From: Nanobdellota archaeon
GTDB taxonomy: Archaea; Nanobdellota; Nanobdellia; Woesearchaeales; JAHWHD01
NCBI GenBank assembly: GCA_034722435.1
Contig: JAYENX010000010.1
Span: forward strand, 1-46,830
DNA: 46,830 nucleotides
Direction: 5' to 3'
Under the pieces are notes generated by a model. The model was not told the DNA's origin, made no database searches, and saw only the letters and a list, made by a program, of their open reading frames with translations. Made by a program: the position numbers and the translations under genes. Positions 1-46,830 of the stretch are shown piece after piece. Positions within the stretch are counted from its first letter, which is position 1. Every line of letters starts with the position of its first letter.

Positions 1-62
1 AGAATTTAAATATATCTTCTGATATCTATAAATTTATAAACTTAGTTTTTTTTGTTTTTATT

Positions 63-329
63 ATGTCGTATGAAATATGTGAAGAACAAGTAAAAGTAAT
101 TATTGATGAGATAAAGGAAACGCTTGAGAGTCATCCTCGGTATGGTTCTTGCATTTCTGAAGTTATAGCTGATGATTCTTCACAGGGTTTGAAAGATTTG
201 CATGTAAGGGTTGTAACTAATTTTGAAGATTGTTCAGACAGGCGCGCGTTAGGAGAAGTTCTTAAAAGAATTTCTAGTGATTATTTGAGTATGGACCAAG
301 TGGTACATTTTCATCAATATAGATCTTAA
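63..329 (+). CDS. Hypothetical protein (88 aa)
   Basis: ATG-initiated ORF ~24 nt after a TTTATAAA box (35-42); no family confidently recognised. Confidence 0.55.
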   Translation: MSYEICEEQVKVIIDEIKETLESHPRYGSCISEVIADDSSQGLKDLHVRVVTNFEDCSDRRALGEVLKRISSDYLSMDQVVHFHQYRS

Positions 330-384
330 ATTTTGTGTTTGAAGTGCAAAACCTTATAAACCTTGATTCTATAAATTGTGTATT

Positions 385-1572
385 ATGCTTAAAAAAGAGG
401 TTCGGAGTAGGCTTTTGAAGAGAGCTGAGGATCACATTTTTTCTACAGGTGTTGAGGATGCAGCAACAAGTCTTAGCAGAGCTAATATGAAATATGGGAT
501 TGCTAAAATGCATTTAGTACAGAAACATTTTGGTATTAAACAGGATGCTACTTTTTTATCTTCGCCTGACGAAACTTGTACGCGAAATGTTTCAAGATGG
601 AACCAGGGAATAAGTTATGGAGGAAGAATTTCTTGGGGTTCTGGCAAGGATAAACTTGTGGTGCTTGATGTTAAACCGAATGCTTGCGGTATGTTGGTTG
701 GAGGTTTAAGTAAATTACCTAAACCGAAACAGGTTATTAAAGATGTATTAGCATTGAAAAATGCTGATGATCATATCAAAGGTATTAAGGTTCAATGGGA
801 TTTTTGGAAAGGGAACCATTTTATTGATGTGTTTGAGGTTGAAGGAAAAGGGATGTCTGAATACGCTGTTATAATGCATGCAGGTTGTCCTGAGTTTAAA
901 TCTGATAATGATAAATGTTCTGGTCTTTATTTTAATGAGAGTAAGATTTTACAGGAACGTTATGAAGTTGTAAAGACTCCTTTTGGTAATTCGTATATTT
1001 TAACAGATAATAATGCGCGTGATTATCTTAAATCTTATAATTTTGCTGATGATTTTGCAAAAAAAAGACGAGAGTTAGCTTTCAAAAAAATATTTGGAGG
1101 GAAAGTTATCTGTAATAGGACTCATCAGGGTATGGTTAATATGAACGAGATTATGCTTGGTTGTCATGTGATGAAAGATTTTGGTTTATACCCTGTATCA
1201 ATAAAAGCTGATCTTCCTAGTTATATTATGAAAGGTAAAAAGAATCTTAAGAAAGATATTATTGAAGATCTTGGTTTTGCTAAGAGAGCTCATAAGTTCG
1301 GGGTATATAATCGGTTAAAGAATGCTAATATACTTCCGCATGGTGGAGGGTATCTTCTATCAGATTCTTTAGCGGTTGATAAAGTGTTTGAGGTTAACGG
1401 AAAAAGATATTTTGAGATTGATCTTCTTGATGGTATGGGGAAAAAAATTGTTTCAGATATACGTGAGTTGCAGTTTGCTTATCGAAGCAGAGAAGTTGTA
1501 CATAAAACTCTTGAGCTCGGTATGGGAGAGGTTAGAGCAACGCTTAAACCTGTTTATACTGTTAAGATTTAG
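385..1572 (+). CDS. Divergent RtcB-family (RNA ligase-like) protein
   Basis: RtcB-like motifs in canonical order: PD, NACGM, GNHF, MHAG, THQ, PHGGG, AYR, C-terminal LKPVYTVK. ATG at 385 preferred over TTG at 376. Confidence 0.7.
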   Translation: MLKKEVRSRLLKRAEDHIFSTGVEDAATSLSRANMKYGIAKMHLVQKHFGIKQDATFLSSPDETCTRNVSRWNQGISYGGRISWGSGKDKLVVLDVKPNACGMLVGGLSKLPKPKQVIKDVLALKNADDHIKGIKVQWDFWKGNHFIDVFEVEGKGMSEYAVIMHAGCPEFKSDNDKCSGLYFNESKILQERYEVVKTPFGNSYILTDNNARDYLKSYNFADDFAKKRRELAFKKIFGGKVICNRTHQGMVNMNEIMLGCHVMKDFGLYPVSIKADLPSYIMKGKKNLKKDIIEDLGFAKRAHKFGVYNRLKNANILPHGGGYLLSDSLAVDKVFEVNGKRYFEIDLLDGMGKKIVSDIRELQFAYRSREVVHKTLELGMGEVRATLKPVYTVKI

Positions 1573-1611
1573 AAAGATATTTATATTGTTATTATCATCC
1601 TTTTTCTTAAA

Positions 1612-2685
1612 ATGAAAGAACAAATAATTGAACTAGCTAAAAAATTAATATTGTTTAAGTCTACAGTTGATAATCCTGAAGAGAAACAGAATATTATAGA
1701 TTTTGTAATTGAATACTTAAAAAATTATGATGTTAAAACTGAAAAGCTTGAGTTTGAAGGTGTACCTTCTTTAGTTGTTACGTTTGATGGTGAGAAAAAG
1801 CAGAAAGTTTGGATGAACGGACATATAGATGTTGTACCTGCAGATGATGATATGTATGAAGCTTTTGAGAAAGATGGTAGGTTGTATGGTAGAGGCGCTC
1901 TTGATATGAAAACTAACGCTGCTGCTTCTATCATGTTAATGGTTGAATTTTCTAAAATGGAAAAAAAGCCTTCAGTTGGACTTATGCTTGTGACTGATGA
2001 AGAGATTGGTGGTTTTAATGGTAGCAAGAAATTGATGGAAGCAGGGTATACTGGTGATTTTTTAATATGTTGTGAACCTACTAGTTTAGATGTAAAGAAT
2101 AAAGCTAAAGGAATTTTTGGTGTTGAATTAGTAGCTAAAGGTAAATCTGCGCATGGTGCGTATCCTTGGGATGGCGAGAATGCTATCTATAATTTTTATC
2201 CTGAGTTTGAAAAAGTGAAAAAAATGTTTACAGATCCTATGACTCTTAATGTTGATGTGTGGGATACGACGTATAGCTTGAATAGGCTTAACTCTGGTAC
2301 TGCGAATAATAAAGTTCCTGATGAGTGTAAAGGCTATGTAGATATTCGGTACACTGATAAGTTTGATAAGGAACAGTTTATTGAAAAAGTTAAAGCAGAG
2401 ACTAAGTTTGAAGTTAAGGTTGTAATGGATGCGCCTATGTTTTTTACTGACCAGTCTAATCCTATGTTTATGAAGTTTATCGAGATTGCTAGAAAACATA
2501 ATCCTGAGCTTAAGATTAAGCATGGTAATGGTGCTTCGGATACTCGTTTTTTTAGTGAAGCAGGATTAGCTGCTACAGAGTTTGGTGGTACTGGGGAAGG
2601 TATGCATTCTGAAAATGAATATATCGAGATTAATTCAGTGCTCAAGTCTTATGAAGTGTGGAAAGAGTTTATTTTGAGTAGTTAA
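1612..2685 (+). CDS. M20 family metallopeptidase (ArgE/DapE-like)
   Basis: NGHIDVVP, GRGALDMK, TDEEIGG, EPT, SAHG and HSENE motifs. Confidence 0.9.
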   Translation: MKEQIIELAKKLILFKSTVDNPEEKQNIIDFVIEYLKNYDVKTEKLEFEGVPSLVVTFDGEKKQKVWMNGHIDVVPADDDMYEAFEKDGRLYGRGALDMKTNAAASIMLMVEFSKMEKKPSVGLMLVTDEEIGGFNGSKKLMEAGYTGDFLICCEPTSLDVKNKAKGIFGVELVAKGKSAHGAYPWDGENAIYNFYPEFEKVKKMFTDPMTLNVDVWDTTYSLNRLNSGTANNKVPDECKGYVDIRYTDKFDKEQFIEKVKAETKFEVKVVMDAPMFFTDQSNPMFMKFIEIARKHNPELKIKHGNGASDTRFFSEAGLAATEFGGTGEGMHSENEYIEINSVLKSYEVWKEFILSS

Positions 2686-3584
2686 TTTGTTTTTTCTAAT
2701 TTAGTTAGAATTATAGGAGTATCATCAACATAGATAGTGTGCTCTGCTTGTGATACTAAACCATTTCTTGCTTCTACAAGAGGTTTGTATTCATGCATAA
2801 TGCCTAATTGGCTGAATTGTTTTAAAGCGAAAGATATTTGACCTTCTGAAAATTTTTTGCTTAGTTGAAGTTTTGAGAATGGTAAAGTAAGGAAAGTGTC
2901 GCCAATGTATTTCATTACGTTTCTGACAAATGTTACTCTTACAGATTTGAAACCCATCATTGAGAAAATTTCTGCAACGCCTTTATCTTGGATTAGACCG
3001 ATACCGTTAGTTGCGAATGGTTCAATTGCAATAATTTGACCTTTTTCTAATTTTGTATCATCACCAGTGTCAAAGTTAGGTATTTGTGGTTCTGCGTGTG
3101 ATCTATATTCACCAAGGCCGTGCCCTGATAGATTTCTAACAGGTTTAAATCCTGCTTTAGTGATTGTGTCTTCGATAGCTTTTCCAATTTGGCCTAAAGT
3201 GACTCCAGGTTTTATTATTTTGATTGCTGCTTGTAAAGCGTCTTCTGAAGCTTTTACAAGATCTGCATTTTTGCCTGATAAATCAATTGTGCAGGCTGTA
3301 TCTCCTATGTATCCATCGACGTGAGCGCCAACATCTAATTTTATTATTTCATCATTTAATTTAAGTTCGTCATTAATTTTAGCTGAATAATGTGCAGCTG
3401 TATCGTTAAGAGAAATGTTAACAGGGAAAGCTAGTTTGCCTCCTAGTTCTTCAATTTTAGCAGTTATTTTTTGAGTAACGTCAAGTACACTTGCACCTTT
3501 TTTAATTAAGGATTTACCATATTGTAGTGCTTCTGCAGCTATCTGGCCGGCTTTTTTATATTTATCAAGGATTTCAGTTTCCAT
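2682..3584 (-). CDS. map: Methionine aminopeptidase type II
   Basis: AFPVNIS, AAHYS, KLDVGAHVDGYIGDTA, NLSGHG, AIEPF, QAEHT. Confidence 0.95.
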   Translation of the reverse strand: METEILDKYKKAGQIAAEALQYGKSLIKKGASVLDVTQKITAKIEELGGKLAFPVNISLNDTAAHYSAKINDELKLNDEIIKLDVGAHVDGYIGDTACTIDLSGKNADLVKASEDALQAAIKIIKPGVTLGQIGKAIEDTITKAGFKPVRNLSGHGLGEYRSHAEPQIPNFDTGDDTKLEKGQIIAIEPFATNGIGLIQDKGVAEIFSMMGFKSVRVTFVRNVMKYIGDTFLTLPFSKLQLSKKFSEGQISFALKQFSQLGIMHEYKPLVEARNGLVSQAEHTIYVDDTPIILTKLEKTN

Positions 3585-3620
3585 AGATAAGAAGTTTTAA
3601 GTTATGTTATTTAAAGTTTG

Positions 3621-4106
3621 TTAATATAGAACTCCGACAACAATGCCGTGTATCTGTTCAAATCTTACTTTTTCAGGGTCTCTTATTAAGTTGTTATCTC
3701 CTTTAGTGTAAAAGTATGCCCCTTCTTTATCTTCACCTATATCAATTACTCTGTGTATGATTATGCCGTCCATGAAATTGGATTTGTAAGATATGATGTC
3801 GCCAATATGTACTTGGTTAATTGATTTTGGTTTTATCTCTATACTATTAGCGCCTATGTCAATAATTGGGTCCATAGAGTTAGTATCGGTGAACCTTGCC
3901 CAGGTTGCATTGTCGATAGTTATGATTATTTTATCGTTATAAACTTTAATCTGGTCTTGACTTATATGATCGTAAGGAGATATTTTTTCAGCTTTTATAA
4001 TTGAAGATGGTTTTTCGTACTCTCCTGAGTATTGCGAGTATACATTTCCAACTAATATGCTGAAAATGAAAATAAGAATTGTAATTATGGCTATTTTCTT
4101 TAACAT
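3621..4106 (-). CDS. Signal peptidase I, archaeal/ER (Sec11, S26) type
   Basis: N-terminal hydrophobic anchor, NSMDP (catalytic Ser), GDII, IIHRV (His), TKGDNN. Start moved to ATG 4106 (MLKKIAII). Confidence 0.8.
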   Translation of the reverse strand: MLKKIAIITILIFIFSILVGNVYSQYSGEYEKPSSIIKAEKISPYDHISQDQIKVYNDKIIITIDNATWARFTDTNSMDPIIDIGANSIEIKPKSINQVHIGDIISYKSNFMDGIIIHRVIDIGEDKEGAYFYTKGDNNLIRDPEKVRFEQIHGIVVGVLY

Positions 4107-4236
4107 ATATGTATTTAGATGTGTGGGTTTATAAATGTTTGCTTTTGTAGTCCCTCTGAAGTAGTGCTTCGAGTTATCTTTATAAAGGTCTGTATTTGTT
4201 ATATTCATCTATGAAATATGTTATATTAGGTGAAAA

Positions 4237-4728
4237 ATGTTTTTAGGAATTTATGATTGTTTTGATTGTGAAGTTCCTGAGATTATTTTGGAACAACTTG
4301 CTCTTTTTACTGAATTATGTTATTTACGTAATAATGATGGTTCTTATCTTACTGAAGTTATTGATGAAGTTCTTCCTCAAAATATTGATATGGATTTTCT
4401 TCATGCGAAACATGATGAGAATAGTATATTTCTTTATAATCAAAATGTTATTTCTGCATTAAGGTTACAAGAACGTTCAACATTTAGAATTAATCCTATC
4501 TATGTTCATCCTGATGCTCAAGGGCAAGGACTTGGAACTTATGTTGTGAAATTATGGGAAAAGATTGCAAAAGGGTTAGGTGGAGAAAAAATAGTTATAC
4601 AGAGTTCTTTGTTTAAGGAAACTTTATATTTTTGGCATAAATCAGGTTATCGAGATACTAGAATTAAAACTTCAGAATTAGATTCTGGATTACCTTTTAG
4701 TGTGCAGCACATGGAAATAATTTTGTGA
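4237..4728 (+). CDS. GNAT family N-acetyltransferase
   Basis: Motif A IYVHPDAQGQGLG; FWHKSGY C-terminal motif. Confidence 0.8.
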   Translation: MFLGIYDCFDCEVPEIILEQLALFTELCYLRNNDGSYLTEVIDEVLPQNIDMDFLHAKHDENSIFLYNQNVISALRLQERSTFRINPIYVHPDAQGQGLGTYVVKLWEKIAKGLGGEKIVIQSSLFKETLYFWHKSGYRDTRIKTSELDSGLPFSVQHMEIIL

Positions 4729-4807
4729 AATATTTATTTTTAGATTATATCCTGTTTGATGTATATTAAATAAATTTATATACTTTTTAATTTATAATTT
4801 TAGTAGT

Positions 4808-5170
4808 ATGTTAAAAATTCAGAAAAAACGAAATATCTTGTTAACAGTTTGGTTAATAATTATGTTGATTGGAAATACATTAGCAGTACTTTCTTATTTA
4901 TTGTTGAATTCTACAATTGCTTCACAATATTCAAATGTTCCATCGTGGATCTTTTATATTTATGGGATGTTGTCTTTAGCAAATTTAGTATTTGTAATAT
5001 TTTTGTTTAAGTGGAAAAAATGGGCATTTTATGCATTTTGTGGAAGTGCGATTTTTGCATTTATTATGAATCTCTTTATAGGTGTAGGAATATTTGCTGC
5101 AATTGTTGGACTTGTAGGACCTGTTATATTGTATTTAGTAATGAAAACTCAATGGGATTTATTTGAGTAA
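4808..5170 (+). CDS. Small integral membrane protein (about 4 TM)
   Basis: Four hydrophobic segments; upstream TTTATATA box. Confidence 0.7.
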   Translation: MLKIQKKRNILLTVWLIIMLIGNTLAVLSYLLLNSTIASQYSNVPSWIFYIYGMLSLANLVFVIFLFKWKKWAFYAFCGSAIFAFIMNLFIGVGIFAAIVGLVGPVILYLVMKTQWDLFE

Positions 5171-5223
5171 TCTTTTATTGTATTGATTATTCCTTTAAGT
5201 AAAAATGCAAATAAAAGCAAAAC

Positions 5224-5231
5224 TTTATATA
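5224..5231 (+). promoter_or_regulatory. TATA box of the DUF134 operon
   Basis: TTTATATA preceded by A-rich BRE-like sequence, 24 nt before ATG 5256. Confidence 0.65.
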
Positions 5232-5238
5232 TGCTGTT

Positions 5239-5254
5239 ATGCATTATAATGCAT
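5239..5254. promoter_or_regulatory. Perfect 16-bp palindrome ATGCATTATAATGCAT, candidate operator
   Basis: Self-complementary; lies between TATA and start codon; related palindrome at the second DUF134 locus. Confidence 0.65.
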
Positions 5255-5255
5255 T

Positions 5256-5738
5256 ATGGTTAGGCCTCGAAAAGTTAAACTTGTAAACTTTGAACCTGGT
5301 GCAACTTATTTTAAACCAAGAGCTGTGCCTTTAACTCAGCTTGAAGAGGTTGAATTAACTATTGATGAACTAGAAACTTTAAGATTATCAAATATTGAAA
5401 AATTAAGTCAGGTTGATGCTGCAAAGAAGATGCAAGTACATCAATCAACTTTTCAAAGAACTTTGGTTAGAGCAAGAGAAAAAATAACTGATGCTTTAGT
5501 CAATGGAAAGGCAATAAAAATTCATGGAGGCGAATATAAAATGCCAGGTGGAGATGGAACAGGACCATTAGGTCAAGGAAGAGGTGCGGGTCGAGGTTTT
5601 GGAAGAGGAAATCAAAATGCAGGACCTGTTGGGACATGTGTATGTCCGAAATGTGGATATGAACAAGTTCATGTAAGGGGACAAGTTTGTAATAAAATAA
5701 AATGTTCAAAATGTGGAACGTTAATGACGCGAAAATGA
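5256..5738 (+). CDS. DUF134 DNA-binding protein fused to a DUF5320-like Gly-rich segment and a C-terminal zinc ribbon
   Basis: MVRPRK..YFKP..ELETLRL..AAKKMQVHQSTFQRTL (DUF134), then MPGGDGTGP-GRG repeats, then CVCPKCG..C..KCSKCG. Confidence 0.85.
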   Translation: MVRPRKVKLVNFEPGATYFKPRAVPLTQLEEVELTIDELETLRLSNIEKLSQVDAAKKMQVHQSTFQRTLVRAREKITDALVNGKAIKIHGGEYKMPGGDGTGPLGQGRGAGRGFGRGNQNAGPVGTCVCPKCGYEQVHVRGQVCNKIKCSKCGTLMTRK

Positions 5739-5760
5739 TGCGAAAATAATTTGAGGTATA

Positions 5761-6501
5761 ATGAAAATGAAAATAGCAATATCATGTCAAGAAGATAATA
5801 TTAAAAGTATGGTTGATCAACGATTTGGAAGATGTAAATATTTTCTTATTGTTGATGTGGATAATAATAAAGTGATTAAAACTGAGGCTGTTTTGAATCA
5901 AGGAGCTCAGCAAGGTCATGGTGCAGGTATAAGGGCTGCTGAACAGGTTGGAGAGTTAGGCGTTACTGTAGTTGTAACTGGAGATCTTGGACCTAATGCA
6001 ACTAATGTTTTAGGTAAATTGGGAATTAAATCTTATCATGCGTCCGGAAAAGCAGAAGATGTAGTTAATGATTTTATCAATAATCAACTTAAAGAAATAA
6101 ATGAAGTTTCAGAACCTCATCCTGAGAATAAAGAGCCTAAAATTGAGAGTGGTGAGAGAATATTTTTTCCTTTATTGGATGATGATGGCGAGAATTCTAA
6201 GATTAGTGAACATTTTGGTCATGCGCCTTTCTTTGGACTTTATGATGTGGAAACGAAAGAGTTGAAAATAATTAAAAACGATTTAGATCATACTGACCCT
6301 AATAAGTCGCCGATTGATCAAATTGAAGAAGCTGTGAATCCTACTACTATTTTTGCAAAAGGTATTGGTGGGAGAGCGATAGGGATAATTGCTCAGAAAG
6401 GTTTAAAATTGAAAACAGGGAATTATCCAACAGTGAAAGATGTTCTTGACAATTTGGATAAATTAGATGAACAAACTCAGAGTTGTGGTCATGAACATTA
6501 G
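5761..6501 (+). CDS. Tandem NifB/NifX (dinitrogenase FeMo-cofactor biosynthesis-like) domain protein
   Basis: Two NifX-like domains: RFGRCKYFLIVD..GAGIRAA..G.LGPNA and HFGHAPFFGLYD..GIGGRA; His-rich C-terminus. Confidence 0.85.
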   Translation: MKMKIAISCQEDNIKSMVDQRFGRCKYFLIVDVDNNKVIKTEAVLNQGAQQGHGAGIRAAEQVGELGVTVVVTGDLGPNATNVLGKLGIKSYHASGKAEDVVNDFINNQLKEINEVSEPHPENKEPKIESGERIFFPLLDDDGENSKISEHFGHAPFFGLYDVETKELKIIKNDLDHTDPNKSPIDQIEEAVNPTTIFAKGIGGRAIGIIAQKGLKLKTGNYPTVKDVLDNLDKLDEQTQSCGHEH

Positions 6502-6534
6502 AAGAGTTTTTGATAACTTTTAAGATTGTGAAAA

Positions 6535-7365
6535 ATGGTAAATATAATTGCTATAACAGGAGGTAAAGGAGGGACTGGAAAATCAACTGTAGCTACTGCT
6601 TTAGCTTATGAATTGTCTAAGAGTAGTAAAGTTCTTTTAGTTGATGCTGATGTTGATTGTCCTAATGATCATTTACTTCTTAACATTGAAAGAAAGCAAT
6701 TAAAAAATGTTTTTCAAAGAATTCCTGAATTTGACATGGATAAATGTTCTAAATGTGGGAAGTGTGGTGCAGTATGTAGAACGAAAGCTATTATTTCGTT
6801 AAAGGATAAAGAACCTATATTTCTTTCTGAACAGTGTAATGGGTGTGGTTCTTGTAAAATAGTTTGTCCTGATGATGCTATTAGTTGGAATGAGAAGGAG
6901 ATTGGGAAAATTTATATCGGGAAACGAGATAATCTTAGTTTACTTTCTGGAGAATTAAAATCTAATCAACCTGTATCTGAGTTTATAGTTAATCATCTTA
7001 ATGAGGAGATAGAAAAACATGATCAAGAATATGATTATATTATTGTTGATACTGCAGCAGGAACTCATTGTCCAGTGATTGCTGCTTTTGAAAAAGCGGA
7101 TCAAATCATTGCGGTAACAGAACCTACGCCGTTAGGAGCGCATGATCTTGAAGTTATACTTGAAGTGTTGAATAAGATAAAGAAACAGGGAACTATTATA
7201 GTTAATAGGTCAGATATCGGTGATATTAATAAAATTAAAGAAGTTTCTTTGAAACATAGTGCAAAGATAGTTTTTGAAATTCCTTACTCTAAAGATATTG
7301 TAGATGCGTATTCTAAAGGAGAACCTATTTTTATTTTAAACATAACTTCGATGGTGAATAAATGA
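6535..7365 (+). CDS. MinD-superfamily P-loop ATPase with inserted 2x[4Fe-4S] ferredoxin (COG1149-like), copy 1
   Basis: GGKGGTGKST, DADVDCPN, CSKCGKCGAVC, CNGCGSCKIVCP, DTAAGTHCP, VTEPTP. Confidence 0.9.
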   Translation: MVNIIAITGGKGGTGKSTVATALAYELSKSSKVLLVDADVDCPNDHLLLNIERKQLKNVFQRIPEFDMDKCSKCGKCGAVCRTKAIISLKDKEPIFLSEQCNGCGSCKIVCPDDAISWNEKEIGKIYIGKRDNLSLLSGELKSNQPVSEFIVNHLNEEIEKHDQEYDYIIVDTAAGTHCPVIAAFEKADQIIAVTEPTPLGAHDLEVILEVLNKIKKQGTIIVNRSDIGDINKIKEVSLKHSAKIVFEIPYSKDIVDAYSKGEPIFILNITSMVNK

Positions 7366-7784
7366 AACATATAGGAATTATTCATACGGAATTTAAAGTT
7401 AAAAAGAATACGCCAATTCAATCTAAATTTTCAAGTTCTAAAGCGACAATAACCATCTTCTCTGAATATGAAGAGGGATTAAAAGATCTTGATACATTTT
7501 CACATGTAATTTTAATTTTTGAATTACATGAAAGTAAAGGTTATAATTTGTTAATAGAACCTTATTGGGGTAAAATAAAAAGGGGAATTTTTGCAACGAG
7601 GTCTCCTAATAGGCCTAATCCTATTGGAGTTTCAATAGTTAAATTAGATAAAATACAAAAAAATATTTTATATGTTTCGAATGTTGATATGTTGGATGAT
7701 ACTCCGTTATTAGATATAAAACCTTACATTAAAGATTTTTGTCCAAAGAAATCTACTAATGGTTGGGCAGAGGGCGAAATATAA
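7362..7784 (+). CDS. tsaA: tRNA m6t6A37 methyltransferase TrmO/TsaA (stand-alone SAM-binding beta-barrel)
   Basis: IGIIHT..P.Q, GLKDLDTFSH, RGIFATRSPNRPNPIG, DMLDDTPLLDIKPY. Confidence 0.88.
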   Translation: MKHIGIIHTEFKVKKNTPIQSKFSSSKATITIFSEYEEGLKDLDTFSHVILIFELHESKGYNLLIEPYWGKIKRGIFATRSPNRPNPIGVSIVKLDKIQKNILYVSNVDMLDDTPLLDIKPYIKDFCPKKSTNGWAEGEI

Positions 7785-8662
7785 TGAAATCTATAGTTAT
7801 CTTATCAGGAAAAGGTGGAGTGGGTAAGAGTAGTATATCTGCATCTTTAGCAGTATCCTTTTCAAAGGATTATAAAATTGTGTGTGCTGATTGTGATGTC
7901 GATGCTTCAAATTTAGCACTTTTATTTTCATTGTCGATTGATAAATATATGGAATGGAAACCATTATCTACAAATCAAATTGCTGTAGTTGATAAGGATA
8001 AATGTATCAGTTGCGGTAAGTGTATTGAAACTTGTTATTTCCGTGCTTTAGAGTTTAAAGGGAAGTTTCCTGGAGTTAATGAATTTGGTTGTGAAGGTTG
8101 TGGTGCTTGTGAACTTATTTGTCCGGTTGATGCTATAACATTGCAAGATATTGATAATGCACATATTGGATACGCGAAAACTGATTACGGTTTTTCTATT
8201 GCTTCTGCTCAACTTTCGCCAGGGAATTCGGGATCAGGGAAGGTTGTTTCTGAGGTTAGAAAGAAAGCTAATGAGATATCTGAAAATGTGGAATATATGA
8301 TTATTGATTCTGCTGCAGGTATTGGATGTCCTGTCATTGCTTCAGTTACTGGTACTGATTATGCGATTATTGTTACAGAACCAACACCTTCGGGGTTTTC
8401 GGATATGAAAAGAGCTTTAGATGTTGTGAATCATTTCAGAATTAAATGTGGAATTATCCTAAATAAATTTGACTTAAATCTAGATTTTACTAAGAAGATT
8501 GAATCTTTTGCAGAAGAAAAGGGTATGACGATAATTGAAAAGATTCCTTTTGATAAAATGTTTGTTAAAGCAATGACTGAGATGGTTCCAATAATTGATT
8601 TTGATAATAAGTATAAGAAAATGTTTGATGGGATGAAAAATAAAGTAATTGAAGAACTTTGA
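7784..8662 (+). CDS. MinD-superfamily P-loop ATPase with inserted ferredoxin (COG1149-like), copy 2
   Basis: SGKGGVGKSS, DCDVDASN, CISCGKCIETC, CEGCGACELICP, DSAAGIGCP, VTEPTPSG. ATG 7784 overlaps the tsaA stop. Confidence 0.9.
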   Translation: MKSIVILSGKGGVGKSSISASLAVSFSKDYKIVCADCDVDASNLALLFSLSIDKYMEWKPLSTNQIAVVDKDKCISCGKCIETCYFRALEFKGKFPGVNEFGCEGCGACELICPVDAITLQDIDNAHIGYAKTDYGFSIASAQLSPGNSGSGKVVSEVRKKANEISENVEYMIIDSAAGIGCPVIASVTGTDYAIIVTEPTPSGFSDMKRALDVVNHFRIKCGIILNKFDLNLDFTKKIESFAEEKGMTIIEKIPFDKMFVKAMTEMVPIIDFDNKYKKMFDGMKNKVIEEL

Positions 8663-8768
8663 GATAATATTTGCGCGAGATTATTTGATTGTTTTGAAAT
8701 TTTTGTATGTTGTCTTTCTTCTTAAAAAAGAATATCTTTATAACAAAAACAGATTTTTTATGTATATA

Positions 8769-9938
8769 ATGGGAGATTTTGCTAAATTAGGTTTGAAAAA
8801 AGAAATTTTAACTGTTTTAGCTAGATTGAAATTTAATGAATCTTTTGAAGTGCAAGAGAAAATAGTGCCTCTGGCATTGAAAGGTAAAAATATTGTGTTT
8901 ACATCTCGAACAGGTAGTGGGAAAACATTAGCGTATCTTTTAGGTTTTTTGGGTAAGATTAACAAAAAGCAAGGTATACAAATGATAGTTTTTGTGCCTA
9001 CGAGAGAACTTTGTATTCAAATTGGTAAAGAATTACAAAAAGTATGTTCACTTTTAGGGATTAATGTCGGGATGCTTTATGGGGGTAGAGATGTTCCTGG
9101 CGATTATAGGACTATAAGTAAAAAAAATCAAATTATAGTGGGAACTCCTGGAAGATTTCTTTTGCATGTGAACGAAAAAAAGATTAAAGTTGGAAATGTT
9201 AAATATTTAGTTTATGATGAATCTGATCAAATGTTGGATCAAGGATTTTATGAAGATTGTATTTATATCAAAGATAGGGTAAGTAGAGATGTACAAATTA
9301 TATTTTCGTCAGCAACCATGACTGATAGAGTTAAACGTTTTATTAAGAATGAGATTGTTGATTATGAATTGTTAAGGATTGGCGAGTTAATTCCTAAAAA
9401 TATTGTACAAGAAAAATTGTATTGTGAAAAAATCGAAAAAAATGAAATATTATTGAACCTATTTTCAAAACGTAAGTTTAAACGTGCAATGGTATTCTGT
9501 AATACGAAGTTAAAATCGTATAATATTTCTGAATTTTTACAAACAAATAAGTTTAGTTCTAAATCTTTGAATAGCGACTTTAAGCAAGCGGAAAGGTTGC
9601 AGCATCTTAATTTGTTTAAAGAAGGGAAGGTTCAAATTTTGGTTGCAACAGATGTTGCTGCTCGGGGGCTTCATATTGAAAAGGTTGATATAGTGGTGAA
9701 TTATGATGTTCCTACAAAGGAAGAATATTATGTGCATAGAATAGGTAGAACTGGACGAATCGATGAGCAAGGATATTCTTTAACATTTATATGTCCTGAA
9801 GATGTAGATCGTTTTTATAATATTGAGTTTACGTATAAATTGGATGTTGCAGAGATTGGTAAGAATTTGAAGATTGTTGTAGTTGATAAAAATAAAGAAA
9901 AAGGAGAAAAAGAAAATAAACTGAATGAATTAAAGTAA
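8769..9938 (+). CDS. DEAD-box RNA helicase (motif II reads DESD)
   Basis: Q motif, SRTGSGKT, PTREL, TPGR, DESD, SAT, ATDVAARG, HRIGRTGR. Start set at ATG 8769 (MGDFAKLGL). Confidence 0.9.
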   Translation: MGDFAKLGLKKEILTVLARLKFNESFEVQEKIVPLALKGKNIVFTSRTGSGKTLAYLLGFLGKINKKQGIQMIVFVPTRELCIQIGKELQKVCSLLGINVGMLYGGRDVPGDYRTISKKNQIIVGTPGRFLLHVNEKKIKVGNVKYLVYDESDQMLDQGFYEDCIYIKDRVSRDVQIIFSSATMTDRVKRFIKNEIVDYELLRIGELIPKNIVQEKLYCEKIEKNEILLNLFSKRKFKRAMVFCNTKLKSYNISEFLQTNKFSSKSLNSDFKQAERLQHLNLFKEGKVQILVATDVAARGLHIEKVDIVVNYDVPTKEEYYVHRIGRTGRIDEQGYSLTFICPEDVDRFYNIEFTYKLDVAEIGKNLKIVVVDKNKEKGEKENKLNELK

Positions 9939-10049
9939 GTAAATAAAATAAGTAAAATGAATAAAATAAATAGAATAACTGAAATAAATTGAGTAAACAA
10001 AACAAAGTAATCAATACATTTATTAAATTCCTTTTTAATTATATTTCTT

Positions 10050-10739
10050 ATGAAAGATTTTGAATTTATGTTGGCGCCGATGGAGGATCAAGCTGGTCCG
10101 GAATTTAGAGAGTTATGTTATAATAAAGGTGCAGATTCAACATTTACTGAAATGGCGAGGATATCCGCGTTAGCCAGAGGTAATAAAAGTACTTTGGAAA
10201 GAATTGATATTCCTAAATCTGTTCCTACTTATATTCAATTGATAGGGTCTAATGAGAAAGATTTGGATAAATTTCTACAAAAATTTGTTTTACAAAAAGG
10301 ATTTTTGGGGTTTAATTTGAATTTGGGTTGTCCGAGTCCTAATATGGTTCAAAAAGGGCTAGGTTGTGCATTGATTAAAAGAATAAGTAAAGTTAGAAAA
10401 ATGGTTGAGGTAGTGAGAGACCATAATTATCCTGTATCTATAAAGTTAAGATTGGGAATGAATAAATATGAGAAAGAAAAGAAAGTATATCTTAATTTGA
10501 TAAATGGAGTAGATGCAGATTTCTTTATAGTTCATGCAAGACACGGTAAAGAGACTTATAGAAATCCTGCAGATTTTAGTGTTTACAAAGAATGTGTTAA
10601 GACGAACAAGGTTATTATTGCAAATGGTGATATTAAGACAAAAGAACGGATAGAATATTTGAAATCAATTGGGGTAAAAGGTGCGATGATAGGTCGTGCA
10701 GCGGTAATAAATCCTGATATTTTTAATAGTTTAAAGTAA
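10050..10739 (+). CDS. dus: tRNA-dihydrouridine synthase family protein (short, catalytic barrel only)
   Basis: APM, TEM, LNLGCP, SIKLR, HAR, IANGDI, GAMIGRAA. Confidence 0.85.
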   Translation: MKDFEFMLAPMEDQAGPEFRELCYNKGADSTFTEMARISALARGNKSTLERIDIPKSVPTYIQLIGSNEKDLDKFLQKFVLQKGFLGFNLNLGCPSPNMVQKGLGCALIKRISKVRKMVEVVRDHNYPVSIKLRLGMNKYEKEKKVYLNLINGVDADFFIVHARHGKETYRNPADFSVYKECVKTNKVIIANGDIKTKERIEYLKSIGVKGAMIGRAAVINPDIFNSLK

Positions 10740-10818
10740 ACTTATTTCTCTCGGGCTGTTGTTGTCCTCTTTTAGTGGTTACAAAAACGAAACATTTAAA
10801 TACTGGTAAATCTATATT

Positions 10819-11166
10819 ATGTATATGAAAAATGACCAATTTCACGAAATTCCTTTAAAATATGGAAAGACTGATGAAGTAAATTTTCCCGATATGCCTG
10901 GAAATAATTATTTTTGTGTTGGTTATAATCAAAAATATGGGCTTGTAGATGTTATGGAAGGCGATGGAAATCCAGTTTTTGAAGGAAGAATCAATATTGA
11001 AAATTTATTGTCGCAAAATCGGTTAGAAAAATCTCAAATTGTTGATTCGCGGGTTGAAGATTTTGTAATGAGCTCTTATCGTAATTTGAGAGAGGAACAA
11101 AAAAATCCTTATAAACGTGTTGACCCTTCAAAACCTGTTTTAGAGTGTTTGTCTTATAAAGGTTAA
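10819..11166 (+). CDS. Hypothetical protein (115 aa)
   Basis: ORF with upstream TTTAAATA box; no recognised motif. Confidence 0.55.
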   Translation: MYMKNDQFHEIPLKYGKTDEVNFPDMPGNNYFCVGYNQKYGLVDVMEGDGNPVFEGRINIENLLSQNRLEKSQIVDSRVEDFVMSSYRNLREEQKNPYKRVDPSKPVLECLSYKG

Positions 11167-11286
11167 ATTGTTTAAAAATGAACTATTTATCACATACCTT
11201 TTTAAATGACTGGAAAAATAACAATATTATTGCTTATTTTACGTTGATTATATGATATTATTTGAAATATTATATTAGAAAAAATT

Positions 11287-12816
11287 ATGTTAGAAAAAAC
11301 AATGGAAGAATTCAAACAATTAGGATTATCGGATAATGTAATTGAAGTATTGAAAAAGAAAGGTTTTACTAAACCTACAACTATCCAAGTTAAAGTTATT
11401 CCTTTACTTTTGGAAGGAGAGAAGGATGTAGTTGGTCAATCTCAGACAGGTACTGGAAAAACTGCTAGTTTTGCACTTCCAATTCTTGAAAGAATAAAAG
11501 AACGTAGTAAAACAGTACAAGCTATTATTTTAACACCTACGAGAGAATTGGCTCTTCAAGTATCGCAAGAAATTGATTCATTAAAAGGGAATAAGAATAT
11601 TAGAATTCTTTCTGTTTATGGTGGTGCTTCAATTGGACCTCAAAGACAAAAACTTAAAGATGGTGTTGATATTGTTGTTGGAACTCCTGGACGGGTAATG
11701 GATTTACAACGAAGAAGATCTTTGAAACTTGATGATATTAAATATGCTGTTCTTGACGAAGCAGATGAAATGTTGAATATGGGTTTTGTTGAGGATATTG
11801 AAACTATTCTACAACATACGCCAAAAGATAAGAAAATGCTTTTATTTTCTGCAACTATGCCGAAACCGATTCTTAAGATTGCTAAAAGATATATGCATGA
11901 ATATGAATTTATTGAGGTTGAAAAAGCTCATGTTGTAACTAAAAATGTTGAGCAAATATATTATGATATTAATCCTAAGGATAGAGTTGAAGCTCTTAAA
12001 AGAATAATTGATAATAATCTTGATTTTCATGGAATTGTATTTTGTAAAACAAAAGCTGAAGTTGATGTTTTGTCTAATCAATTAGTAAAAATGAGTTATG
12101 GTGTGGCGGGACTTCACGGAGATATTGCTCAAAATCAAAGAGAGAAAATTCTTCAACAATTTAGAAAAAAACATGTTAATGTTCTTGTTGCTACCGATGT
12201 AGCTGCTAGAGGGATTGATGTTAATGATTTAACGCATGTTATTAATTATTCTTTGCCTCAAAGTCCACAGTTATATGTACATAGGATAGGACGTACAGGG
12301 AGAGCTGGTAAAAAAGGAATTGCTATTACATTTGTAATTCCGTCTGAGAAAAGAAAGTTAGTTTTTGTTGAAAGAACTAATAATTGTAAACTTATAAAAC
12401 AAAAACTTCCTTCAGCAAAAGATATTATCAAACATAAAGAAGCTCAAATTAAAACTATAATTAAGAATATTATTGATGCAACTGCTGGTAAAGCGTCGAA
12501 GTATAAATTAATGGCAAAAGAACTTTTAGAGGAACATGATTCGCATGAAGTCGTTGCGGCAGTTTTAAAATATAGTTTAAAACATGAATTGGATTTTAAT
12601 AGTTATAGAGATATTTCTGAACCTAAACCATCAAGACATTCTTCAAATTCGGGTAGAGGTGGTTTTAGAAGAGGTAGGTCAAGTCGGTCTGGTAAATCTC
12701 GTTCTAAAAATAGGTCTAATGGTGATAGGTCTGAGAAAAAAAGATATTCTGGTAGTAGGTCTAAAAAAGGTAATAATTCTAGAAAATCCGGTTCTAGACA
12801 TAAAAGAAGAAATTAG
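11287..12816 (+). CDS. DEAD-box RNA helicase (DeaD/CshA-like) with a basic Arg/Ser-rich tail
   Basis: QTGTGKT, PTRELA, TPGR, DEAD, SAT, HRIGRTGRAG; C-terminal RGGFRRGRSSRS tail. Confidence 0.95.
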   Translation: MLEKTMEEFKQLGLSDNVIEVLKKKGFTKPTTIQVKVIPLLLEGEKDVVGQSQTGTGKTASFALPILERIKERSKTVQAIILTPTRELALQVSQEIDSLKGNKNIRILSVYGGASIGPQRQKLKDGVDIVVGTPGRVMDLQRRRSLKLDDIKYAVLDEADEMLNMGFVEDIETILQHTPKDKKMLLFSATMPKPILKIAKRYMHEYEFIEVEKAHVVTKNVEQIYYDINPKDRVEALKRIIDNNLDFHGIVFCKTKAEVDVLSNQLVKMSYGVAGLHGDIAQNQREKILQQFRKKHVNVLVATDVAARGIDVNDLTHVINYSLPQSPQLYVHRIGRTGRAGKKGIAITFVIPSEKRKLVFVERTNNCKLIKQKLPSAKDIIKHKEAQIKTIIKNIIDATAGKASKYKLMAKELLEEHDSHEVVAAVLKYSLKHELDFNSYRDISEPKPSRHSSNSGRGGFRRGRSSRSGKSRSKNRSNGDRSEKKRYSGSRSKKGNNSRKSGSRHKRRN

Positions 12817-12847
12817 AGACTTTTTTTAAAATTAAATAAAAAATATT

Positions 12848-12979
12848 TTAATCGTCTTTTTGTGTTTTATCAATTCTTATTTGACATTCGTCACAATAAT
12901 ACTTCTTTGATTCGCTTTTAGGTACTACAAATCTTTTTTTACATAATCTGCAGTATTTTACTATTTTATAATCTACCAT
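12848..12979 (-). CDS. 43-aa zinc-ribbon microprotein (CxxC-x15-CxxC), not in the ORF track
   Basis: Hand translation MVDYKIVKYCRLCKKRFVVPKSESKKYYCDECQIRIDKTQKDD; ATG 1 nt after the stop of the upstream ORF. Confidence 0.75.
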   Translation of the reverse strand: MVDYKIVKYCRLCKKRFVVPKSESKKYYCDECQIRIDKTQKDD

Positions 12980-12980
12980 T

Positions 12981-13142
12981 TTATCTTCGTTTTTGACGTC
13001 TTTTATAATTTGATTCTGCTTCTAAATCTGTAGAACCGCATTTTTTACATACTAATATTGTAGTTGGTTTAGATTTTTTACCATGAGAATAGTTTCTGTG
13101 CGATTTAATGTCTGTTCCTTTACATTTTTTACATATCATCAT
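12981..13142 (-). CDS. 53-aa basic zinc-ribbon microprotein (CxxC-x24-CxxC), not in the ORF track
   Basis: Hand translation MMICKKCKGTDIKSHRNYSHGKKSKPTTILVCKKCGSTDLEAESNYKRRQKRR; ATG 2 nt after the stop of 13145-13366. Confidence 0.75.
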   Translation of the reverse strand: MMICKKCKGTDIKSHRNYSHGKKSKPTTILVCKKCGSTDLEAESNYKRRQKRR

Positions 13143-13144
13143 TT

Positions 13145-13366
13145 TTAGTACCTCGGAGTTTTATGTTTTGCGTAACAGTTTCTGCAGTAAACAGGTCTTC
13201 CTTCTTTTGGTTTGAAAGGAACTTCGCATTCTTTTCCGCAATCTGCACATTTAGTTTTATGCATATCTCTAGGAGCTGAGTTAAAGCTTCTTTGGTTAAA
13301 ACTGCTAAATTTACTGAAATCTACTGAGCCTGTATCACGTCTATTTTTTCGATTGTTTCTTTTCAT
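13145..13366 (-). CDS. CxxC-x17-CxxC domain protein
   Basis: MHKTKCADCGKECEVPFKPKEGRPVYCRNCY, the typical family signature. Confidence 0.85.
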   Translation of the reverse strand: MKRNNRKNRRDTGSVDFSKFSSFNQRSFNSAPRDMHKTKCADCGKECEVPFKPKEGRPVYCRNCYAKHKTPRY

Positions 13367-13631
13367 TTTAAAGGTTATTATCTGTAATCGGAATATTTTA
13401 ATTCGAATCGTATAAATTTAAATTATAAGCTAAGATAAAAATATTTTGATTATAATTAATAGAAAACAAACTTTCTTTATAAAGGCTTCTGTTTATTGAT
13501 GAATTCATAGTTTTTAATCTTAAATTATTTTTAATAAATTACAGTAAATGAATGTTTAATTATAAAAACTGTTAATTTTAATTGTTTTAAACGGTAAGAA
13601 CTTATTTAAGTAACTGGATTTTTAATTGTTT

Positions 13632-14189
13632 ATGCAAGTTAAGAATCCTAGAAAAAGAAATTTGAAAATATTTACTTTATCTAATTCATTAATGGCTTTT
13701 GCTTTTGGATTATTTGGGCCATTTTATTATCTTTTCATTAACGATATTGGTGGATCTATAGAAAATTTTGGAATTGCGGCTGGTTTAGTTGTTTTATCAG
13801 GTGCTCTGGTTTCTCTTATTGCTGGAAGATATTCTGATAAGTTCGGTAGAAAACCATTTTTAATTTTAGGTGGTTATGCTTCTGCAGTACTTGTTTTTCT
13901 TTATACTATTATTGGATCAATTTGGCAATTATATTTGTTACAAATTTTGAACGGTTTTATTGCTTCTATTTTTGCAACATCAGAACGGTCTTTTCTTGGT
14001 GATATTACTGAAAAGGAAAGTAGAGGCGCGGATATTGGGAAATATGATGCTTTTATTGGAATTGCAGAGGCTATAGCAATTTTTGCAGGAGGTTTTTTAG
14101 CGGGGAGATATGGTTTCGAGATTGTATTCTACATTGTTTCAGTAATTTTTATTATTACTACAACAATAATGTTAAAATTGAAAGAATGA
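13632..14189 (+). CDS. Half-size (about 6 TM) MFS-type transporter
   Basis: MFS motif A GRYSDKFGRK, about six hydrophobic segments, clean stop. Confidence 0.8.
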   Translation: MQVKNPRKRNLKIFTLSNSLMAFAFGLFGPFYYLFINDIGGSIENFGIAAGLVVLSGALVSLIAGRYSDKFGRKPFLILGGYASAVLVFLYTIIGSIWQLYLLQILNGFIASIFATSERSFLGDITEKESRGADIGKYDAFIGIAEAIAIFAGGFLAGRYGFEIVFYIVSVIFIITTTIMLKLKE

Positions 14190-14262
14190 ATAAAAATAAA
14201 AAATGATTTTAATGATTGAATGTTTAGATAAACTTATTAAGTAGTAGAGATTAAATTACAAT

Positions 14263-14466
14263 ATGTATTCCAAATTGAAGAAATTAAAAAAGCATCATCA
14301 ATTGCTTTATTCCTTATTAATTGCAATAGGTATTGTTGCAATTTGGCGAGGGGTATGGATGCTTCTTGATCTTTATTTTTTTTCAAATAATCCTGCAATA
14401 AGCGCTTTAATGTCTTTAATTATTGGTTTGTTGATTATTTTTCTAACTCATTATAAACTTTCTTGA
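14263..14466 (+). CDS. Small 2-TM membrane protein with a WRGVWxLLD motif
   Basis: 67 aa, two hydrophobic helices, upstream AT-rich promoter. Confidence 0.7.
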   Translation: MYSKLKKLKKHHQLLYSLLIAIGIVAIWRGVWMLLDLYFFSNNPAISALMSLIIGLLIIFLTHYKLS

Positions 14467-14486
14467 ATTTGTTTTTTTAATTTAAT

Positions 14487-14510
14487 ATTATTATTATTAT
14501 TATTATTATT
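14487..14510. repeat. (ATT)8 microsatellite, intergenic
   Basis: Eight exact ATT units. Confidence 0.85.
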
Positions 14511-14554
14511 TAGTTTTCAAAAGATTTATTAATTATAACATAATTTTGTTTATT

Positions 14555-14962
14555 ATGACGGAAAGACCTAAGATAGGAGTAGGGGTAATAGTAATTAAAG
14601 ATGAAAAAGTTCTTCTTGGTAAAAGGATGAATGCTCATGGTGAAGGGTCTTGGTGTTTTCCAGGTGGACATCTTGAATTTAATGAAGAAGTTCAGGATTG
14701 TGCAGCTCGTGAAGTTAAAGAAGAAAGCGGTATAGAAATTAAAGATATTCGGATGGGTACTTTTACTAATGATATATTTGAAAAAGAAGGTAAACATTAT
14801 GTTACTTTATTTGTAATCTCGGATTATCATTCTGGCGAAGTTAGAGTTATGGAACCTGAAAAATGTGAAAAATGGGAATGGTTTGAGTGGGATAAGTTGC
14901 CTCAACCTTTATTTGTGCCAATACAAAATTTGTTGAAACAGGGATATAACCCGTTTGAGTGA
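14555..14962 (+). CDS. NUDIX hydrolase (NUDT15/MutT-like)
   Basis: Nudix box GGHLEFNEEVQDCAAREVKEESG; RPKIGVGV N-terminus; ATG at 14555. Confidence 0.9.
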   Translation: MTERPKIGVGVIVIKDEKVLLGKRMNAHGEGSWCFPGGHLEFNEEVQDCAAREVKEESGIEIKDIRMGTFTNDIFEKEGKHYVTLFVISDYHSGEVRVMEPEKCEKWEWFEWDKLPQPLFVPIQNLLKQGYNPFE

Positions 14963-15028
14963 TTGTTTATTTATTATTTTATAATTAACTTATATCTATT
15001 TTATATTCATCTTATATTTATTTTATAT

Positions 15029-15859
15029 TTATCTTATAATATGAATAGTTTTAGTATTTATGTATTTTAAGTTTGATTGAAGTAATTGAAATATGTTTTG
15101 TATTTTTGCTCCGCCTGCATGACCTATTTCTTCATTGTTTTTAAAGCTGCCATATGTGGCTATTCCTGCGAGTTCTCCGTTAGTTGTTGTGAATGCTCCT
15201 CCACTGAAGCCAGGGACCGAATATGCGTCTGTTAAATAAGTGTCAGTTACAAGTTTTCCATCATTATTAATCATTCTAGCATTATGTTTTGTTTTTATTA
15301 TTTTGCCATATTGATTATATGGTGTTCCATTTCTTATACCAAATAATTTAATTGCGTTATTAACTTCTAATTCTTTTTTTAAAATTTTAAATTTTATAGG
15401 TTCAGGTTTTTTGAAATTTATTGCTTTAATAAGTGCGATGTCGTATTCAGGCATGAATGCGTATGTTGTGATGTCTATTGGATAACTATTTCTTTGTTGA
15501 TCAATGATGTAATATCTGTCGAATATGAAATTTAATGTTCCTGTAGTTATTTTATCTTTAGGCATTCCGTGGTTAATGTTGTGCCAATCGTCTATGTAAG
15601 ATTCAATATTGTGGTATGCTGTAAGAATGAATCCATCTGTTGTTAATAGTAGTCCAGTTCCTGAACTTTCGTCTTCTATTCCGAATTTACCGTTAGATAA
15701 TTTCTTTAACTCTCTACTGGAACTGTTTACAATAATTAAGTTATCTGAAATATTTTTTTCTGATTCTTGTTTTGTTAATTCTTGGGATTCATAATCTTTC
15801 ATTGCTTTTTCAAGAGCAAGTATACTTTCTAATCCTGTTTGAGAAGTTCCAAGTATCAT
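15029..15859 (-). CDS. Trypsin-like (S1) serine protease
   Basis: GTGLLL..ILTAYH (His), DIALIK (Asp), PGFSGG (Ser). Confidence 0.8.
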   Translation of the reverse strand: MILGTSQTGLESILALEKAMKDYESQELTKQESEKNISDNLIIVNSSSRELKKLSNGKFGIEDESSGTGLLLTTDGFILTAYHNIESYIDDWHNINHGMPKDKITTGTLNFIFDRYYIIDQQRNSYPIDITTYAFMPEYDIALIKAINFKKPEPIKFKILKKELEVNNAIKLFGIRNGTPYNQYGKIIKTKHNARMINNDGKLVTDTYLTDAYSVPGFSGGAFTTTNGELAGIATYGSFKNNEEIGHAGGAKIQNIFQLLQSNLKYINTKTIHIIR

Positions 15860-15941
15860 GATTGTTTATAGGAGAATCAAATTTATAATATCTTTTCAAG
15901 AAATGTCCCGATTGTTCCGAATTTTCATACATTAAATGTGC

Positions 15942-15966
15942 TAATTGCGGAATTATTCCGTAATTA
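15942..15966. promoter_or_regulatory. 25-bp near-perfect palindrome TAATTGCGGAATTATTCCGTAATTA
   Basis: 12-bp arms match 11/12 around a 1-nt centre; between the tbp stop and the protease promoter. Confidence 0.4.
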
Positions 15967-16004
15967 TTTGTAAAAGTTGTTTTTCTTATATATTTATATA
16001 TATT

Positions 16005-16547
16005 TTATTTCACGTTTACTTTTTTTAGATTTTTAATTAATTGTTCAACGCATTTGTTCATTTCTTCTTCGTTTTTTGTACCTGTACAAACTATTTTTCC
16101 GTTAGAGAATAAGAGGAAGCTTGCGGGATGTGGTTCTTTTATTTTGTATACTAAACCTGGAAATTGTTCTGGTTCGTATTCTGTATTGCTAAGTTTCATT
16201 GTAAGTTCGTTTAAGTTAAGATCAAGACCTAATGCACCCGATCCTACTAGGTTTTGAATTTTAAGTGTTGGTTTGATTGTTATCTTAACATTTAGTTTTT
16301 TGAGATTGTCAATAATCTTAAGAACTGATTTATTTGCATCTTCTATTGTTTTTGCACCTGCGCAAACAACTTTACCTGATGAAAATAATAAAGCTGATGA
16401 TTTTGGTTCTTTGATTCTCATTACTAGTCCTGGGAATTGTTCTGGGTTATACTCTACGTTAGATAATGTAGATGCGATTTTTTCTAATTGTAATTTATGT
16501 TCTAAATCTGTCGTAACTACTAAATTTACTACTTTTATATTTGCCAT
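16005..16547 (-). CDS. tbp: TATA-box-binding protein
   Basis: Two repeats YNPEQFPGLV / YEPEQFPGLV and LLFSSGKVVCAG / LLFSNGKIVCTG; start ATG 16547 after a GAGAGG RBS. Confidence 0.97.
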   Translation of the reverse strand: MANIKVVNLVVTTDLEHKLQLEKIASTLSNVEYNPEQFPGLVMRIKEPKSSALLFSSGKVVCAGAKTIEDANKSVLKIIDNLKKLNVKITIKPTLKIQNLVGSGALGLDLNLNELTMKLSNTEYEPEQFPGLVYKIKEPHPASFLLFSNGKIVCTGTKNEEEMNKCVEQLIKNLKKVNVK

Positions 16548-16695
16548 TTTAAAACCTCTCAAATATCCTGAATTTATGTATTTTAAATAAGAAACCACAG
16601 CTAACGATAAAGGTTTCGGTTTTTGTTTGATAATTATTAAAAAAAAAGAAGTGAGAAAAATAAAAAAAATATTGGATATCTTAAAGAATTATGAT

Positions 16696-16893
16696 TTATT
16701 CTTCTGATTTGCTAACATTAACCGCTTTTGGTCCTCTGTCGCCTTGTTCTACATCGAATGTAACTGAGTCGTTATCTCTTAAAATAACGCCGTCATTCAA
16801 TCCAGTTTGATGAACGAAATATTCATTTCCGTCTTCACCAGCGATGAAACCAAAACCTTTCATGTCATTGAAAAATTTTACTGTTCCTTTCAT
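16696..16893 (-). CDS. cspA: Cold-shock protein (Csp family)
   Basis: MKGTVKFFNDMKGFGFI (RNP1), YFVHQTG (RNP2), GPKAVNV; GGAGG RBS. Confidence 0.93.
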   Translation of the reverse strand: MKGTVKFFNDMKGFGFIAGEDGNEYFVHQTGLNDGVILRDNDSVTFDVEQGDRGPKAVNVSKSEE

Positions 16894-16897
16894 TGTT

Positions 16898-17023
16898 TTA
16901 CCTCCACACTATATTGTGAATTTGATTTTTATATTTATCACTATAGGATATTTTAGTATGTCTATCATTAATTATAGATATTTGACATAATTTACAATGT
17001 TTTGTTGTTTTGTGATTATCCAT
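16898..17023 (-). CDS. 41-aa upstream ORF of csp; degenerate paralogue of the 43-aa zinc-ribbon microprotein
   Basis: MDNHKTTKHCKLCQISIINDRHTKISYSDKYKNQIHNIVWR; its stop TAA falls between the csp GGAGG and ATG. Confidence 0.5.
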   Translation of the reverse strand: MDNHKTTKHCKLCQISIINDRHTKISYSDKYKNQIHNIVWR

Positions 17024-17249
17024 TTTATCATTAGCTAAACTTGATTTAAGCTAATAATTTATAGTGGCAGAAACAGATTAACATTTTTGGTTATTGGTTA
17101 AGTGCTCTGGTTATAAATAATAATAAGGTTAAATCTTTCTTTATTTATAAAGGTTGCTATTTATTCCTGTATAAATTGATTTATTTATGTTTAATATTTA
17201 CATTAATTACAATAATGGTTTATATATAACAATTAGTTTTATTAAATGT

Positions 17250-17591
17250 ATGAAAGGTAAAAGATTGAGTATATCTATTATATCAGGTGCAGTACTTGGT
17301 ATTTTTTGTATAATAGGTATTTCTTTTCGACTTGGGTATACTGGTAATGAACTTTTTATTATTTCAACATGGATAAATAGGGTTGTTATGGGTTTAGTAA
17401 TAGGTTTAGCGCCGTATTATAAAATTAAGGGTAACACTAGAAATATTTTATTTCGTGGGGCGTTTTTAGGATTGATAATCAGTGGATCTTTTTATCTTGC
17501 AACTAATTTTTATGATTTTCCAGGTTTTGTAGCAGGAATTGTTTATGGTATTATAATAGATTATGTTGCAACAAGATATGGGAAGAAATGA
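17250..17591 (+). CDS. Integral membrane protein (about 4 TM)
   Basis: Gly-rich hydrophobic helices; ATG 17250 (MKGKRLS) preferred. Confidence 0.7.
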   Translation: MKGKRLSISIISGAVLGIFCIIGISFRLGYTGNELFIISTWINRVVMGLVIGLAPYYKIKGNTRNILFRGAFLGLIISGSFYLATNFYDFPGFVAGIVYGIIIDYVATRYGKK

Positions 17592-17603
17592 AATTTCTAT
17601 GAA

Positions 17604-17801
17604 ATGAAAAATAATAATATTTTTTGGATATTTGGAATTCTTCAAAGTCTTACATTAGGATTTATTATTTTTTTACTCTTTAGATCATTTAATTTGATTA
17701 GTGCAACTCCTGTAATAGGGTTGGATACTTCAGTCTTGTTAAGTATTTTGTTCCCTGTATTTTTGTTGATTGTTGAATATATTATTTATTCTAAGAAGTG
17801 A
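17604..17801 (+). CDS. Small 2-TM membrane protein
   Basis: 65 aa, two hydrophobic segments, 12 nt after the previous stop. Confidence 0.6.
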   Translation: MKNNNIFWIFGILQSLTLGFIIFLLFRSFNLISATPVIGLDTSVLLSILFPVFLLIVEYIIYSKK

Positions 17802-17835
17802 TATTTTATATATGTTGATTTTAATTATGTGAAAT

Positions 17836-18225
17836 ATGAAAGTAAAATTACATCATTTCGCGTATAATATTACGCCAAATAGTTTGGAACTGGTTTTGGA
17901 ACTTCTAGATAGATTAGGATGCACTCTTGTTTATAGAGAAGGTAGTGCACGATGGTGTATGGTACAGCAGAAACCAATCTCTATTGATATTCAAATAATT
18001 GAAACTAAGGACAAACCTGTTTTAATTGAAAAGAAAATTAACACTCATATTGCTTTTTTATCAGATACTCCTAAAGCAGATATTGAAGAGATTAAACAAT
18101 GGTCTAATGATAAAGGAGTGAAGTTTAGACAAGGTGGTTGGTCTGATAAAGAATTATGGTTTGATTTGCCTGATGCATTTGTCAATTTTGTGATTGAGAT
18201 AATGCATACTTCTGTGGTTGAATAG
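17836..18225 (+). CDS. VOC/glyoxalase-fold protein
   Basis: LHHFAY and THIAF metal-binding strands, C-terminal VIEIM. Confidence 0.65.
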   Translation: MKVKLHHFAYNITPNSLELVLELLDRLGCTLVYREGSARWCMVQQKPISIDIQIIETKDKPVLIEKKINTHIAFLSDTPKADIEEIKQWSNDKGVKFRQGGWSDKELWFDLPDAFVNFVIEIMHTSVVE

Positions 18226-18234
18226 ATTTAAATA

Positions 18235-19239
18235 TTAAGTATTTCTCTTATTTTTATCAAATTTTGTTTGTTTATTATTTAGTAACTTTAACATTTCTTT
18301 TTTGACAATTTGTTGTTCTTTTTCTACGTTAACATAATTATCACCGTATTGAATTATACAATCAGTATGAACAAGTAATCTTGCAAAATAATAATACTTT
18401 CTTCTTTGTTCGTAATTATCATCTAATTTTATGATTTCTGTATAACCTTTGAAAAAGGATTGTCTTAAATTATTATTATTATTATTATTATTTGAAAAGT
18501 TTGCACCCTCTGTTCTCATAAGTTCTTCTTCATTATGTCCAACAAATGCATCATCAAAATCAATAATTCCAGAGATTTTATTATTTTTTAAAAATATATT
18601 CTTTTGATTTAAATCAATATGAAGTAACCTTGGAACAATTTTATAATCAATAAGATTTGCGTTTTGTTCAAACCAAGAACTAATTGGTTTAATTAAATCT
18701 TCAAAATTTGAACCTTTAAAAATATTTAAACGATAATTAATTATTTCTTTGTGCATATCCTTCCAATTACTAAATGGTCCTTTATAATTAGCTTCAGAAT
18801 AACTTTCAACAGTTTTACCATCAAAAGTTTCTCCAAATTTCTTGAAAGTAATTGAATGTATTTTCGCAATTAATCTACCTAACTCGTAATAAAAAGATTT
18901 CTTATCATCAGTATTCATAGTGTTGATTACTTCACAAAGCATCTCTCCTTCAATCTCTGTAATTATTAGATAAGGATGTTTAACTAATTTTAGACTATCA
19001 TCAAATTTTAAAACACCTGGAACCGGGATATTATTTTTTAATAAAAAAGGATATAAACAAGCTAATTTATGTCCTGCTCTCGCTTCTTTCTTATTATTAT
19101 ACATTTTTAAGAAATAATTTCCTTTATTAGTCCCAACTTTGACTAAAAAGTTTGCTAATGTTTTAATTTCGGTAATTTTATTTATATTAAAATTTAATGA
19201 ATTGAAAATTGTTTTAATTTCGTCATTCTTTGAAACCAT
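18235..19239 (-). CDS. Aminoglycoside phosphotransferase/choline kinase (APH) family protein
   Basis: YFLK, IPVP, LLHIDLNQKNIF (HxDxxxxN), IIDFDD. Confidence 0.85.
   Translation of the reverse strand: MVSKNDEIKTIFNSLNFNINKITEIKTLANFLVKVGTNKGNYFLKMYNNKKEARAGHKLACLYPFLLKNNIPVPGVLKFDDSLKLVKHPYLIITEIEGEMLCEVINTMNTDDKKSFYYELGRLIAKIHSITFKKFGETFDGKTVESYSEANYKGPFSNWKDMHKEIINYRLNIFKGSNFEDLIKPISSWFEQNANLIDYKIVPRLLHIDLNQKNIFLKNNKISGIIDFDDAFVGHNEEELMRTEGANFSNNNNNNNNLRQSFFKGYTEIIKLDDNYEQRRKYYYFARLLVHTDCIIQYGDNYVNVEKEQQIVKKEMLKLLNNKQTKFDKNKRNT
18470..18490. repeat. (TTA)7 microsatellite encoding a poly-Asn run in the APH gene
   Basis: Seven exact units; protein reads SNNNNNNNNL. Confidence 0.85.
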
Positions 19240-19337
19240 AAGAATGAATAATTGTTGAAGGTTTATAAATTCAACTATTATATAATGTTTTAACTAACAT
19301 AAATTCAAGTGTTTTAGAACAATTTACAAATTTTATT

Positions 19338-19667
19338 TTAGAATTCAAACTCGTCATTAAGTTTGTTATTGAAATCAACTACTGCTGTAGGTTCGCCTGT
19401 GACGATTGCAAAGATTTTGTTTTGGCCGTAAACTAGGGTTAGGTCAAACTCTTTGTGTCTGTCTTCAGTACAGAAATCATTTATTTTTTCAAGATTTGGC
19501 CATTCTTCTTTTTCAGAAATGTTATCTGGGAAGTCAACTGGAAGTTGTTGATTTTCAAAACCTAGATTTTTCAATACTTTGGTGAATCTTGGGTAAAAAT
19601 CATTGTCCTTGCTAAAGCTGGCTATGACTTTCTTGTGTCTTTTGTTTAATGAAAGTAGCTTGCTCAT
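19338..19667 (-). CDS. Hypothetical protein translationally coupled to aCPSF1
   Basis: 4-nt ATGA overlap with the aCPSF1 stop; 109 aa. Confidence 0.65.
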   Translation of the reverse strand: MSKLLSLNKRHKKVIASFSKDNDFYPRFTKVLKNLGFENQQLPVDFPDNISEKEEWPNLEKINDFCTEDRHKEFDLTLVYGQNKIFAIVTGEPTAVVDFNNKLNDEFEF

Positions 19668-21553
19668 CTTATCCTCACTGCTTCAAGGTTTCGAGGAGCA
19701 ACAGTTTCTACTCTGTATTGTTTGTGTAATGATGATGCCAGATCAAGACATCTGATTTTTTCACCATGGTTAATGAGTATCTTTTTAGGTTTTGGTTGGC
19801 ATCTTCCTACAAAGTTCACTAGTTCTCTTCTTGTAGAGTGGCCTGAAATTTCTATTCTGTGGACTTCCATTTTAATTACTATAACTTCTTGACCTTGACC
19901 TTTTTTGAAAGCTATCTCTCTTTCTCCTTGAGATATTCGTCTACCTAATGAACCAGGACCTTGGTAACATGAAAATATGAGCGAGTTTTTCTTGTCACCA
20001 CCAAGATGTTTAAGATATTCAACAGATGGTCCTCCTACAAGCATACCTGATGTTGCGAGAATGACGCAAGGTCCGTGATCTTCAATAAGTTGCATTCGTT
20101 CTTTATGAGAACCTACTTGTTTAAACATAGGTGCAATAAACGGGTTTTGATCTTTATGGAATATTTGTTTTCTTACAACTCTGTTAAGAAATTCCGGGTA
20201 AGCTGTATGGATAGCTGTAATGTCCCATACCATTCCATCAATGTATACAGGAACTTCTTTTAGTCTTCCTTCTCGTACCATGGCTTCAATTAGTACTAGA
20301 ATTTCTTGGGCTCGGCCTGAACCGAGAGTTGGCATGAGTACTTTGCCACCGCGTTCTAAAGTGTTAATTATTATATCTTTTAACAGATTATCTTGTTCTT
20401 GTGCAGACGGCATTACATTTTCTTTGCCACCGTATGTACTTTCTATCATTAAAGTTTCAAGTCTTGGAAATCGTGTTGCCGCAGGTTCAAGAAGTGCAGT
20501 TTTACCGTATTTCTGGTCTGCAGTGTAAAGTAAATTGTGTAGGCCGTTTCCTATGTGAAGATGTGCCATTGCAGAACCTAACATATGCCCTGCATTGTAA
20601 AGGGTCATTCTTACATCGGGAGTGATATCCGTGACTTCTTCATAGTCTAATGTAATGGTATGCATGACCATTTGTTTGATTTCTTCAGTAGTGTATAACG
20701 GATCTTTACCTTCATTTTTTTGGATTTTTATAACGTCAAGCTGTAAAAGTGACATTATATCTCTTGTAGGTGCAGTACAATAAACTGGACCCCTGTATCC
20801 AAATTTAAATAAGTATGGAACAAGTCCTGAATGGTCAAGATGTGCGTGTGTGACTATTACTGCGTCAAGCTCGTTAATATTGAAATCTGGACTTTCAAGG
20901 AAAGGATAAGCGTCTGAGTCATTTGCAACATTGATACCGCAATCTAAAAGTACTCGAGATTCGGGTGTTTGAATCAGGATACAACTTCTTCCTACTTCTC
21001 TTGCACCACCTAAGTAAGTGGCACGGATCCATTCGTTCTTTTTTCCGCGAATCCAGCCATCGTATATTCTGTGACCTATCCTGTCAAGAAATTTTCTTCT
21101 TTCTTCAGAATTTTGGTAAAGAACGGCTCTAATGTTTTCAATAATTTTAGATCTAATGGCAGGTTTTCTTTTTATTATAGGAACCCATAATGTTTTTTGA
21201 CGGATTTCTCTAAGAAGTGCTCCTTGTTTGCCGATTGCAAGACCAGGTTTTTCTGCATGGATAATAACGATGGAACGTTGAGAATCGAATATTATGCCTT
21301 CTACTTTAGCTTCTTTAGGCATGATGTCTTTAATTTTTTTTTCAGTTTTTTCCATGTCAAGAGTTATGCTAGGATCGGGTCTTAGCTCGACACGTTTTTT
21401 GAATGTGTTAACAATCTCTCTTATCATTCCTTTATTATCAAAGAAAAAATCTTTATCTTTAGTGTATAGAACTATGTTGGCCCCTTCAAAAGCAGCATCG
21501 CTAACTAATCCTTTAGGGACCTTTTTTAACATTTCCTTAAGTATGTCGGTCAT
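19664..21553 (-). CDS. fttA: beta-CASP ribonuclease aCPSF1 (FttA)
   Basis: N-terminal KH domains (KPGLAIGKQG), THAHLDHSG, AGHMLGSA, ESTYG, SGH, NHGE. Confidence 0.95.
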   Translation of the reverse strand: MTDILKEMLKKVPKGLVSDAAFEGANIVLYTKDKDFFFDNKGMIREIVNTFKKRVELRPDPSITLDMEKTEKKIKDIMPKEAKVEGIIFDSQRSIVIIHAEKPGLAIGKQGALLREIRQKTLWVPIIKRKPAIRSKIIENIRAVLYQNSEERRKFLDRIGHRIYDGWIRGKKNEWIRATYLGGAREVGRSCILIQTPESRVLLDCGINVANDSDAYPFLESPDFNINELDAVIVTHAHLDHSGLVPYLFKFGYRGPVYCTAPTRDIMSLLQLDVIKIQKNEGKDPLYTTEEIKQMVMHTITLDYEEVTDITPDVRMTLYNAGHMLGSAMAHLHIGNGLHNLLYTADQKYGKTALLEPAATRFPRLETLMIESTYGGKENVMPSAQEQDNLLKDIIINTLERGGKVLMPTLGSGRAQEILVLIEAMVREGRLKEVPVYIDGMVWDITAIHTAYPEFLNRVVRKQIFHKDQNPFIAPMFKQVGSHKERMQLIEDHGPCVILATSGMLVGGPSVEYLKHLGGDKKNSLIFSCYQGPGSLGRRISQGEREIAFKKGQGQEVIVIKMEVHRIEISGHSTRRELVNFVGRCQPKPKKILINHGEKIRCLDLASSLHKQYRVETVAPRNLEAVRIR

Positions 21554-21599
21554 TTTAATTCAGAACCTCGTATTCAGTTTTTTGTTTTCATAAGAAAGT

Positions 21600-22238
21600 T
21601 TATACTTCTATTTTTGTGTTTAATTCTTTCTCAATTACTCTTTTACAGCCATTTTTATCAATTACCATTACATCGAGACCGTTACCTGATGCGCTATCTC
21701 TTTGTAAAGCTGCATTGATAGCTGTTACTGCTAATTTTATTCCTTCGTCAGTTGTCATATTTTTCTTGAACTGGCTTTCCATTACTCCATAGACAAACAC
21801 GCTTCCTGAACCTGAGGATATGTAGTTATCTATTTCTGTAAGGGATCCGTCAGGGAATAAGTCGTATAGATGATATCCTGAAGCATCGACTCCTCCAAAA
21901 AGGAAGTGTGCAATTCCTGGAATAGTTGAGAATTTTCTTATATTATTGTAAACCATGTTGGAAAGTAGATTAGCTGCTTCTTTTACGTTAGCATCTCTAT
22001 TCACTCTTATAGTTTTAAGCTTTAACTCTGCTTTTAATACTTTGATAATAAGTTGGATATCTGAAACAGTTCCTGCAGTTGTAAGAGCAAGATTATCACT
22101 TATTTCGTGTATTTTTTTTGCTTTTTTATCAACAATTAGATTGCCTGCAGTTGCTCTTTTATCGGCTGCTAGTACAATACCGTCTTTACATAAAATTCCT
22201 ATTGTTGTAGTACCTGTTTTTAATTGTGTAGTTTCCAT
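21600..22238 (-). CDS. psmB: Proteasome beta subunit
   Basis: Propeptide ending KTG|TTTIG, AADKRAT, SGSGS, RDSASG. Confidence 0.96.
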   Translation of the reverse strand: METTQLKTGTTTIGILCKDGIVLAADKRATAGNLIVDKKAKKIHEISDNLALTTAGTVSDIQLIIKVLKAELKLKTIRVNRDANVKEAANLLSNMVYNNIRKFSTIPGIAHFLFGGVDASGYHLYDLFPDGSLTEIDNYISSGSGSVFVYGVMESQFKKNMTTDEGIKLAVTAINAALQRDSASGNGLDVMVIDKNGCKRVIEKELNTKIEV

Positions 22239-22351
22239 TTAATCAACCCCTTAGAAGTATTTTCTATAATGTACATGAGAGCTGGTGGTTATTTATAAAT
22301 GTTTCGGTATTCTGTATAATAATTTTAAGACTTTAAATAAAAAATAAAAAT

Positions 22352-23422
22352 TTATTTTTTCTTGTTAAGCATCACTATTATTACAATACCTACAATGATA
22401 ACTAATACTTCAAGTGCTATGATTGCTGTTGAGCCAAGATCTGATGATGAACTAAATGATGTGGTCTGAACAGGCGTTGTTGATGTCGTTGTTTGTGTTT
22501 GTAGTTCTTGTGTATTATCGGATTCGTCTTGTCTGGTGAATGCTTCAACATCTACATTTTCCGGTGAACTTGCTTCAACATCTTGGGCAGCGCTTTCTTC
22601 GTTATTAGAATTATCTACTGGTTGTTCTTGTCTTTGGTCGCATTGTTGAATGTATAAAGGGATTTCTTTTTTAGTAAATTTTGAAGCGTATGACGCTTTT
22701 AATATGAATGTGTATGTTCCTTGGATTGCAGGGCTTAAATCTAGAAGAAATTCTTTTTCGTAAGTGTTATCATCGTTTCTAGCGCTTTCATCAAGTCGCA
22801 TTTTTTCTTCGAATTTAACTTGTAACCTGTCGTTTGTTATTGAAAGGTCTATATCTTCCTCTTCCTGACCTACATTGATGAGTTCAACTAATAATGTGGT
22901 TTCCCTGTTACAAATTATTGTTTCGGGAGTAAATTCGTTTTGTCTGAATCTTATGTCGTGTTTATCCTTGTCAATGTCTATAGTGATAGTAGTTTTAGTG
23001 TTATGGTCTGTACCGTTTTCGTCTTCTCCTTCGATTTCGATGTCGAGATCGTATTCGTCATCATCTAAACTAAGAGGTATTTCAAAGTCAAAATTAATTG
23101 TTTTATCGTCTTCAGCATCTAAACTGAATTCTGAGCTTTCTAATTCTATATCTGAATCGTCATTTATATCTTTTAAAGTGGCTGTAATTGTTATATCTTC
23201 AATTTCAATATCTTCTGCTTCGGTGAATAAATTCTTGACAGTTATTTTTAGTTCAAGTTCTGAATCAGGTTCAACATCTATATTTGGCGAATCTAGGTTG
23301 ACAGAATCGTCGTCGTCATCTACTTCTGCTTCAATTTCTGTAATTTCTAACTTGCTCGTAGCAGAGGCTGTTATTGCTAAAATAAGTATCATTAAAATTG
23401 ATATTAGTATAATTTTCTTCAT
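22352..23422 (-). CDS. Acidic secreted, membrane-anchored surface (S-layer-like) protein
   Basis: Signal peptide, Asp/Glu-rich beta-strand (Ig-like) domains, Thr/Ser/Gln linker, C-terminal TM plus KKK. Confidence 0.75.
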   Translation of the reverse strand: MKKIILISILMILILAITASATSKLEITEIEAEVDDDDDSVNLDSPNIDVEPDSELELKITVKNLFTEAEDIEIEDITITATLKDINDDSDIELESSEFSLDAEDDKTINFDFEIPLSLDDDEYDLDIEIEGEDENGTDHNTKTTITIDIDKDKHDIRFRQNEFTPETIICNRETTLLVELINVGQEEEDIDLSITNDRLQVKFEEKMRLDESARNDDNTYEKEFLLDLSPAIQGTYTFILKASYASKFTKKEIPLYIQQCDQRQEQPVDNSNNEESAAQDVEASSPENVDVEAFTRQDESDNTQELQTQTTTSTTPVQTTSFSSSSDLGSTAIIALEVLVIIVGIVIIVMLNKKK

Positions 23423-23541
23423 ATTACCACCTTATCTTTATGTAAATTGTAGTTTGTTTAAAAACGTTATGTTGTCTGGTTAGGTGACGAAATTTTAGTT
23501 TTTTGTTGGCATGGTTTATATTTTGGTAAGACTTTTTGCTG

Positions 23542-23692
23542 AGTCTCTTTAAATGGTTAATATGAAATCCTCTCGCTCACAGCATTAGTTTGAAGTACAA
23601 TGAGGAAATTACTAATGCTTCCTTGTAGTATAAATATTAATGATGTGTTTGCTGGCTGTTCCAAGCGAGGATTTCATATTAGTCTCATTAAA
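23542..23692. other. Inverted-repeat-bounded structured element (candidate ncRNA or MITE-like insertion)
   Basis: Perfect 15-bp IR 23558-23572 / 23667-23681, inner 9-bp IR 23581-23589 / 23611-23619, flanking 11/12 direct repeat AGTCTC(T/A)TTAAA. Confidence 0.5.
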
Positions 23693-23733
23693 CTAAATAT
23701 TTTTATACTTATACTGAATTACTTGTATACAAA

Positions 23734-25044
23734 ATGGGTGTCTATAGTACTTATGATATTAGAGGTTTGTATCCTGCCGAGATTAATGAGGAACTTGCAT
23801 ATAAAGTTGGTAGGGCTTTTGTTACATTTCTTGAATGTAAAAAGGTGGTAGTGGGAAGGGATGGAAGAACAAGTAGTCCTAGTTTACAGAAAGCTTTAAT
23901 GCAGGGAATTATTGATCAGGGTGCAGATGTTTTTGATATAGGTCTTACAGCTACACCTTTGATGAATTTTGCAGCTAAAGATTATGATGCTGGAATAATG
24001 ATTTCTGCGTCCCATAACCCGGGTCAGTATAATGCTTTTAAGCTTGTTAAGAGGCCAGTGTTACAGATGCATACTAAAGAGTTGCAAATAATACTTGACC
24101 TTGCTGAAAAAAATGAGTTTGTTGATGCTGAGATTACTGGTAATATAATAGAATTAAATCCTATAAATGAATATGCTGAGCATGTACTGAAAAAGTGCGA
24201 TTTTTCTGGTTTAAAAGTTGTGGTGGATTACGGGAACGGCGTTGGTTCAGTTATTGCAAAGCCTGTATTTGATAAATTGGATATTGAAGTAATTTCTTTA
24301 TATGAAGAGATTGATGGAACATTTCCTAATCATCCGGCTAATCCGCACGATATTGAGAATCTTGTAGATTTACAAAAAGCTGTCAAAGAAAATGATGCTG
24401 ATTTGGGTATATTTTTTGATGGCGATGCTGATAGAAGTCAGTTAGTTGATGAAACTGGTGAGATTCTTATGCCTGATATCTTGCTTGCTTTACTTGTTCC
24501 TGAAGAGCTTGGACGTTTTCCGGGTTCGAATGTATATTATGATTTAAGGTTTAGCAAGATTGTTAAAGATGTGATACTTGAAAATGGTGGTAACCCGTAT
24601 ATGTTGAAAGTAGGTAATCCGTTTTTTAAAGAGAAGATGTTAACAGGGGGTTGTCTGGCTGGCGAATTATCTGGTCATATAATGTTTAAGGACCATTTTA
24701 GTATTGATGATGGGTTATACGCTGCAGTCAAGTTGATGAATTTACTTTCTAAATGTGAATGGTGTTTATCTGAACTTGTTCAACCATTGAAACGGTACTT
24801 TTCAACACCTGAGATTAATTTGAAAGTTGATAATGCTGATGAAGTTTTGAAGATTGTTGAAGGTAATTTCTTACCGGGAAAACATCTTATACTTGATGGT
24901 GTCCACGTTACATTCTCTGATTGGTGGTTTAGTCTTCGAAAAAGTAATAATGAACCTTTAGTAAGGTTAAGGTTAGAGGCTGATACTAAAGAATTGATGA
25001 ATCAGAAAAAGGATGAAATTTTGAAGATTATTAATTCTAATTAG
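23734..25044 (+). CDS. Phosphomannomutase/phosphoglucomutase
   Basis: GRDGR, SASHNP (phosphoserine), DGDADR, GELSGH, RKSNNEP. Confidence 0.93.
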   Translation: MGVYSTYDIRGLYPAEINEELAYKVGRAFVTFLECKKVVVGRDGRTSSPSLQKALMQGIIDQGADVFDIGLTATPLMNFAAKDYDAGIMISASHNPGQYNAFKLVKRPVLQMHTKELQIILDLAEKNEFVDAEITGNIIELNPINEYAEHVLKKCDFSGLKVVVDYGNGVGSVIAKPVFDKLDIEVISLYEEIDGTFPNHPANPHDIENLVDLQKAVKENDADLGIFFDGDADRSQLVDETGEILMPDILLALLVPEELGRFPGSNVYYDLRFSKIVKDVILENGGNPYMLKVGNPFFKEKMLTGGCLAGELSGHIMFKDHFSIDDGLYAAVKLMNLLSKCEWCLSELVQPLKRYFSTPEINLKVDNADEVLKIVEGNFLPGKHLILDGVHVTFSDWWFSLRKSNNEPLVRLRLEADTKELMNQKKDEILKIINSN

Positions 25045-25979
25045 TTCCACTTTCCACATTTAGAATCCCAGCGAGCTACAACTTTGCCGTTTTCAAGAAG
25101 TTCCATTACTTCGCAACTGTTTGCGCAATCTTTACATTCAAATGATGCAGCTTTGTATTCTGTATTTTTTATATGGTATCCTTTAAATTTGCTTTTTTCA
25201 ATATTTCCTTCTTGAGCGATTAGTGCAGCACCTATAGCTCCCATAACCTCAAAATGTTTAGGAATTTCAACTTTTAAGTTTAAAGCTTTCTCAAAAGCGT
25301 TCTTTATACCTTTATTAGCTGCGACACCGCCCTGGAAAATGACTGGTTCTCGGATATCTTTACCTTTACCTACATCGTTAAGGTAGTTTCTTACAAGTGC
25401 TTCGCAAAGTCCTTTAATGATATCTTCTTTTTCGCAGCCAATTTGTTGTTTATGGATCATGTCAGACTCGGCAAAGACTGTACACTTTCCTGCTACTCTG
25501 ACGCTGTTTTTAGATTTTAATGATAAAGCACCGAACTCTTCGATTTTGATACCTAGTCTACCTGATTGTTGGTCAAGAAAACTTCCAGTGCCTGCTGCGC
25601 AGACAGAGTTCATGGCAAAGTCAATAACTGTTCTATTTCTTACTATGATTATTTTGGAGTCCTGGCCTCCTATTTCAAGAATTGTTTGAACATCAGGATT
25701 TGCTTTTAGAGACGCGATTGCGTGACAGGTTATCTCGTTTTTAACAATGTCTGCCCCAACAAGTAATCCAATAAGGCGTCTTGCTGAGCCAGTGGTGGCG
25801 CAACCAGATATATCTGGTTTTTCTTTTAGAAGTTTAAGACCTTCTTGTAATCCTCTAATAGGGTTTCCGTTAGTTCTGATGTTTACTTTTTCAATTACAT
25901 CTCCTTTATCATTAATTATAACTATGTTACATGATACTGATCCAACGTCAATCCCTAGGTAGTGTTTCATTTTAGTCAA
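25041..25979 (-). CDS. 2-hydroxyacyl-CoA dehydratase activase (HgdC/BadF-BcrAD type ASKHA ATPase with [4Fe-4S])
   Basis: GIDVGSVS, TTGSAR, NEITCH, EIGGQDSK, MNSVCAAGTGSFL, CTVFAESD, GGVAAN; C-terminal CKDCANSC. Confidence 0.9.
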   Translation of the reverse strand: MTKMKHYLGIDVGSVSCNIVIINDKGDVIEKVNIRTNGNPIRGLQEGLKLLKEKPDISGCATTGSARRLIGLLVGADIVKNEITCHAIASLKANPDVQTILEIGGQDSKIIIVRNRTVIDFAMNSVCAAGTGSFLDQQSGRLGIKIEEFGALSLKSKNSVRVAGKCTVFAESDMIHKQQIGCEKEDIIKGLCEALVRNYLNDVGKGKDIREPVIFQGGVAANKGIKNAFEKALNLKVEIPKHFEVMGAIGAALIAQEGNIEKSKFKGYHIKNTEYKAASFECKDCANSCEVMELLENGKVVARWDSKCGKWN

Positions 25980-26011
25980 GAGTTATAAGGGTGGTATAAA
26001 AAATTATCTAT

Positions 26012-26650
26012 CTACTTTAAAACCTTTCCAGTCTTTAAGTACCATAGATAAAGGTCAAGTTCTGCTTGTGACATTTTAAGTTGTTTTGAGAGTTTATCTA
26101 GTTTGTTTTCAATTTCTAAATAAAGTTTTTTTGTTATTGTTTTAGGTTTTTGTTTTATTATATTGTTTTCTAATAAAATATTAAGAATGTGTCTATCTAC
26201 AATTGCAAGGTTATTATAACCTATGTTTCTTAGAAAGTGTGATGCTTCCTTATAACCCAGTCCTTTTATGTTTTCTGCTAGCCATTGTCTTGCAGAACTT
26301 TCATTATTTTCTTTTATAATCTTTTTAATTACTTTTTTAATATTGATGAATTTTCTGGCTTCAATAATGTATTTTGTTTTGTTGTTGTGGAATCTGTGTT
26401 TGTTTTTTATTATGGTATTTTTTATTTTGCTCTTGGTTGCACAACAAAAACCGCGAATGCCTAATTCTTTTTGTATCTGTAGAGCTGTCAATGCTTTTGA
26501 GTTTGCAGTTAGTAAGCAGAAACAGAGTTCGGCGAACCATGCTTTTGTAGTTCTTTGTTGAAAAGATTTGAATTGTTTTAGTCTTTTTTTTATCGTGTTT
26601 TTAATCTCTGTCCTCTTTATTTTGTTTATTTTTGAGATTAGTTGTTTCAT
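26012..26650 (-). CDS. ogg: 8-oxoguanine DNA glycosylase/AP lyase (archaeal OGG2 type)
   Basis: ELCFCLLTANS, HhH IKGLGYKEASHFLRNIG, AIVDRHIL, DLYLWY. Confidence 0.92.
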   Translation of the reverse strand: MKQLISKINKIKRTEIKNTIKKRLKQFKSFQQRTTKAWFAELCFCLLTANSKALTALQIQKELGIRGFCCATKSKIKNTIIKNKHRFHNNKTKYIIEARKFINIKKVIKKIIKENNESSARQWLAENIKGLGYKEASHFLRNIGYNNLAIVDRHILNILLENNIIKQKPKTITKKLYLEIENKLDKLSKQLKMSQAELDLYLWYLKTGKVLK

Positions 26651-26737
26651 TTTAGTTTTTTTTGAAAATGTTTTGCTTGCAGTATTTTTATTATTGATGC
26701 TAATATTAATAATAAAAAAGAAGAAAATAAAAGATGT

Positions 26738-27121
26738 TTAAGAAGATTTCCAGAGACCGTGCTTGTTACAGATTTCTCTTGCTGTGATTCCTTCAGTTGA
26801 TTCAAGATGGAATACTGCTTCTGGTTTCCAACCTGGATAAAGTTTTGCACTTGCAATTACTTTGCCGCCTCCAAGTATTTCGATTAAATCAATGTGGTGG
26901 TCTTCTTCCATTGGATGAGGTACTGAACCAACTTTAACAGTTACTTTGTTACCTTCAATTTCTATTACTGGGACATGTTTTTCCATGCCTTCATCCTTTG
27001 TTTTTGCTTCAAGAAGTTCCATTGGTTGATTGCAGCATACTAATTGACCAGGACCTGCATGGTGTACTTCGACAATGTTTCCGCAGATATTGCATTTATA
27101 TATTTCACTTACTTTTGCCAT
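26738..27121 (-). CDS. dfx: Desulfoferrodoxin (2Fe superoxide reductase)
   Basis: YKCNICGN..LVCC (desulforedoxin centre), EKHVP, HPMEEDHHI, CNKHGLW. Confidence 0.93.
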   Translation of the reverse strand: MAKVSEIYKCNICGNIVEVHHAGPGQLVCCNQPMELLEAKTKDEGMEKHVPVIEIEGNKVTVKVGSVPHPMEEDHHIDLIEILGGGKVIASAKLYPGWKPEAVFHLESTEGITAREICNKHGLWKSS

Positions 27122-27134
27122 TTTATTTTACCTC

Positions 27135-27326
27135 TTAAATTTTGCATGTGTTAATCCCAAATAATTTGTAGATTCCACATTTTCCTGTTAGTGTTGTAAT
27201 TAATAGTATTGCTGTTATTATGTATAACCATGGTGTGTATTTATAGCCTAAGTAGCCGAATACTATCGCTAAAATCATTCTTATTATTTTATCAGTTTTT
27301 CCAACATTTGTTTTCATTATTATCAC
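27135..27326 (-). CDS. DUF2892 (YgaP-like) membrane protein
   Basis: NVGKTDKIIR..TGKCGIYKLFGINTC. Confidence 0.8.
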   Translation of the reverse strand: MIIMKTNVGKTDKIIRMILAIVFGYLGYKYTPWLYIITAILLITTLTGKCGIYKLFGINTCKI

Positions 27327-27751
27327 CTCAGTTTGTCAAGTTCTTGTGCAAGAAGTTGTTCGTGTTTGGATTCTTCTTCAGAAAGTGCTAAAAGAAGCTT
27401 TTTTCCGTTTTCATCATCAACAGCTTCTGCCAATGCAATATATAATTCTTTGGCAGCTTTTTCTTGTTTTATTGCGAATTCGTACATAGTTTTTATGTCT
27501 AGAAATTCTTCAATTGATGGTAAGCCGAGTTCTTCAGAGATGTTGAGTGCATCGATTTTATCGACTTGGACATTTTCTATGTTAAGGCTCGCTAACCTTT
27601 CTTTGTGCATTTTCTCTGCTTCTGCTAACCCGCGAAGAGCACGTTTTATTTCTTCATCAGTAGCTCTTTCGGCTAAGTCATTGTAGAAATTGTAAAAGTA
27701 TTCTTCTTCTTTCATCGCTTTTTCAAGAATGAACTTCAATTGTTCGTTCAT
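27323..27751 (-). CDS. Ferritin-like/rubrerythrin-family diiron protein
   Basis: Duplicated AxxxE..FY/LY and ExxH (EKMH, ESKH) motifs. Confidence 0.85.
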   Translation of the reverse strand: MNEQLKFILEKAMKEEEYFYNFYNDLAERATDEEIKRALRGLAEAEKMHKERLASLNIENVQVDKIDALNISEELGLPSIEEFLDIKTMYEFAIKQEKAAKELYIALAEAVDDENGKKLLLALSEEESKHEQLLAQELDKLR

Positions 27752-28272
27752 TTTAATCGTACCTCTGAAAGTTTAAGATGGTCAGTTTCTACCTGTACAA
27801 GAGCGCCAAAGATTTGACGTATTCGATCATTTTCAGATTCGGCTGCTGCTTCTGCGTAGAACTTTATTGCATGGTCTTCTCTATCGTGCGATTCTTGAAG
27901 GTTAGCAGTTCGTTCAGTTGAACATTCATCTGATGTTTTTGAAATCTCGACTTTATCGAGTTTTAAAATCTTTTTCCAGATTGAGGCATGTTCGGCTTCA
28001 ACTTTGGCGAGAGCTTTGAATAAGTTTTTAGTTTCGTCGTTTTCAGCTTTAGCAGCTGCACAAAAATAAAATTCTGCATTAGATATTTCAACCTGTAAAG
28101 CTTTCTCTACATTTGCTTTATCTTTTTCGTTAAGTTCAACATCAAATGTTTCTTTGTATTCTTTAGCGTCTATCATGAAATTTTCGTAAGCTCCACAATG
28201 TGGACAACGTTTTGGTGCGTCGGTTCCAATGTACGGATCTCCGCATATTTTACATCTATATAATTTTACCAT
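27748..28272 (-). CDS. N-terminal rubredoxin-like domain plus ferritin-like domain (reverse-rubrerythrin architecture)
   Basis: YRCKICG..RCPHCGA, then EISNAEFY, EAEH, EDHA, ETDH; ATG 28272 follows a GGGGTGA RBS. Confidence 0.85.
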   Translation of the reverse strand: MVKLYRCKICGDPYIGTDAPKRCPHCGAYENFMIDAKEYKETFDVELNEKDKANVEKALQVEISNAEFYFCAAAKAENDETKNLFKALAKVEAEHASIWKKILKLDKVEISKTSDECSTERTANLQESHDREDHAIKFYAEAAAESENDRIRQIFGALVQVETDHLKLSEVRLK

Positions 28273-28327
28273 TTGGTTCACCCCATTTGTTAGTTTTTTT
28301 TAATAAATTGTATATAAATCTTATGAA

Positions 28328-28687
28328 TCATAGTGTGCAGTGTTTACAATTTGAATTTGCGCAAACTGTATTTTTTATGTTCCATTTTAGAGCCCATTTT
28401 TTAATATCTTTTATTATTTTTATAAAATCTAAACCGCTGTTCGTTAATGAATATTCACATTTAATAGGGACCTGGGAACTATCTATTCTTTTTTCAATCA
28501 TTTTTTGTGATTCAAGTTCTTTTAATCTTTCAGATAACATCTTAGGAGTGATTGTGCCCATGCACTTTTTAATTTCCGAGTAGCGTTTCCAGTTTTGTTT
28601 TCCTTTGTAAAGTTCAAGTAGAATCAATACAGTCCAGCGTTTGCCAATAAAGTCGACAGTTTTGTATATTGTACAGTCTTTATCCAT
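28328..28687 (-). CDS. HxlR/DUF24 winged-helix transcriptional regulator
   Basis: N-terminal Cys (DCTIYKTVDFIGKRW), ITPKMLSERLKELE, EYSLT; extra C-terminal CxxxxCxxC. Confidence 0.88.
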   Translation of the reverse strand: MDKDCTIYKTVDFIGKRWTVLILLELYKGKQNWKRYSEIKKCMGTITPKMLSERLKELESQKMIEKRIDSSQVPIKCEYSLTNSGLDFIKIIKDIKKWALKWNIKNTVCANSNCKHCTL

Positions 28688-28756
28688 GATATCTTTTTTG
28701 ATACTCTAACTTATATAAATAGGTTTCGTTTTTATACTTCCTATAAAAAAGATACT
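28688..28756. promoter_or_regulatory. Divergent promoter with two TAT-(A/T)6/7-GATACT boxes, candidate HxlR operators
   Basis: GATATCTTTTTTGATACT (28688-28705) and CCTATAAAAAAGATACT (28740-28756); TTATATAAATA between them. Confidence 0.35.
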
Positions 28757-28768
28757 GAGGTGTATGCT

Positions 28769-29017
28769 ATGAAAAAAATGTTAGAATCGAAGAAACTTGG
28801 CTTGGCGATAGGAATAACGGCTGCGATATATGTTGTATTCCAGGGTGCTGCTGCTGGATTATTTGGTTGGGGAACTGCTGCTGTACAGTTATTGTCTAGT
28901 TATTACCTTGGTTATGCTCCAACAGTGGTGGGGAGTATAATTGGCGGAATTTGGGCTTTTGTTGATGGTTGGATTTTTGGTGCGCTTGTTGGATATTTTT
29001 ACAATAAGTTTTGTTAA
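28769..29017 (+). CDS. Small Gly-rich membrane protein (resembles a family databases label bacteriophage holin)
   Basis: LLSSYYLGYAPTVVGSIIGGIWAFVDG..YNK pattern; GAGG RBS then ATG 28769. Confidence 0.6.
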   Translation: MKKMLESKKLGLAIGITAAIYVVFQGAAAGLFGWGTAAVQLLSSYYLGYAPTVVGSIIGGIWAFVDGWIFGALVGYFYNKFC

Positions 29018-29094
29018 TATTTTTTAAATATTTTATTAACATTTTATTTTAATTTTTATTTTATTTTTTTAAATTATTTGGAGAGTGAAAATAT

Positions 29095-29793
29095 ATGAAA
29101 CGTAATATAATCGAAATAGATGAAGAGAAATGTGTCGGGTGCGGTCTTTGTATTATGGGTTGTGATGAAGGTGCATTACAAATTATTGATGGAAAGGCGA
29201 AACTTGTTAGTAATACATATTGTGATGGGTTAGGGGATTGTATAGGTACTTGTCCAATGGATGCTTTGCATGTAGTACAGAAAGATGTTGATGAGTTTGA
29301 TTATGCTGCAACAAATAAACATCTTAAGGATATTGGTCGGGATGAGTTAAAACATAATCCTTTAGATAAGAAGGTCGAGAAAAAACATTCTGGGTGTTCA
29401 TGTCCTGGTTCTGCAGTTCATCAAATTAAGGGTTCATCTTTAAAGCAGTGGCCTGTTCAGATAAGTCTTTTACCTGTAGATGCGCCTTTTTTTGATGGGT
29501 TTGATTTGTTGATTGCTGCTGATTGCGTAGGGTTTGCTTATCCTGAGATGCAGTCTTTGATGGAGTCAAAAACTCTTTTAGTTGGATGTCCAATGCTTGA
29601 CAATATTAGTGAGTACGAAGAGAAATTTAAAGCTATTTTTACAAATAATGATGTGAAATCAGTTACAGTTGCTATGATGGAAGTTCCTTGTTGTCGTGGA
29701 TTGTTGAAGGCTGTAGAGTTTGCTGTTGAAGCGTCTGGTAAAAATGTGTTAATTACTAAAATAATAATTGGGAAGACCGGGGTAAGAAAATGA
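29095..29793 (+). CDS. 4Fe-4S ferredoxin-domain protein of the type found beside hcp
   Basis: CVGCGLCIMGC, CDGLGDCIGTCP, CSCPGS, QWPVQ, AADC, GCPMLD, MEVPCC. Confidence 0.85.
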   Translation: MKRNIIEIDEEKCVGCGLCIMGCDEGALQIIDGKAKLVSNTYCDGLGDCIGTCPMDALHVVQKDVDEFDYAATNKHLKDIGRDELKHNPLDKKVEKKHSGCSCPGSAVHQIKGSSLKQWPVQISLLPVDAPFFDGFDLLIAADCVGFAYPEMQSLMESKTLLVGCPMLDNISEYEEKFKAIFTNNDVKSVTVAMMEVPCCRGLLKAVEFAVEASGKNVLITKIIIGKTGVRK

Positions 29794-31073
29794 TGAATTG
29801 TAATCAATGTGAACAAACTTTGAAAGGTGGTTGTACTACTGTAGGGGTTTGTGGTAAAAATGAAGATATTGCGAGTTTGCAAGATACAGTTATTTATGCG
29901 TTAAAAGGAATTGCTGCATACGCGTATCATGCAAGGGAGTTAGGTTATCATGATGAAACAGTGGATGCTTTTATGCATAAAGCTTTGTTTTCAACATTAA
30001 CTAATGTGAATTTTAATTTGCAAGAACATATTGCACTTGCACTTGAGACTGGTTCAGTTACAATTAAAGCGATGGAGTTGCTTGATAAGGCGCATACTGA
30101 TAAACTTGGAATGCCTGAACCGAGTTCTGTTGAACAAAATAAAGTAGAGGGTAAAGCTATTCTTGTTACAGGGCACGATCTTTTTGCACTTAAGAAATTG
30201 TTAGAGCAATCTGAAGGTAAAGGTGTTAATATTTATACACATTCGGAAATGTTGCCTGCACATTCGTATCCTGAATTGAAAAAGTTTAAGCATATGAAAG
30301 GTAATATTGGAAAGAGCTGGACTGATCAAAGAGTACTTTTTGAAAAGTTTCAAGGTGCTATTTTAGGGACTACTAATTGTGTTGTTCCTGTTCTGGGGAA
30401 TTATGCTGAGAGGATGTTTACTTATGGTATTGCAGGACTTGAAAAGGTTAAGAAAATAGAGAATGAGGATTTTTCTCCTTTGATTGAAAAAGCTTTAAGT
30501 TTGCCTGATGTTGAAATGGTTGAAACTGGTAAGTTAACGACTGGGTTTCATCATAGTACTATTTTGGCGCTTGCTCCTAAAATTTTAGAAGCTGTTAAAT
30601 CTGGAAAGATAAAACGGTTTTTTGTGATTGCTGGATGCGACGCTCCTGGTACAGGTAATGATTATTTTGGAGATTTAGCCAGGACGTTACCTGATGATGT
30701 TGTGATTTTAACTTCGGCTTGTGGTAAGTTTAGGTTTAATGATCATGGTTTTGGTGATATAGATGGTCTCCCTAGACTTATTGATGTTGGTCAGTGTAAT
30801 AATTCGATAAGTTTGATAAAAGTTGCAACTGGACTTGCTGAAGCTTTGGATTGTGGTGTTAATGATTTACCTTTAACAATTGTTTTATCGTGGTTTGAAC
30901 AGAAAGCTGTGGCGATTTTACTTGGACTTTTTAGTCTTGGGGTAAAGAATGTTTGGCTTGGTGCAAAGGCGCCTGAATTCTTAACGTCTGGAGTTGTTAA
31001 AGTGTTGCAGGATAGTTTTAATCTTCAGCTTACGACCAATGTTGAAGACGACCTTAAGAAGATGCTGGGTTAA
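29790..31073 (+). CDS. hcp: Hybrid cluster protein (hydroxylamine/NO reductase), short class III-like form
   Basis: C-x2-C-x7-C-x5-C, TGHD, HSEMLPAH, TTNC, AGCD, GQCN, WFEQKA; 427 aa. Confidence 0.93.
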   Translation: MMNCNQCEQTLKGGCTTVGVCGKNEDIASLQDTVIYALKGIAAYAYHARELGYHDETVDAFMHKALFSTLTNVNFNLQEHIALALETGSVTIKAMELLDKAHTDKLGMPEPSSVEQNKVEGKAILVTGHDLFALKKLLEQSEGKGVNIYTHSEMLPAHSYPELKKFKHMKGNIGKSWTDQRVLFEKFQGAILGTTNCVVPVLGNYAERMFTYGIAGLEKVKKIENEDFSPLIEKALSLPDVEMVETGKLTTGFHHSTILALAPKILEAVKSGKIKRFFVIAGCDAPGTGNDYFGDLARTLPDDVVILTSACGKFRFNDHGFGDIDGLPRLIDVGQCNNSISLIKVATGLAEALDCGVNDLPLTIVLSWFEQKAVAILLGLFSLGVKNVWLGAKAPEFLTSGVVKVLQDSFNLQLTTNVEDDLKKMLG

Positions 31074-31143
31074 TATTTTTATTTTTTCTTTAGTTTTTTT
31101 AATTTAATTTGCTTTTTTTTAAATTTAATATATTTCTTTTAAT

Positions 31144-32247
31144 TTAAACAAGTCCTAGAACAACTATAATTCCTAGACCAAGCATTACTATACCTGTAAT
31201 AAGGTGAAGAATTCTTATGTTTCTTTCTTTCCATTCTTTTGCTTTTTCTATATTAGTAAATCCATAGAATAGTAGTAATGTTATTATTAATAGTGGAAGG
31301 ATAAAGAAAATGTTGTAAATTAAAAGGATTGGGATGGCTGCTAATTGTGTAGTTTTTTCAGCAAGTAAAGCCAGGATAAATAAATATGGTCCTCCAGTGC
31401 AGGGTAGTTCGAAAAAGCATACAACGAATCCTAGTAAAAATGCGCCAAATGGGGTAGTTGCTCTTCCTAAGAGTTTCTTTAGTGTAGGTCGCCATCTTCT
31501 AGGTATTTCCATGACAAAGCCGAAAGCTCCGTATTTGAAGAAATCTTTAATGTTGAATATTCCAATTATTATCGCTAGGAATCCTATTACTTTGTAAAAG
31601 TAGAATGATAATCCTGATATTTGAATTGCGGAGAATAATCCTAGACCGAATAAGAAATAAATAATGTATATTGAAACTGTGAATGCAAGTCCTGCTTTGA
31701 GTACTTTTTTCTTATCACCTGTTGCGAGTAATGCGCCAAGAAGTATTAAAAGTACTGCGATTGCACAAGGGTTTACGGAGTCTACGATTGCTGCTCCGAT
31801 AATTGTTGCCCATGATAATGTTTCTAGTTTTTCTTTAGGTGATGAAGGTCCTTCGATTCCTGTTTTGTTGTTTTCTGTTTTAAGGGTTGGACATGAAATT
31901 CCACGATTTTTTTCAACTAGTTCTGGGAAATTGTCAAGTATAGGTGTATCTCCTGTTAAAGATATATCGTTAATGAAAAGCGCAGGTACCCCTCTTTTGT
32001 TTCGCGGTACATCGTAAATATCAAAATATTTTTCTAAAAGAACTAGGTTTGATCTATTATCGTAAACTTCAAAATGTATTATGTTTAAGTCTGCATCGTT
32101 GGTTTCCATATATTCGATGAATGGTTCAACTCTGCCACAGTGAGGGCATCCTTTCCCGTAAAAAAAGTATGCGCATGTGTCTGCAGATGCTATATTTATG
32201 ATTAATAAAGAGAATATTAGAATAGGTAATAATAACTTTAACTTCAT
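31144..32247 (-). CDS. Thioredoxin/glutaredoxin-like (CPHC) domain fused to a CcdA/DsbD-type transmembrane domain
   Basis: Signal peptide, GCPHC, DSVNPCAIAV, ELPCTGGPY, multiple TM helices. Confidence 0.85.
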   Translation of the reverse strand: MKLKLLLPILIFSLLIINIASADTCAYFFYGKGCPHCGRVEPFIEYMETNDADLNIIHFEVYDNRSNLVLLEKYFDIYDVPRNKRGVPALFINDISLTGDTPILDNFPELVEKNRGISCPTLKTENNKTGIEGPSSPKEKLETLSWATIIGAAIVDSVNPCAIAVLLILLGALLATGDKKKVLKAGLAFTVSIYIIYFLFGLGLFSAIQISGLSFYFYKVIGFLAIIIGIFNIKDFFKYGAFGFVMEIPRRWRPTLKKLLGRATTPFGAFLLGFVVCFFELPCTGGPYLFILALLAEKTTQLAAIPILLIYNIFFILPLLIITLLLFYGFTNIEKAKEWKERNIRILHLITGIVMLGLGIIVVLGLV

Positions 32248-32327
32248 CTTAAGTTGTTTTATTTTATTTATTTTATATAAATTTATTGAAAATTTTGTGT
32301 CGTGTTAGGATTTTGTGTTTATTGTAA

Positions 32328-32630
32328 TTATTTATGGTTGATAAGTTTGAAGTTTCCGCCTTGGATTCTGATGGCTTTACCATTGATGATTGCATCTGCT
32401 ATCTTTTTTCTTGCAGAAAGTATTAATCGGTGGAATGTGGGTTGTGAGATGTTCATTTTTTCGGCTGCAATGTTTTGGTCAAGACCTTCGAGATCTTTTA
32501 ATCTCACAGCTTCGTATTCTTCTATTTTTAAAATCGTTTCACCGAGTTCTCTTTTTTGTACACCTGCAGGTTTGAAGTAGGTAAAATCCGGATTTCTACC
32601 CACTCTTCTGCATCTTCTTGGTCTTGGCAT
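32328..32630 (-). CDS. DUF134 domain protein
   Basis: MPRPRRCRRV..YFKP..EYEAVRLKD..AAEKMNISQPTFHRLI..ADAIINGKAIRI. Confidence 0.9.
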   Translation of the reverse strand: MPRPRRCRRVGRNPDFTYFKPAGVQKRELGETILKIEEYEAVRLKDLEGLDQNIAAEKMNISQPTFHRLILSARKKIADAIINGKAIRIQGGNFKLINHK

Positions 32631-32927
32631 TTATAGTTCCTTTAGCTCTTTTTCAATTTGTTCTTTTTCTGCTTCTAAAACTTTTCGTTTTTCTTCAGCT
32701 GTAAATTCAACAAATTTACTCCTGATTAATCCTGCACCTCTTCCGAAGCCACGACCTTGACCCCTTCCAAAACCTCTTCCTTGGCCTCTCCCAGAACTGT
32801 TCTGGTTTCTTCCTAATTTTGGTTCTGTACTTTTCCATCCTGGTTCATTTGAACCTGAACAAAGGCCTAGGCCACGACCTGTTTTTGGTCCTTCTCCTTG
32901 AGGACCTGTTTTATCTCCATTTGGCAT
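32631..32927 (-). CDS. DUF5320 family Gly/Arg-rich protein
   Basis: MPNGDKTGPQGEGPKTGRGLGLC, GRG repeats, C-terminal coiled coil; GGAGGT RBS; stop abuts the DUF134 ATG. Confidence 0.85.
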   Translation of the reverse strand: MPNGDKTGPQGEGPKTGRGLGLCSGSNEPGWKSTEPKLGRNQNSSGRGQGRGFGRGQGRGFGRGAGLIRSKFVEFTAEEKRKVLEAEKEQIEKELKEL

Positions 32928-32952
32928 GTAAACCACCTCCATGGTTTGTTTT

Positions 32953-32991
32953 GTGCGTTATAATGAATATATATTCATTAAACTATATAAA
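32953..32991 (-). promoter_or_regulatory. TATA box (TTTATATA, 32991-32984) followed by a perfect 20-bp palindrome TAATGAATATATATTCATTA and an overlapping second site
   Basis: Palindrome 32961-32980; GTGCGTTATAATGAAT at 32953-32968 matches the 5239-5254 palindrome at 13/16. Confidence 0.65.
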
Positions 32992-33033
32992 CCTTTTGGT
33001 GTTTTTGTATATTTTTAGAGAATTTTGCAGTTT

Positions 33034-34791
33034 TTAGTGTTCAGATACTTTCCATAGTTCTTGGTAGTATTTGTTTTTGTTTAATAGAACTTTATGAGTT
33101 CCTTCTCCAACTATTCTGCCTTTGCTCATGACAATAATTCTGTCAAATAGATACATGGATGAGATTCTATGGGTTATGGCAATAAGCGTTACTTCCCTTG
33201 ATAGGTTTTTTAGTGCTTGGTGAATATTTTTTTCAGTTATTACGTCAAGGTTTGAGGTGGCTTCGTCTAATACTAGAATTTGTGGTTTTGCAAGTAATGC
33301 TCGTGCAATGCACATTCTTTGTTTTTCTCCACCGCTTAGTTTAACACCATTCGGACCTACGATAGTGTTGAGTTTGTTAGGTAGGGTATCAACGAATTTC
33401 CAAATAGCTGCTTTTTCGAGAGCGTTTTTTATTTCTTTTTCAGTTACCTTTTTTGGGCTAGTGAGTTTTAAGTTTTCGTTGATTGTGGTGTTTATTAATT
33501 TACTATCCTGAGGAACTATTTTAACCAAATTGTATAAATCCTCGGATTTTATGTCTTTAATGCTGATGTCTCCTATTTTTATATCTCCTTTAAGAGGGAG
33601 GTAAAGTTTTAAGAATAGTTTGACAAGTGTAGATTTTCCAGAACCGCTTAGACCGACTATGGCTAATCTTTCGCCTTTTTTGATTTGAAAGTTAATGTTT
33701 TTAAGAGCTGTTTCTCTTTGTTCTGAATATTTGAACATAAGATTTTTGAATTTTATTGTGTCCCATACTTTGACTTTTTTAGGGTGTATAGGTTCTTTTA
33801 TTTTTGGTTTGTTTTCATAAATTAATGACATTCTATACATAGCACTTCTTTTGCCTAACATTTCGTGATAATTGTTCCAGAATGATCGGGCGTATTTACT
33901 TATTTTTGCAATAAATCCATAGATCATTACAGCTATACCTATACTCATATCTGTGTTCATGACCTGAATTGCCAGATATGTAAGGATTCCAACAGTTGAT
34001 ATGTCAATGATAAGTTGTGCTGTTGCTACCTTTATTCTTTCATATCTGCGAGATTTTCTTTCAGTATTGATAATGTTGTCATAAGCTTTTGTGAGTATTT
34101 TCATTAATTTTTCTCGAATGTTGAGAAGTTTGACGATTACTATATTTTGAAAAAAGTCGAATACTTTTCCGTATATCTTTTCACCTTCGCTATGAACTTG
34201 GCTTTCGAGGATTATGAGTTTTCTTGTTGTTAAAAAACCGTGAAGAAAGTATAATGCCACAGTGGCGGTGATAGCAACGGCAGATATCCAGTTAAGTTGA
34301 ATTAGGATGAATAACGAGAAGAGGATGCCGAAGATTTGTATGATTGTGTTCCTATAAAAGATTTTTAAGAAATCTTTAATACCGTCGCTTCCTGATTTAA
34401 TTTTTGTGAAGATTGATCCTAACTGGTGGTTTTCATAGAATTCAAAGTCCATTTTGAAAAGATAATCTATAGTTTTTATTTGTGCCTGGTTTTTTATTTG
34501 GGATGCTATAACTTTTGTTTTGTAAGATATGATGTTTTTTAGAATGTGGTAACCTAAATAGCTTAAAGCTGTAAGTCCTAGTAACGCGTATATGTTTCGG
34601 AATGCTTTGTTTGTGAGGTTGTCAATTATTAGTCCGTAAAGGTAAGGAGGGGCTATTGCGAACACTGCGACTATGATTGATAGTAAGAAATATATGACTA
34701 GTTGTTTTCTGTACTTCTCTCCGTAGAACCAAATATCTTTGAACTGTTTTTTCAAAGGATATTTTTTGTTAATATCCACCTCTTTTGGCAT
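33034..34791 (-). CDS. ABC exporter, fused permease/ATP-binding protein
   Basis: N-terminal TM domain; GLSGSGKS, LSGGEKQR, ILVLDEATS, AITHR. Confidence 0.93.
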   Translation of the reverse strand: MPKEVDINKKYPLKKQFKDIWFYGEKYRKQLVIYFLLSIIVAVFAIAPPYLYGLIIDNLTNKAFRNIYALLGLTALSYLGYHILKNIISYKTKVIASQIKNQAQIKTIDYLFKMDFEFYENHQLGSIFTKIKSGSDGIKDFLKIFYRNTIIQIFGILFSLFILIQLNWISAVAITATVALYFLHGFLTTRKLIILESQVHSEGEKIYGKVFDFFQNIVIVKLLNIREKLMKILTKAYDNIINTERKSRRYERIKVATAQLIIDISTVGILTYLAIQVMNTDMSIGIAVMIYGFIAKISKYARSFWNNYHEMLGKRSAMYRMSLIYENKPKIKEPIHPKKVKVWDTIKFKNLMFKYSEQRETALKNINFQIKKGERLAIVGLSGSGKSTLVKLFLKLYLPLKGDIKIGDISIKDIKSEDLYNLVKIVPQDSKLINTTINENLKLTSPKKVTEKEIKNALEKAAIWKFVDTLPNKLNTIVGPNGVKLSGGEKQRMCIARALLAKPQILVLDEATSNLDVITEKNIHQALKNLSREVTLIAITHRISSMYLFDRIIVMSKGRIVGEGTHKVLLNKNKYYQELWKVSEH

Positions 34792-34923
34792 GATGTTTTT
34801 ATTAGGTTGTTTGTTTATATACTTTGCTTTTTAATACTGTTATGAGAGGTGAGTGTTTGGTATGTTGTTGTGAGTATCTGAAAAACAGTAAATTTATTAA
34901 ACCTCATTAATCTATAAATCTTT

Positions 34924-35205
34924 ATGAAAGATGTAAATGAAGATGTTCAAGAGATTTTAAAATTATATGGGAATTCGATGAATGATAAGAAAAAGTTTTA
35001 TCATATTTTAGAGCAAATAGGAAAACATATTATTAAATTAACGAAGCTTAAAGAGAATGAAGATAGGCCTGGCCATTTTAATGAAGAAGTTGCAGATATG
35101 TATATATTAGCAAAAGCTTTGTTTGAATTAGAAAAAATTGATGATAACACTTTAGATTCTGCGTCTAAACATTTCGTGGAAAAAATTAAAGAAATTTATG
35201 GTTGA
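34924..35205 (+). CDS. MazG-like all-alpha NTP pyrophosphatase-fold protein
   Basis: EEVADMYIL motif in a helical 93-aa protein; first acidic motif looks degenerate. Confidence 0.5.
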   Translation: MKDVNEDVQEILKLYGNSMNDKKKFYHILEQIGKHIIKLTKLKENEDRPGHFNEEVADMYILAKALFELEKIDDNTLDSASKHFVEKIKEIYG

Positions 35206-35273
35206 ATATTTATCGATAGTTAATAGTTAGATTTACAACAATCTTTATATACCCTTTAAACTAATTCTTGTTC

Positions 35274-36554
35274 ATGGTGAAAATCTATCTTGAGACTTAC
35301 GGATGTAGTTTGAATAATTCAGATTCAGAGGTTATGGCGGGTTTGCTTAAGGAGGCTGGGTTTGAGATTGTTCATGATTTGGAGAGTAGTGATCTTTGCA
35401 TTCTTAATTCTTGTATTGTGAAATCCCCTACAGAGGATAAGATCGTTCATAGGCTTAAAGAGATTAAAGCTAAAAAGCAAGTAATCTTGGCAGGTTGTTT
35501 ACCTCAGGCAAGACCTGAAAAGTTTGTTGATGTTTCTAAGATTGGCACTTATCAAGTAAATAATATTCTTGATGTTGTGAATGCAACTCTTGCTGGGCAT
35601 ATCGTTACACTTGTAGCACAAGAGGATAATGAACGATTGAATCTTCCAGTAATTAGAAAGAGCGAGTTTGTTGAAATAATTCCCATATGTAGAGGGTGTT
35701 TAGGTAAGTGTACTTATTGTATTACTCAGAAAGCTCGAGGGAAGTTAAGATCTTATTCTGTTGAAGATATAGTTGAGCAAGCAGAACGGGCTGTTGATAA
35801 TGGTGTGAAACAGATATGGTTAACTGCTCAGGATTGTGGTGCGTATGGAAAAGATATAGGAAGTAATCTCGTATTACTATTACAACGACTTGTGAAAATT
35901 GATGGTGATTTTATGATTCGTGTAGGGATGATGAACCCCGATCATACACTTGAAATTGCTGATGAACTTATCGAAGTTTTTATGGATAAAAAAATATTTG
36001 AGTTTTTTCATATGCCTGTTCAGGCGGGCAATGATAAAGTTTTGAAACTTATGAAACGGAAGTATAAAGTTCAACAGTTTAAAGATTTGGTTAAAAAGAT
36101 TAAAGGAATTTTGAAGCATAGTACTATAGCTACAGATATTATCTGTGGTTTTCCTGGAGAAACTAAGGACCAGTTCAAGGATTCTTTAAATTTAATAGAT
36201 GAACTTAAACCTGATGTTTTGAATATTTCTCGGTACTGGAAACGGGCTGGTACATTGTCGGCAAAGATGAAACAGTTACCTCCTCGAGTTATCAAGGAAC
36301 GGAGTAAAGCTATGACTGTAATGTTTCATAAAAAAGCTATGGAACGAAACACGGACTGGCTTAATTGGCGTGGTGATGTGTTTATATCTGAGAAAGGAAC
36401 GATTGATGGGTCGTATCAAGGACGTAACTTTGCCTATAAACCTGTAGTGGTGTTATCTCATGAGAATTTAGTTGGTAAGACTGTTTATGTTAAGGTTATT
36501 GATGTGGGTAAGTTTGATTTGAAAGCAAAGATAATAAAAAAGGAAGAAAATTGA
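35274..36554 (+). CDS. tRNA t6A37 methylthiotransferase (archaeal MtaB/CDKAL1-type radical SAM)
   Basis: ETYGCSLN, NSC (UPF0004); CRGCLGKCTYC; RVGMMNP; TDIICGFPGET; C-terminal TRAM. Confidence 0.9.
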   Translation: MVKIYLETYGCSLNNSDSEVMAGLLKEAGFEIVHDLESSDLCILNSCIVKSPTEDKIVHRLKEIKAKKQVILAGCLPQARPEKFVDVSKIGTYQVNNILDVVNATLAGHIVTLVAQEDNERLNLPVIRKSEFVEIIPICRGCLGKCTYCITQKARGKLRSYSVEDIVEQAERAVDNGVKQIWLTAQDCGAYGKDIGSNLVLLLQRLVKIDGDFMIRVGMMNPDHTLEIADELIEVFMDKKIFEFFHMPVQAGNDKVLKLMKRKYKVQQFKDLVKKIKGILKHSTIATDIICGFPGETKDQFKDSLNLIDELKPDVLNISRYWKRAGTLSAKMKQLPPRVIKERSKAMTVMFHKKAMERNTDWLNWRGDVFISEKGTIDGSYQGRNFAYKPVVVLSHENLVGKTVYVKVIDVGKFDLKAKIIKKEEN

Positions 36555-36571
36555 ATCTTATTACTTTTGGA

Positions 36572-37081
36572 TTATGTGAATTTTAAAACTGCAAGTCCGT
36601 AGTCGTGCCAATCTTTACTATTTTTGGCAATTTCTTGTGCTGTTTTTTGGTCTAAATCACAGACCATTGTTGCGCATTGCGGTTGTGAATAAGCGCCAAA
36701 GTATCTTAAGTCGAGTCCACTATTTTGTAATGGGTGGAGTAAACATCCTATATGTTCTTCGTCTGTATATCCTAAGAATACGCAAGGTCTTACAATGGTT
36801 TTATCTTTGTCAATTATTTCCATGTCCTGTTCTTCTTTTTTCAATATTTCTTCTATTTCTTGAATTATTTCAGTTATTTTTCCGGGATTATTTGGTAAAT
36901 TGTTTGCTAGTTTATTGTAGACTAGTGTTCTTTTTTTTAGGATGTTATCTAAATTTGTTCTAGAATTATCTTTGAAGTCATAGATTCCGCAACATGCACC
37001 GCATGAAATGTTTTGTCTAGGTCTACAGTGTGCTGTTAATTCTGTTTTAACATAAAATGATCCGAATTGGTGATTTTTCAT
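36572..37081 (-). CDS. Uncharacterised Cys-cluster protein
   Basis: C..SCGACCGIY, PCVFLGY, GCLLHP, C..MVC. Confidence 0.65.
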   Translation of the reverse strand: MKNHQFGSFYVKTELTAHCRPRQNISCGACCGIYDFKDNSRTNLDNILKKRTLVYNKLANNLPNNPGKITEIIQEIEEILKKEEQDMEIIDKDKTIVRPCVFLGYTDEEHIGCLLHPLQNSGLDLRYFGAYSQPQCATMVCDLDQKTAQEIAKNSKDWHDYGLAVLKFT

Positions 37082-37178
37082 AAATATGCTGGTGTATATG
37101 TTTTATATATATTGTTTTGTGTTTTAGAATTTATATTATTTAGTTTGGTAAGAAAGAAATAAAGTAAAAAAATTAAAT

Positions 37179-38009
37179 TTATTCTGTTGCTAAATCTGAC
37201 TGTCTTCTAAGAGTTCCTGATCTTAGCCCGATGATGCTGGCCAGCCTCTCAAGCTTGGAAGCTTTTGGTTCTGCACTATTTGCTGATGCACGTACTGAAT
37301 TTGCGAAAGCTTCGTCGTAACCTTTTTGTTCTGGATCGTCATTAGGTTCTGGGAAATCATCAGGGCCTGTTCCTTCTTCTTGAGCATATGGTGTAGCTAT
37401 AAGTTTTCTTGCAAGTTCTGGTACTTGGAATGAATTTCCAATTCTTCCTGTTAGTCCTGATTCTTTTTGGGTTTCACTAAGTGATCCATTATGTATTGCT
37501 GTTTTACCGTATATTTTGTCAGTTGATTGTAATGAACCCATTAGAGATAAATATCCGACAGCCATACCTATTGCTACTTTTTTCAAAACTTTGTAAAAAT
37601 TAGATTGTGTTGGTGTATTTTGAGCACCTGCTCTGTTTTGAGAGGGGGTGGTTTCAACATTATCTTCTAGCTTTATTTTTGTGGATCCGTAAGGTTTACC
37701 TACAAGTACAAAGTTAGGATTTTCTTGTTCGTATATTGTATTTGGATTTTTTTCTTCTTGTACTCTGTTTTCAGGACTTTCTCTAGAGAATTCCCATGCA
37801 TCTCTAATACATGCTCTGTATTGAGAATCAACAGTGTCTGTCGCATTAATGTCTGGATTTGTACTTTCGCTTGGCGTATATGGTTCACCTACCATAATTG
37901 CGTTTGCAGGCGCATAAGGAGAGCCAACTAGTTTAAAATTTATTGGTGTATATTGTTTTCCGATCATTTTGAATTCTTTTGTTTGATTTTTATCAGTTTT
38001 TTCAGTCAT
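37179..38009 (-). CDS. Hypothetical single-pass membrane protein with N-terminal (V/I)GxPY repeats
   Basis: Hydrophobic segment VAIGMAVGYLSLMG after a basic patch; low-complexity flanks. Confidence 0.6.
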   Translation of the reverse strand: MTEKTDKNQTKEFKMIGKQYTPINFKLVGSPYAPANAIMVGEPYTPSESTNPDINATDTVDSQYRACIRDAWEFSRESPENRVQEEKNPNTIYEQENPNFVLVGKPYGSTKIKLEDNVETTPSQNRAGAQNTPTQSNFYKVLKKVAIGMAVGYLSLMGSLQSTDKIYGKTAIHNGSLSETQKESGLTGRIGNSFQVPELARKLIATPYAQEEGTGPDDFPEPNDDPEQKGYDEAFANSVRASANSAEPKASKLERLASIIGLRSGTLRRQSDLATE

Positions 38010-38316
38010 TTTTTCTATAACCTCCTTGATGAATTGTTATGTTTCGTACTGTAGTAGTAGTGAATTATGAAGTATATAAATCTTTCGATATTATTTTCAT
38101 ATTTGAGTTTTTAAATGGTTTTATCCAGAATTGTGTTTTTATTTATAAACTGTTATTTGTTTTTAATGTTGTTTTATGTATTGTTTTTATGTACTTAAAA
38201 TGATTTTATAGTGTGTTATAGTAAGTTTTATAAACGGCTTGAGCTTCTTTGCAAAAAGAGAGAGATAGAGAGAATGGGGTGTAAACATTTTCTCAGTTAA
38301 TGAAAACTGTTTTAAA

Positions 38317-38676
38317 ATGACTAAAACTATTAAAATGAAGCCATTATTGCCTTCTTTAAAAGAAAAGAAGAGATATTTGGTTTTTGAAGTTATGTCTGAG
38401 TCCAAGTTTGACTTTGAATTAGTTTCAAGGTCTATGAAAAAGACGTTTAATAGTTTTTTAGGTGAAATTGGCATGGCTAAAGCAGGTGCTTACATAATGC
38501 CTGAAAAATGGAACAAGTCAAAACAAAAAGGTGTAATAAGATTGAACCATGATATGCTGGATGAAATTAGAGCTGCGCTTACATTGGTGAAAGATTTCAA
38601 TGGAGTTGAGGTTTTAATTCAGAGTGTAGGTGTATCTGGGATATTAAAAAAAGCAGAATTGAAATTCATGAGGTGA
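38317..38676 (+). CDS. rnp2: RNase P protein component Pop5/Rpp14
   Basis: LPSLKEKKRYLVFEV, LGEIG, GVSGILKKA; first gene of the proteasome/exosome operon. Confidence 0.9.
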   Translation: MTKTIKMKPLLPSLKEKKRYLVFEVMSESKFDFELVSRSMKKTFNSFLGEIGMAKAGAYIMPEKWNKSKQKGVIRLNHDMLDEIRAALTLVKDFNGVEVLIQSVGVSGILKKAELKFMR

Positions 38677-38683
38677 AAAAAAA

Positions 38684-39418
38684 ATGGTGGAAGCAATGAC
38701 AAATCAAATGATGGGATATGATAGGGCAATTACAATGTTTAGTCCTGATGGTAGACTCTTACAGGTAGAGTATGCTAGAAAAATGGTAAAGTTAGGAAAT
38801 ACAGCTCTAGGTATGGTCTGTAAAGATGGTGTTGTGATAGTTGTAGATAGAAGAATTGTTGATAATCTTATAGTTATCAAGTCAGTAGAGAAGATTATGC
38901 AGATTGATGATCATATTGGTGCGACAGTATCTGGAAGTTTGAGTGATGGAAGAGTTTTAGTTGAGAGATCGCAGGTAAAAGCTCAGCAACATAAGGTTAC
39001 TTATGACACTCCAATTGATACTTTGACAATTGTAAAAGATGTTTGTGACCTTAAACAGGTTTGTACGCAGTCAGGAGGGTTAAGACCTTTTGGTGTATCT
39101 TTGCTTATTGGAGGGGTAGATGATTCTCCTAAACTTTTTGTGACTGAACCTTCAGGAATTTATTTCCAGTATCTTGCAACCGCTATAGGCGAGGGTGAGA
39201 TTGAGGTTGGAGATTTTCTTCATAAAGAGTATAAAGAAGGTCTTTCAGTTGAGGAAGGTGTTAAGTTAGGGGTTAAAGCTCTTTACAAATTTATTGGAAA
39301 AGAGCTTACTGCTGATAGGTTAGATTGTGCTTTTATTAAGACTGATAATCAGAAGTTCCTTAAAGTGACACGAGACAAGCTTGATAAAGTGTTGAAAGAA
39401 GTGAAGAAGGGTAAATAA
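38684..39418 (+). CDS. psmA: Proteasome alpha subunit
   Basis: GYDRAITMFSPDGRLLQVEYA, RPFGVSLL. Confidence 0.97.
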   Translation: MVEAMTNQMMGYDRAITMFSPDGRLLQVEYARKMVKLGNTALGMVCKDGVVIVVDRRIVDNLIVIKSVEKIMQIDDHIGATVSGSLSDGRVLVERSQVKAQQHKVTYDTPIDTLTIVKDVCDLKQVCTQSGGLRPFGVSLLIGGVDDSPKLFVTEPSGIYFQYLATAIGEGEIEVGDFLHKEYKEGLSVEEGVKLGVKALYKFIGKELTADRLDCAFIKTDNQKFLKVTRDKLDKVLKEVKKGK

Positions 39419-39476
39419 AACGTTGTAGAAATCTTTTTGATTTCTTAGTGTCAAAATCCATGAGGTGAATTTTAAT

Positions 39477-40196
39477 ATGCCAAAAATAACTTACGAAAAG
39501 GAGAGAATACATTTAAACCTTGCAAGGATTAAGAAAGGTGGCGAGGTTTTTGAGATTGATGTAGATCCTGATTTAGCTGTAGAGTTCAAAGAGGGAAAAG
39601 ATGTTGATATTAAGGATGTATTGAAAGCTGAGAAAGTTTTTGCAGATGCAAAGAAAGGTCTTCTTGCGTCTGAAGAAAGGATGCAGAGTATATTCGGTAC
39701 ATTGGATGTTCTTGAAGTTGCAAAGATTATTATCTCTGATGGCGAAATTCAGCTTACAGCCGAGCATAGACAAAAAGTAAGAGATGCTAAGCGTAAAAGG
39801 ATAGTTGAAATCATAAGAAAAAATGGTGTTGACCCTAGAACTCATCTTCCGCACCCTTTGCAAAGGATAGAGAACGCTTTTGAAGAAGCAAAAATTAAGA
39901 TTGATGAGTTTGTTCATGAGGAAAAACAAGTACAGGAGATACTTAAAAAGTTACGACCTATACTTCCAATCAAGTTTGAAGTGAAAGAGATTGAAGTATT
40001 GCTTGAATCTGAGCATGCTAGTAAGGCTTATCCTGTTGTGAAAAGTTTTGGTAAGTTGCTAGCAAATGAGTGGCGTAATGATGGTTCATGGAGATGTGTG
40101 ATTGAGATTCCTGCAGGATTGCAGGAAGAGTTTTTTGATAAACTGAATTCAATGACGCATGGTAATGTTCAAACTAAAATACTAAATTCGAGGTAG
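39477..40196 (+). CDS. Ribosome maturation factor SBDS
   Basis: ARIKKGGEVFEI, GEIQLTAEHR, DPRTHLPHP, LRPILPIKFE; ATG 39477. Confidence 0.94.
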   Translation: MPKITYEKERIHLNLARIKKGGEVFEIDVDPDLAVEFKEGKDVDIKDVLKAEKVFADAKKGLLASEERMQSIFGTLDVLEVAKIIISDGEIQLTAEHRQKVRDAKRKRIVEIIRKNGVDPRTHLPHPLQRIENAFEEAKIKIDEFVHEEKQVQEILKKLRPILPIKFEVKEIEVLLESEHASKAYPVVKSFGKLLANEWRNDGSWRCVIEIPAGLQEEFFDKLNSMTHGNVQTKILNSR

Positions 40197-40197
40197 A

Positions 40198-40905
40198 ATG
40201 AAAATGGGAAATTTAATTGCAAAAGAAAAAACTATTGTTGTCCCTGGCGAAGTTTTAGCAGATGGTATGGATTATATACCTGGCTTTAACACATATCGTG
40301 AGGGCGAAAAAGTACTTGCATGTAAACTTGGTTTAATGCAAGTAGAAGGAAGAGCAATCAAACTGATACCTTTATCAGGTAAGTATAATCCTAAAACTGG
40401 AGATACTATTATTGGTAAAGTCATTGATGTTTTGTTCAGTGGTTGGAGAATTGAGACCAATTCTGCTTACTCTGCAATGTTGCCTTTGAAAGACGCAACT
40501 TCAGAGTTTATTGCTAGAGGTGCAGATCTTACAAGGTACTATAATTTTGGTGATTATGTTGTTGCAAAGATTACAAATGTAACATCACAAAATTTGGTAG
40601 ACTTAACAATGAAAGGGCCTGGTTTAAGAAAGTTAAATGGTGGAAGAGTTATTGAGGTTTCACCTTACAAAGTCCCACGAATTATAGGTAAAAAAGGTAG
40701 CATGGTTTCAATGATTAAAGATGCTACTGGTTGCCGAATTGTGGTTGGCCAGAATGGTTTAGTCTGGATACAAGGAGATAATCCTGCTAAAATGGTAGTT
40801 GCTATTAAGACTATTAGAAAGATTGAGGCTGAATCGCACATATCTGGATTAACTGATGTTATTAAAGTGTATCTGGAGAATGAGACAAAAGGTGAACAAA
40901 AATGA
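40198..40905 (+). CDS. rrp4: Exosome RNA-binding subunit Rrp4
   Basis: IVVPGE, YNPKTGD (S1), VPRIIGKKGSM, GQNG (KH). Confidence 0.95.
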   Translation: MKMGNLIAKEKTIVVPGEVLADGMDYIPGFNTYREGEKVLACKLGLMQVEGRAIKLIPLSGKYNPKTGDTIIGKVIDVLFSGWRIETNSAYSAMLPLKDATSEFIARGADLTRYYNFGDYVVAKITNVTSQNLVDLTMKGPGLRKLNGGRVIEVSPYKVPRIIGKKGSMVSMIKDATGCRIVVGQNGLVWIQGDNPAKMVVAIKTIRKIEAESHISGLTDVIKVYLENETKGEQK

Positions 40906-41618
40906 GTTATGCTAAACGATTTGACGGAAGAAAATTTGAAGAAATGCGTCCTATGGAAGCAAAAGTGGGAGTTGTTAAACGGGCAGTAGGTTCTGCAATG
41001 TTTAAGATTGGTAATACAATAGCTATAGCTGCTGTTTATGGACCAAGAACAATGTTTCCAAGATTTTTACAAAATCCTGAGAAAGGTGTTTTAAGATGTT
41101 ATTATAATATGATGCCTTTTAGTTGTGGTGATCGAGTAAGACCTGGTGGTGGAAGAAGAAGTAAAGAACTTTCAATGGTTATTCAGAAAGCTATTGCGCC
41201 AATAGTGGATTTACACGATTTTCCAAATTCGGTAGTGGATGTTTTTATTGAATTTCCGCAAACTGATTCAGGTACGAGATGTGCAGGAATTTGTGCAGCT
41301 TCAATGGCACTTGCAGATGCAGGTATCCCTATGAAAGATCTTGTGAGTTCAATCGCTGTTGGAAAAGTGGGCGATGCGCTTGTAACAGATCTTACAAAGA
41401 AAGAAGAAGATTTTGAGGAAGGTGCAGTTGATATTGCAACAGCTTATCTTCCAAATTCTGATAAGTTTACATTACTTCAACTTGATGGAGAAATAACTCC
41501 TGAAGAATTAAAGAAATGTTTAGTTCTTGCAAAAGACTCTTGTAAACAGATTTCAGAAATACAGAAACAGGCTTTGAAAGCAAAGTATGAAGCTAAGAAG
41601 GTGGTTGACAATGAATAA
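40902..41618 (+). CDS. rrp41: Exosome catalytic subunit Rrp41
   Basis: RFDGR..RP, AAVYGPR, RRSKE, DSGTRCAGI. Confidence 0.95.
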   Translation: MSYAKRFDGRKFEEMRPMEAKVGVVKRAVGSAMFKIGNTIAIAAVYGPRTMFPRFLQNPEKGVLRCYYNMMPFSCGDRVRPGGGRRSKELSMVIQKAIAPIVDLHDFPNSVVDVFIEFPQTDSGTRCAGICAASMALADAGIPMKDLVSSIAVGKVGDALVTDLTKKEEDFEEGAVDIATAYLPNSDKFTLLQLDGEITPEELKKCLVLAKDSCKQISEIQKQALKAKYEAKKVVDNE

Positions 41619-42393
41619 TGACGAAAAGAATTACTTTTTAAAATTGCTAAGTCAAGGTACCAGGTTTGATGGTAGAAAACTTGAAGAATTTAGAGGACCT
41701 ATCACTGTTGAATATGGTGCTGCAGGAAATGCAGAAGGTTCAGCAAGAGTTAAGATTGGTGGTACTGAAGTTTTGGCGGGTATTAAACTTGAGATAGGAA
41801 CTCCTTATCCGGATGCAGCTGATAAAGGGTCTATGATGATTGGTGTAGAATTATTGCCTTTGTCAAACCCTAAGTTTGAACCAGGACCTCCTAGTATACA
41901 AGCTATTGAACTTGCAAGAGTTGTAGATAGAGGTATCAGGGAAAGTCATACAATTGATATGAAAAAGCTTTGTATTACTCCTGGCGAGAAATCTTGGATG
42001 GTAGTAATTGATATCTGTCCTATCAATGATGAAGGTAACTTGTTTGATGCGTGTTCTCTGGCGGCAATGGCTGCATTGAAAGATTGCGTGTTCCCTGAAG
42101 TTAAGGATGGTAGAATTGTTCCTAAGTCAAAAACAAAGGAATCTTTGCCGGTCATGGATGAAACAATTGAATGTACAGTCTATAAAGCGGGCGATTTTCT
42201 TTTTGTGGATCCTACAACTGAAGAAGAACATTTGTATGATTCAAGATTGACAATTGCCATGAAAAAGGATGGTACAGTTTGTGCTTTACAGAAAGGCGGT
42301 GAAGATGGTTTGACACCTGAAGACATTGCTAAGATGCTAGATATAGCTTCTGAAAAGATATCCTTGATGAGAAAAGCGTTAAAGGTGAATTAA
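41611..42393 (+). CDS. rrp42: Exosome subunit Rrp42
   Basis: [43 protein letters not shown]; ATG 41611. Confidence 0.95.
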
Positions 42394-42394
42394 A

Positions 42395-42643
42395 ATGGCT
42401 GAAGCAGAAATGCGTTATACTAAGTATGAGAAAGCGAGAATGATTGGTAGTAGAGCGTTACAGATTGCAATGGGTGCACCATTTTTGATAAAGCTTGATG
42501 AAAGTGACCTTGAGGAGTTAAATTATAATCCTTTAGAGATTGCTAAACTTGAGTTTGACGCAGGAGTGATACCTTTAACAATTAAGAGACCTTTACCTGA
42601 AGTTGAAGGTTATTCTGAAGGCGAAGAGAAAAAGGAAGAATAA
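42395..42643 (+). CDS. rpoK: RNA polymerase subunit Rpo6 (RpoK)
   Basis: [32 protein letters not shown]. Confidence 0.95.
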
Positions 42644-42698
42644 TTTTTATTTTTTTTAATACTTTTTTTATTTTTGATGTTTTTAAATGATTTTTAAG

Positions 42699-42974
42699 AT
42701 GAAAGAGATAACTAAAGAGAAACTTGAAAAGTATTTTGATGTTACTTCTAGGGCTTTAGATATGGCTAAAAAATCGGGTAATCGTACCTCAATCGACAGA
42801 GCTGATATAGTTGATATGGTTGAAAGGTATTTGAGTGATGCAAAACATTTCTTTTCTAAAGATGATTATGTGAATGCTTTTGCTGCGCTTAACTATGCAC
42901 ACGGATGGTTAGATTGTTCGGCTAGGTTAGGGATATTCGATGTTCATGACAGCAAGTTGTTTACTGTTGACTAG
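42699..42974 (+). CDS. DUF357 domain protein
   Basis: YLSDAKHF..DYVNAFAALNYAHGWLD..ARLGIF. Confidence 0.9.
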   Translation: MKEITKEKLEKYFDVTSRALDMAKKSGNRTSIDRADIVDMVERYLSDAKHFFSKDDYVNAFAALNYAHGWLDCSARLGIFDVHDSKLFTVD

Positions 42975-43029
42975 TAAGCTTATGATTGATTAGAAAAATT
43001 TATTAATTTGAAAATTAATTTCTATTTTT

Positions 43030-43371
43030 ATGTTAAAAGAATATCAAAAATTGTGTAAGCTTTCAGCTAAATCTTTCAAAACACCAGAGAAAGAGATTTT
43101 TACTTGGGGTTTAGGTATTGCTGGAGAGGCTGGGGATGTAGCGTCGTGTATAAAGAAAACTTTTGTACACGATAATGATAAACGTGAAGGCATAAAAGAA
43201 AATATAGGGGATACTTTGTGGTATGCTGCAATGATCTGTAACTATTTTGGGTGGGAGCTTGAAGATATAATGAAAGCTAACCTTGAAAAGTTAAAGAAAA
43301 GGTATCCTGAAGGGTTTACTATTAAAGATGCTCAACGCGAAGGTAAGATGATAGATTGGAACGAGTCTTAG
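43030..43371 (+). CDS. MazG-like nucleoside triphosphate pyrophosphohydrolase
   Basis: LGIAGEAGDV, ENIGDTLWY, NLEKLKKRYPEGF. Confidence 0.85.
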   Translation: MLKEYQKLCKLSAKSFKTPEKEIFTWGLGIAGEAGDVASCIKKTFVHDNDKREGIKENIGDTLWYAAMICNYFGWELEDIMKANLEKLKKRYPEGFTIKDAQREGKMIDWNES

Positions 43372-43397
43372 GTTTATTATATTATTATTTTTATTAT

Positions 43398-44393
43398 TTA
43401 TATTTTTTTTTCAACTCTTGGATATGTTCCTCTTAACATGAATACTTTAGAAGTTTTTACAGCTAATCCTTTACTTTTTTTAATCATGTCTTTAGATATC
43501 ATTTTAACTTTGCCAATACATATAAGTTCGTTCTTAAGACTCATTATTGCTACAAGCTCGTCTATTTGAATATCCGATTCGACTGAAACAACTCCTGGTA
43601 CATGAAGGTTAGCACCGTGGCATAATGAATCAACAGTTGTATCAAGAACCCATATTTTAGGTAGGTGACGGACTCCGTTTTCAATTGGTTGGATAATCTT
43701 TTTTAACCATTTATCTGTGCCTTTGTTTTTATAGAACCAGAATGCATCTTTTAAATCGGTAAGTGATGATAAAGATGTTTCGTTGAATGGACCTGCTTTA
43801 CTTCTTCTTAGCTCTGCCATGTGTGCACCTGTACCAAGTTTTTGTCCAATATCGTGCATAAGTTTTCTTATATATGTACCTGCTTGGCAGCCTATAATCA
43901 TTAGAACGTCTTGATCGGTTTGTTCAAGGATTTCTAAATAGTATATTTTTCTATATCTCCATTGTCTTTTAACAGCAGACTTTATTGGTGGGAGTTGTTT
44001 AATTTTTCCAATGAAATGTTCTTTGATAACTTTTTTAACAGTTTCTTCGTCAATTAATTTGTGAAGGTGCATTATTGCTATGTATTCTTTACCCGCAGGA
44101 AGAAGTGCTTGGACGATTCTTGTACCGCGGCCCATAGCTACAGGTAGTACTCCGGTTACTTTTGGGTCGAGGGTGCCTGAATGGCCACTTTTTTTAATAC
44201 CTAGAATATGTTTAACATATGCAGAGACTTGGTGTGATGTTGGACCTTTAGGTTTATCAACATTAATGATTCCGTAGTCTAGAATTTCTTCGGTTGTTCT
44301 GTTTTCAGGGGCTTTACCAAATTTAGGGGATGTTTTAGCTTGTTGTCTAGTAAATACTTCTCTTTTTATCCTTTCAAATGGTAGACCGTTCAT
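43398..44393 (-). CDS. cbf5: H/ACA RNP / tRNA pseudouridine synthase Cbf5
   Basis: DKPKGPTSHQV, GHSGTLDP, GTYIRKL, C-terminal PUA. Confidence 0.95.
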   Translation of the reverse strand: MNGLPFERIKREVFTRQQAKTSPKFGKAPENRTTEEILDYGIINVDKPKGPTSHQVSAYVKHILGIKKSGHSGTLDPKVTGVLPVAMGRGTRIVQALLPAGKEYIAIMHLHKLIDEETVKKVIKEHFIGKIKQLPPIKSAVKRQWRYRKIYYLEILEQTDQDVLMIIGCQAGTYIRKLMHDIGQKLGTGAHMAELRRSKAGPFNETSLSSLTDLKDAFWFYKNKGTDKWLKKIIQPIENGVRHLPKIWVLDTTVDSLCHGANLHVPGVVSVESDIQIDELVAIMSLKNELICIGKVKMISKDMIKKSKGLAVKTSKVFMLRGTYPRVEKKI

Positions 44394-44425
44394 ATAATTA
44401 AGAAATAATTGGTTTATTTAAAAAA

Positions 44426-44965
44426 TTACTCTTTTTTAGGTTCTTCTGAAGGTTTATTTTCTTTAGGAACAGGAGCTTCTTTTACTTCTTCCTTGTTTTC
44501 TTCTTTTGTTTCTACAGGTTTTGTTTCTTCTTTAGGTGTTTCTTTTTTCTCTTCAACAGGTTTTGTTTCTTCTTTTGGAGTTTCTTTTGGTTCTTCTTTC
44601 TTCTGTTTTAAAGATTCGAGTTTTTTCTTAATTTCTTCCTTTTTCTTTTCCCTGTCTGTCATATCTTTTTTTGGAGCAGATTTCTTTTTTGGTTGTTTTT
44701 CAACTGGGGCTCCAACTATTTCTGCTTTAACAATACCTTCATCGTCCTTAGTAACGTTAATTTTTATATGGTGTGGCGGATTTTTAATGCCGCGTTCCCA
44801 GATTTTTAAATTTGCATATTTTCCAACTTTAATATTTTTAATATCAGTTTTCATATGTTTAGCTAAGAATTCTTTTAGAGCTCTGCCTGCCTTTTTCGCT
44901 CTTCTATAACGTGGAGCTTTAAGCCATTCGCTTCTCAGTGGTACATTATATGTTCTTTCTATCAT
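44426..44965 (-). CDS. rpl31e: Ribosomal protein eL31 with a long Glu/Lys/Pro/Thr-rich C-terminal extension
   Basis: ERTYNVPLR..APRYRRAKKA..IWERGIKNPP. Confidence 0.93.
   Translation of the reverse strand: MIERTYNVPLRSEWLKAPRYRRAKKAGRALKEFLAKHMKTDIKNIKVGKYANLKIWERGIKNPPHHIKINVTKDDEGIVKAEIVGAPVEKQPKKKSAPKKDMTDREKKKEEIKKKLESLKQKKEEPKETPKEETKPVEEKKETPKEETKPVETKEENKEEVKEAPVPKENKPSEEPKKE
44524..44571. repeat. 48-nt segment identical to 45531-45578; part of a 42-nt-period tandem repeat in the eL31 tail
   Basis: Exact base-by-base match; ACAGGTTTTGTTTCTTCTTT recurs at 44514 and 44556. Confidence 0.85.
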
Positions 44966-44970
44966 TTTGT

Positions 44971-45144
44971 TTATGCTTTAATTTTGTTACGTCTCCAAGA
45001 TCTTTTAATGGCTGTATGTCTTCCAGGATGGACCTTTCTACCTTGACCGTACTTTTTAGGGACTGTCCAGAAAGGTGCCCATTTAGTCTGTTTACCTTTT
45101 TTAATCAGTCTTTTCTTTTTTGAAAGGTCTTTGTATCTTGCCAT
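44971..45144 (-). CDS. rpl39e: Ribosomal protein eL39 (57 aa), not in the ORF track
   Basis: MARYKDLSKKKRLIKKGKQTKWAPFW..RSWRRNKIKA; conserved position between the PDCD5-like gene and eL31. Confidence 0.88.
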   Translation of the reverse strand: MARYKDLSKKKRLIKKGKQTKWAPFWTVPKKYGQGRKVHPGRHTAIKRSWRRNKIKA

Positions 45145-45146
45145 TT

Positions 45147-45455
45147 TTATTGTCTCGTGATTTTGAATTCTCTTTTGGGAGGTTGCATCCTTTGTAGTAT
45201 GTCTTTCAATTGTTTATCATCAATCATTGGTAGTTTACCAGTTTGAATGATTTGCGCTAACAATGTGAGCGCCTGCACGGCCTTTTCAGGGTGTGCAGCT
45301 TTTAAGTTTCCATATCTTGATAATGCTTCTTTTGTCAAGTGTTGTCTAACGAACTGTTCAAGAGTTGAGATTTGTTGATTGAATTCTTCAACTTCTTTTT
45401 GTTGTTGCTGTAATTGTTCTAGTCGTTTATGTCTTAACTCTTCAAGTTCATTCAT
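45147..45455 (-). CDS. PDCD5-like dsDNA-binding protein
   Basis: ELEELRHKRL, LTKEALSRYGNLK..PEKA, IDDKQLKDIL; follows eS19. Confidence 0.9.
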   Translation of the reverse strand: MNELEELRHKRLEQLQQQQKEVEEFNQQISTLEQFVRQHLTKEALSRYGNLKAAHPEKAVQALTLLAQIIQTGKLPMIDDKQLKDILQRMQPPKREFKITRQ

Positions 45456-46047
45456 TTTTAGGAGTTTCTATAGTCTCTTTCTTAGGTTCTGGTTTGGTCT
45501 CCTTTTTTGTTTCTTTAACTTCAACTTTTTTTTCTTCTTTAGGTGTTTCTTTTTTCTCTTCAACAGGTTTTGTTTCTTTTTTTGAAGTCTCTTTAGGTTC
45601 TTCTGTAATGAGAGATTTTTTCTTACCTTTAGTAAGTTGAACTGCAATTTTATCAAGGATTGATTTTCCTTTTGGAGCTATACTTCTACCTTTATGTCCT
45701 TTTATTTCAACTTGTTTAGCTAGTTCAGCTGTTTCAAGTTGTTGTAATATTTTTCTGATTATGCTTCCAGATGCAATAAAAAATTTGTCCGGTTTATGGC
45801 CTCGATTTTTTCTGCCACCATAGTATTTTCTTAATTTTGATACGCCGATTGGGCCGTATTTGTATAATTTTCTTAGAATTGATGCTGATCTCATAAACCA
45901 CCAGTCACTTCTTGCAGGAGGTCTTTCTCTGCTGCTACCTGTTTTAACGAATTTTGCCCATTCAGGTGGCTGTAGTTCTGGAATTTTAGCTAGTTCTATA
46001 GCTGCTTTTTCTATAAGTTCATTTGGATCTGCGTCGTAAATAACCAT
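45448..46047 (-). CDS. rps19e: Ribosomal protein eS19 with a Glu/Lys-rich C-terminal extension
   Basis: PEWAKFVKTG..RPP..DWWFMRSASILRK..GPIGV..SGSIIRKILQQLE. Confidence 0.96.
   Translation of the reverse strand: MVIYDADPNELIEKAAIELAKIPELQPPEWAKFVKTGSSRERPPARSDWWFMRSASILRKLYKYGPIGVSKLRKYYGGRKNRGHKPDKFFIASGSIIRKILQQLETAELAKQVEIKGHKGRSIAPKGKSILDKIAVQLTKGKKKSLITEEPKETSKKETKPVEEKKETPKEEKKVEVKETKKETKPEPKKETIETPKNE
45531..45578. repeat. 48-nt segment identical to 44524-44571, in the eS19 tail
   Basis: Exact match; encodes ETKPVEEKKETPKEE in both proteins. Confidence 0.85.
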
Positions 46048-46062
46048 TTAATCACCTAATAT

Positions 46063-46099
46063 GTCGCTCCTTGCGGAACTAGACTACCTATTGCTAGGT
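46063..46099 (-). ncRNA. Candidate structured 5' leader of the rps19e operon (two GCAA-tetraloop hairpins)
   Basis: ACCUA-GCAA-UAGGU and GUC(UA)GUUCC-GCAA-GGAGC-GAC between TATA 46123-46130 and the AGGTGA RBS. Confidence 0.5.
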
Positions 46100-46122
46100 T
46101 ATATTGAAGGAGAAAAGGGTTG

Positions 46123-46130
46123 TTTATAAA
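46123..46130 (-). promoter_or_regulatory. TATA box for the rps19e operon
   Basis: TTTATAAA, about 24 nt before the first leader hairpin. Confidence 0.55.
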
Positions 46131-46131
46131 G

Positions 46132-46782
46132 TTATCTATTTTCAAAGGATTCTATCTCAGGGAGAATATCTTGAATGTCTTTACCCGAGATAACAGAGTT
46201 GCAGTATTTTAAAATTTCTTCATTTATGGGGTTAAAAGCGATTGCAAAGCCGGCAGTTTTTGCCATCTTGACATCGTTAGTATCGTGTACAACAACGATT
46301 ACATCTTTAAGGTCAATATTATGTATTGTGCACAGTTCTCTTAGTGCTTCTGCTTTATTTCCTGCTCTAATTGGCCAATTATCCATATCAATTGACCCTG
46401 TAACTTTACCATCTTTAATCTCGAGAGTGTTAGTATAAATAAAGTCAATGCCCAACTCTTTTTGTGCTCTTTCTGCTAAAGTTTTAGAGCCTGAAGAGAT
46501 AATGGCTATCTTGAAACCTTTTTCTTTTAATGTTGTAATGGTTTGAACTACTCCTGGCATGTAATTTTGTTTCTTAATTAGTTCGTAGAATTTTTCTGCG
46601 GGTTTATTCTTCCAGAGTCTGCCTATAACTTCTTTGACTAGAGTTTCGTAGTTTGTATAAAGGTATGTTTCTGTTAAAACTTTGCCTTCTTCTAAAGTAT
46701 CAAATTCTTTATGTAGTTCTAGCCAGAAATTGGAATGTTCAAATATCATGCCGTCCATGTCAAAGCAGATTAGTTTTGTCAT
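46132..46782 (-). CDS. HAD-superfamily phosphatase (phosphoserine phosphatase-like)
   Basis: FDMDG (motif I), ISSG (II), NK (III), HDTND (IV variant). Confidence 0.85.
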   Translation of the reverse strand: MTKLICFDMDGMIFEHSNFWLELHKEFDTLEEGKVLTETYLYTNYETLVKEVIGRLWKNKPAEKFYELIKKQNYMPGVVQTITTLKEKGFKIAIISSGSKTLAERAQKELGIDFIYTNTLEIKDGKVTGSIDMDNWPIRAGNKAEALRELCTIHNIDLKDVIVVVHDTNDVKMAKTAGFAIAFNPINEEILKYCNSVISGKDIQDILPEIESFENR

Positions 46783-46830
46783 AAGTTTTTGTTTTTTAGA
46801 GAGTTTATATAGTTTATTAATATCTTCTAA

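What the first reader, a model, noticed from the sequence alone, without database searches (positions are those of the whole stretch)
12848..13366. Unannotated operon of three tiny zinc-ribbon proteins convergent on the DEAD-box helicase
Seen: on the minus strand, a CxxC-x17-CxxC protein (73 aa), a 2-nt gap, a 53-aa CxxC-x24-CxxC protein with a KRRQKRR tail, a 1-nt gap, and a 43-aa CxxC-x15-CxxC protein. The last two are below the ORF-track cutoff. Three four-Cys ORFs in a row with 1-2 nt spacing are unlikely to be chance. All are basic. Inference: a microprotein set of nucleic-acid-binding zinc ribbons, possibly RNA chaperones or ribosome/RNAP accessory factors, acting with the adjacent helicase and Csp. 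This is the strongest candidate for an undescribed system in the window.
Basis: partly seen in the sequence, partly recalled or inferred. Interest (0 to 1): 0.75.

Follow-up and report, generated by a model that had tools for sequence, protein, structure and literature searches.

The report
Zinc-finger microprotein genes of a cold-shock cluster
Three tiny back-to-back genes for basic four-cysteine proteins are real. In related DPANN archaea the same genes sit directly in front of a cold-shock protein gene and next to RNA helicase genes, so they are probably undescribed helpers of RNA remodelling.

Summary
On the minus strand, ORFs of 73, 53 and 43 aa lie 2 and 1 nt apart, and each has two CxxC pairs. 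Shuffled windows give 0.12 such ORFs per 46.8 kb.

All three are real genes under purifying selection (median dN/dS 0.20-0.29).
- P1 is a member of the known CxxC-x17-CxxC domain family (PF23477/TIGR04272). Its Methanosarcina members bind zinc; their function is unknown.
- P2 is a predicted TFIIS/TFIIB-like zinc ribbon.
- P3 is a predicted treble-clef-like finger, not a ribbon.
- P2 and P3 match no Pfam, NCBIfam or PDB family. They are small families found almost only in one order, whose records are labelled Woesearchaeota/Nanoarchaeota.

The main result is context. In 68 species-level genomes, P3 is followed on the same strand by a cold-shock protein (Csp) gene in 52 loci. The median gap is 4 nt, and 15 loci overlap by 4 nt. 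P1-P2-P3-Csp occurs in 7 loci. A DEAD-box helicase gene abuts the array in 19.

This window holds a displaced copy. The trio lacks csp and converges on a helicase gene. csp lies 3.3 kb away, behind a decayed P3 copy.

The function is inferred, not shown: RNA-binding partners of Csp and the helicase. I found no paper describing this array. First-stage notes of this scan report a zinc-ribbon ORF before an archaeal csp in two other genomes.

The parts
13145..13366 (-). P1: gene for a 73-aa basic protein with a disordered basic N-terminus and a CxxC-x17-CxxC zinc domain (residues 33-69)
   Evidence: PF23477 zf_Tbcl_2 at E 3.2e-19 (68.8 bits, cut-off 27) and TIGR04272 at E 9.9e-20. The homologue alignment A8 has invariant C40, C43, C61 and C64. 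Median dN/dS is 0.20.
12981..13142 (-). P2: gene for a 53-aa basic zinc-ribbon protein with a conserved RNYSHGKKSK hairpin loop and an Arg/Lys tail
   Evidence: 30 protein clusters, all unnamed. Invariant residues are C4, C7, N17, H20, G21, S24, C32 and C35. The AF2 model (pLDDT 82.8) has four strands. The best fold matches are TFIIS/Rpb9/Brf1 ribbons, and they are weak. No Pfam family reaches its cut-off. Median dN/dS is 0.29.
12848..12979 (-). P3: gene for a 43-aa basic four-Cys finger. In related genomes this family is the cistron immediately upstream of csp
   Evidence: 86 clusters at 90% identity and 91 representatives at 50% identity, all small and unnamed. Invariant residues are Y4, C10, C13, C29 and C32. 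The AF2 model (pLDDT 87.5) has a beta-hairpin plus a helix. Median dN/dS is 0.23. Csp lies directly downstream in 52 of 68 loci.
13150..13154 (-). GAGGT Shine-Dalgarno-like site for P2, inside the last codons of P1
   Evidence: Read from the sequence. An SD-like 4-mer precedes P2 in 10 of 11 related loci.
13411..13416 (-). TTTATA, a candidate TATA box 45-50 nt upstream of the P1 start (inference only)
   Evidence: Read from the sequence. Not tested.
12838..12843 (-). Oligo-T run just after the P3 stop; candidate archaeal terminator (inference only)
   Evidence: Read from the sequence.
11287..12816 (+). DEAD-box RNA helicase (CshA/DeaD-like) with an Arg/Ser/Gly-rich tail, convergent on the trio
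   Evidence: PF00270 at E 8e-50 and PF00271 at E 6e-34; CshA model at 515 bits, below its cut-off of 646. Close orthologues lie near the P3-csp array in L038 and L043.
8649..9938 (+). Second DEAD-box helicase gene of the neighbourhood
   Evidence: PF00270 and PF00271. Orthologues lie within 2-3 kb of P3-csp in L078 and L084.
16696..16893 (-). csp, a cold-shock-domain protein of 65 aa (pI 4.6). It is the usual downstream partner of P3 but lies 3.3 kb away here
   Evidence: PF00313 at E 3e-19; ORF and sequence; pI.
16898..17023 (-). Decayed P3 paralogue: a 41-codon ORF ending 4 nt before the csp start. The first Cys pair is kept; the second pair is replaced by S and Y
Evidence: 24% identity to P3; C10 and C13 aligned.

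Best explanation
The three ORFs are one transcription unit encoding three small, basic, zinc-binding proteins. It is a displaced copy of a gene array conserved in one DPANN order, whose records are labelled Woesearchaeota/Nanoarchaeota: [DEAD-box helicase]-[P1]-[P2]-P3-Csp-[DEAD-box helicase]. In that array P3 is the cistron directly in front of csp, and the two are translationally coupled.

Most likely mechanism (inferred). The fingers bind RNA through their basic and aromatic surfaces. They act as accessory factors of the acidic single-strand RNA binder Csp and of the DEAD-box helicases in RNA melting and remodelling, for example in mRNA and rRNA handling and cold adaptation. This would resemble a split version of proteins that combine a cold-shock domain with zinc knuckles.

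Shown here: gene reality, conservation, purifying selection, cysteine patterns, predicted folds, tight linkage and coupling to csp, and enrichment of helicase genes.

Inferred: zinc binding by P2 and P3, RNA binding, and any physical or functional cooperation with Csp or the helicases.
For: - Gene reality. P1 matches PF23477/TIGR04272 at E of about 1e-19. P2 and P3 homologues keep all four Cys plus further invariant residues. Synonymous sites are near saturation (pS 0.75-0.83) while pN is 0.27-0.34; median dN/dS is 0.20, 0.29 and 0.23.
- Linkage to csp. Of 68 P3 loci in species-representative genomes, 52 have csp immediately downstream on the same strand. The median gap is 4 nt, and 15 loci overlap by 4 nt.
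- Array structure. P1-P2-P3-Csp occurs in 7 loci and P1-P3-Csp in 4. P2 always lies 0-10 nt before P3.
- Helicase linkage. A DEAD-box gene lies on the same strand within 700 nt in 19 of 68 loci. G000 has only 3 such genes in 1.3 Mb, so my rough estimate of chance adjacency is under 1%.
- No other neighbour. Unbiased ORF clustering found no other conserved neighbour.
- Charge. The fingers are basic in every family (median pI 9.3-10.6) and the linked Csp is acidic (median pI 4.8).
- Translation signals. csp carries a GGAGG-type SD in 50 of 51 loci, at or just after the 3' end of P3.
- Literature. CxxC-x17-CxxC small proteins of M. mazei are detected by mass spectrometry and bind zinc (PMC12704099). 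Woesearchaeotal csp transcripts are among the ten most expressed in situ (PMC11606122).
- From my own knowledge, not read here: B. subtilis CshA/CshB cooperate with CspB (Hunger 2006), and Lin28 and plant CSD proteins combine a cold-shock domain with zinc knuckles.
Against: - No experiment or expression data exist for these genes.
- Csp is far more widespread in the order (36 of 41 genomes) than P3 (about 19 of 41). csp genes of genomes without P3 have no four-Cys ORF upstream. Csp therefore works without these fingers.
- In this very window the trio is not next to csp.
- P2 occurs in few genomes (4 of 41).
- Fold matches are too weak (Z of 4 or less, Foldseek E above 0.5) to assign nucleic-acid binding.
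- Small four-Cys fingers can equally mediate protein-protein contacts.
Confidence: 0.5

Rival explanations
1. P3 acts mainly in cis. It would be an upstream cistron or leader ORF whose translation sets the level of csp translation through termination-reinitiation or by unfolding the csp ribosome-binding site. Its protein product would matter little.
For: Gaps are tiny and 15 loci overlap by 4 nt. The csp SD lies at the 3' end of P3 in 50 of 51 loci. P3 itself mostly lacks an SD (17 of 68), as a first cistron might. In this window the decayed P3 copy has lost two zinc ligands but is still an open 41-codon frame ending 4 nt before csp.
Against: The amino-acid sequence is strongly conserved (dN/dS 0.23; Y4, C10, C13, C29 and C32 invariant in 85 sequences). 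The model is confident and compact (pLDDT 87.5). An intact P3 is kept in this window and in about 14 other loci with no csp downstream. A cis role can coexist with a protein function.
Confidence: 0.15
2. The fingers are transcription-related: small TFIIB/TFIIS-type ribbons or treble clefs that bind RNA polymerase or promoter DNA and regulate the cold-shock operon, or transcription more generally.
For: 22 of 30 P2 members give sub-threshold hits to the TFIIB ribbon (PF08271, best E 4e-5). The top fold matches of P2 are TFIIS, Rpb9, Brf1 and RPB12 ribbons. The authors of PMC12704099 speculate on a transcription role for CxxC-x17-CxxC proteins. A shared TTTCTGA motif lies upstream of the first gene of the arrays (34 of 66 loci against 10.7% background). 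TBP lies between the trio and csp.
Against: No hit reaches a family cut-off. Fold scores are in the noise range (Z of 4 or less). The P2 hairpin loop is basic (RNYSHGKKSK), unlike the acidic catalytic loop of TFIIS. The only conserved neighbours are RNA chaperone and helicase genes, not transcription genes.
Confidence: 0.15
3. They are ribosome-associated microproteins, such as assembly factors or lineage-specific ribosomal proteins, that act with DEAD-box helicases in ribosome biogenesis.
For: They are small, basic four-Cys proteins, like many archaeal ribosomal proteins. Weak fold matches of P3 include ribosomal zinc proteins (Z 2.9-3.0). DeaD/SrmB-type helicases assist ribosome assembly (my own knowledge). 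Ribosomal protein genes lie within 2 kb in 6 loci.
Against: P3 is found in only about half of the order, and P2 in about a tenth. That is unlike core ribosomal proteins. The JGI labels 'L37AE/L43A' on two members are automatic names without Pfam support.
Confidence: 0.1
4. The ORFs are chance open frames in an AT-rich spacer, not genes.
For: Two of them are shorter than usual gene-calling limits, and most databases give them no name.
Against: Homologues with conserved Cys patterns occur in dozens of genomes, dN/dS is well below 1, P1 has a significant Pfam hit, and shuffles give 0.12 such ORFs per window.
Confidence: 0.01

Closest known systems
CxxC-x17-CxxC domain small proteins (Pfam PF23477 zf_Tbcl_2, NCBIfam TIGR04272), e.g. 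M. mazei A00184 and A01980
   Same: P1 matches the full 37-position model well above the cut-off. Both are small proteins with a single four-Cys site. The Methanosarcina members are detected by mass spectrometry and bind zinc (PMC12704099).
   Different: No function is known for the family. The paper says nothing about a link to csp or to DEAD-box genes. P3 aligns to this domain only weakly (hhalign P 9e-4, probability 23%, x15 instead of x17 spacing). No P3 member hits PF23477 at E of 0.01 or better.
E. coli cold-shock microproteins YmcF/YnfQ (Pfam PF23641 YmcF-like), encoded beside csp genes. Source: D'Lima et al. 2017, cited in PMC10317152 but not readable here, plus earlier scan notes.
   Same: They are four-cysteine microproteins encoded next to cold-shock protein genes, so they share the theme of a csp gene with a tiny zinc protein beside it.
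   Different: There is no detectable sequence relationship: PF23641 finds nothing in this genome at E of 10 or better and does not appear in the Pfam scans of P2 or P3. They are bacterial and prophage-borne, lie after csp rather than before it, and are 62 aa long.
Lin28 and plant cold-shock-domain proteins (CSD fused to CCHC zinc knuckles); from my own knowledge
   Same: They combine a cold-shock domain with small zinc fingers for RNA binding. This is the functional analogy behind the proposed mechanism.
   Different: Those are single polypeptides with CCHC knuckles. Here the parts are separate genes with four-Cys fingers of other folds. No P3-Csp fusion was found among proteins of 101-2000 aa.
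TFIIS domain III / Rpb9 / TFIIB-type zinc ribbons
   Same: P2 is predicted as a four-stranded ribbon with two zinc knuckles. Its best structural matches are 1tfi (TM 0.53, probability 0.91), 1pqv_S and 1qyp, and it gives sub-threshold PF08271 hits.
   Different: The scores are not significant (Foldseek E 0.6-0.7; Z of 3 or less). P2 has no flanking TFIIS or TFIIB domains, and its hairpin loop is basic rather than acidic.
Haloferax volcanii small zinc-finger proteins (HVO_2753, HVO_0758 and related NCBIfam models)
   Same: They are archaeal microproteins with C(P)xCG-type knuckles and experimentally shown zinc binding (as cited in PMC12704099).
   Different: The matches are only marginal (HVO_2901 model at E 0.025 for P2), and no csp-linked operon is known for them.

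Membership tests
PF23477 / TIGR04272 (CxxC-x17-CxxC domain), for P1 | Score above the curated cut-off over the full-length domain model | tested here: met
   68.8 bits against a cut-off of 27, covering positions 1-37 of 37. TIGR04272 gives 70 bits against a cut-off of 36.
PF23477 / TIGR04272 (CxxC-x17-CxxC domain), for P1 | Two CxxC pairs separated by 17 residues | tested here: met
   C40-x2-C43 and C61-x2-C64, which are invariant in 18 homologues.
PF23477 / TIGR04272 (CxxC-x17-CxxC domain), for P1 | Zinc binding | not testable with these tools
   Shown only for the M. mazei members by ICP-MS (PMC12704099).
PF23477, for P3 | Match to the family model | tested here: not met
   No P3 family member hits PF23477 at E of 0.01 or better. 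The spacing is x15. Profile-profile comparison gives only P 9e-4 and probability 23%.
PF08271 TFIIB zinc ribbon / PF24292 DUF7479, for P2 | Score above the curated cut-off | tested here: not met
   20.9 bits against 29, and 19.1 bits against 27. Of 30 members, 22 and 14 give sub-threshold hits.
TFIIS/Rpb9 C-terminal ribbon fold, for P2 | Structural superposition with a significant score | tested here: inconclusive
   Foldseek gives E 0.6-0.7, probability 0.87-0.91 and TM 0.5. VIA-align gives Z 2.4-3.0.
PF23641 YmcF-like cold-shock microproteins, for P2 and P3 | Match to the family model | tested here: not met
   No match in the whole genome at E of 10 or better, while the E. coli control matches over the cut-off. 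The family is absent from the Pfam scans.
Cold-shock / RNA-chaperone gene cluster (Csp plus DEAD-box helicase) | Conserved physical linkage of the finger genes with csp and DEAD-box genes | tested here: met
   P3 directly precedes csp in 52 of 68 loci, and a DEAD-box gene is adjacent in 19 of 68.
Cold-shock / RNA-chaperone gene cluster (Csp plus DEAD-box helicase) | Cold induction or RNA-chaperone activity of the finger proteins | not testable with these tools
   No expression or biochemical data are available.
Ribosomal zinc proteins (eL37, eL43, eS27 and similar), for P3 and P2 | Sequence match to ribosomal protein families, and universal presence in the lineage | tested here: not met
   There is no Pfam or NCBIfam ribosomal hit. 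P3 is in 71 of 401 genomes of the phylum and in about half of the order sample.

The most novel reading that the evidence does not exclude
P3, with P2 and P1 where present, is a dedicated zinc-finger partner of archaeal Csp. The pair would be made in fixed proportion from a coupled operon and would form a split 'cold-shock domain plus zinc finger' RNA-binding unit that loads or directs the neighbouring DEAD-box helicases. This would be a lineage-specific RNA-chaperone system of DPANN archaea, built from two protein families that have no name yet.
Probability: 0.3. Interest if true: 0.65.

Novelty: new variant of a known kind. Interest (0 to 1): 0.58.

Why it matters
Csp genes are patchy in archaea, yet they are among the most highly expressed genes of Woesearchaeota in nature (PMC11606122). 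How these reduced, host-dependent cells handle RNA folding is unknown.

A conserved, translationally coupled array of zinc-finger microprotein, Csp and DEAD-box helicase genes gives a concrete, testable set of candidate cofactors. It also adds two unnamed microprotein families (about 90 and 30 sequence clusters) that gene callers often miss.

It gives the CxxC-x17-CxxC family, whose function is unknown, its first functional context. It also offers an archaeal parallel to the E. coli csp-linked four-Cys cold-shock microproteins and to eukaryotic proteins that combine a cold-shock domain with zinc knuckles.

Tried and rejected
- Complex prediction of Csp with P3, using alignments A7 and A6: score 0.02, no verdict. 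It counts neither for nor against binding.
- Foldseek and VIA-align searches of the P2 and P3 models: only generic zinc-finger and zinc-ribbon matches (Z of 4 or less). The top VIA row for P2 was the anti-CRISPR AcrVIA2 (Z 4.0), which I treated as noise.
- PDB sequence searches with both profiles: nothing below E 0.03.
- ESM Atlas feature search for P3: only unnamed clusters at 0.91, which is within the noise range.
- Search for P3-Csp or other fusions among longer proteins: the five 'longer' hits are miscalled ORFs. They run in from an alternative frame of the upstream P1 gene or carry unrelated extensions.
- Idea that the long frames with weak PF23477 hits in G016 are helicase-finger fusions: they have no helicase domain.
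- Idea that every csp gene of the order has some four-Cys ORF upstream: false for the 20 csp loci of genomes without P3. One of these loci reaches its contig end right at csp, so its upstream side could not be read.
- Idea that P1, P2 and P3 are paralogues of one another: only P3 against P1 gives a weak signal.
- Literature searches for a described zinc-finger-Csp operon in archaea: none found in the held library.

Full report
**1. The observation**

The minus strand between 13366 and 12848 carries three ATG-started ORFs of 73, 53 and 43 codons, separated by 2 nt and 1 nt. Each has two CxxC pairs, with spacers of 17, 24 and 15 residues. All three products are basic (pI 10.0, 10.1 and 9.2).

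The P3 stop lies 31 nt from the stop of a convergent DEAD-box helicase gene (11287-12816). A GAGGT site inside the last P1 codons sits 8 nt before the P2 start.

In 50 shuffles of the window, small ORFs with a CxxC-x10-30-CxxC pattern occurred 0.12 times on average and never more than once. The real window has five, and three of them are these adjacent ORFs.

**2. The organism**

The window encodes TBP (16005-16598). It belongs to a 1.3-Mb, 60-contig genome with 32% G+C in the window. The public records of related genomes that carry the same genes are labelled Woesearchaeota, Nanoarchaeota or Nanobdellota. A few 'TPA' assemblies carry implausible labels such as Methanosarcinales or Planctomycetia.

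**3. What the three proteins are**

P1 is a clear member of the CxxC-x17-CxxC domain family:
- PF23477 'probable treble clef zinc finger' at E 3e-19, and TIGR04272 at E 1e-19, both full length and well above their cut-offs.
- The domain is found in 24 of 41 related genomes. The own genome has a second, longer copy.
- The only paper in the held library on this domain reports eight such small proteins in Methanosarcina mazei. They are detected by mass spectrometry, and two purified members bind zinc. Their function is unknown (PMC12704099).

P2 and P3 reach no Pfam, NCBIfam or PDB family, but both have clear homologues.
- P2 has 30 clusters among 5.8 billion proteins. C4, C7, N17, H20, G21, S24, C32 and C35 are invariant, and the C-terminal tail is Arg/Lys-rich.
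- P3 has 86 clusters at 90% identity, and 91 representatives among 1.84 billion at 50% identity. All are 32-131 aa except one weak hit to a 1,594-aa repeat protein (E 5.5e-6). Y4, C10, C13, C29 and C32 are invariant.
- Where a source names them, they are 'hypothetical protein', or they carry a stray automatic label.
- Codon-level comparison shows synonymous sites near saturation (pS 0.75-0.83) against pN 0.27-0.34. Median dN/dS is 0.20 for P1, 0.29 for P2 and 0.23 for P3, against 0.13 for Csp.

Structure predictions:
- AlphaFold2 with the family alignments gives confident small folds. P3 (pLDDT 87.5) has a beta-hairpin carrying the first CxxC and a helix that starts at the second CxxC, which is a treble-clef-like layout.
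- P2 (pLDDT 82.8) has four strands and two knuckles, a classical zinc ribbon with a long hairpin.
- Fold searches return only generic relatives at non-significant scores. For P2 these are TFIIS, Rpb9, Brf1 and RPB12 ribbons. For P3 they are PHD, ClpX-ZBD, YacG and DksA fingers and ribosomal zinc proteins.
- A profile-profile comparison aligns the whole P3 finger to the P1 domain with both Cys pairs in register and a 2-residue gap. The score is weak (P 9e-4, probability 23%), so a distant common origin is possible but not shown.

**4. The decisive evidence: genomic context**

A scan of one genome per prokaryotic species found 68 P3 loci. I compared the window's P1, P2, P3, Csp and both helicases with these loci by tblastn and then called the genes.

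- In 52 of the 68 loci, a cold-shock-domain protein gene follows P3 on the same strand. Two of the other 16 are cut by a contig end right after P3.
- The median P3-csp gap is 4 nt. In 15 loci the stop and start overlap by 4 nt.
- csp has a GGAGG-type ribosome-binding site in 50 of 51 loci, at or just after the end of P3. P3 itself usually has none (17 of 68).
- The full order P1-P2-P3-Csp occurs in 7 loci, plus one locus cut after P3. P1-P3-Csp occurs in 4 and P2-P3-Csp in 1.
- P2, when present in these loci, always sits 0-10 nt before P3. P1 sits 0-11 nt before P2.
- A DEAD-box helicase gene lies on the same strand within 700 nt in 19 loci: 11 after csp and 8 before the fingers. In four more it lies within 3 kb on the other strand.
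- The own genome has only three DEAD-box genes in 1.3 Mb. My rough estimate of chance adjacency is therefore under 1%. The loci are related, so this is not a formal test.
- Unbiased clustering of all ORFs within 3 kb found no other conserved neighbour. The remaining clusters are antisense shadows of these genes, plus ribosomal protein genes in 6 loci.
- In one genome (G032) a P2 homologue, not P3, sits directly before csp.

**5. Distribution**

- P3 is single-copy. It was found in 71 of 401 high-quality genomes sampled across the phylum: 68 in the same order, 3 elsewhere in the same class, and none outside the class.
- In the 41-genome sample of relatives, P3 is in about 19 genomes, P2 in 4 and PF23477 in 24. 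Csp is in 36.
- The csp genes of genomes without P3 show no four-Cys ORF upstream.
- The fingers are therefore an accessory layer on a nearly universal Csp, not an obligatory part of it.

**6. This window**

The local arrangement is atypical. The trio has no csp after it and instead converges on a helicase gene. A csp gene lies 3.3 kb away on the same strand (16893-16696). Immediately before it is a 41-codon ORF (17023-16898) that aligns with P3. It keeps the first Cys pair but has S and Y in place of the second pair.

The simplest reading is a duplication or rearrangement of an ancestral P1-P2-P3-csp array. The intact P3 stayed with P1 and P2, and the copy next to csp decayed as a protein but remained an open frame.

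Both csp genes and all three DEAD-box genes of the genome lie in just two neighbourhoods: this window, and contig 56.

**7. How it most likely works**

Shown:
- three real, co-oriented, tightly packed genes for small basic four-Cys proteins;
- a conserved and translationally coupled link of P3 to csp;
- recurrent linkage of the whole array to DEAD-box helicase genes.

Established background, from my own knowledge: Csp proteins are acidic single-strand RNA/DNA binders that act as RNA chaperones. DEAD-box helicases of the CshA/DeaD type cooperate with them in cold adaptation, mRNA turnover and ribosome assembly. Eukaryotic Lin28 and plant CSD proteins join a cold-shock domain to zinc knuckles.

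Inferred: P1-P3 bind zinc and RNA through their many Lys, Arg, Tyr and Phe residues. They work alongside Csp and the helicases, either by extending or targeting Csp's RNA-binding surface or by recruiting the helicase. I give this about 50%.

Rivals:
- P3 as a mainly cis-acting upstream cistron for csp: about 15% as the sole role, though it could coexist with a protein role.
- Transcription-related ribbons or autoregulators: about 15%.
- Ribosome-associated factors: about 10%.
- Chance ORFs: excluded.

**8. Comparison with what is known**

- P1 is a new member of a described family of unknown function.
- P2 and P3 are unnamed families.
- The nearest analogue is the pair of E. coli cold-shock microproteins YmcF/YnfQ (Pfam PF23641), which are four-Cys proteins encoded beside csp genes. 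That lead came from earlier notes of this scan. The primary paper (D'Lima 2017) is not held, so I could not read it. PF23641 finds nothing in this genome, so this is an analogy, not membership.
- I found no paper describing a zinc-finger-Csp-helicase array in archaea.
- Two unchecked first-stage notes of this scan report a zinc-ribbon ORF directly before an archaeal csp in other genomes. That agrees with the pattern found here but is not independent evidence.

**9. Use of unpublished genomes**

Four claims touch genomes flagged as unpublished:
- G001 (same genus) shows no match for P1, P2 or P3. Its csp loci (L103, L104) are among those examined.
- G002 (same family) has P3 followed by csp and a DEAD-box gene (L015). 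Its P3 is one row of alignments A1 and A3.
- G341 and G411 are counted in the 71 of 401 tally.
- None of the main conclusions depends on these genomes.

**10. Verdict**

The finding is real. Biochemical function remains untested. Interest is moderate to fairly high for people who work on archaeal small proteins and RNA chaperones. It is a new variant of known themes, not a new kind of system.

Noticed in passing
L032, L039, L050, L051, L059, L069, L087, L091, L046 and many P3-first loci, 10-40 nt upstream of the first gene; window about 17075-17085 (-) and 13385-13395 (-): A short motif, (T/A)TTTCTGA, lies upstream of whichever finger gene comes first in the array (P1, P2 or P3). TTCTG is present in 34 of 66 upstream 60-mers against 10.7% of background 60-mers. 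The window's csp operon has GTTTCTG about 57 nt before the decayed P3 start. The trio's upstream region has a diverged version (tattccgatta). It could be a shared promoter-proximal or 5'-UTR control element.
   Followed up: partly
window 16898-17023 (-): A decayed P3 paralogue lies directly before csp. It is still an open 41-codon frame ending 4 nt before the csp start, but its second Cys pair is replaced by S and Y. This suggests the upstream frame may matter for csp translation even without a functional finger.
   Followed up: partly
G000 contig 56: 18312-18770 (+) and 20723-21832 (+) (L102): The genome's second Csp has a long acidic Ala/Glu/Pro-rich repeat tail (152 aa in all). The third DEAD-box helicase gene lies 2 kb downstream of it. 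All three helicase genes and both csp genes therefore sit in two neighbourhoods.
   Followed up: partly
G000 contig 2 (L101:1228-1662, +): A second PF23477 protein (about 144 aa) has a long Arg/Ser/Gly-rich N-terminal region. It resembles the Arg/Ser/Gly-rich C-terminal tail of the helicase at window 11287-12816.
   Followed up: no
G032 contig 2: 53582-53725 (-) and 53378-53563 (-) (L002): A P2 homologue, not P3, sits about 15 nt before csp, while this genome's P3 is on another contig. The position before csp can therefore be taken by either finger family.
   Followed up: no
L031-L098, starts of P3 and csp: csp carries a GGAGG-type Shine-Dalgarno site in 50 of 51 loci, whereas P3 has one in only 17 of 68. 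Many P3-first loci have a CATTTAAAAA-like box about 25-35 nt before the ATG. This suggests a leaderless or very short-leader first cistron.
   Followed up: partly
L031, L035, L037, L043, L044 and others (record titles): Several third-party assemblies that carry this array typical of Woesearchaeota are labelled 'uncultured Methanosarcinales' or 'Planctomycetia'. These labels look unreliable.
   Followed up: no
window 10819-11166 (+): A 115-aa ORF between the Dus gene and the helicase gene has no Pfam family at E of 0.01 or better.
   Followed up: no

What the first reader, a model, noticed from the sequence alone, without database searches (positions are those of the whole stretch)
16898..17023. 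Decayed zinc-ribbon paralogue as a uORF that ends inside the csp ribosome-binding site
Seen: the 41-codon ORF MDNHKTTKHCKLC..SYSDKY.. aligns without gaps at the N-terminus to the 43-aa microprotein MVDYKIVKYCRLC..YYCDEC (K5, K8, C10, L12, C13 identical; K/R at 11). The second Cys pair appears as S and Y, with codons AGT and TAT, each one base from TGT. Its last codons read GTG-TGG-AGG-TAA-AACA-ATG, so the stop sits between the csp GGAGG and its ATG. A TTAGCT..AGCTAA inverted repeat (17031-17054) lies just upstream. Established: csp genes are typically controlled through long 5' leaders. Inference: a zinc-ribbon gene was once paired with csp and has decayed or been repurposed as a leader peptide that couples translation. 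This links the microprotein family to cold-shock RNA biology.
Basis: partly seen in the sequence, partly recalled or inferred. Interest (0 to 1): 0.72.

Follow-up and report, generated by a model that had tools for sequence, protein, structure and literature searches.

The report
Dead zinc-finger gene before csp
The 41-codon reading frame in front of the cold-shock gene is the worn-out remnant of a tiny four-cysteine zinc-finger gene that, in related Woesearchaeota-type archaea, sits intact in exactly that place; whether the remnant still helps csp translation is unproven.

Summary
Observation confirmed in every detail. In relatives of the same archaeal order (Woesearchaeota/Nanoarchaeota MAGs), an intact 38-57-aa CxxC..CxxC gene ("ZR43") lies directly upstream of csp: 26 of 29 and 44 of 52 ZR43 loci in two samples. 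Its stop lies 4 nt inside to 24 nt before the csp ATG in 23 of 25 measured pairs.

The window ORF (16898-17023, minus) occupies that slot and keeps the GGAGG-stop-4 nt-ATG junction. Its residual similarity is significant: p about 0.001 by shuffles, and rank 6 of 15,279 genome ORFs against a family profile.

It is not a working family member:
- Two of four Cys and four other invariant residues are lost.
- It scores 10.5 bits against 65-87 for intact genes.
- Its substitutions are spread evenly over codon positions (19/15/19).

The intact copy (12848-12979) stays with two other zinc-finger genes beside a DEAD-box helicase gene.

The only strong TATA box (17151) lies upstream of the ORF, so it probably forms most of the csp 5' leader. 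No TSS data exist.

Repurposing as a coupling leader peptide is not shown. Four further independent relics turned up; only one is still open.

The parts
16898..17023 (-). Relic ORF (psi-ZR43), 41 codons plus TAA. The first CxxC knuckle is kept; the second pair is now S and Y.
16901..16905 (-). GGAGG Shine-Dalgarno of csp, inside the last codons of the relic. The relic stop TAA (16898-16900) follows, then 4 nt, then the csp ATG.
   Evidence: The same junction occurs in intact pairs, e.g. L048, L023, L045.
16696..16893 (-). csp, 65 aa cold-shock domain protein
   Evidence: Pfam CSD E 9.5e-20; 60-87% identical to csp of relatives
16639..16669 (-). T-runs (T8, T5, T9) just after csp: a likely archaeal oligo-T terminator. 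There is no T-run of 4 or more between 17119 and 16893.
   Evidence: Read directly; function inferred
17027..17058 (-). 14-bp hairpin ending 3 nt before the relic ATG.
   Evidence: -9.6 kcal/mol, z -3.6. Role unknown.
17058..17117 (-). Weak counterpart of the order's conserved leader hairpin (..CCAGAG .. CTGTTTCTG..)
   Evidence: MAFFT places it on the ATCAG/TTCTGA halves and the MFE pairs them. The covariance model gives only 8.4 bits, not significant.
17144..17151 (-). TATA box TTTATAAA, the only strong promoter element upstream of csp. Predicted TSS about 17119.
   Evidence: PWM score 14.1; 6e-5 of random genome positions score as high. In this genome the TATA-to-ATG distance peaks at 30-35 nt.
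12848..12979 (-). Intact ZR43 paralogue (43 aa, four Cys), last gene of the zinc-finger trio, followed by a T-run and no csp
12981..13366 (-). zr53 (12981-13142) and zr73 (13145-13366; Pfam zf_Tbcl_2, TIGR04272), upstream partners of ZR43
13381..13483 (-). Promoter (TTTATAAA, 13483-13476) and canonical leader hairpin (13458-13381) of the trio
   Evidence: Best hit of leader model R1 in the whole window, 17.4 bits; sequence
11287..12816 (+). DEAD-box RNA helicase, convergent on the trio. Its homologue adjoins the csp/ZR43 cluster in 17 fetched loci of relatives.
   Evidence: Pfam DEAD + Helicase_C

Best explanation
The ORF is a pseudogenised copy of ZR43. ZR43 is an unnamed, roughly 43-aa four-cysteine zinc-finger microprotein. 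In Woesearchaeota-type archaea its gene is the one immediately 5' of csp, joined to it by an overlapping or very short junction.

In this genome a working ZR43 remains with zr73 and zr53 beside the helicase gene. The copy in front of csp has drifted without protein-level constraint and can no longer bind zinc through four Cys.

What remains is the old scaffold:
- a TATA box at 17151;
- a leader of about 95 nt with hairpins;
- the old start codon;
- 41 open codons;
- the old GGAGG-stop-ATG junction.

So the relic now makes up most of a csp 5' leader of about 225 nt. It is probably co-transcribed, and ribosomes may still run through it. csp translation most likely relies mainly on its own strong SD, with coupling at most an inherited side effect.

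Shown: homology, synteny, loss of family-defining residues, neutral-like substitution pattern.
Inferred: the transcript structure, translation of the relic, and its effect on csp.
For: Synteny:
- 10 of 30 relatives' csp loci have intact ZR43 directly upstream.
- 26 of 29 top ZR43 loci and 44 of 52 genome-contig loci have csp directly downstream.
- ZR43 was found in 153 of 401 genomes of the order, mostly as a single copy.
- The junction spacing is -4 to +24 in 23 of 25 measured pairs. The window is +4 with the same GGAGG-stop layout.

Residual homology: p 0.0012 by shuffles; rank 6 of 15,279 ORFs; the only intermediate score among the ORFs next to csp in the loci.

Decay:
- Invariant Y4, I6, R16, V19, C29 and C32 are all changed.
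- All 100 full-length family representatives keep four Cys.
- Differences by codon position are 19/15/19, against for example 6/4/19 for orthologues.

Transcript: the only strong TATA box in the 330 nt upstream is at 17151. Candidate internal TATA boxes are poor. There is no T-run before csp and there are strong T-runs after it.

Recurrent independent relics before csp occur in G211, G067, G101 and G170.
Against: - No TSS, RNA or ribosome data exist.
- A weak TATA-like run at 16933 could give csp its own short leader.
- The frame is still open with its start codon. Under simulated neutral decay that has probability 0.017 at the observed divergence and 0.045 at p-distance 0.3. This hints at some constraint.
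- The leader upstream of the relic is not a significant match to the conserved leader model: 8.4 bits.
- No close relative was found. Same-genus and same-family genomes are only 68-74% identical in DNA, and metagenome TBP loci are at most 69% identical in protein. So selection on this particular ORF cannot be measured.
Confidence: 0.6

Rival explanations
1. Exapted leader peptide. The relic is kept open and translated. Ribosomes terminating at UAA, 4 nt before the csp AUG, reinitiate or keep the SD accessible. Csp output would then follow ribosome traffic through the former gene, possibly in a temperature-dependent way.
For: - Start, frame and stop position are all retained despite heavy decay; neutral simulation gives 1.7-4.5%.
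- A second heavily decayed relic (G067:C41, 10.4 bits) is also open, with ATG kept and TAA 1 nt before the csp ATG after GGAGG.
- Termination-reinitiation coupling works in archaea and needs overlaps or very short distances; about 20 nt nearly abolishes it (PMC10666635, PMC6728339). The +4 spacing qualifies.
Against: - Three of five relics are broken: G211 by a frameshift, G101 by a lost start plus stops, G170 by a stop at codon 8. An open frame is therefore not generally needed for csp.
- Many relatives express csp from the leader alone.
- csp has its own GGAGG at good spacing, and the whole-leader MFE fold does not show the GGAGG locked in a long stem.
- The window case was picked because it is an ORF, which is an ascertainment bias.
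Confidence: 0.22
2. csp has its own promoter inside or after the relic, for example the A/T-rich run at about 16933. The relic would then be untranscribed, or a separate dead unit, rather than a csp leader.
For: - The TATA-like sequence at 16933 scores in the top 0.3% of random positions, and related 8-mers are about 10-fold enriched at promoter positions.
- Its spacing would give a short SD-bearing leader.
Against: - Its score is 1.7, against 14.1 for the site at 17151 and a median of 12.9 for the genome's own TATA sites.
- It lacks the TTTA core.
- Intact relatives transcribe csp through ZR43.
Confidence: 0.2
3. A still-functional, divergent microprotein that uses the remaining CxxC with His or other ligands.
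For: Open frame; basic composition kept; four His present.
Against: - No homologue was found among 5.8 billion proteins or in metagenome contigs.
- Every full-length family member keeps four Cys.
- The codon-position pattern is flat.
- There is no Pfam or NCBIfam match.
Confidence: 0.05
4. A chance ORF in AT-rich DNA that happens to contain CxxC and has no common origin with ZR43.
For: - The genome-wide E-value is only 0.42.
- ORFs of 30-50 codons ending near csp occur by chance in other loci.
Against: It is a single pre-specified candidate at the syntenic position, with empirical p about 4e-4 to 1e-3. It has the same length, start and junction as the intact gene. Comparable relics exist elsewhere.
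Confidence: 0.05

Closest known systems
ZR43: an unnamed four-Cys microprotein family of Woesearchaeota/Nanoarchaeota (no Pfam or NCBIfam model; sources call it 'hypothetical protein')
   Same: Same genomic slot directly 5' of csp. Same length class, start, first CxxC knuckle and GGAGG-stop-ATG junction.
   Different: The second Cys pair and four other invariant residues are lost. It scores 10.5 bits against 65-87. Its substitution pattern is neutral-like. It is a relic, not a member in working order.
Translational coupling by termination-reinitiation in overlapping or closely spaced archaeal gene pairs (Huber et al., PMC6728339, PMC10666635)
   Same: The stop is 4 nt before the downstream start, with the SD inside the upstream frame. 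Intact ZR43-csp pairs often overlap as ATGA (7 of 25 measured pairs).
   Different: Here the upstream frame no longer encodes a functional partner. Coupling is untested, and the relics in three other genomes are broken.
Bacterial cspA-type long 5' UTR (Rfam cspA thermoregulator)
   Same: A cold-shock gene behind a long structured leader.
   Different: No Rfam match. The host is archaeal. Most of the leader is a dead gene. The order's own leader hairpin (ATCAG..CTGAT) is a different, undescribed element.
csp genes next to small zinc-ribbon genes in the E. coli Qin prophage (ynfQ/ymcF, ynfU), from earlier scan notes e1-403876 and e1-328292
   Same: Adjacency of csp and a tiny zinc-binding protein gene.
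   Different: Bacterial prophage cargo. No sequence relationship was tested here. This is a lead only.

Membership tests
ZR43 four-Cys microprotein family | CxxC ... CxxC: all four Cys present | tested here: not met
   C10 and C13 are kept; positions 29 and 32 are S and Y. All 100 full-length representatives are CCCC.
ZR43 four-Cys microprotein family | Other invariant residues: Y4, I6, R16, V19 | tested here: not met
   They are H, T, S and N in the relic.
ZR43 four-Cys microprotein family | Profile score in the family range | tested here: not met
   10.5 bits against 65-87 bits for intact genes, though above the 2.4-bit ceiling of unrelated ORFs next to csp in the loci.
ZR43 four-Cys microprotein family | Gene directly 5' of csp, with the stop overlapping or a few nt before the csp ATG | tested here: met
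   +4 nt, with GGAGG inside the last codons.
ZR43 four-Cys microprotein family | Purifying selection: differences concentrated at third codon positions | tested here: not met
   19/15/19, against for example 6/4/19 and 10/6/20 in orthologues.
Pseudogene / gene relic | Homology to a functional gene, loss of essential residues, and neutral divergence | tested here: met
Pseudogene / gene relic | Disrupted reading frame | tested here: not met
   The frame is open with ATG and TAA. Relics in G211, G101 and G170 are disrupted.
Translationally coupled upstream ORF (termination-reinitiation) | The upstream stop overlaps or lies within a few nt of the downstream start | tested here: met
   +4 nt. The distance requirement is from PMC10666635.
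Translationally coupled upstream ORF (termination-reinitiation) | Both frames lie on one transcript and the upstream frame is translated | not testable with these tools
   There is only a promoter prediction at 17151. No RNA or ribosome data exist.
Translationally coupled upstream ORF (termination-reinitiation) | The open frame is maintained wherever the relic occurs | tested here: inconclusive
   2 of 5 relics are open. Neutral expectation for this one is 2-9%.
Rfam cspA thermoregulator or any Rfam leader | Match to the covariance model | tested here: not met
   No relevant match at E up to 10 in 12500-17600.
Order-wide cold-shock cluster leader hairpin (model R1, built here) | Significant match just downstream of the promoter | tested here: inconclusive
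   8.4 bits at 17058-17117. 19 independent loci score 31-53 bits, and the trio's leader scores 17.4 bits.

The most novel reading that the evidence does not exclude
A dead gene has been turned into a regulatory leader peptide. The relic would be kept open only so that ribosomes finishing 4 nt before the csp AUG can couple Csp synthesis to translation flux, for example in the cold. This would have happened independently in at least two Woesearchaeota lineages (this genome and G067).
Probability: 0.2. Interest if true: 0.6.

Novelty: new member of a known kind. Interest (0 to 1): 0.45.

Why it matters
- It confirms by synteny that an unannotated four-Cys microprotein is a regular, tightly joined partner of the cold-shock protein gene in a large group of DPANN archaea. 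That points to a Csp-zinc-finger-helicase RNA-handling module that nobody has studied.
- It shows that this partner is repeatedly lost, leaving relics in the csp leader. That makes the family look dispensable or redundant once duplicated.
- It offers natural 'start/stop mutant' series (open versus broken relics) for asking whether archaeal termination-reinitiation coupling can outlive the upstream gene.
- For annotation, it warns that this short CxxC-bearing ORF should be called a pseudogene or leader, not a protein.

Tried and rejected
Searches for homologues and close relatives:
- The relic as a query against 5.8 billion proteins: no candidate.
- The relic's 50-aa open frame against metagenome contigs: no relative (one search failed on length).
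- A TBP-anchored search for a close relative: 80 loci, at most 69% identical, none with csp or ZR genes nearby. The csp-TBP adjacency was seen only in this genome.
- Same-genus and same-family genomes are too distant (68-74% DNA identity) and lack this synteny.

RNA and promoter checks:
- Rfam: nothing relevant.
- Leader model R1 on the relic's leader: not significant.
- Promoter and leader similarity between the two window loci, as a sign of recent duplication: not significant, p 0.05-0.09.
- Internal promoter 'CTATAAAT' at 17053: that 8-mer was never seen at promoter positions in this genome.
- No covariation supports the leader stem; there are only G-U changes.

Other checks:
- Foldseek of the ZR43 model against the PDB: no significant hit.
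- A weak 'relic' in G390 (5.5 bits) was rejected. It is a TATA box read as protein.
- Literature: no paper on a ZR43-csp operon was found.

Full report
SETTING. The window is AT-rich (32% GC). It comes from a 1.3-Mb genome in 60 contigs, 94.5% complete. The host is archaeal: a TBP gene (16005-16547, minus; Pfam TBP E 4.6e-58) lies just downstream of csp. Public MAGs that carry the same microprotein are titled Candidatus Woesearchaeota, Nanoarchaeota or Pacearchaeota, so this is a DPANN archaeon of that group.

OBSERVATION.
- The ORF, minus strand 17023-16898, has 41 codons. It ends GTG-TGG-AGG-TAA, followed by AACA and the csp ATG at 16893.
- The 43-aa partner is at 12848-12979.
- The N-terminal identities (M1, K5, K8, C10, L12, C13) hold.
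- With one gap, Y-S-D-K-Y aligns to Y-C-D-E-C. AGT and TAT replace the two TGT codons.
- The inverted repeat at 17031-17054 is real. It extends to a 14-bp hairpin: -9.6 kcal/mol, z -3.6.

IS THE SIMILARITY MORE THAN CHANCE? Pairwise, the local score is 43 against 21.9 +/- 4.4 for 20,000 shuffles, p 0.0012. I built a profile from 30 family members of other genomes, leaving out both window copies. Against it the ORF scores 10.5 bits and ranks 6th of 15,279 stop-to-stop ORFs (30-90 aa) of its own genome. Genome-wide that is not significant (E 0.42). For one candidate fixed in advance by position, it corresponds to p of about 4e-4. In the 30 relatives' csp loci, ORFs that end beside the csp start score either 65-87 bits (intact genes) or 2.4 bits or less. 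The window ORF is the only intermediate among them.

THE DECISIVE TEST: RELATIVES.
- In 10 of 30 relatives' csp loci, an intact M-V-D-Y-K-I-V-K-Y-C-x-x-C ... C-x-x-C gene of 38-57 aa ("ZR43") lies directly before csp.
- A profile search of 401 genomes of the order found ZR43 in 153, mostly as a single copy.
- Of the 29 best foreign loci, 26 have csp immediately downstream.
- In a separate collection, 44 of 52 ZR43 loci do.
- Several genomes carry the full series zr73-zr53-zr43-csp: L034, L035, L043 and L234.
- A DEAD-box helicase homologous to window gene 11287-12816 adjoins the cluster in 17 fetched loci.
- Neither Pfam nor NCBIfam has a model for ZR43. Sources call it hypothetical.
- A representative-level search found only 95 clusters at E up to 0.001.
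- AlphaFold gives a beta-hairpin plus a C-terminal helix at pLDDT 87. That is treble-clef-like rather than a classic ribbon, with no significant PDB fold hit.

THE JUNCTION IS INHERITED. In 25 distinct ZR43-csp pairs with a measured spacing, the ZR43 stop lies at -4 (ATGA overlap, 7 pairs), -1, +3/+4 (5 pairs) or up to +24 nt from the csp ATG in 23 of them. GGAGG often sits inside the last ZR43 codons. The window layout, GGAGG-TAA-4 nt-ATG, matches L048, L023 and L045. So a stop between the RBS and the ATG is the ancestral operon joint and not an innovation of the relic. Such spacings are the ones that support termination-reinitiation coupling in archaea; about 20 nt nearly abolishes it. They are also enriched in pairs that encode subunits of complexes (PMC10666635, PMC6728339). 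This makes a ZR43-Csp partnership plausible in the intact operons. That is inference.

THE WINDOW COPY IS DEAD AS A PROTEIN.
- The family alignment has nine invariant columns: M1, Y4, I6, C10, C13, R16, V19, C29 and C32. The relic keeps only M1, C10 and C13.
- All 100 full-length family representatives keep four Cys. The only exceptions are four N-terminally truncated gene calls.
- Differences from the intact paralogue fall evenly on codon positions: 19/15/19 of 40 codons. Intact orthologues differ mainly at third positions, for example 6/4/19 and 10/6/20.
- No homologue of the relic peptide was found.

WHERE THE INTACT COPY WENT. In this genome the intact ZR43 is the last gene of zr73-zr53-zr43 (13366-12848). 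That trio has a canonical promoter (TTTATAAA, 13483-13476) and the order's leader hairpin. The hairpin is the best hit of my leader model in the whole window, at 13381-13458 (17.4 bits). The trio ends in a T-run, convergent on the helicase gene, with no csp after it. csp lies 3.8 kb away with the relic. So two ZR43 copies existed and the one in front of csp became redundant. The order of events (duplication, translocation) cannot be recovered. The promoter and leader regions of the two loci are not significantly alike. The csp-TBP adjacency was seen in none of 80 metagenomic TBP loci.

TRANSCRIPT STRUCTURE (PREDICTED).
- The genome's TATA consensus is TTTAWAWA. Its distance to the ATG peaks sharply at 30-35 nt (107 of 257 sites), which points to mostly leaderless mRNAs.
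- In the 330 nt upstream of csp, the only strong site is TTTATAAA at 17151: score 14.1, and 6e-5 of random positions score as high. This predicts a TSS near 17119, upstream of the relic.
- The 'CTATAAAT' at 17053 never occurs at promoter positions in this genome. The A/T run at 16933 scores 1.7.
- No T-run of 4 or more lies between 17119 and csp. T8, T5 and T9 follow csp.
- The relic therefore most likely forms the bulk of a csp leader of about 225 nt. The refutation condition 'TSS downstream of 17023' remains open, because nothing here measures RNA.

IS THE OPEN FRAME SELECTED?
- Simulated neutral point substitution from the intact paralogue leaves the frame open in 5% of runs at the observed nucleotide divergence (0.44). 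It leaves the frame open with a start codon in 1.7%. At divergence 0.3 the figures are 9% and 4.5%.
- A frame-agnostic profile scan of 76 further csp upstream regions without intact ZR43 found four more relics.
  - G067:C41 has an open 34-codon frame with one Cys left and TAA 1 nt before the csp ATG after GGAGG. The same genome has an intact ZR43-csp pair elsewhere.
  - G211:C13 is frameshifted and has lost two Cys.
  - G101:C81 has lost its start and contains stops.
  - G170:C6 has a stop at codon 8 and is truncated after the first knuckle, whose codons now supply the csp SD.
- Two of five relics open is roughly what neutral decay would allow.
- Many relatives run csp from the leader alone. 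The genome with the closest ZR43 (G401) has separate ZR43 and csp units and no relic.
- csp has its own GGAGG 7 nt before the ATG, and the whole-leader MFE fold does not show the GGAGG locked in a long stem.
- I therefore rate 'exapted coupling peptide' at about 0.2 and 'co-transcribed relic with at most incidental coupling' as most likely.

LEADER ELEMENT (SIDE RESULT). Upstream of the first gene of the cluster, many relatives have a strong promoter followed about 30 nt later by a conserved pair of half-sites, A-T-C-A-G-A ... T-C-T-G-A-T, that close a hairpin of variable length. A covariance model built from 14 of them found 19 further hits at E below 0.01 in 100 independent loci, always on the coding strand just before the cluster. 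Rfam has no such family. The stem shows only G-U variation and no compensatory changes. An RNA role is therefore likely but unproven, and a DNA operator is not excluded. The relic's own leader resembles it only weakly: 8.4 bits.

UNPUBLISHED GENOMES. G001 and G002 (loci L023, L024, L062-L069) are unpublished. These statements rest on them:
- the same-family genome has leader-ZR43-csp-helicase;
- the same-genus genome has helicase-csp and no ZR43 hit;
- the 68-74% DNA identity figures.
L023 is also 1 of 30 sequences in the scoring profile and 1 of 14 in the leader model seed. It is not in alignment A1. The genome tallies include further unpublished genomes, which those outputs name. The main conclusions stand without them.

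VERDICT. The relic itself is an ordinary kind of object, a decaying redundant paralogue. Its value is as evidence for an undescribed ZR43-Csp-helicase module.

Noticed in passing
window 13381-13458 (-); also L252:504-579, L234:98-177, L240:106-185 and 16 more loci: Conserved 5' leader hairpin (ATCAG..CTGAT halves, variable insert) about 30 nt after the TATA box of the cold-shock/zinc-finger cluster across the order. There is no Rfam family. It shows only G-U variation and no covariation.
   Followed up: partly
L193 (G067:C41), L150 (G211:C13), L226 (G101:C81), L223 (G170:C6): Four independent decayed ZR43 relics directly upstream of csp in other genomes. One is still open and three are broken. 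In G170 the codons of the first knuckle now serve as the csp Shine-Dalgarno.
   Followed up: partly
whole genome: The TATA box (TTTAWAWA) sits 30-35 nt before the ATG at 107 of 257 sites, so most mRNAs of this organism are probably leaderless. csp and the zinc-finger trio are exceptions, with leaders of about 100 nt or more.
   Followed up: partly
window 13626-14189 (+) and 14546-14962 (+): The MFS transporter match covers only the N-terminal half of the profile in a 187-aa ORF. A separate 138-aa ORF follows. This may be a split or degraded transporter between the trio and csp.
   Followed up: no
window 16005-16598 (-): TBP lies directly downstream of csp. None of 80 metagenomic TBP loci (at most 69% identical) has csp or ZR genes within 2.5 kb, so this neighbourhood looks rearranged in this lineage.
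   Followed up: partly
P0020, P0042, P0044, P0045: Some ZR43 family representatives are 97-131 aa with the ZR43 part at the C-terminus. These may be fusions with the upstream zinc-finger genes or over-long gene calls.
   Followed up: no
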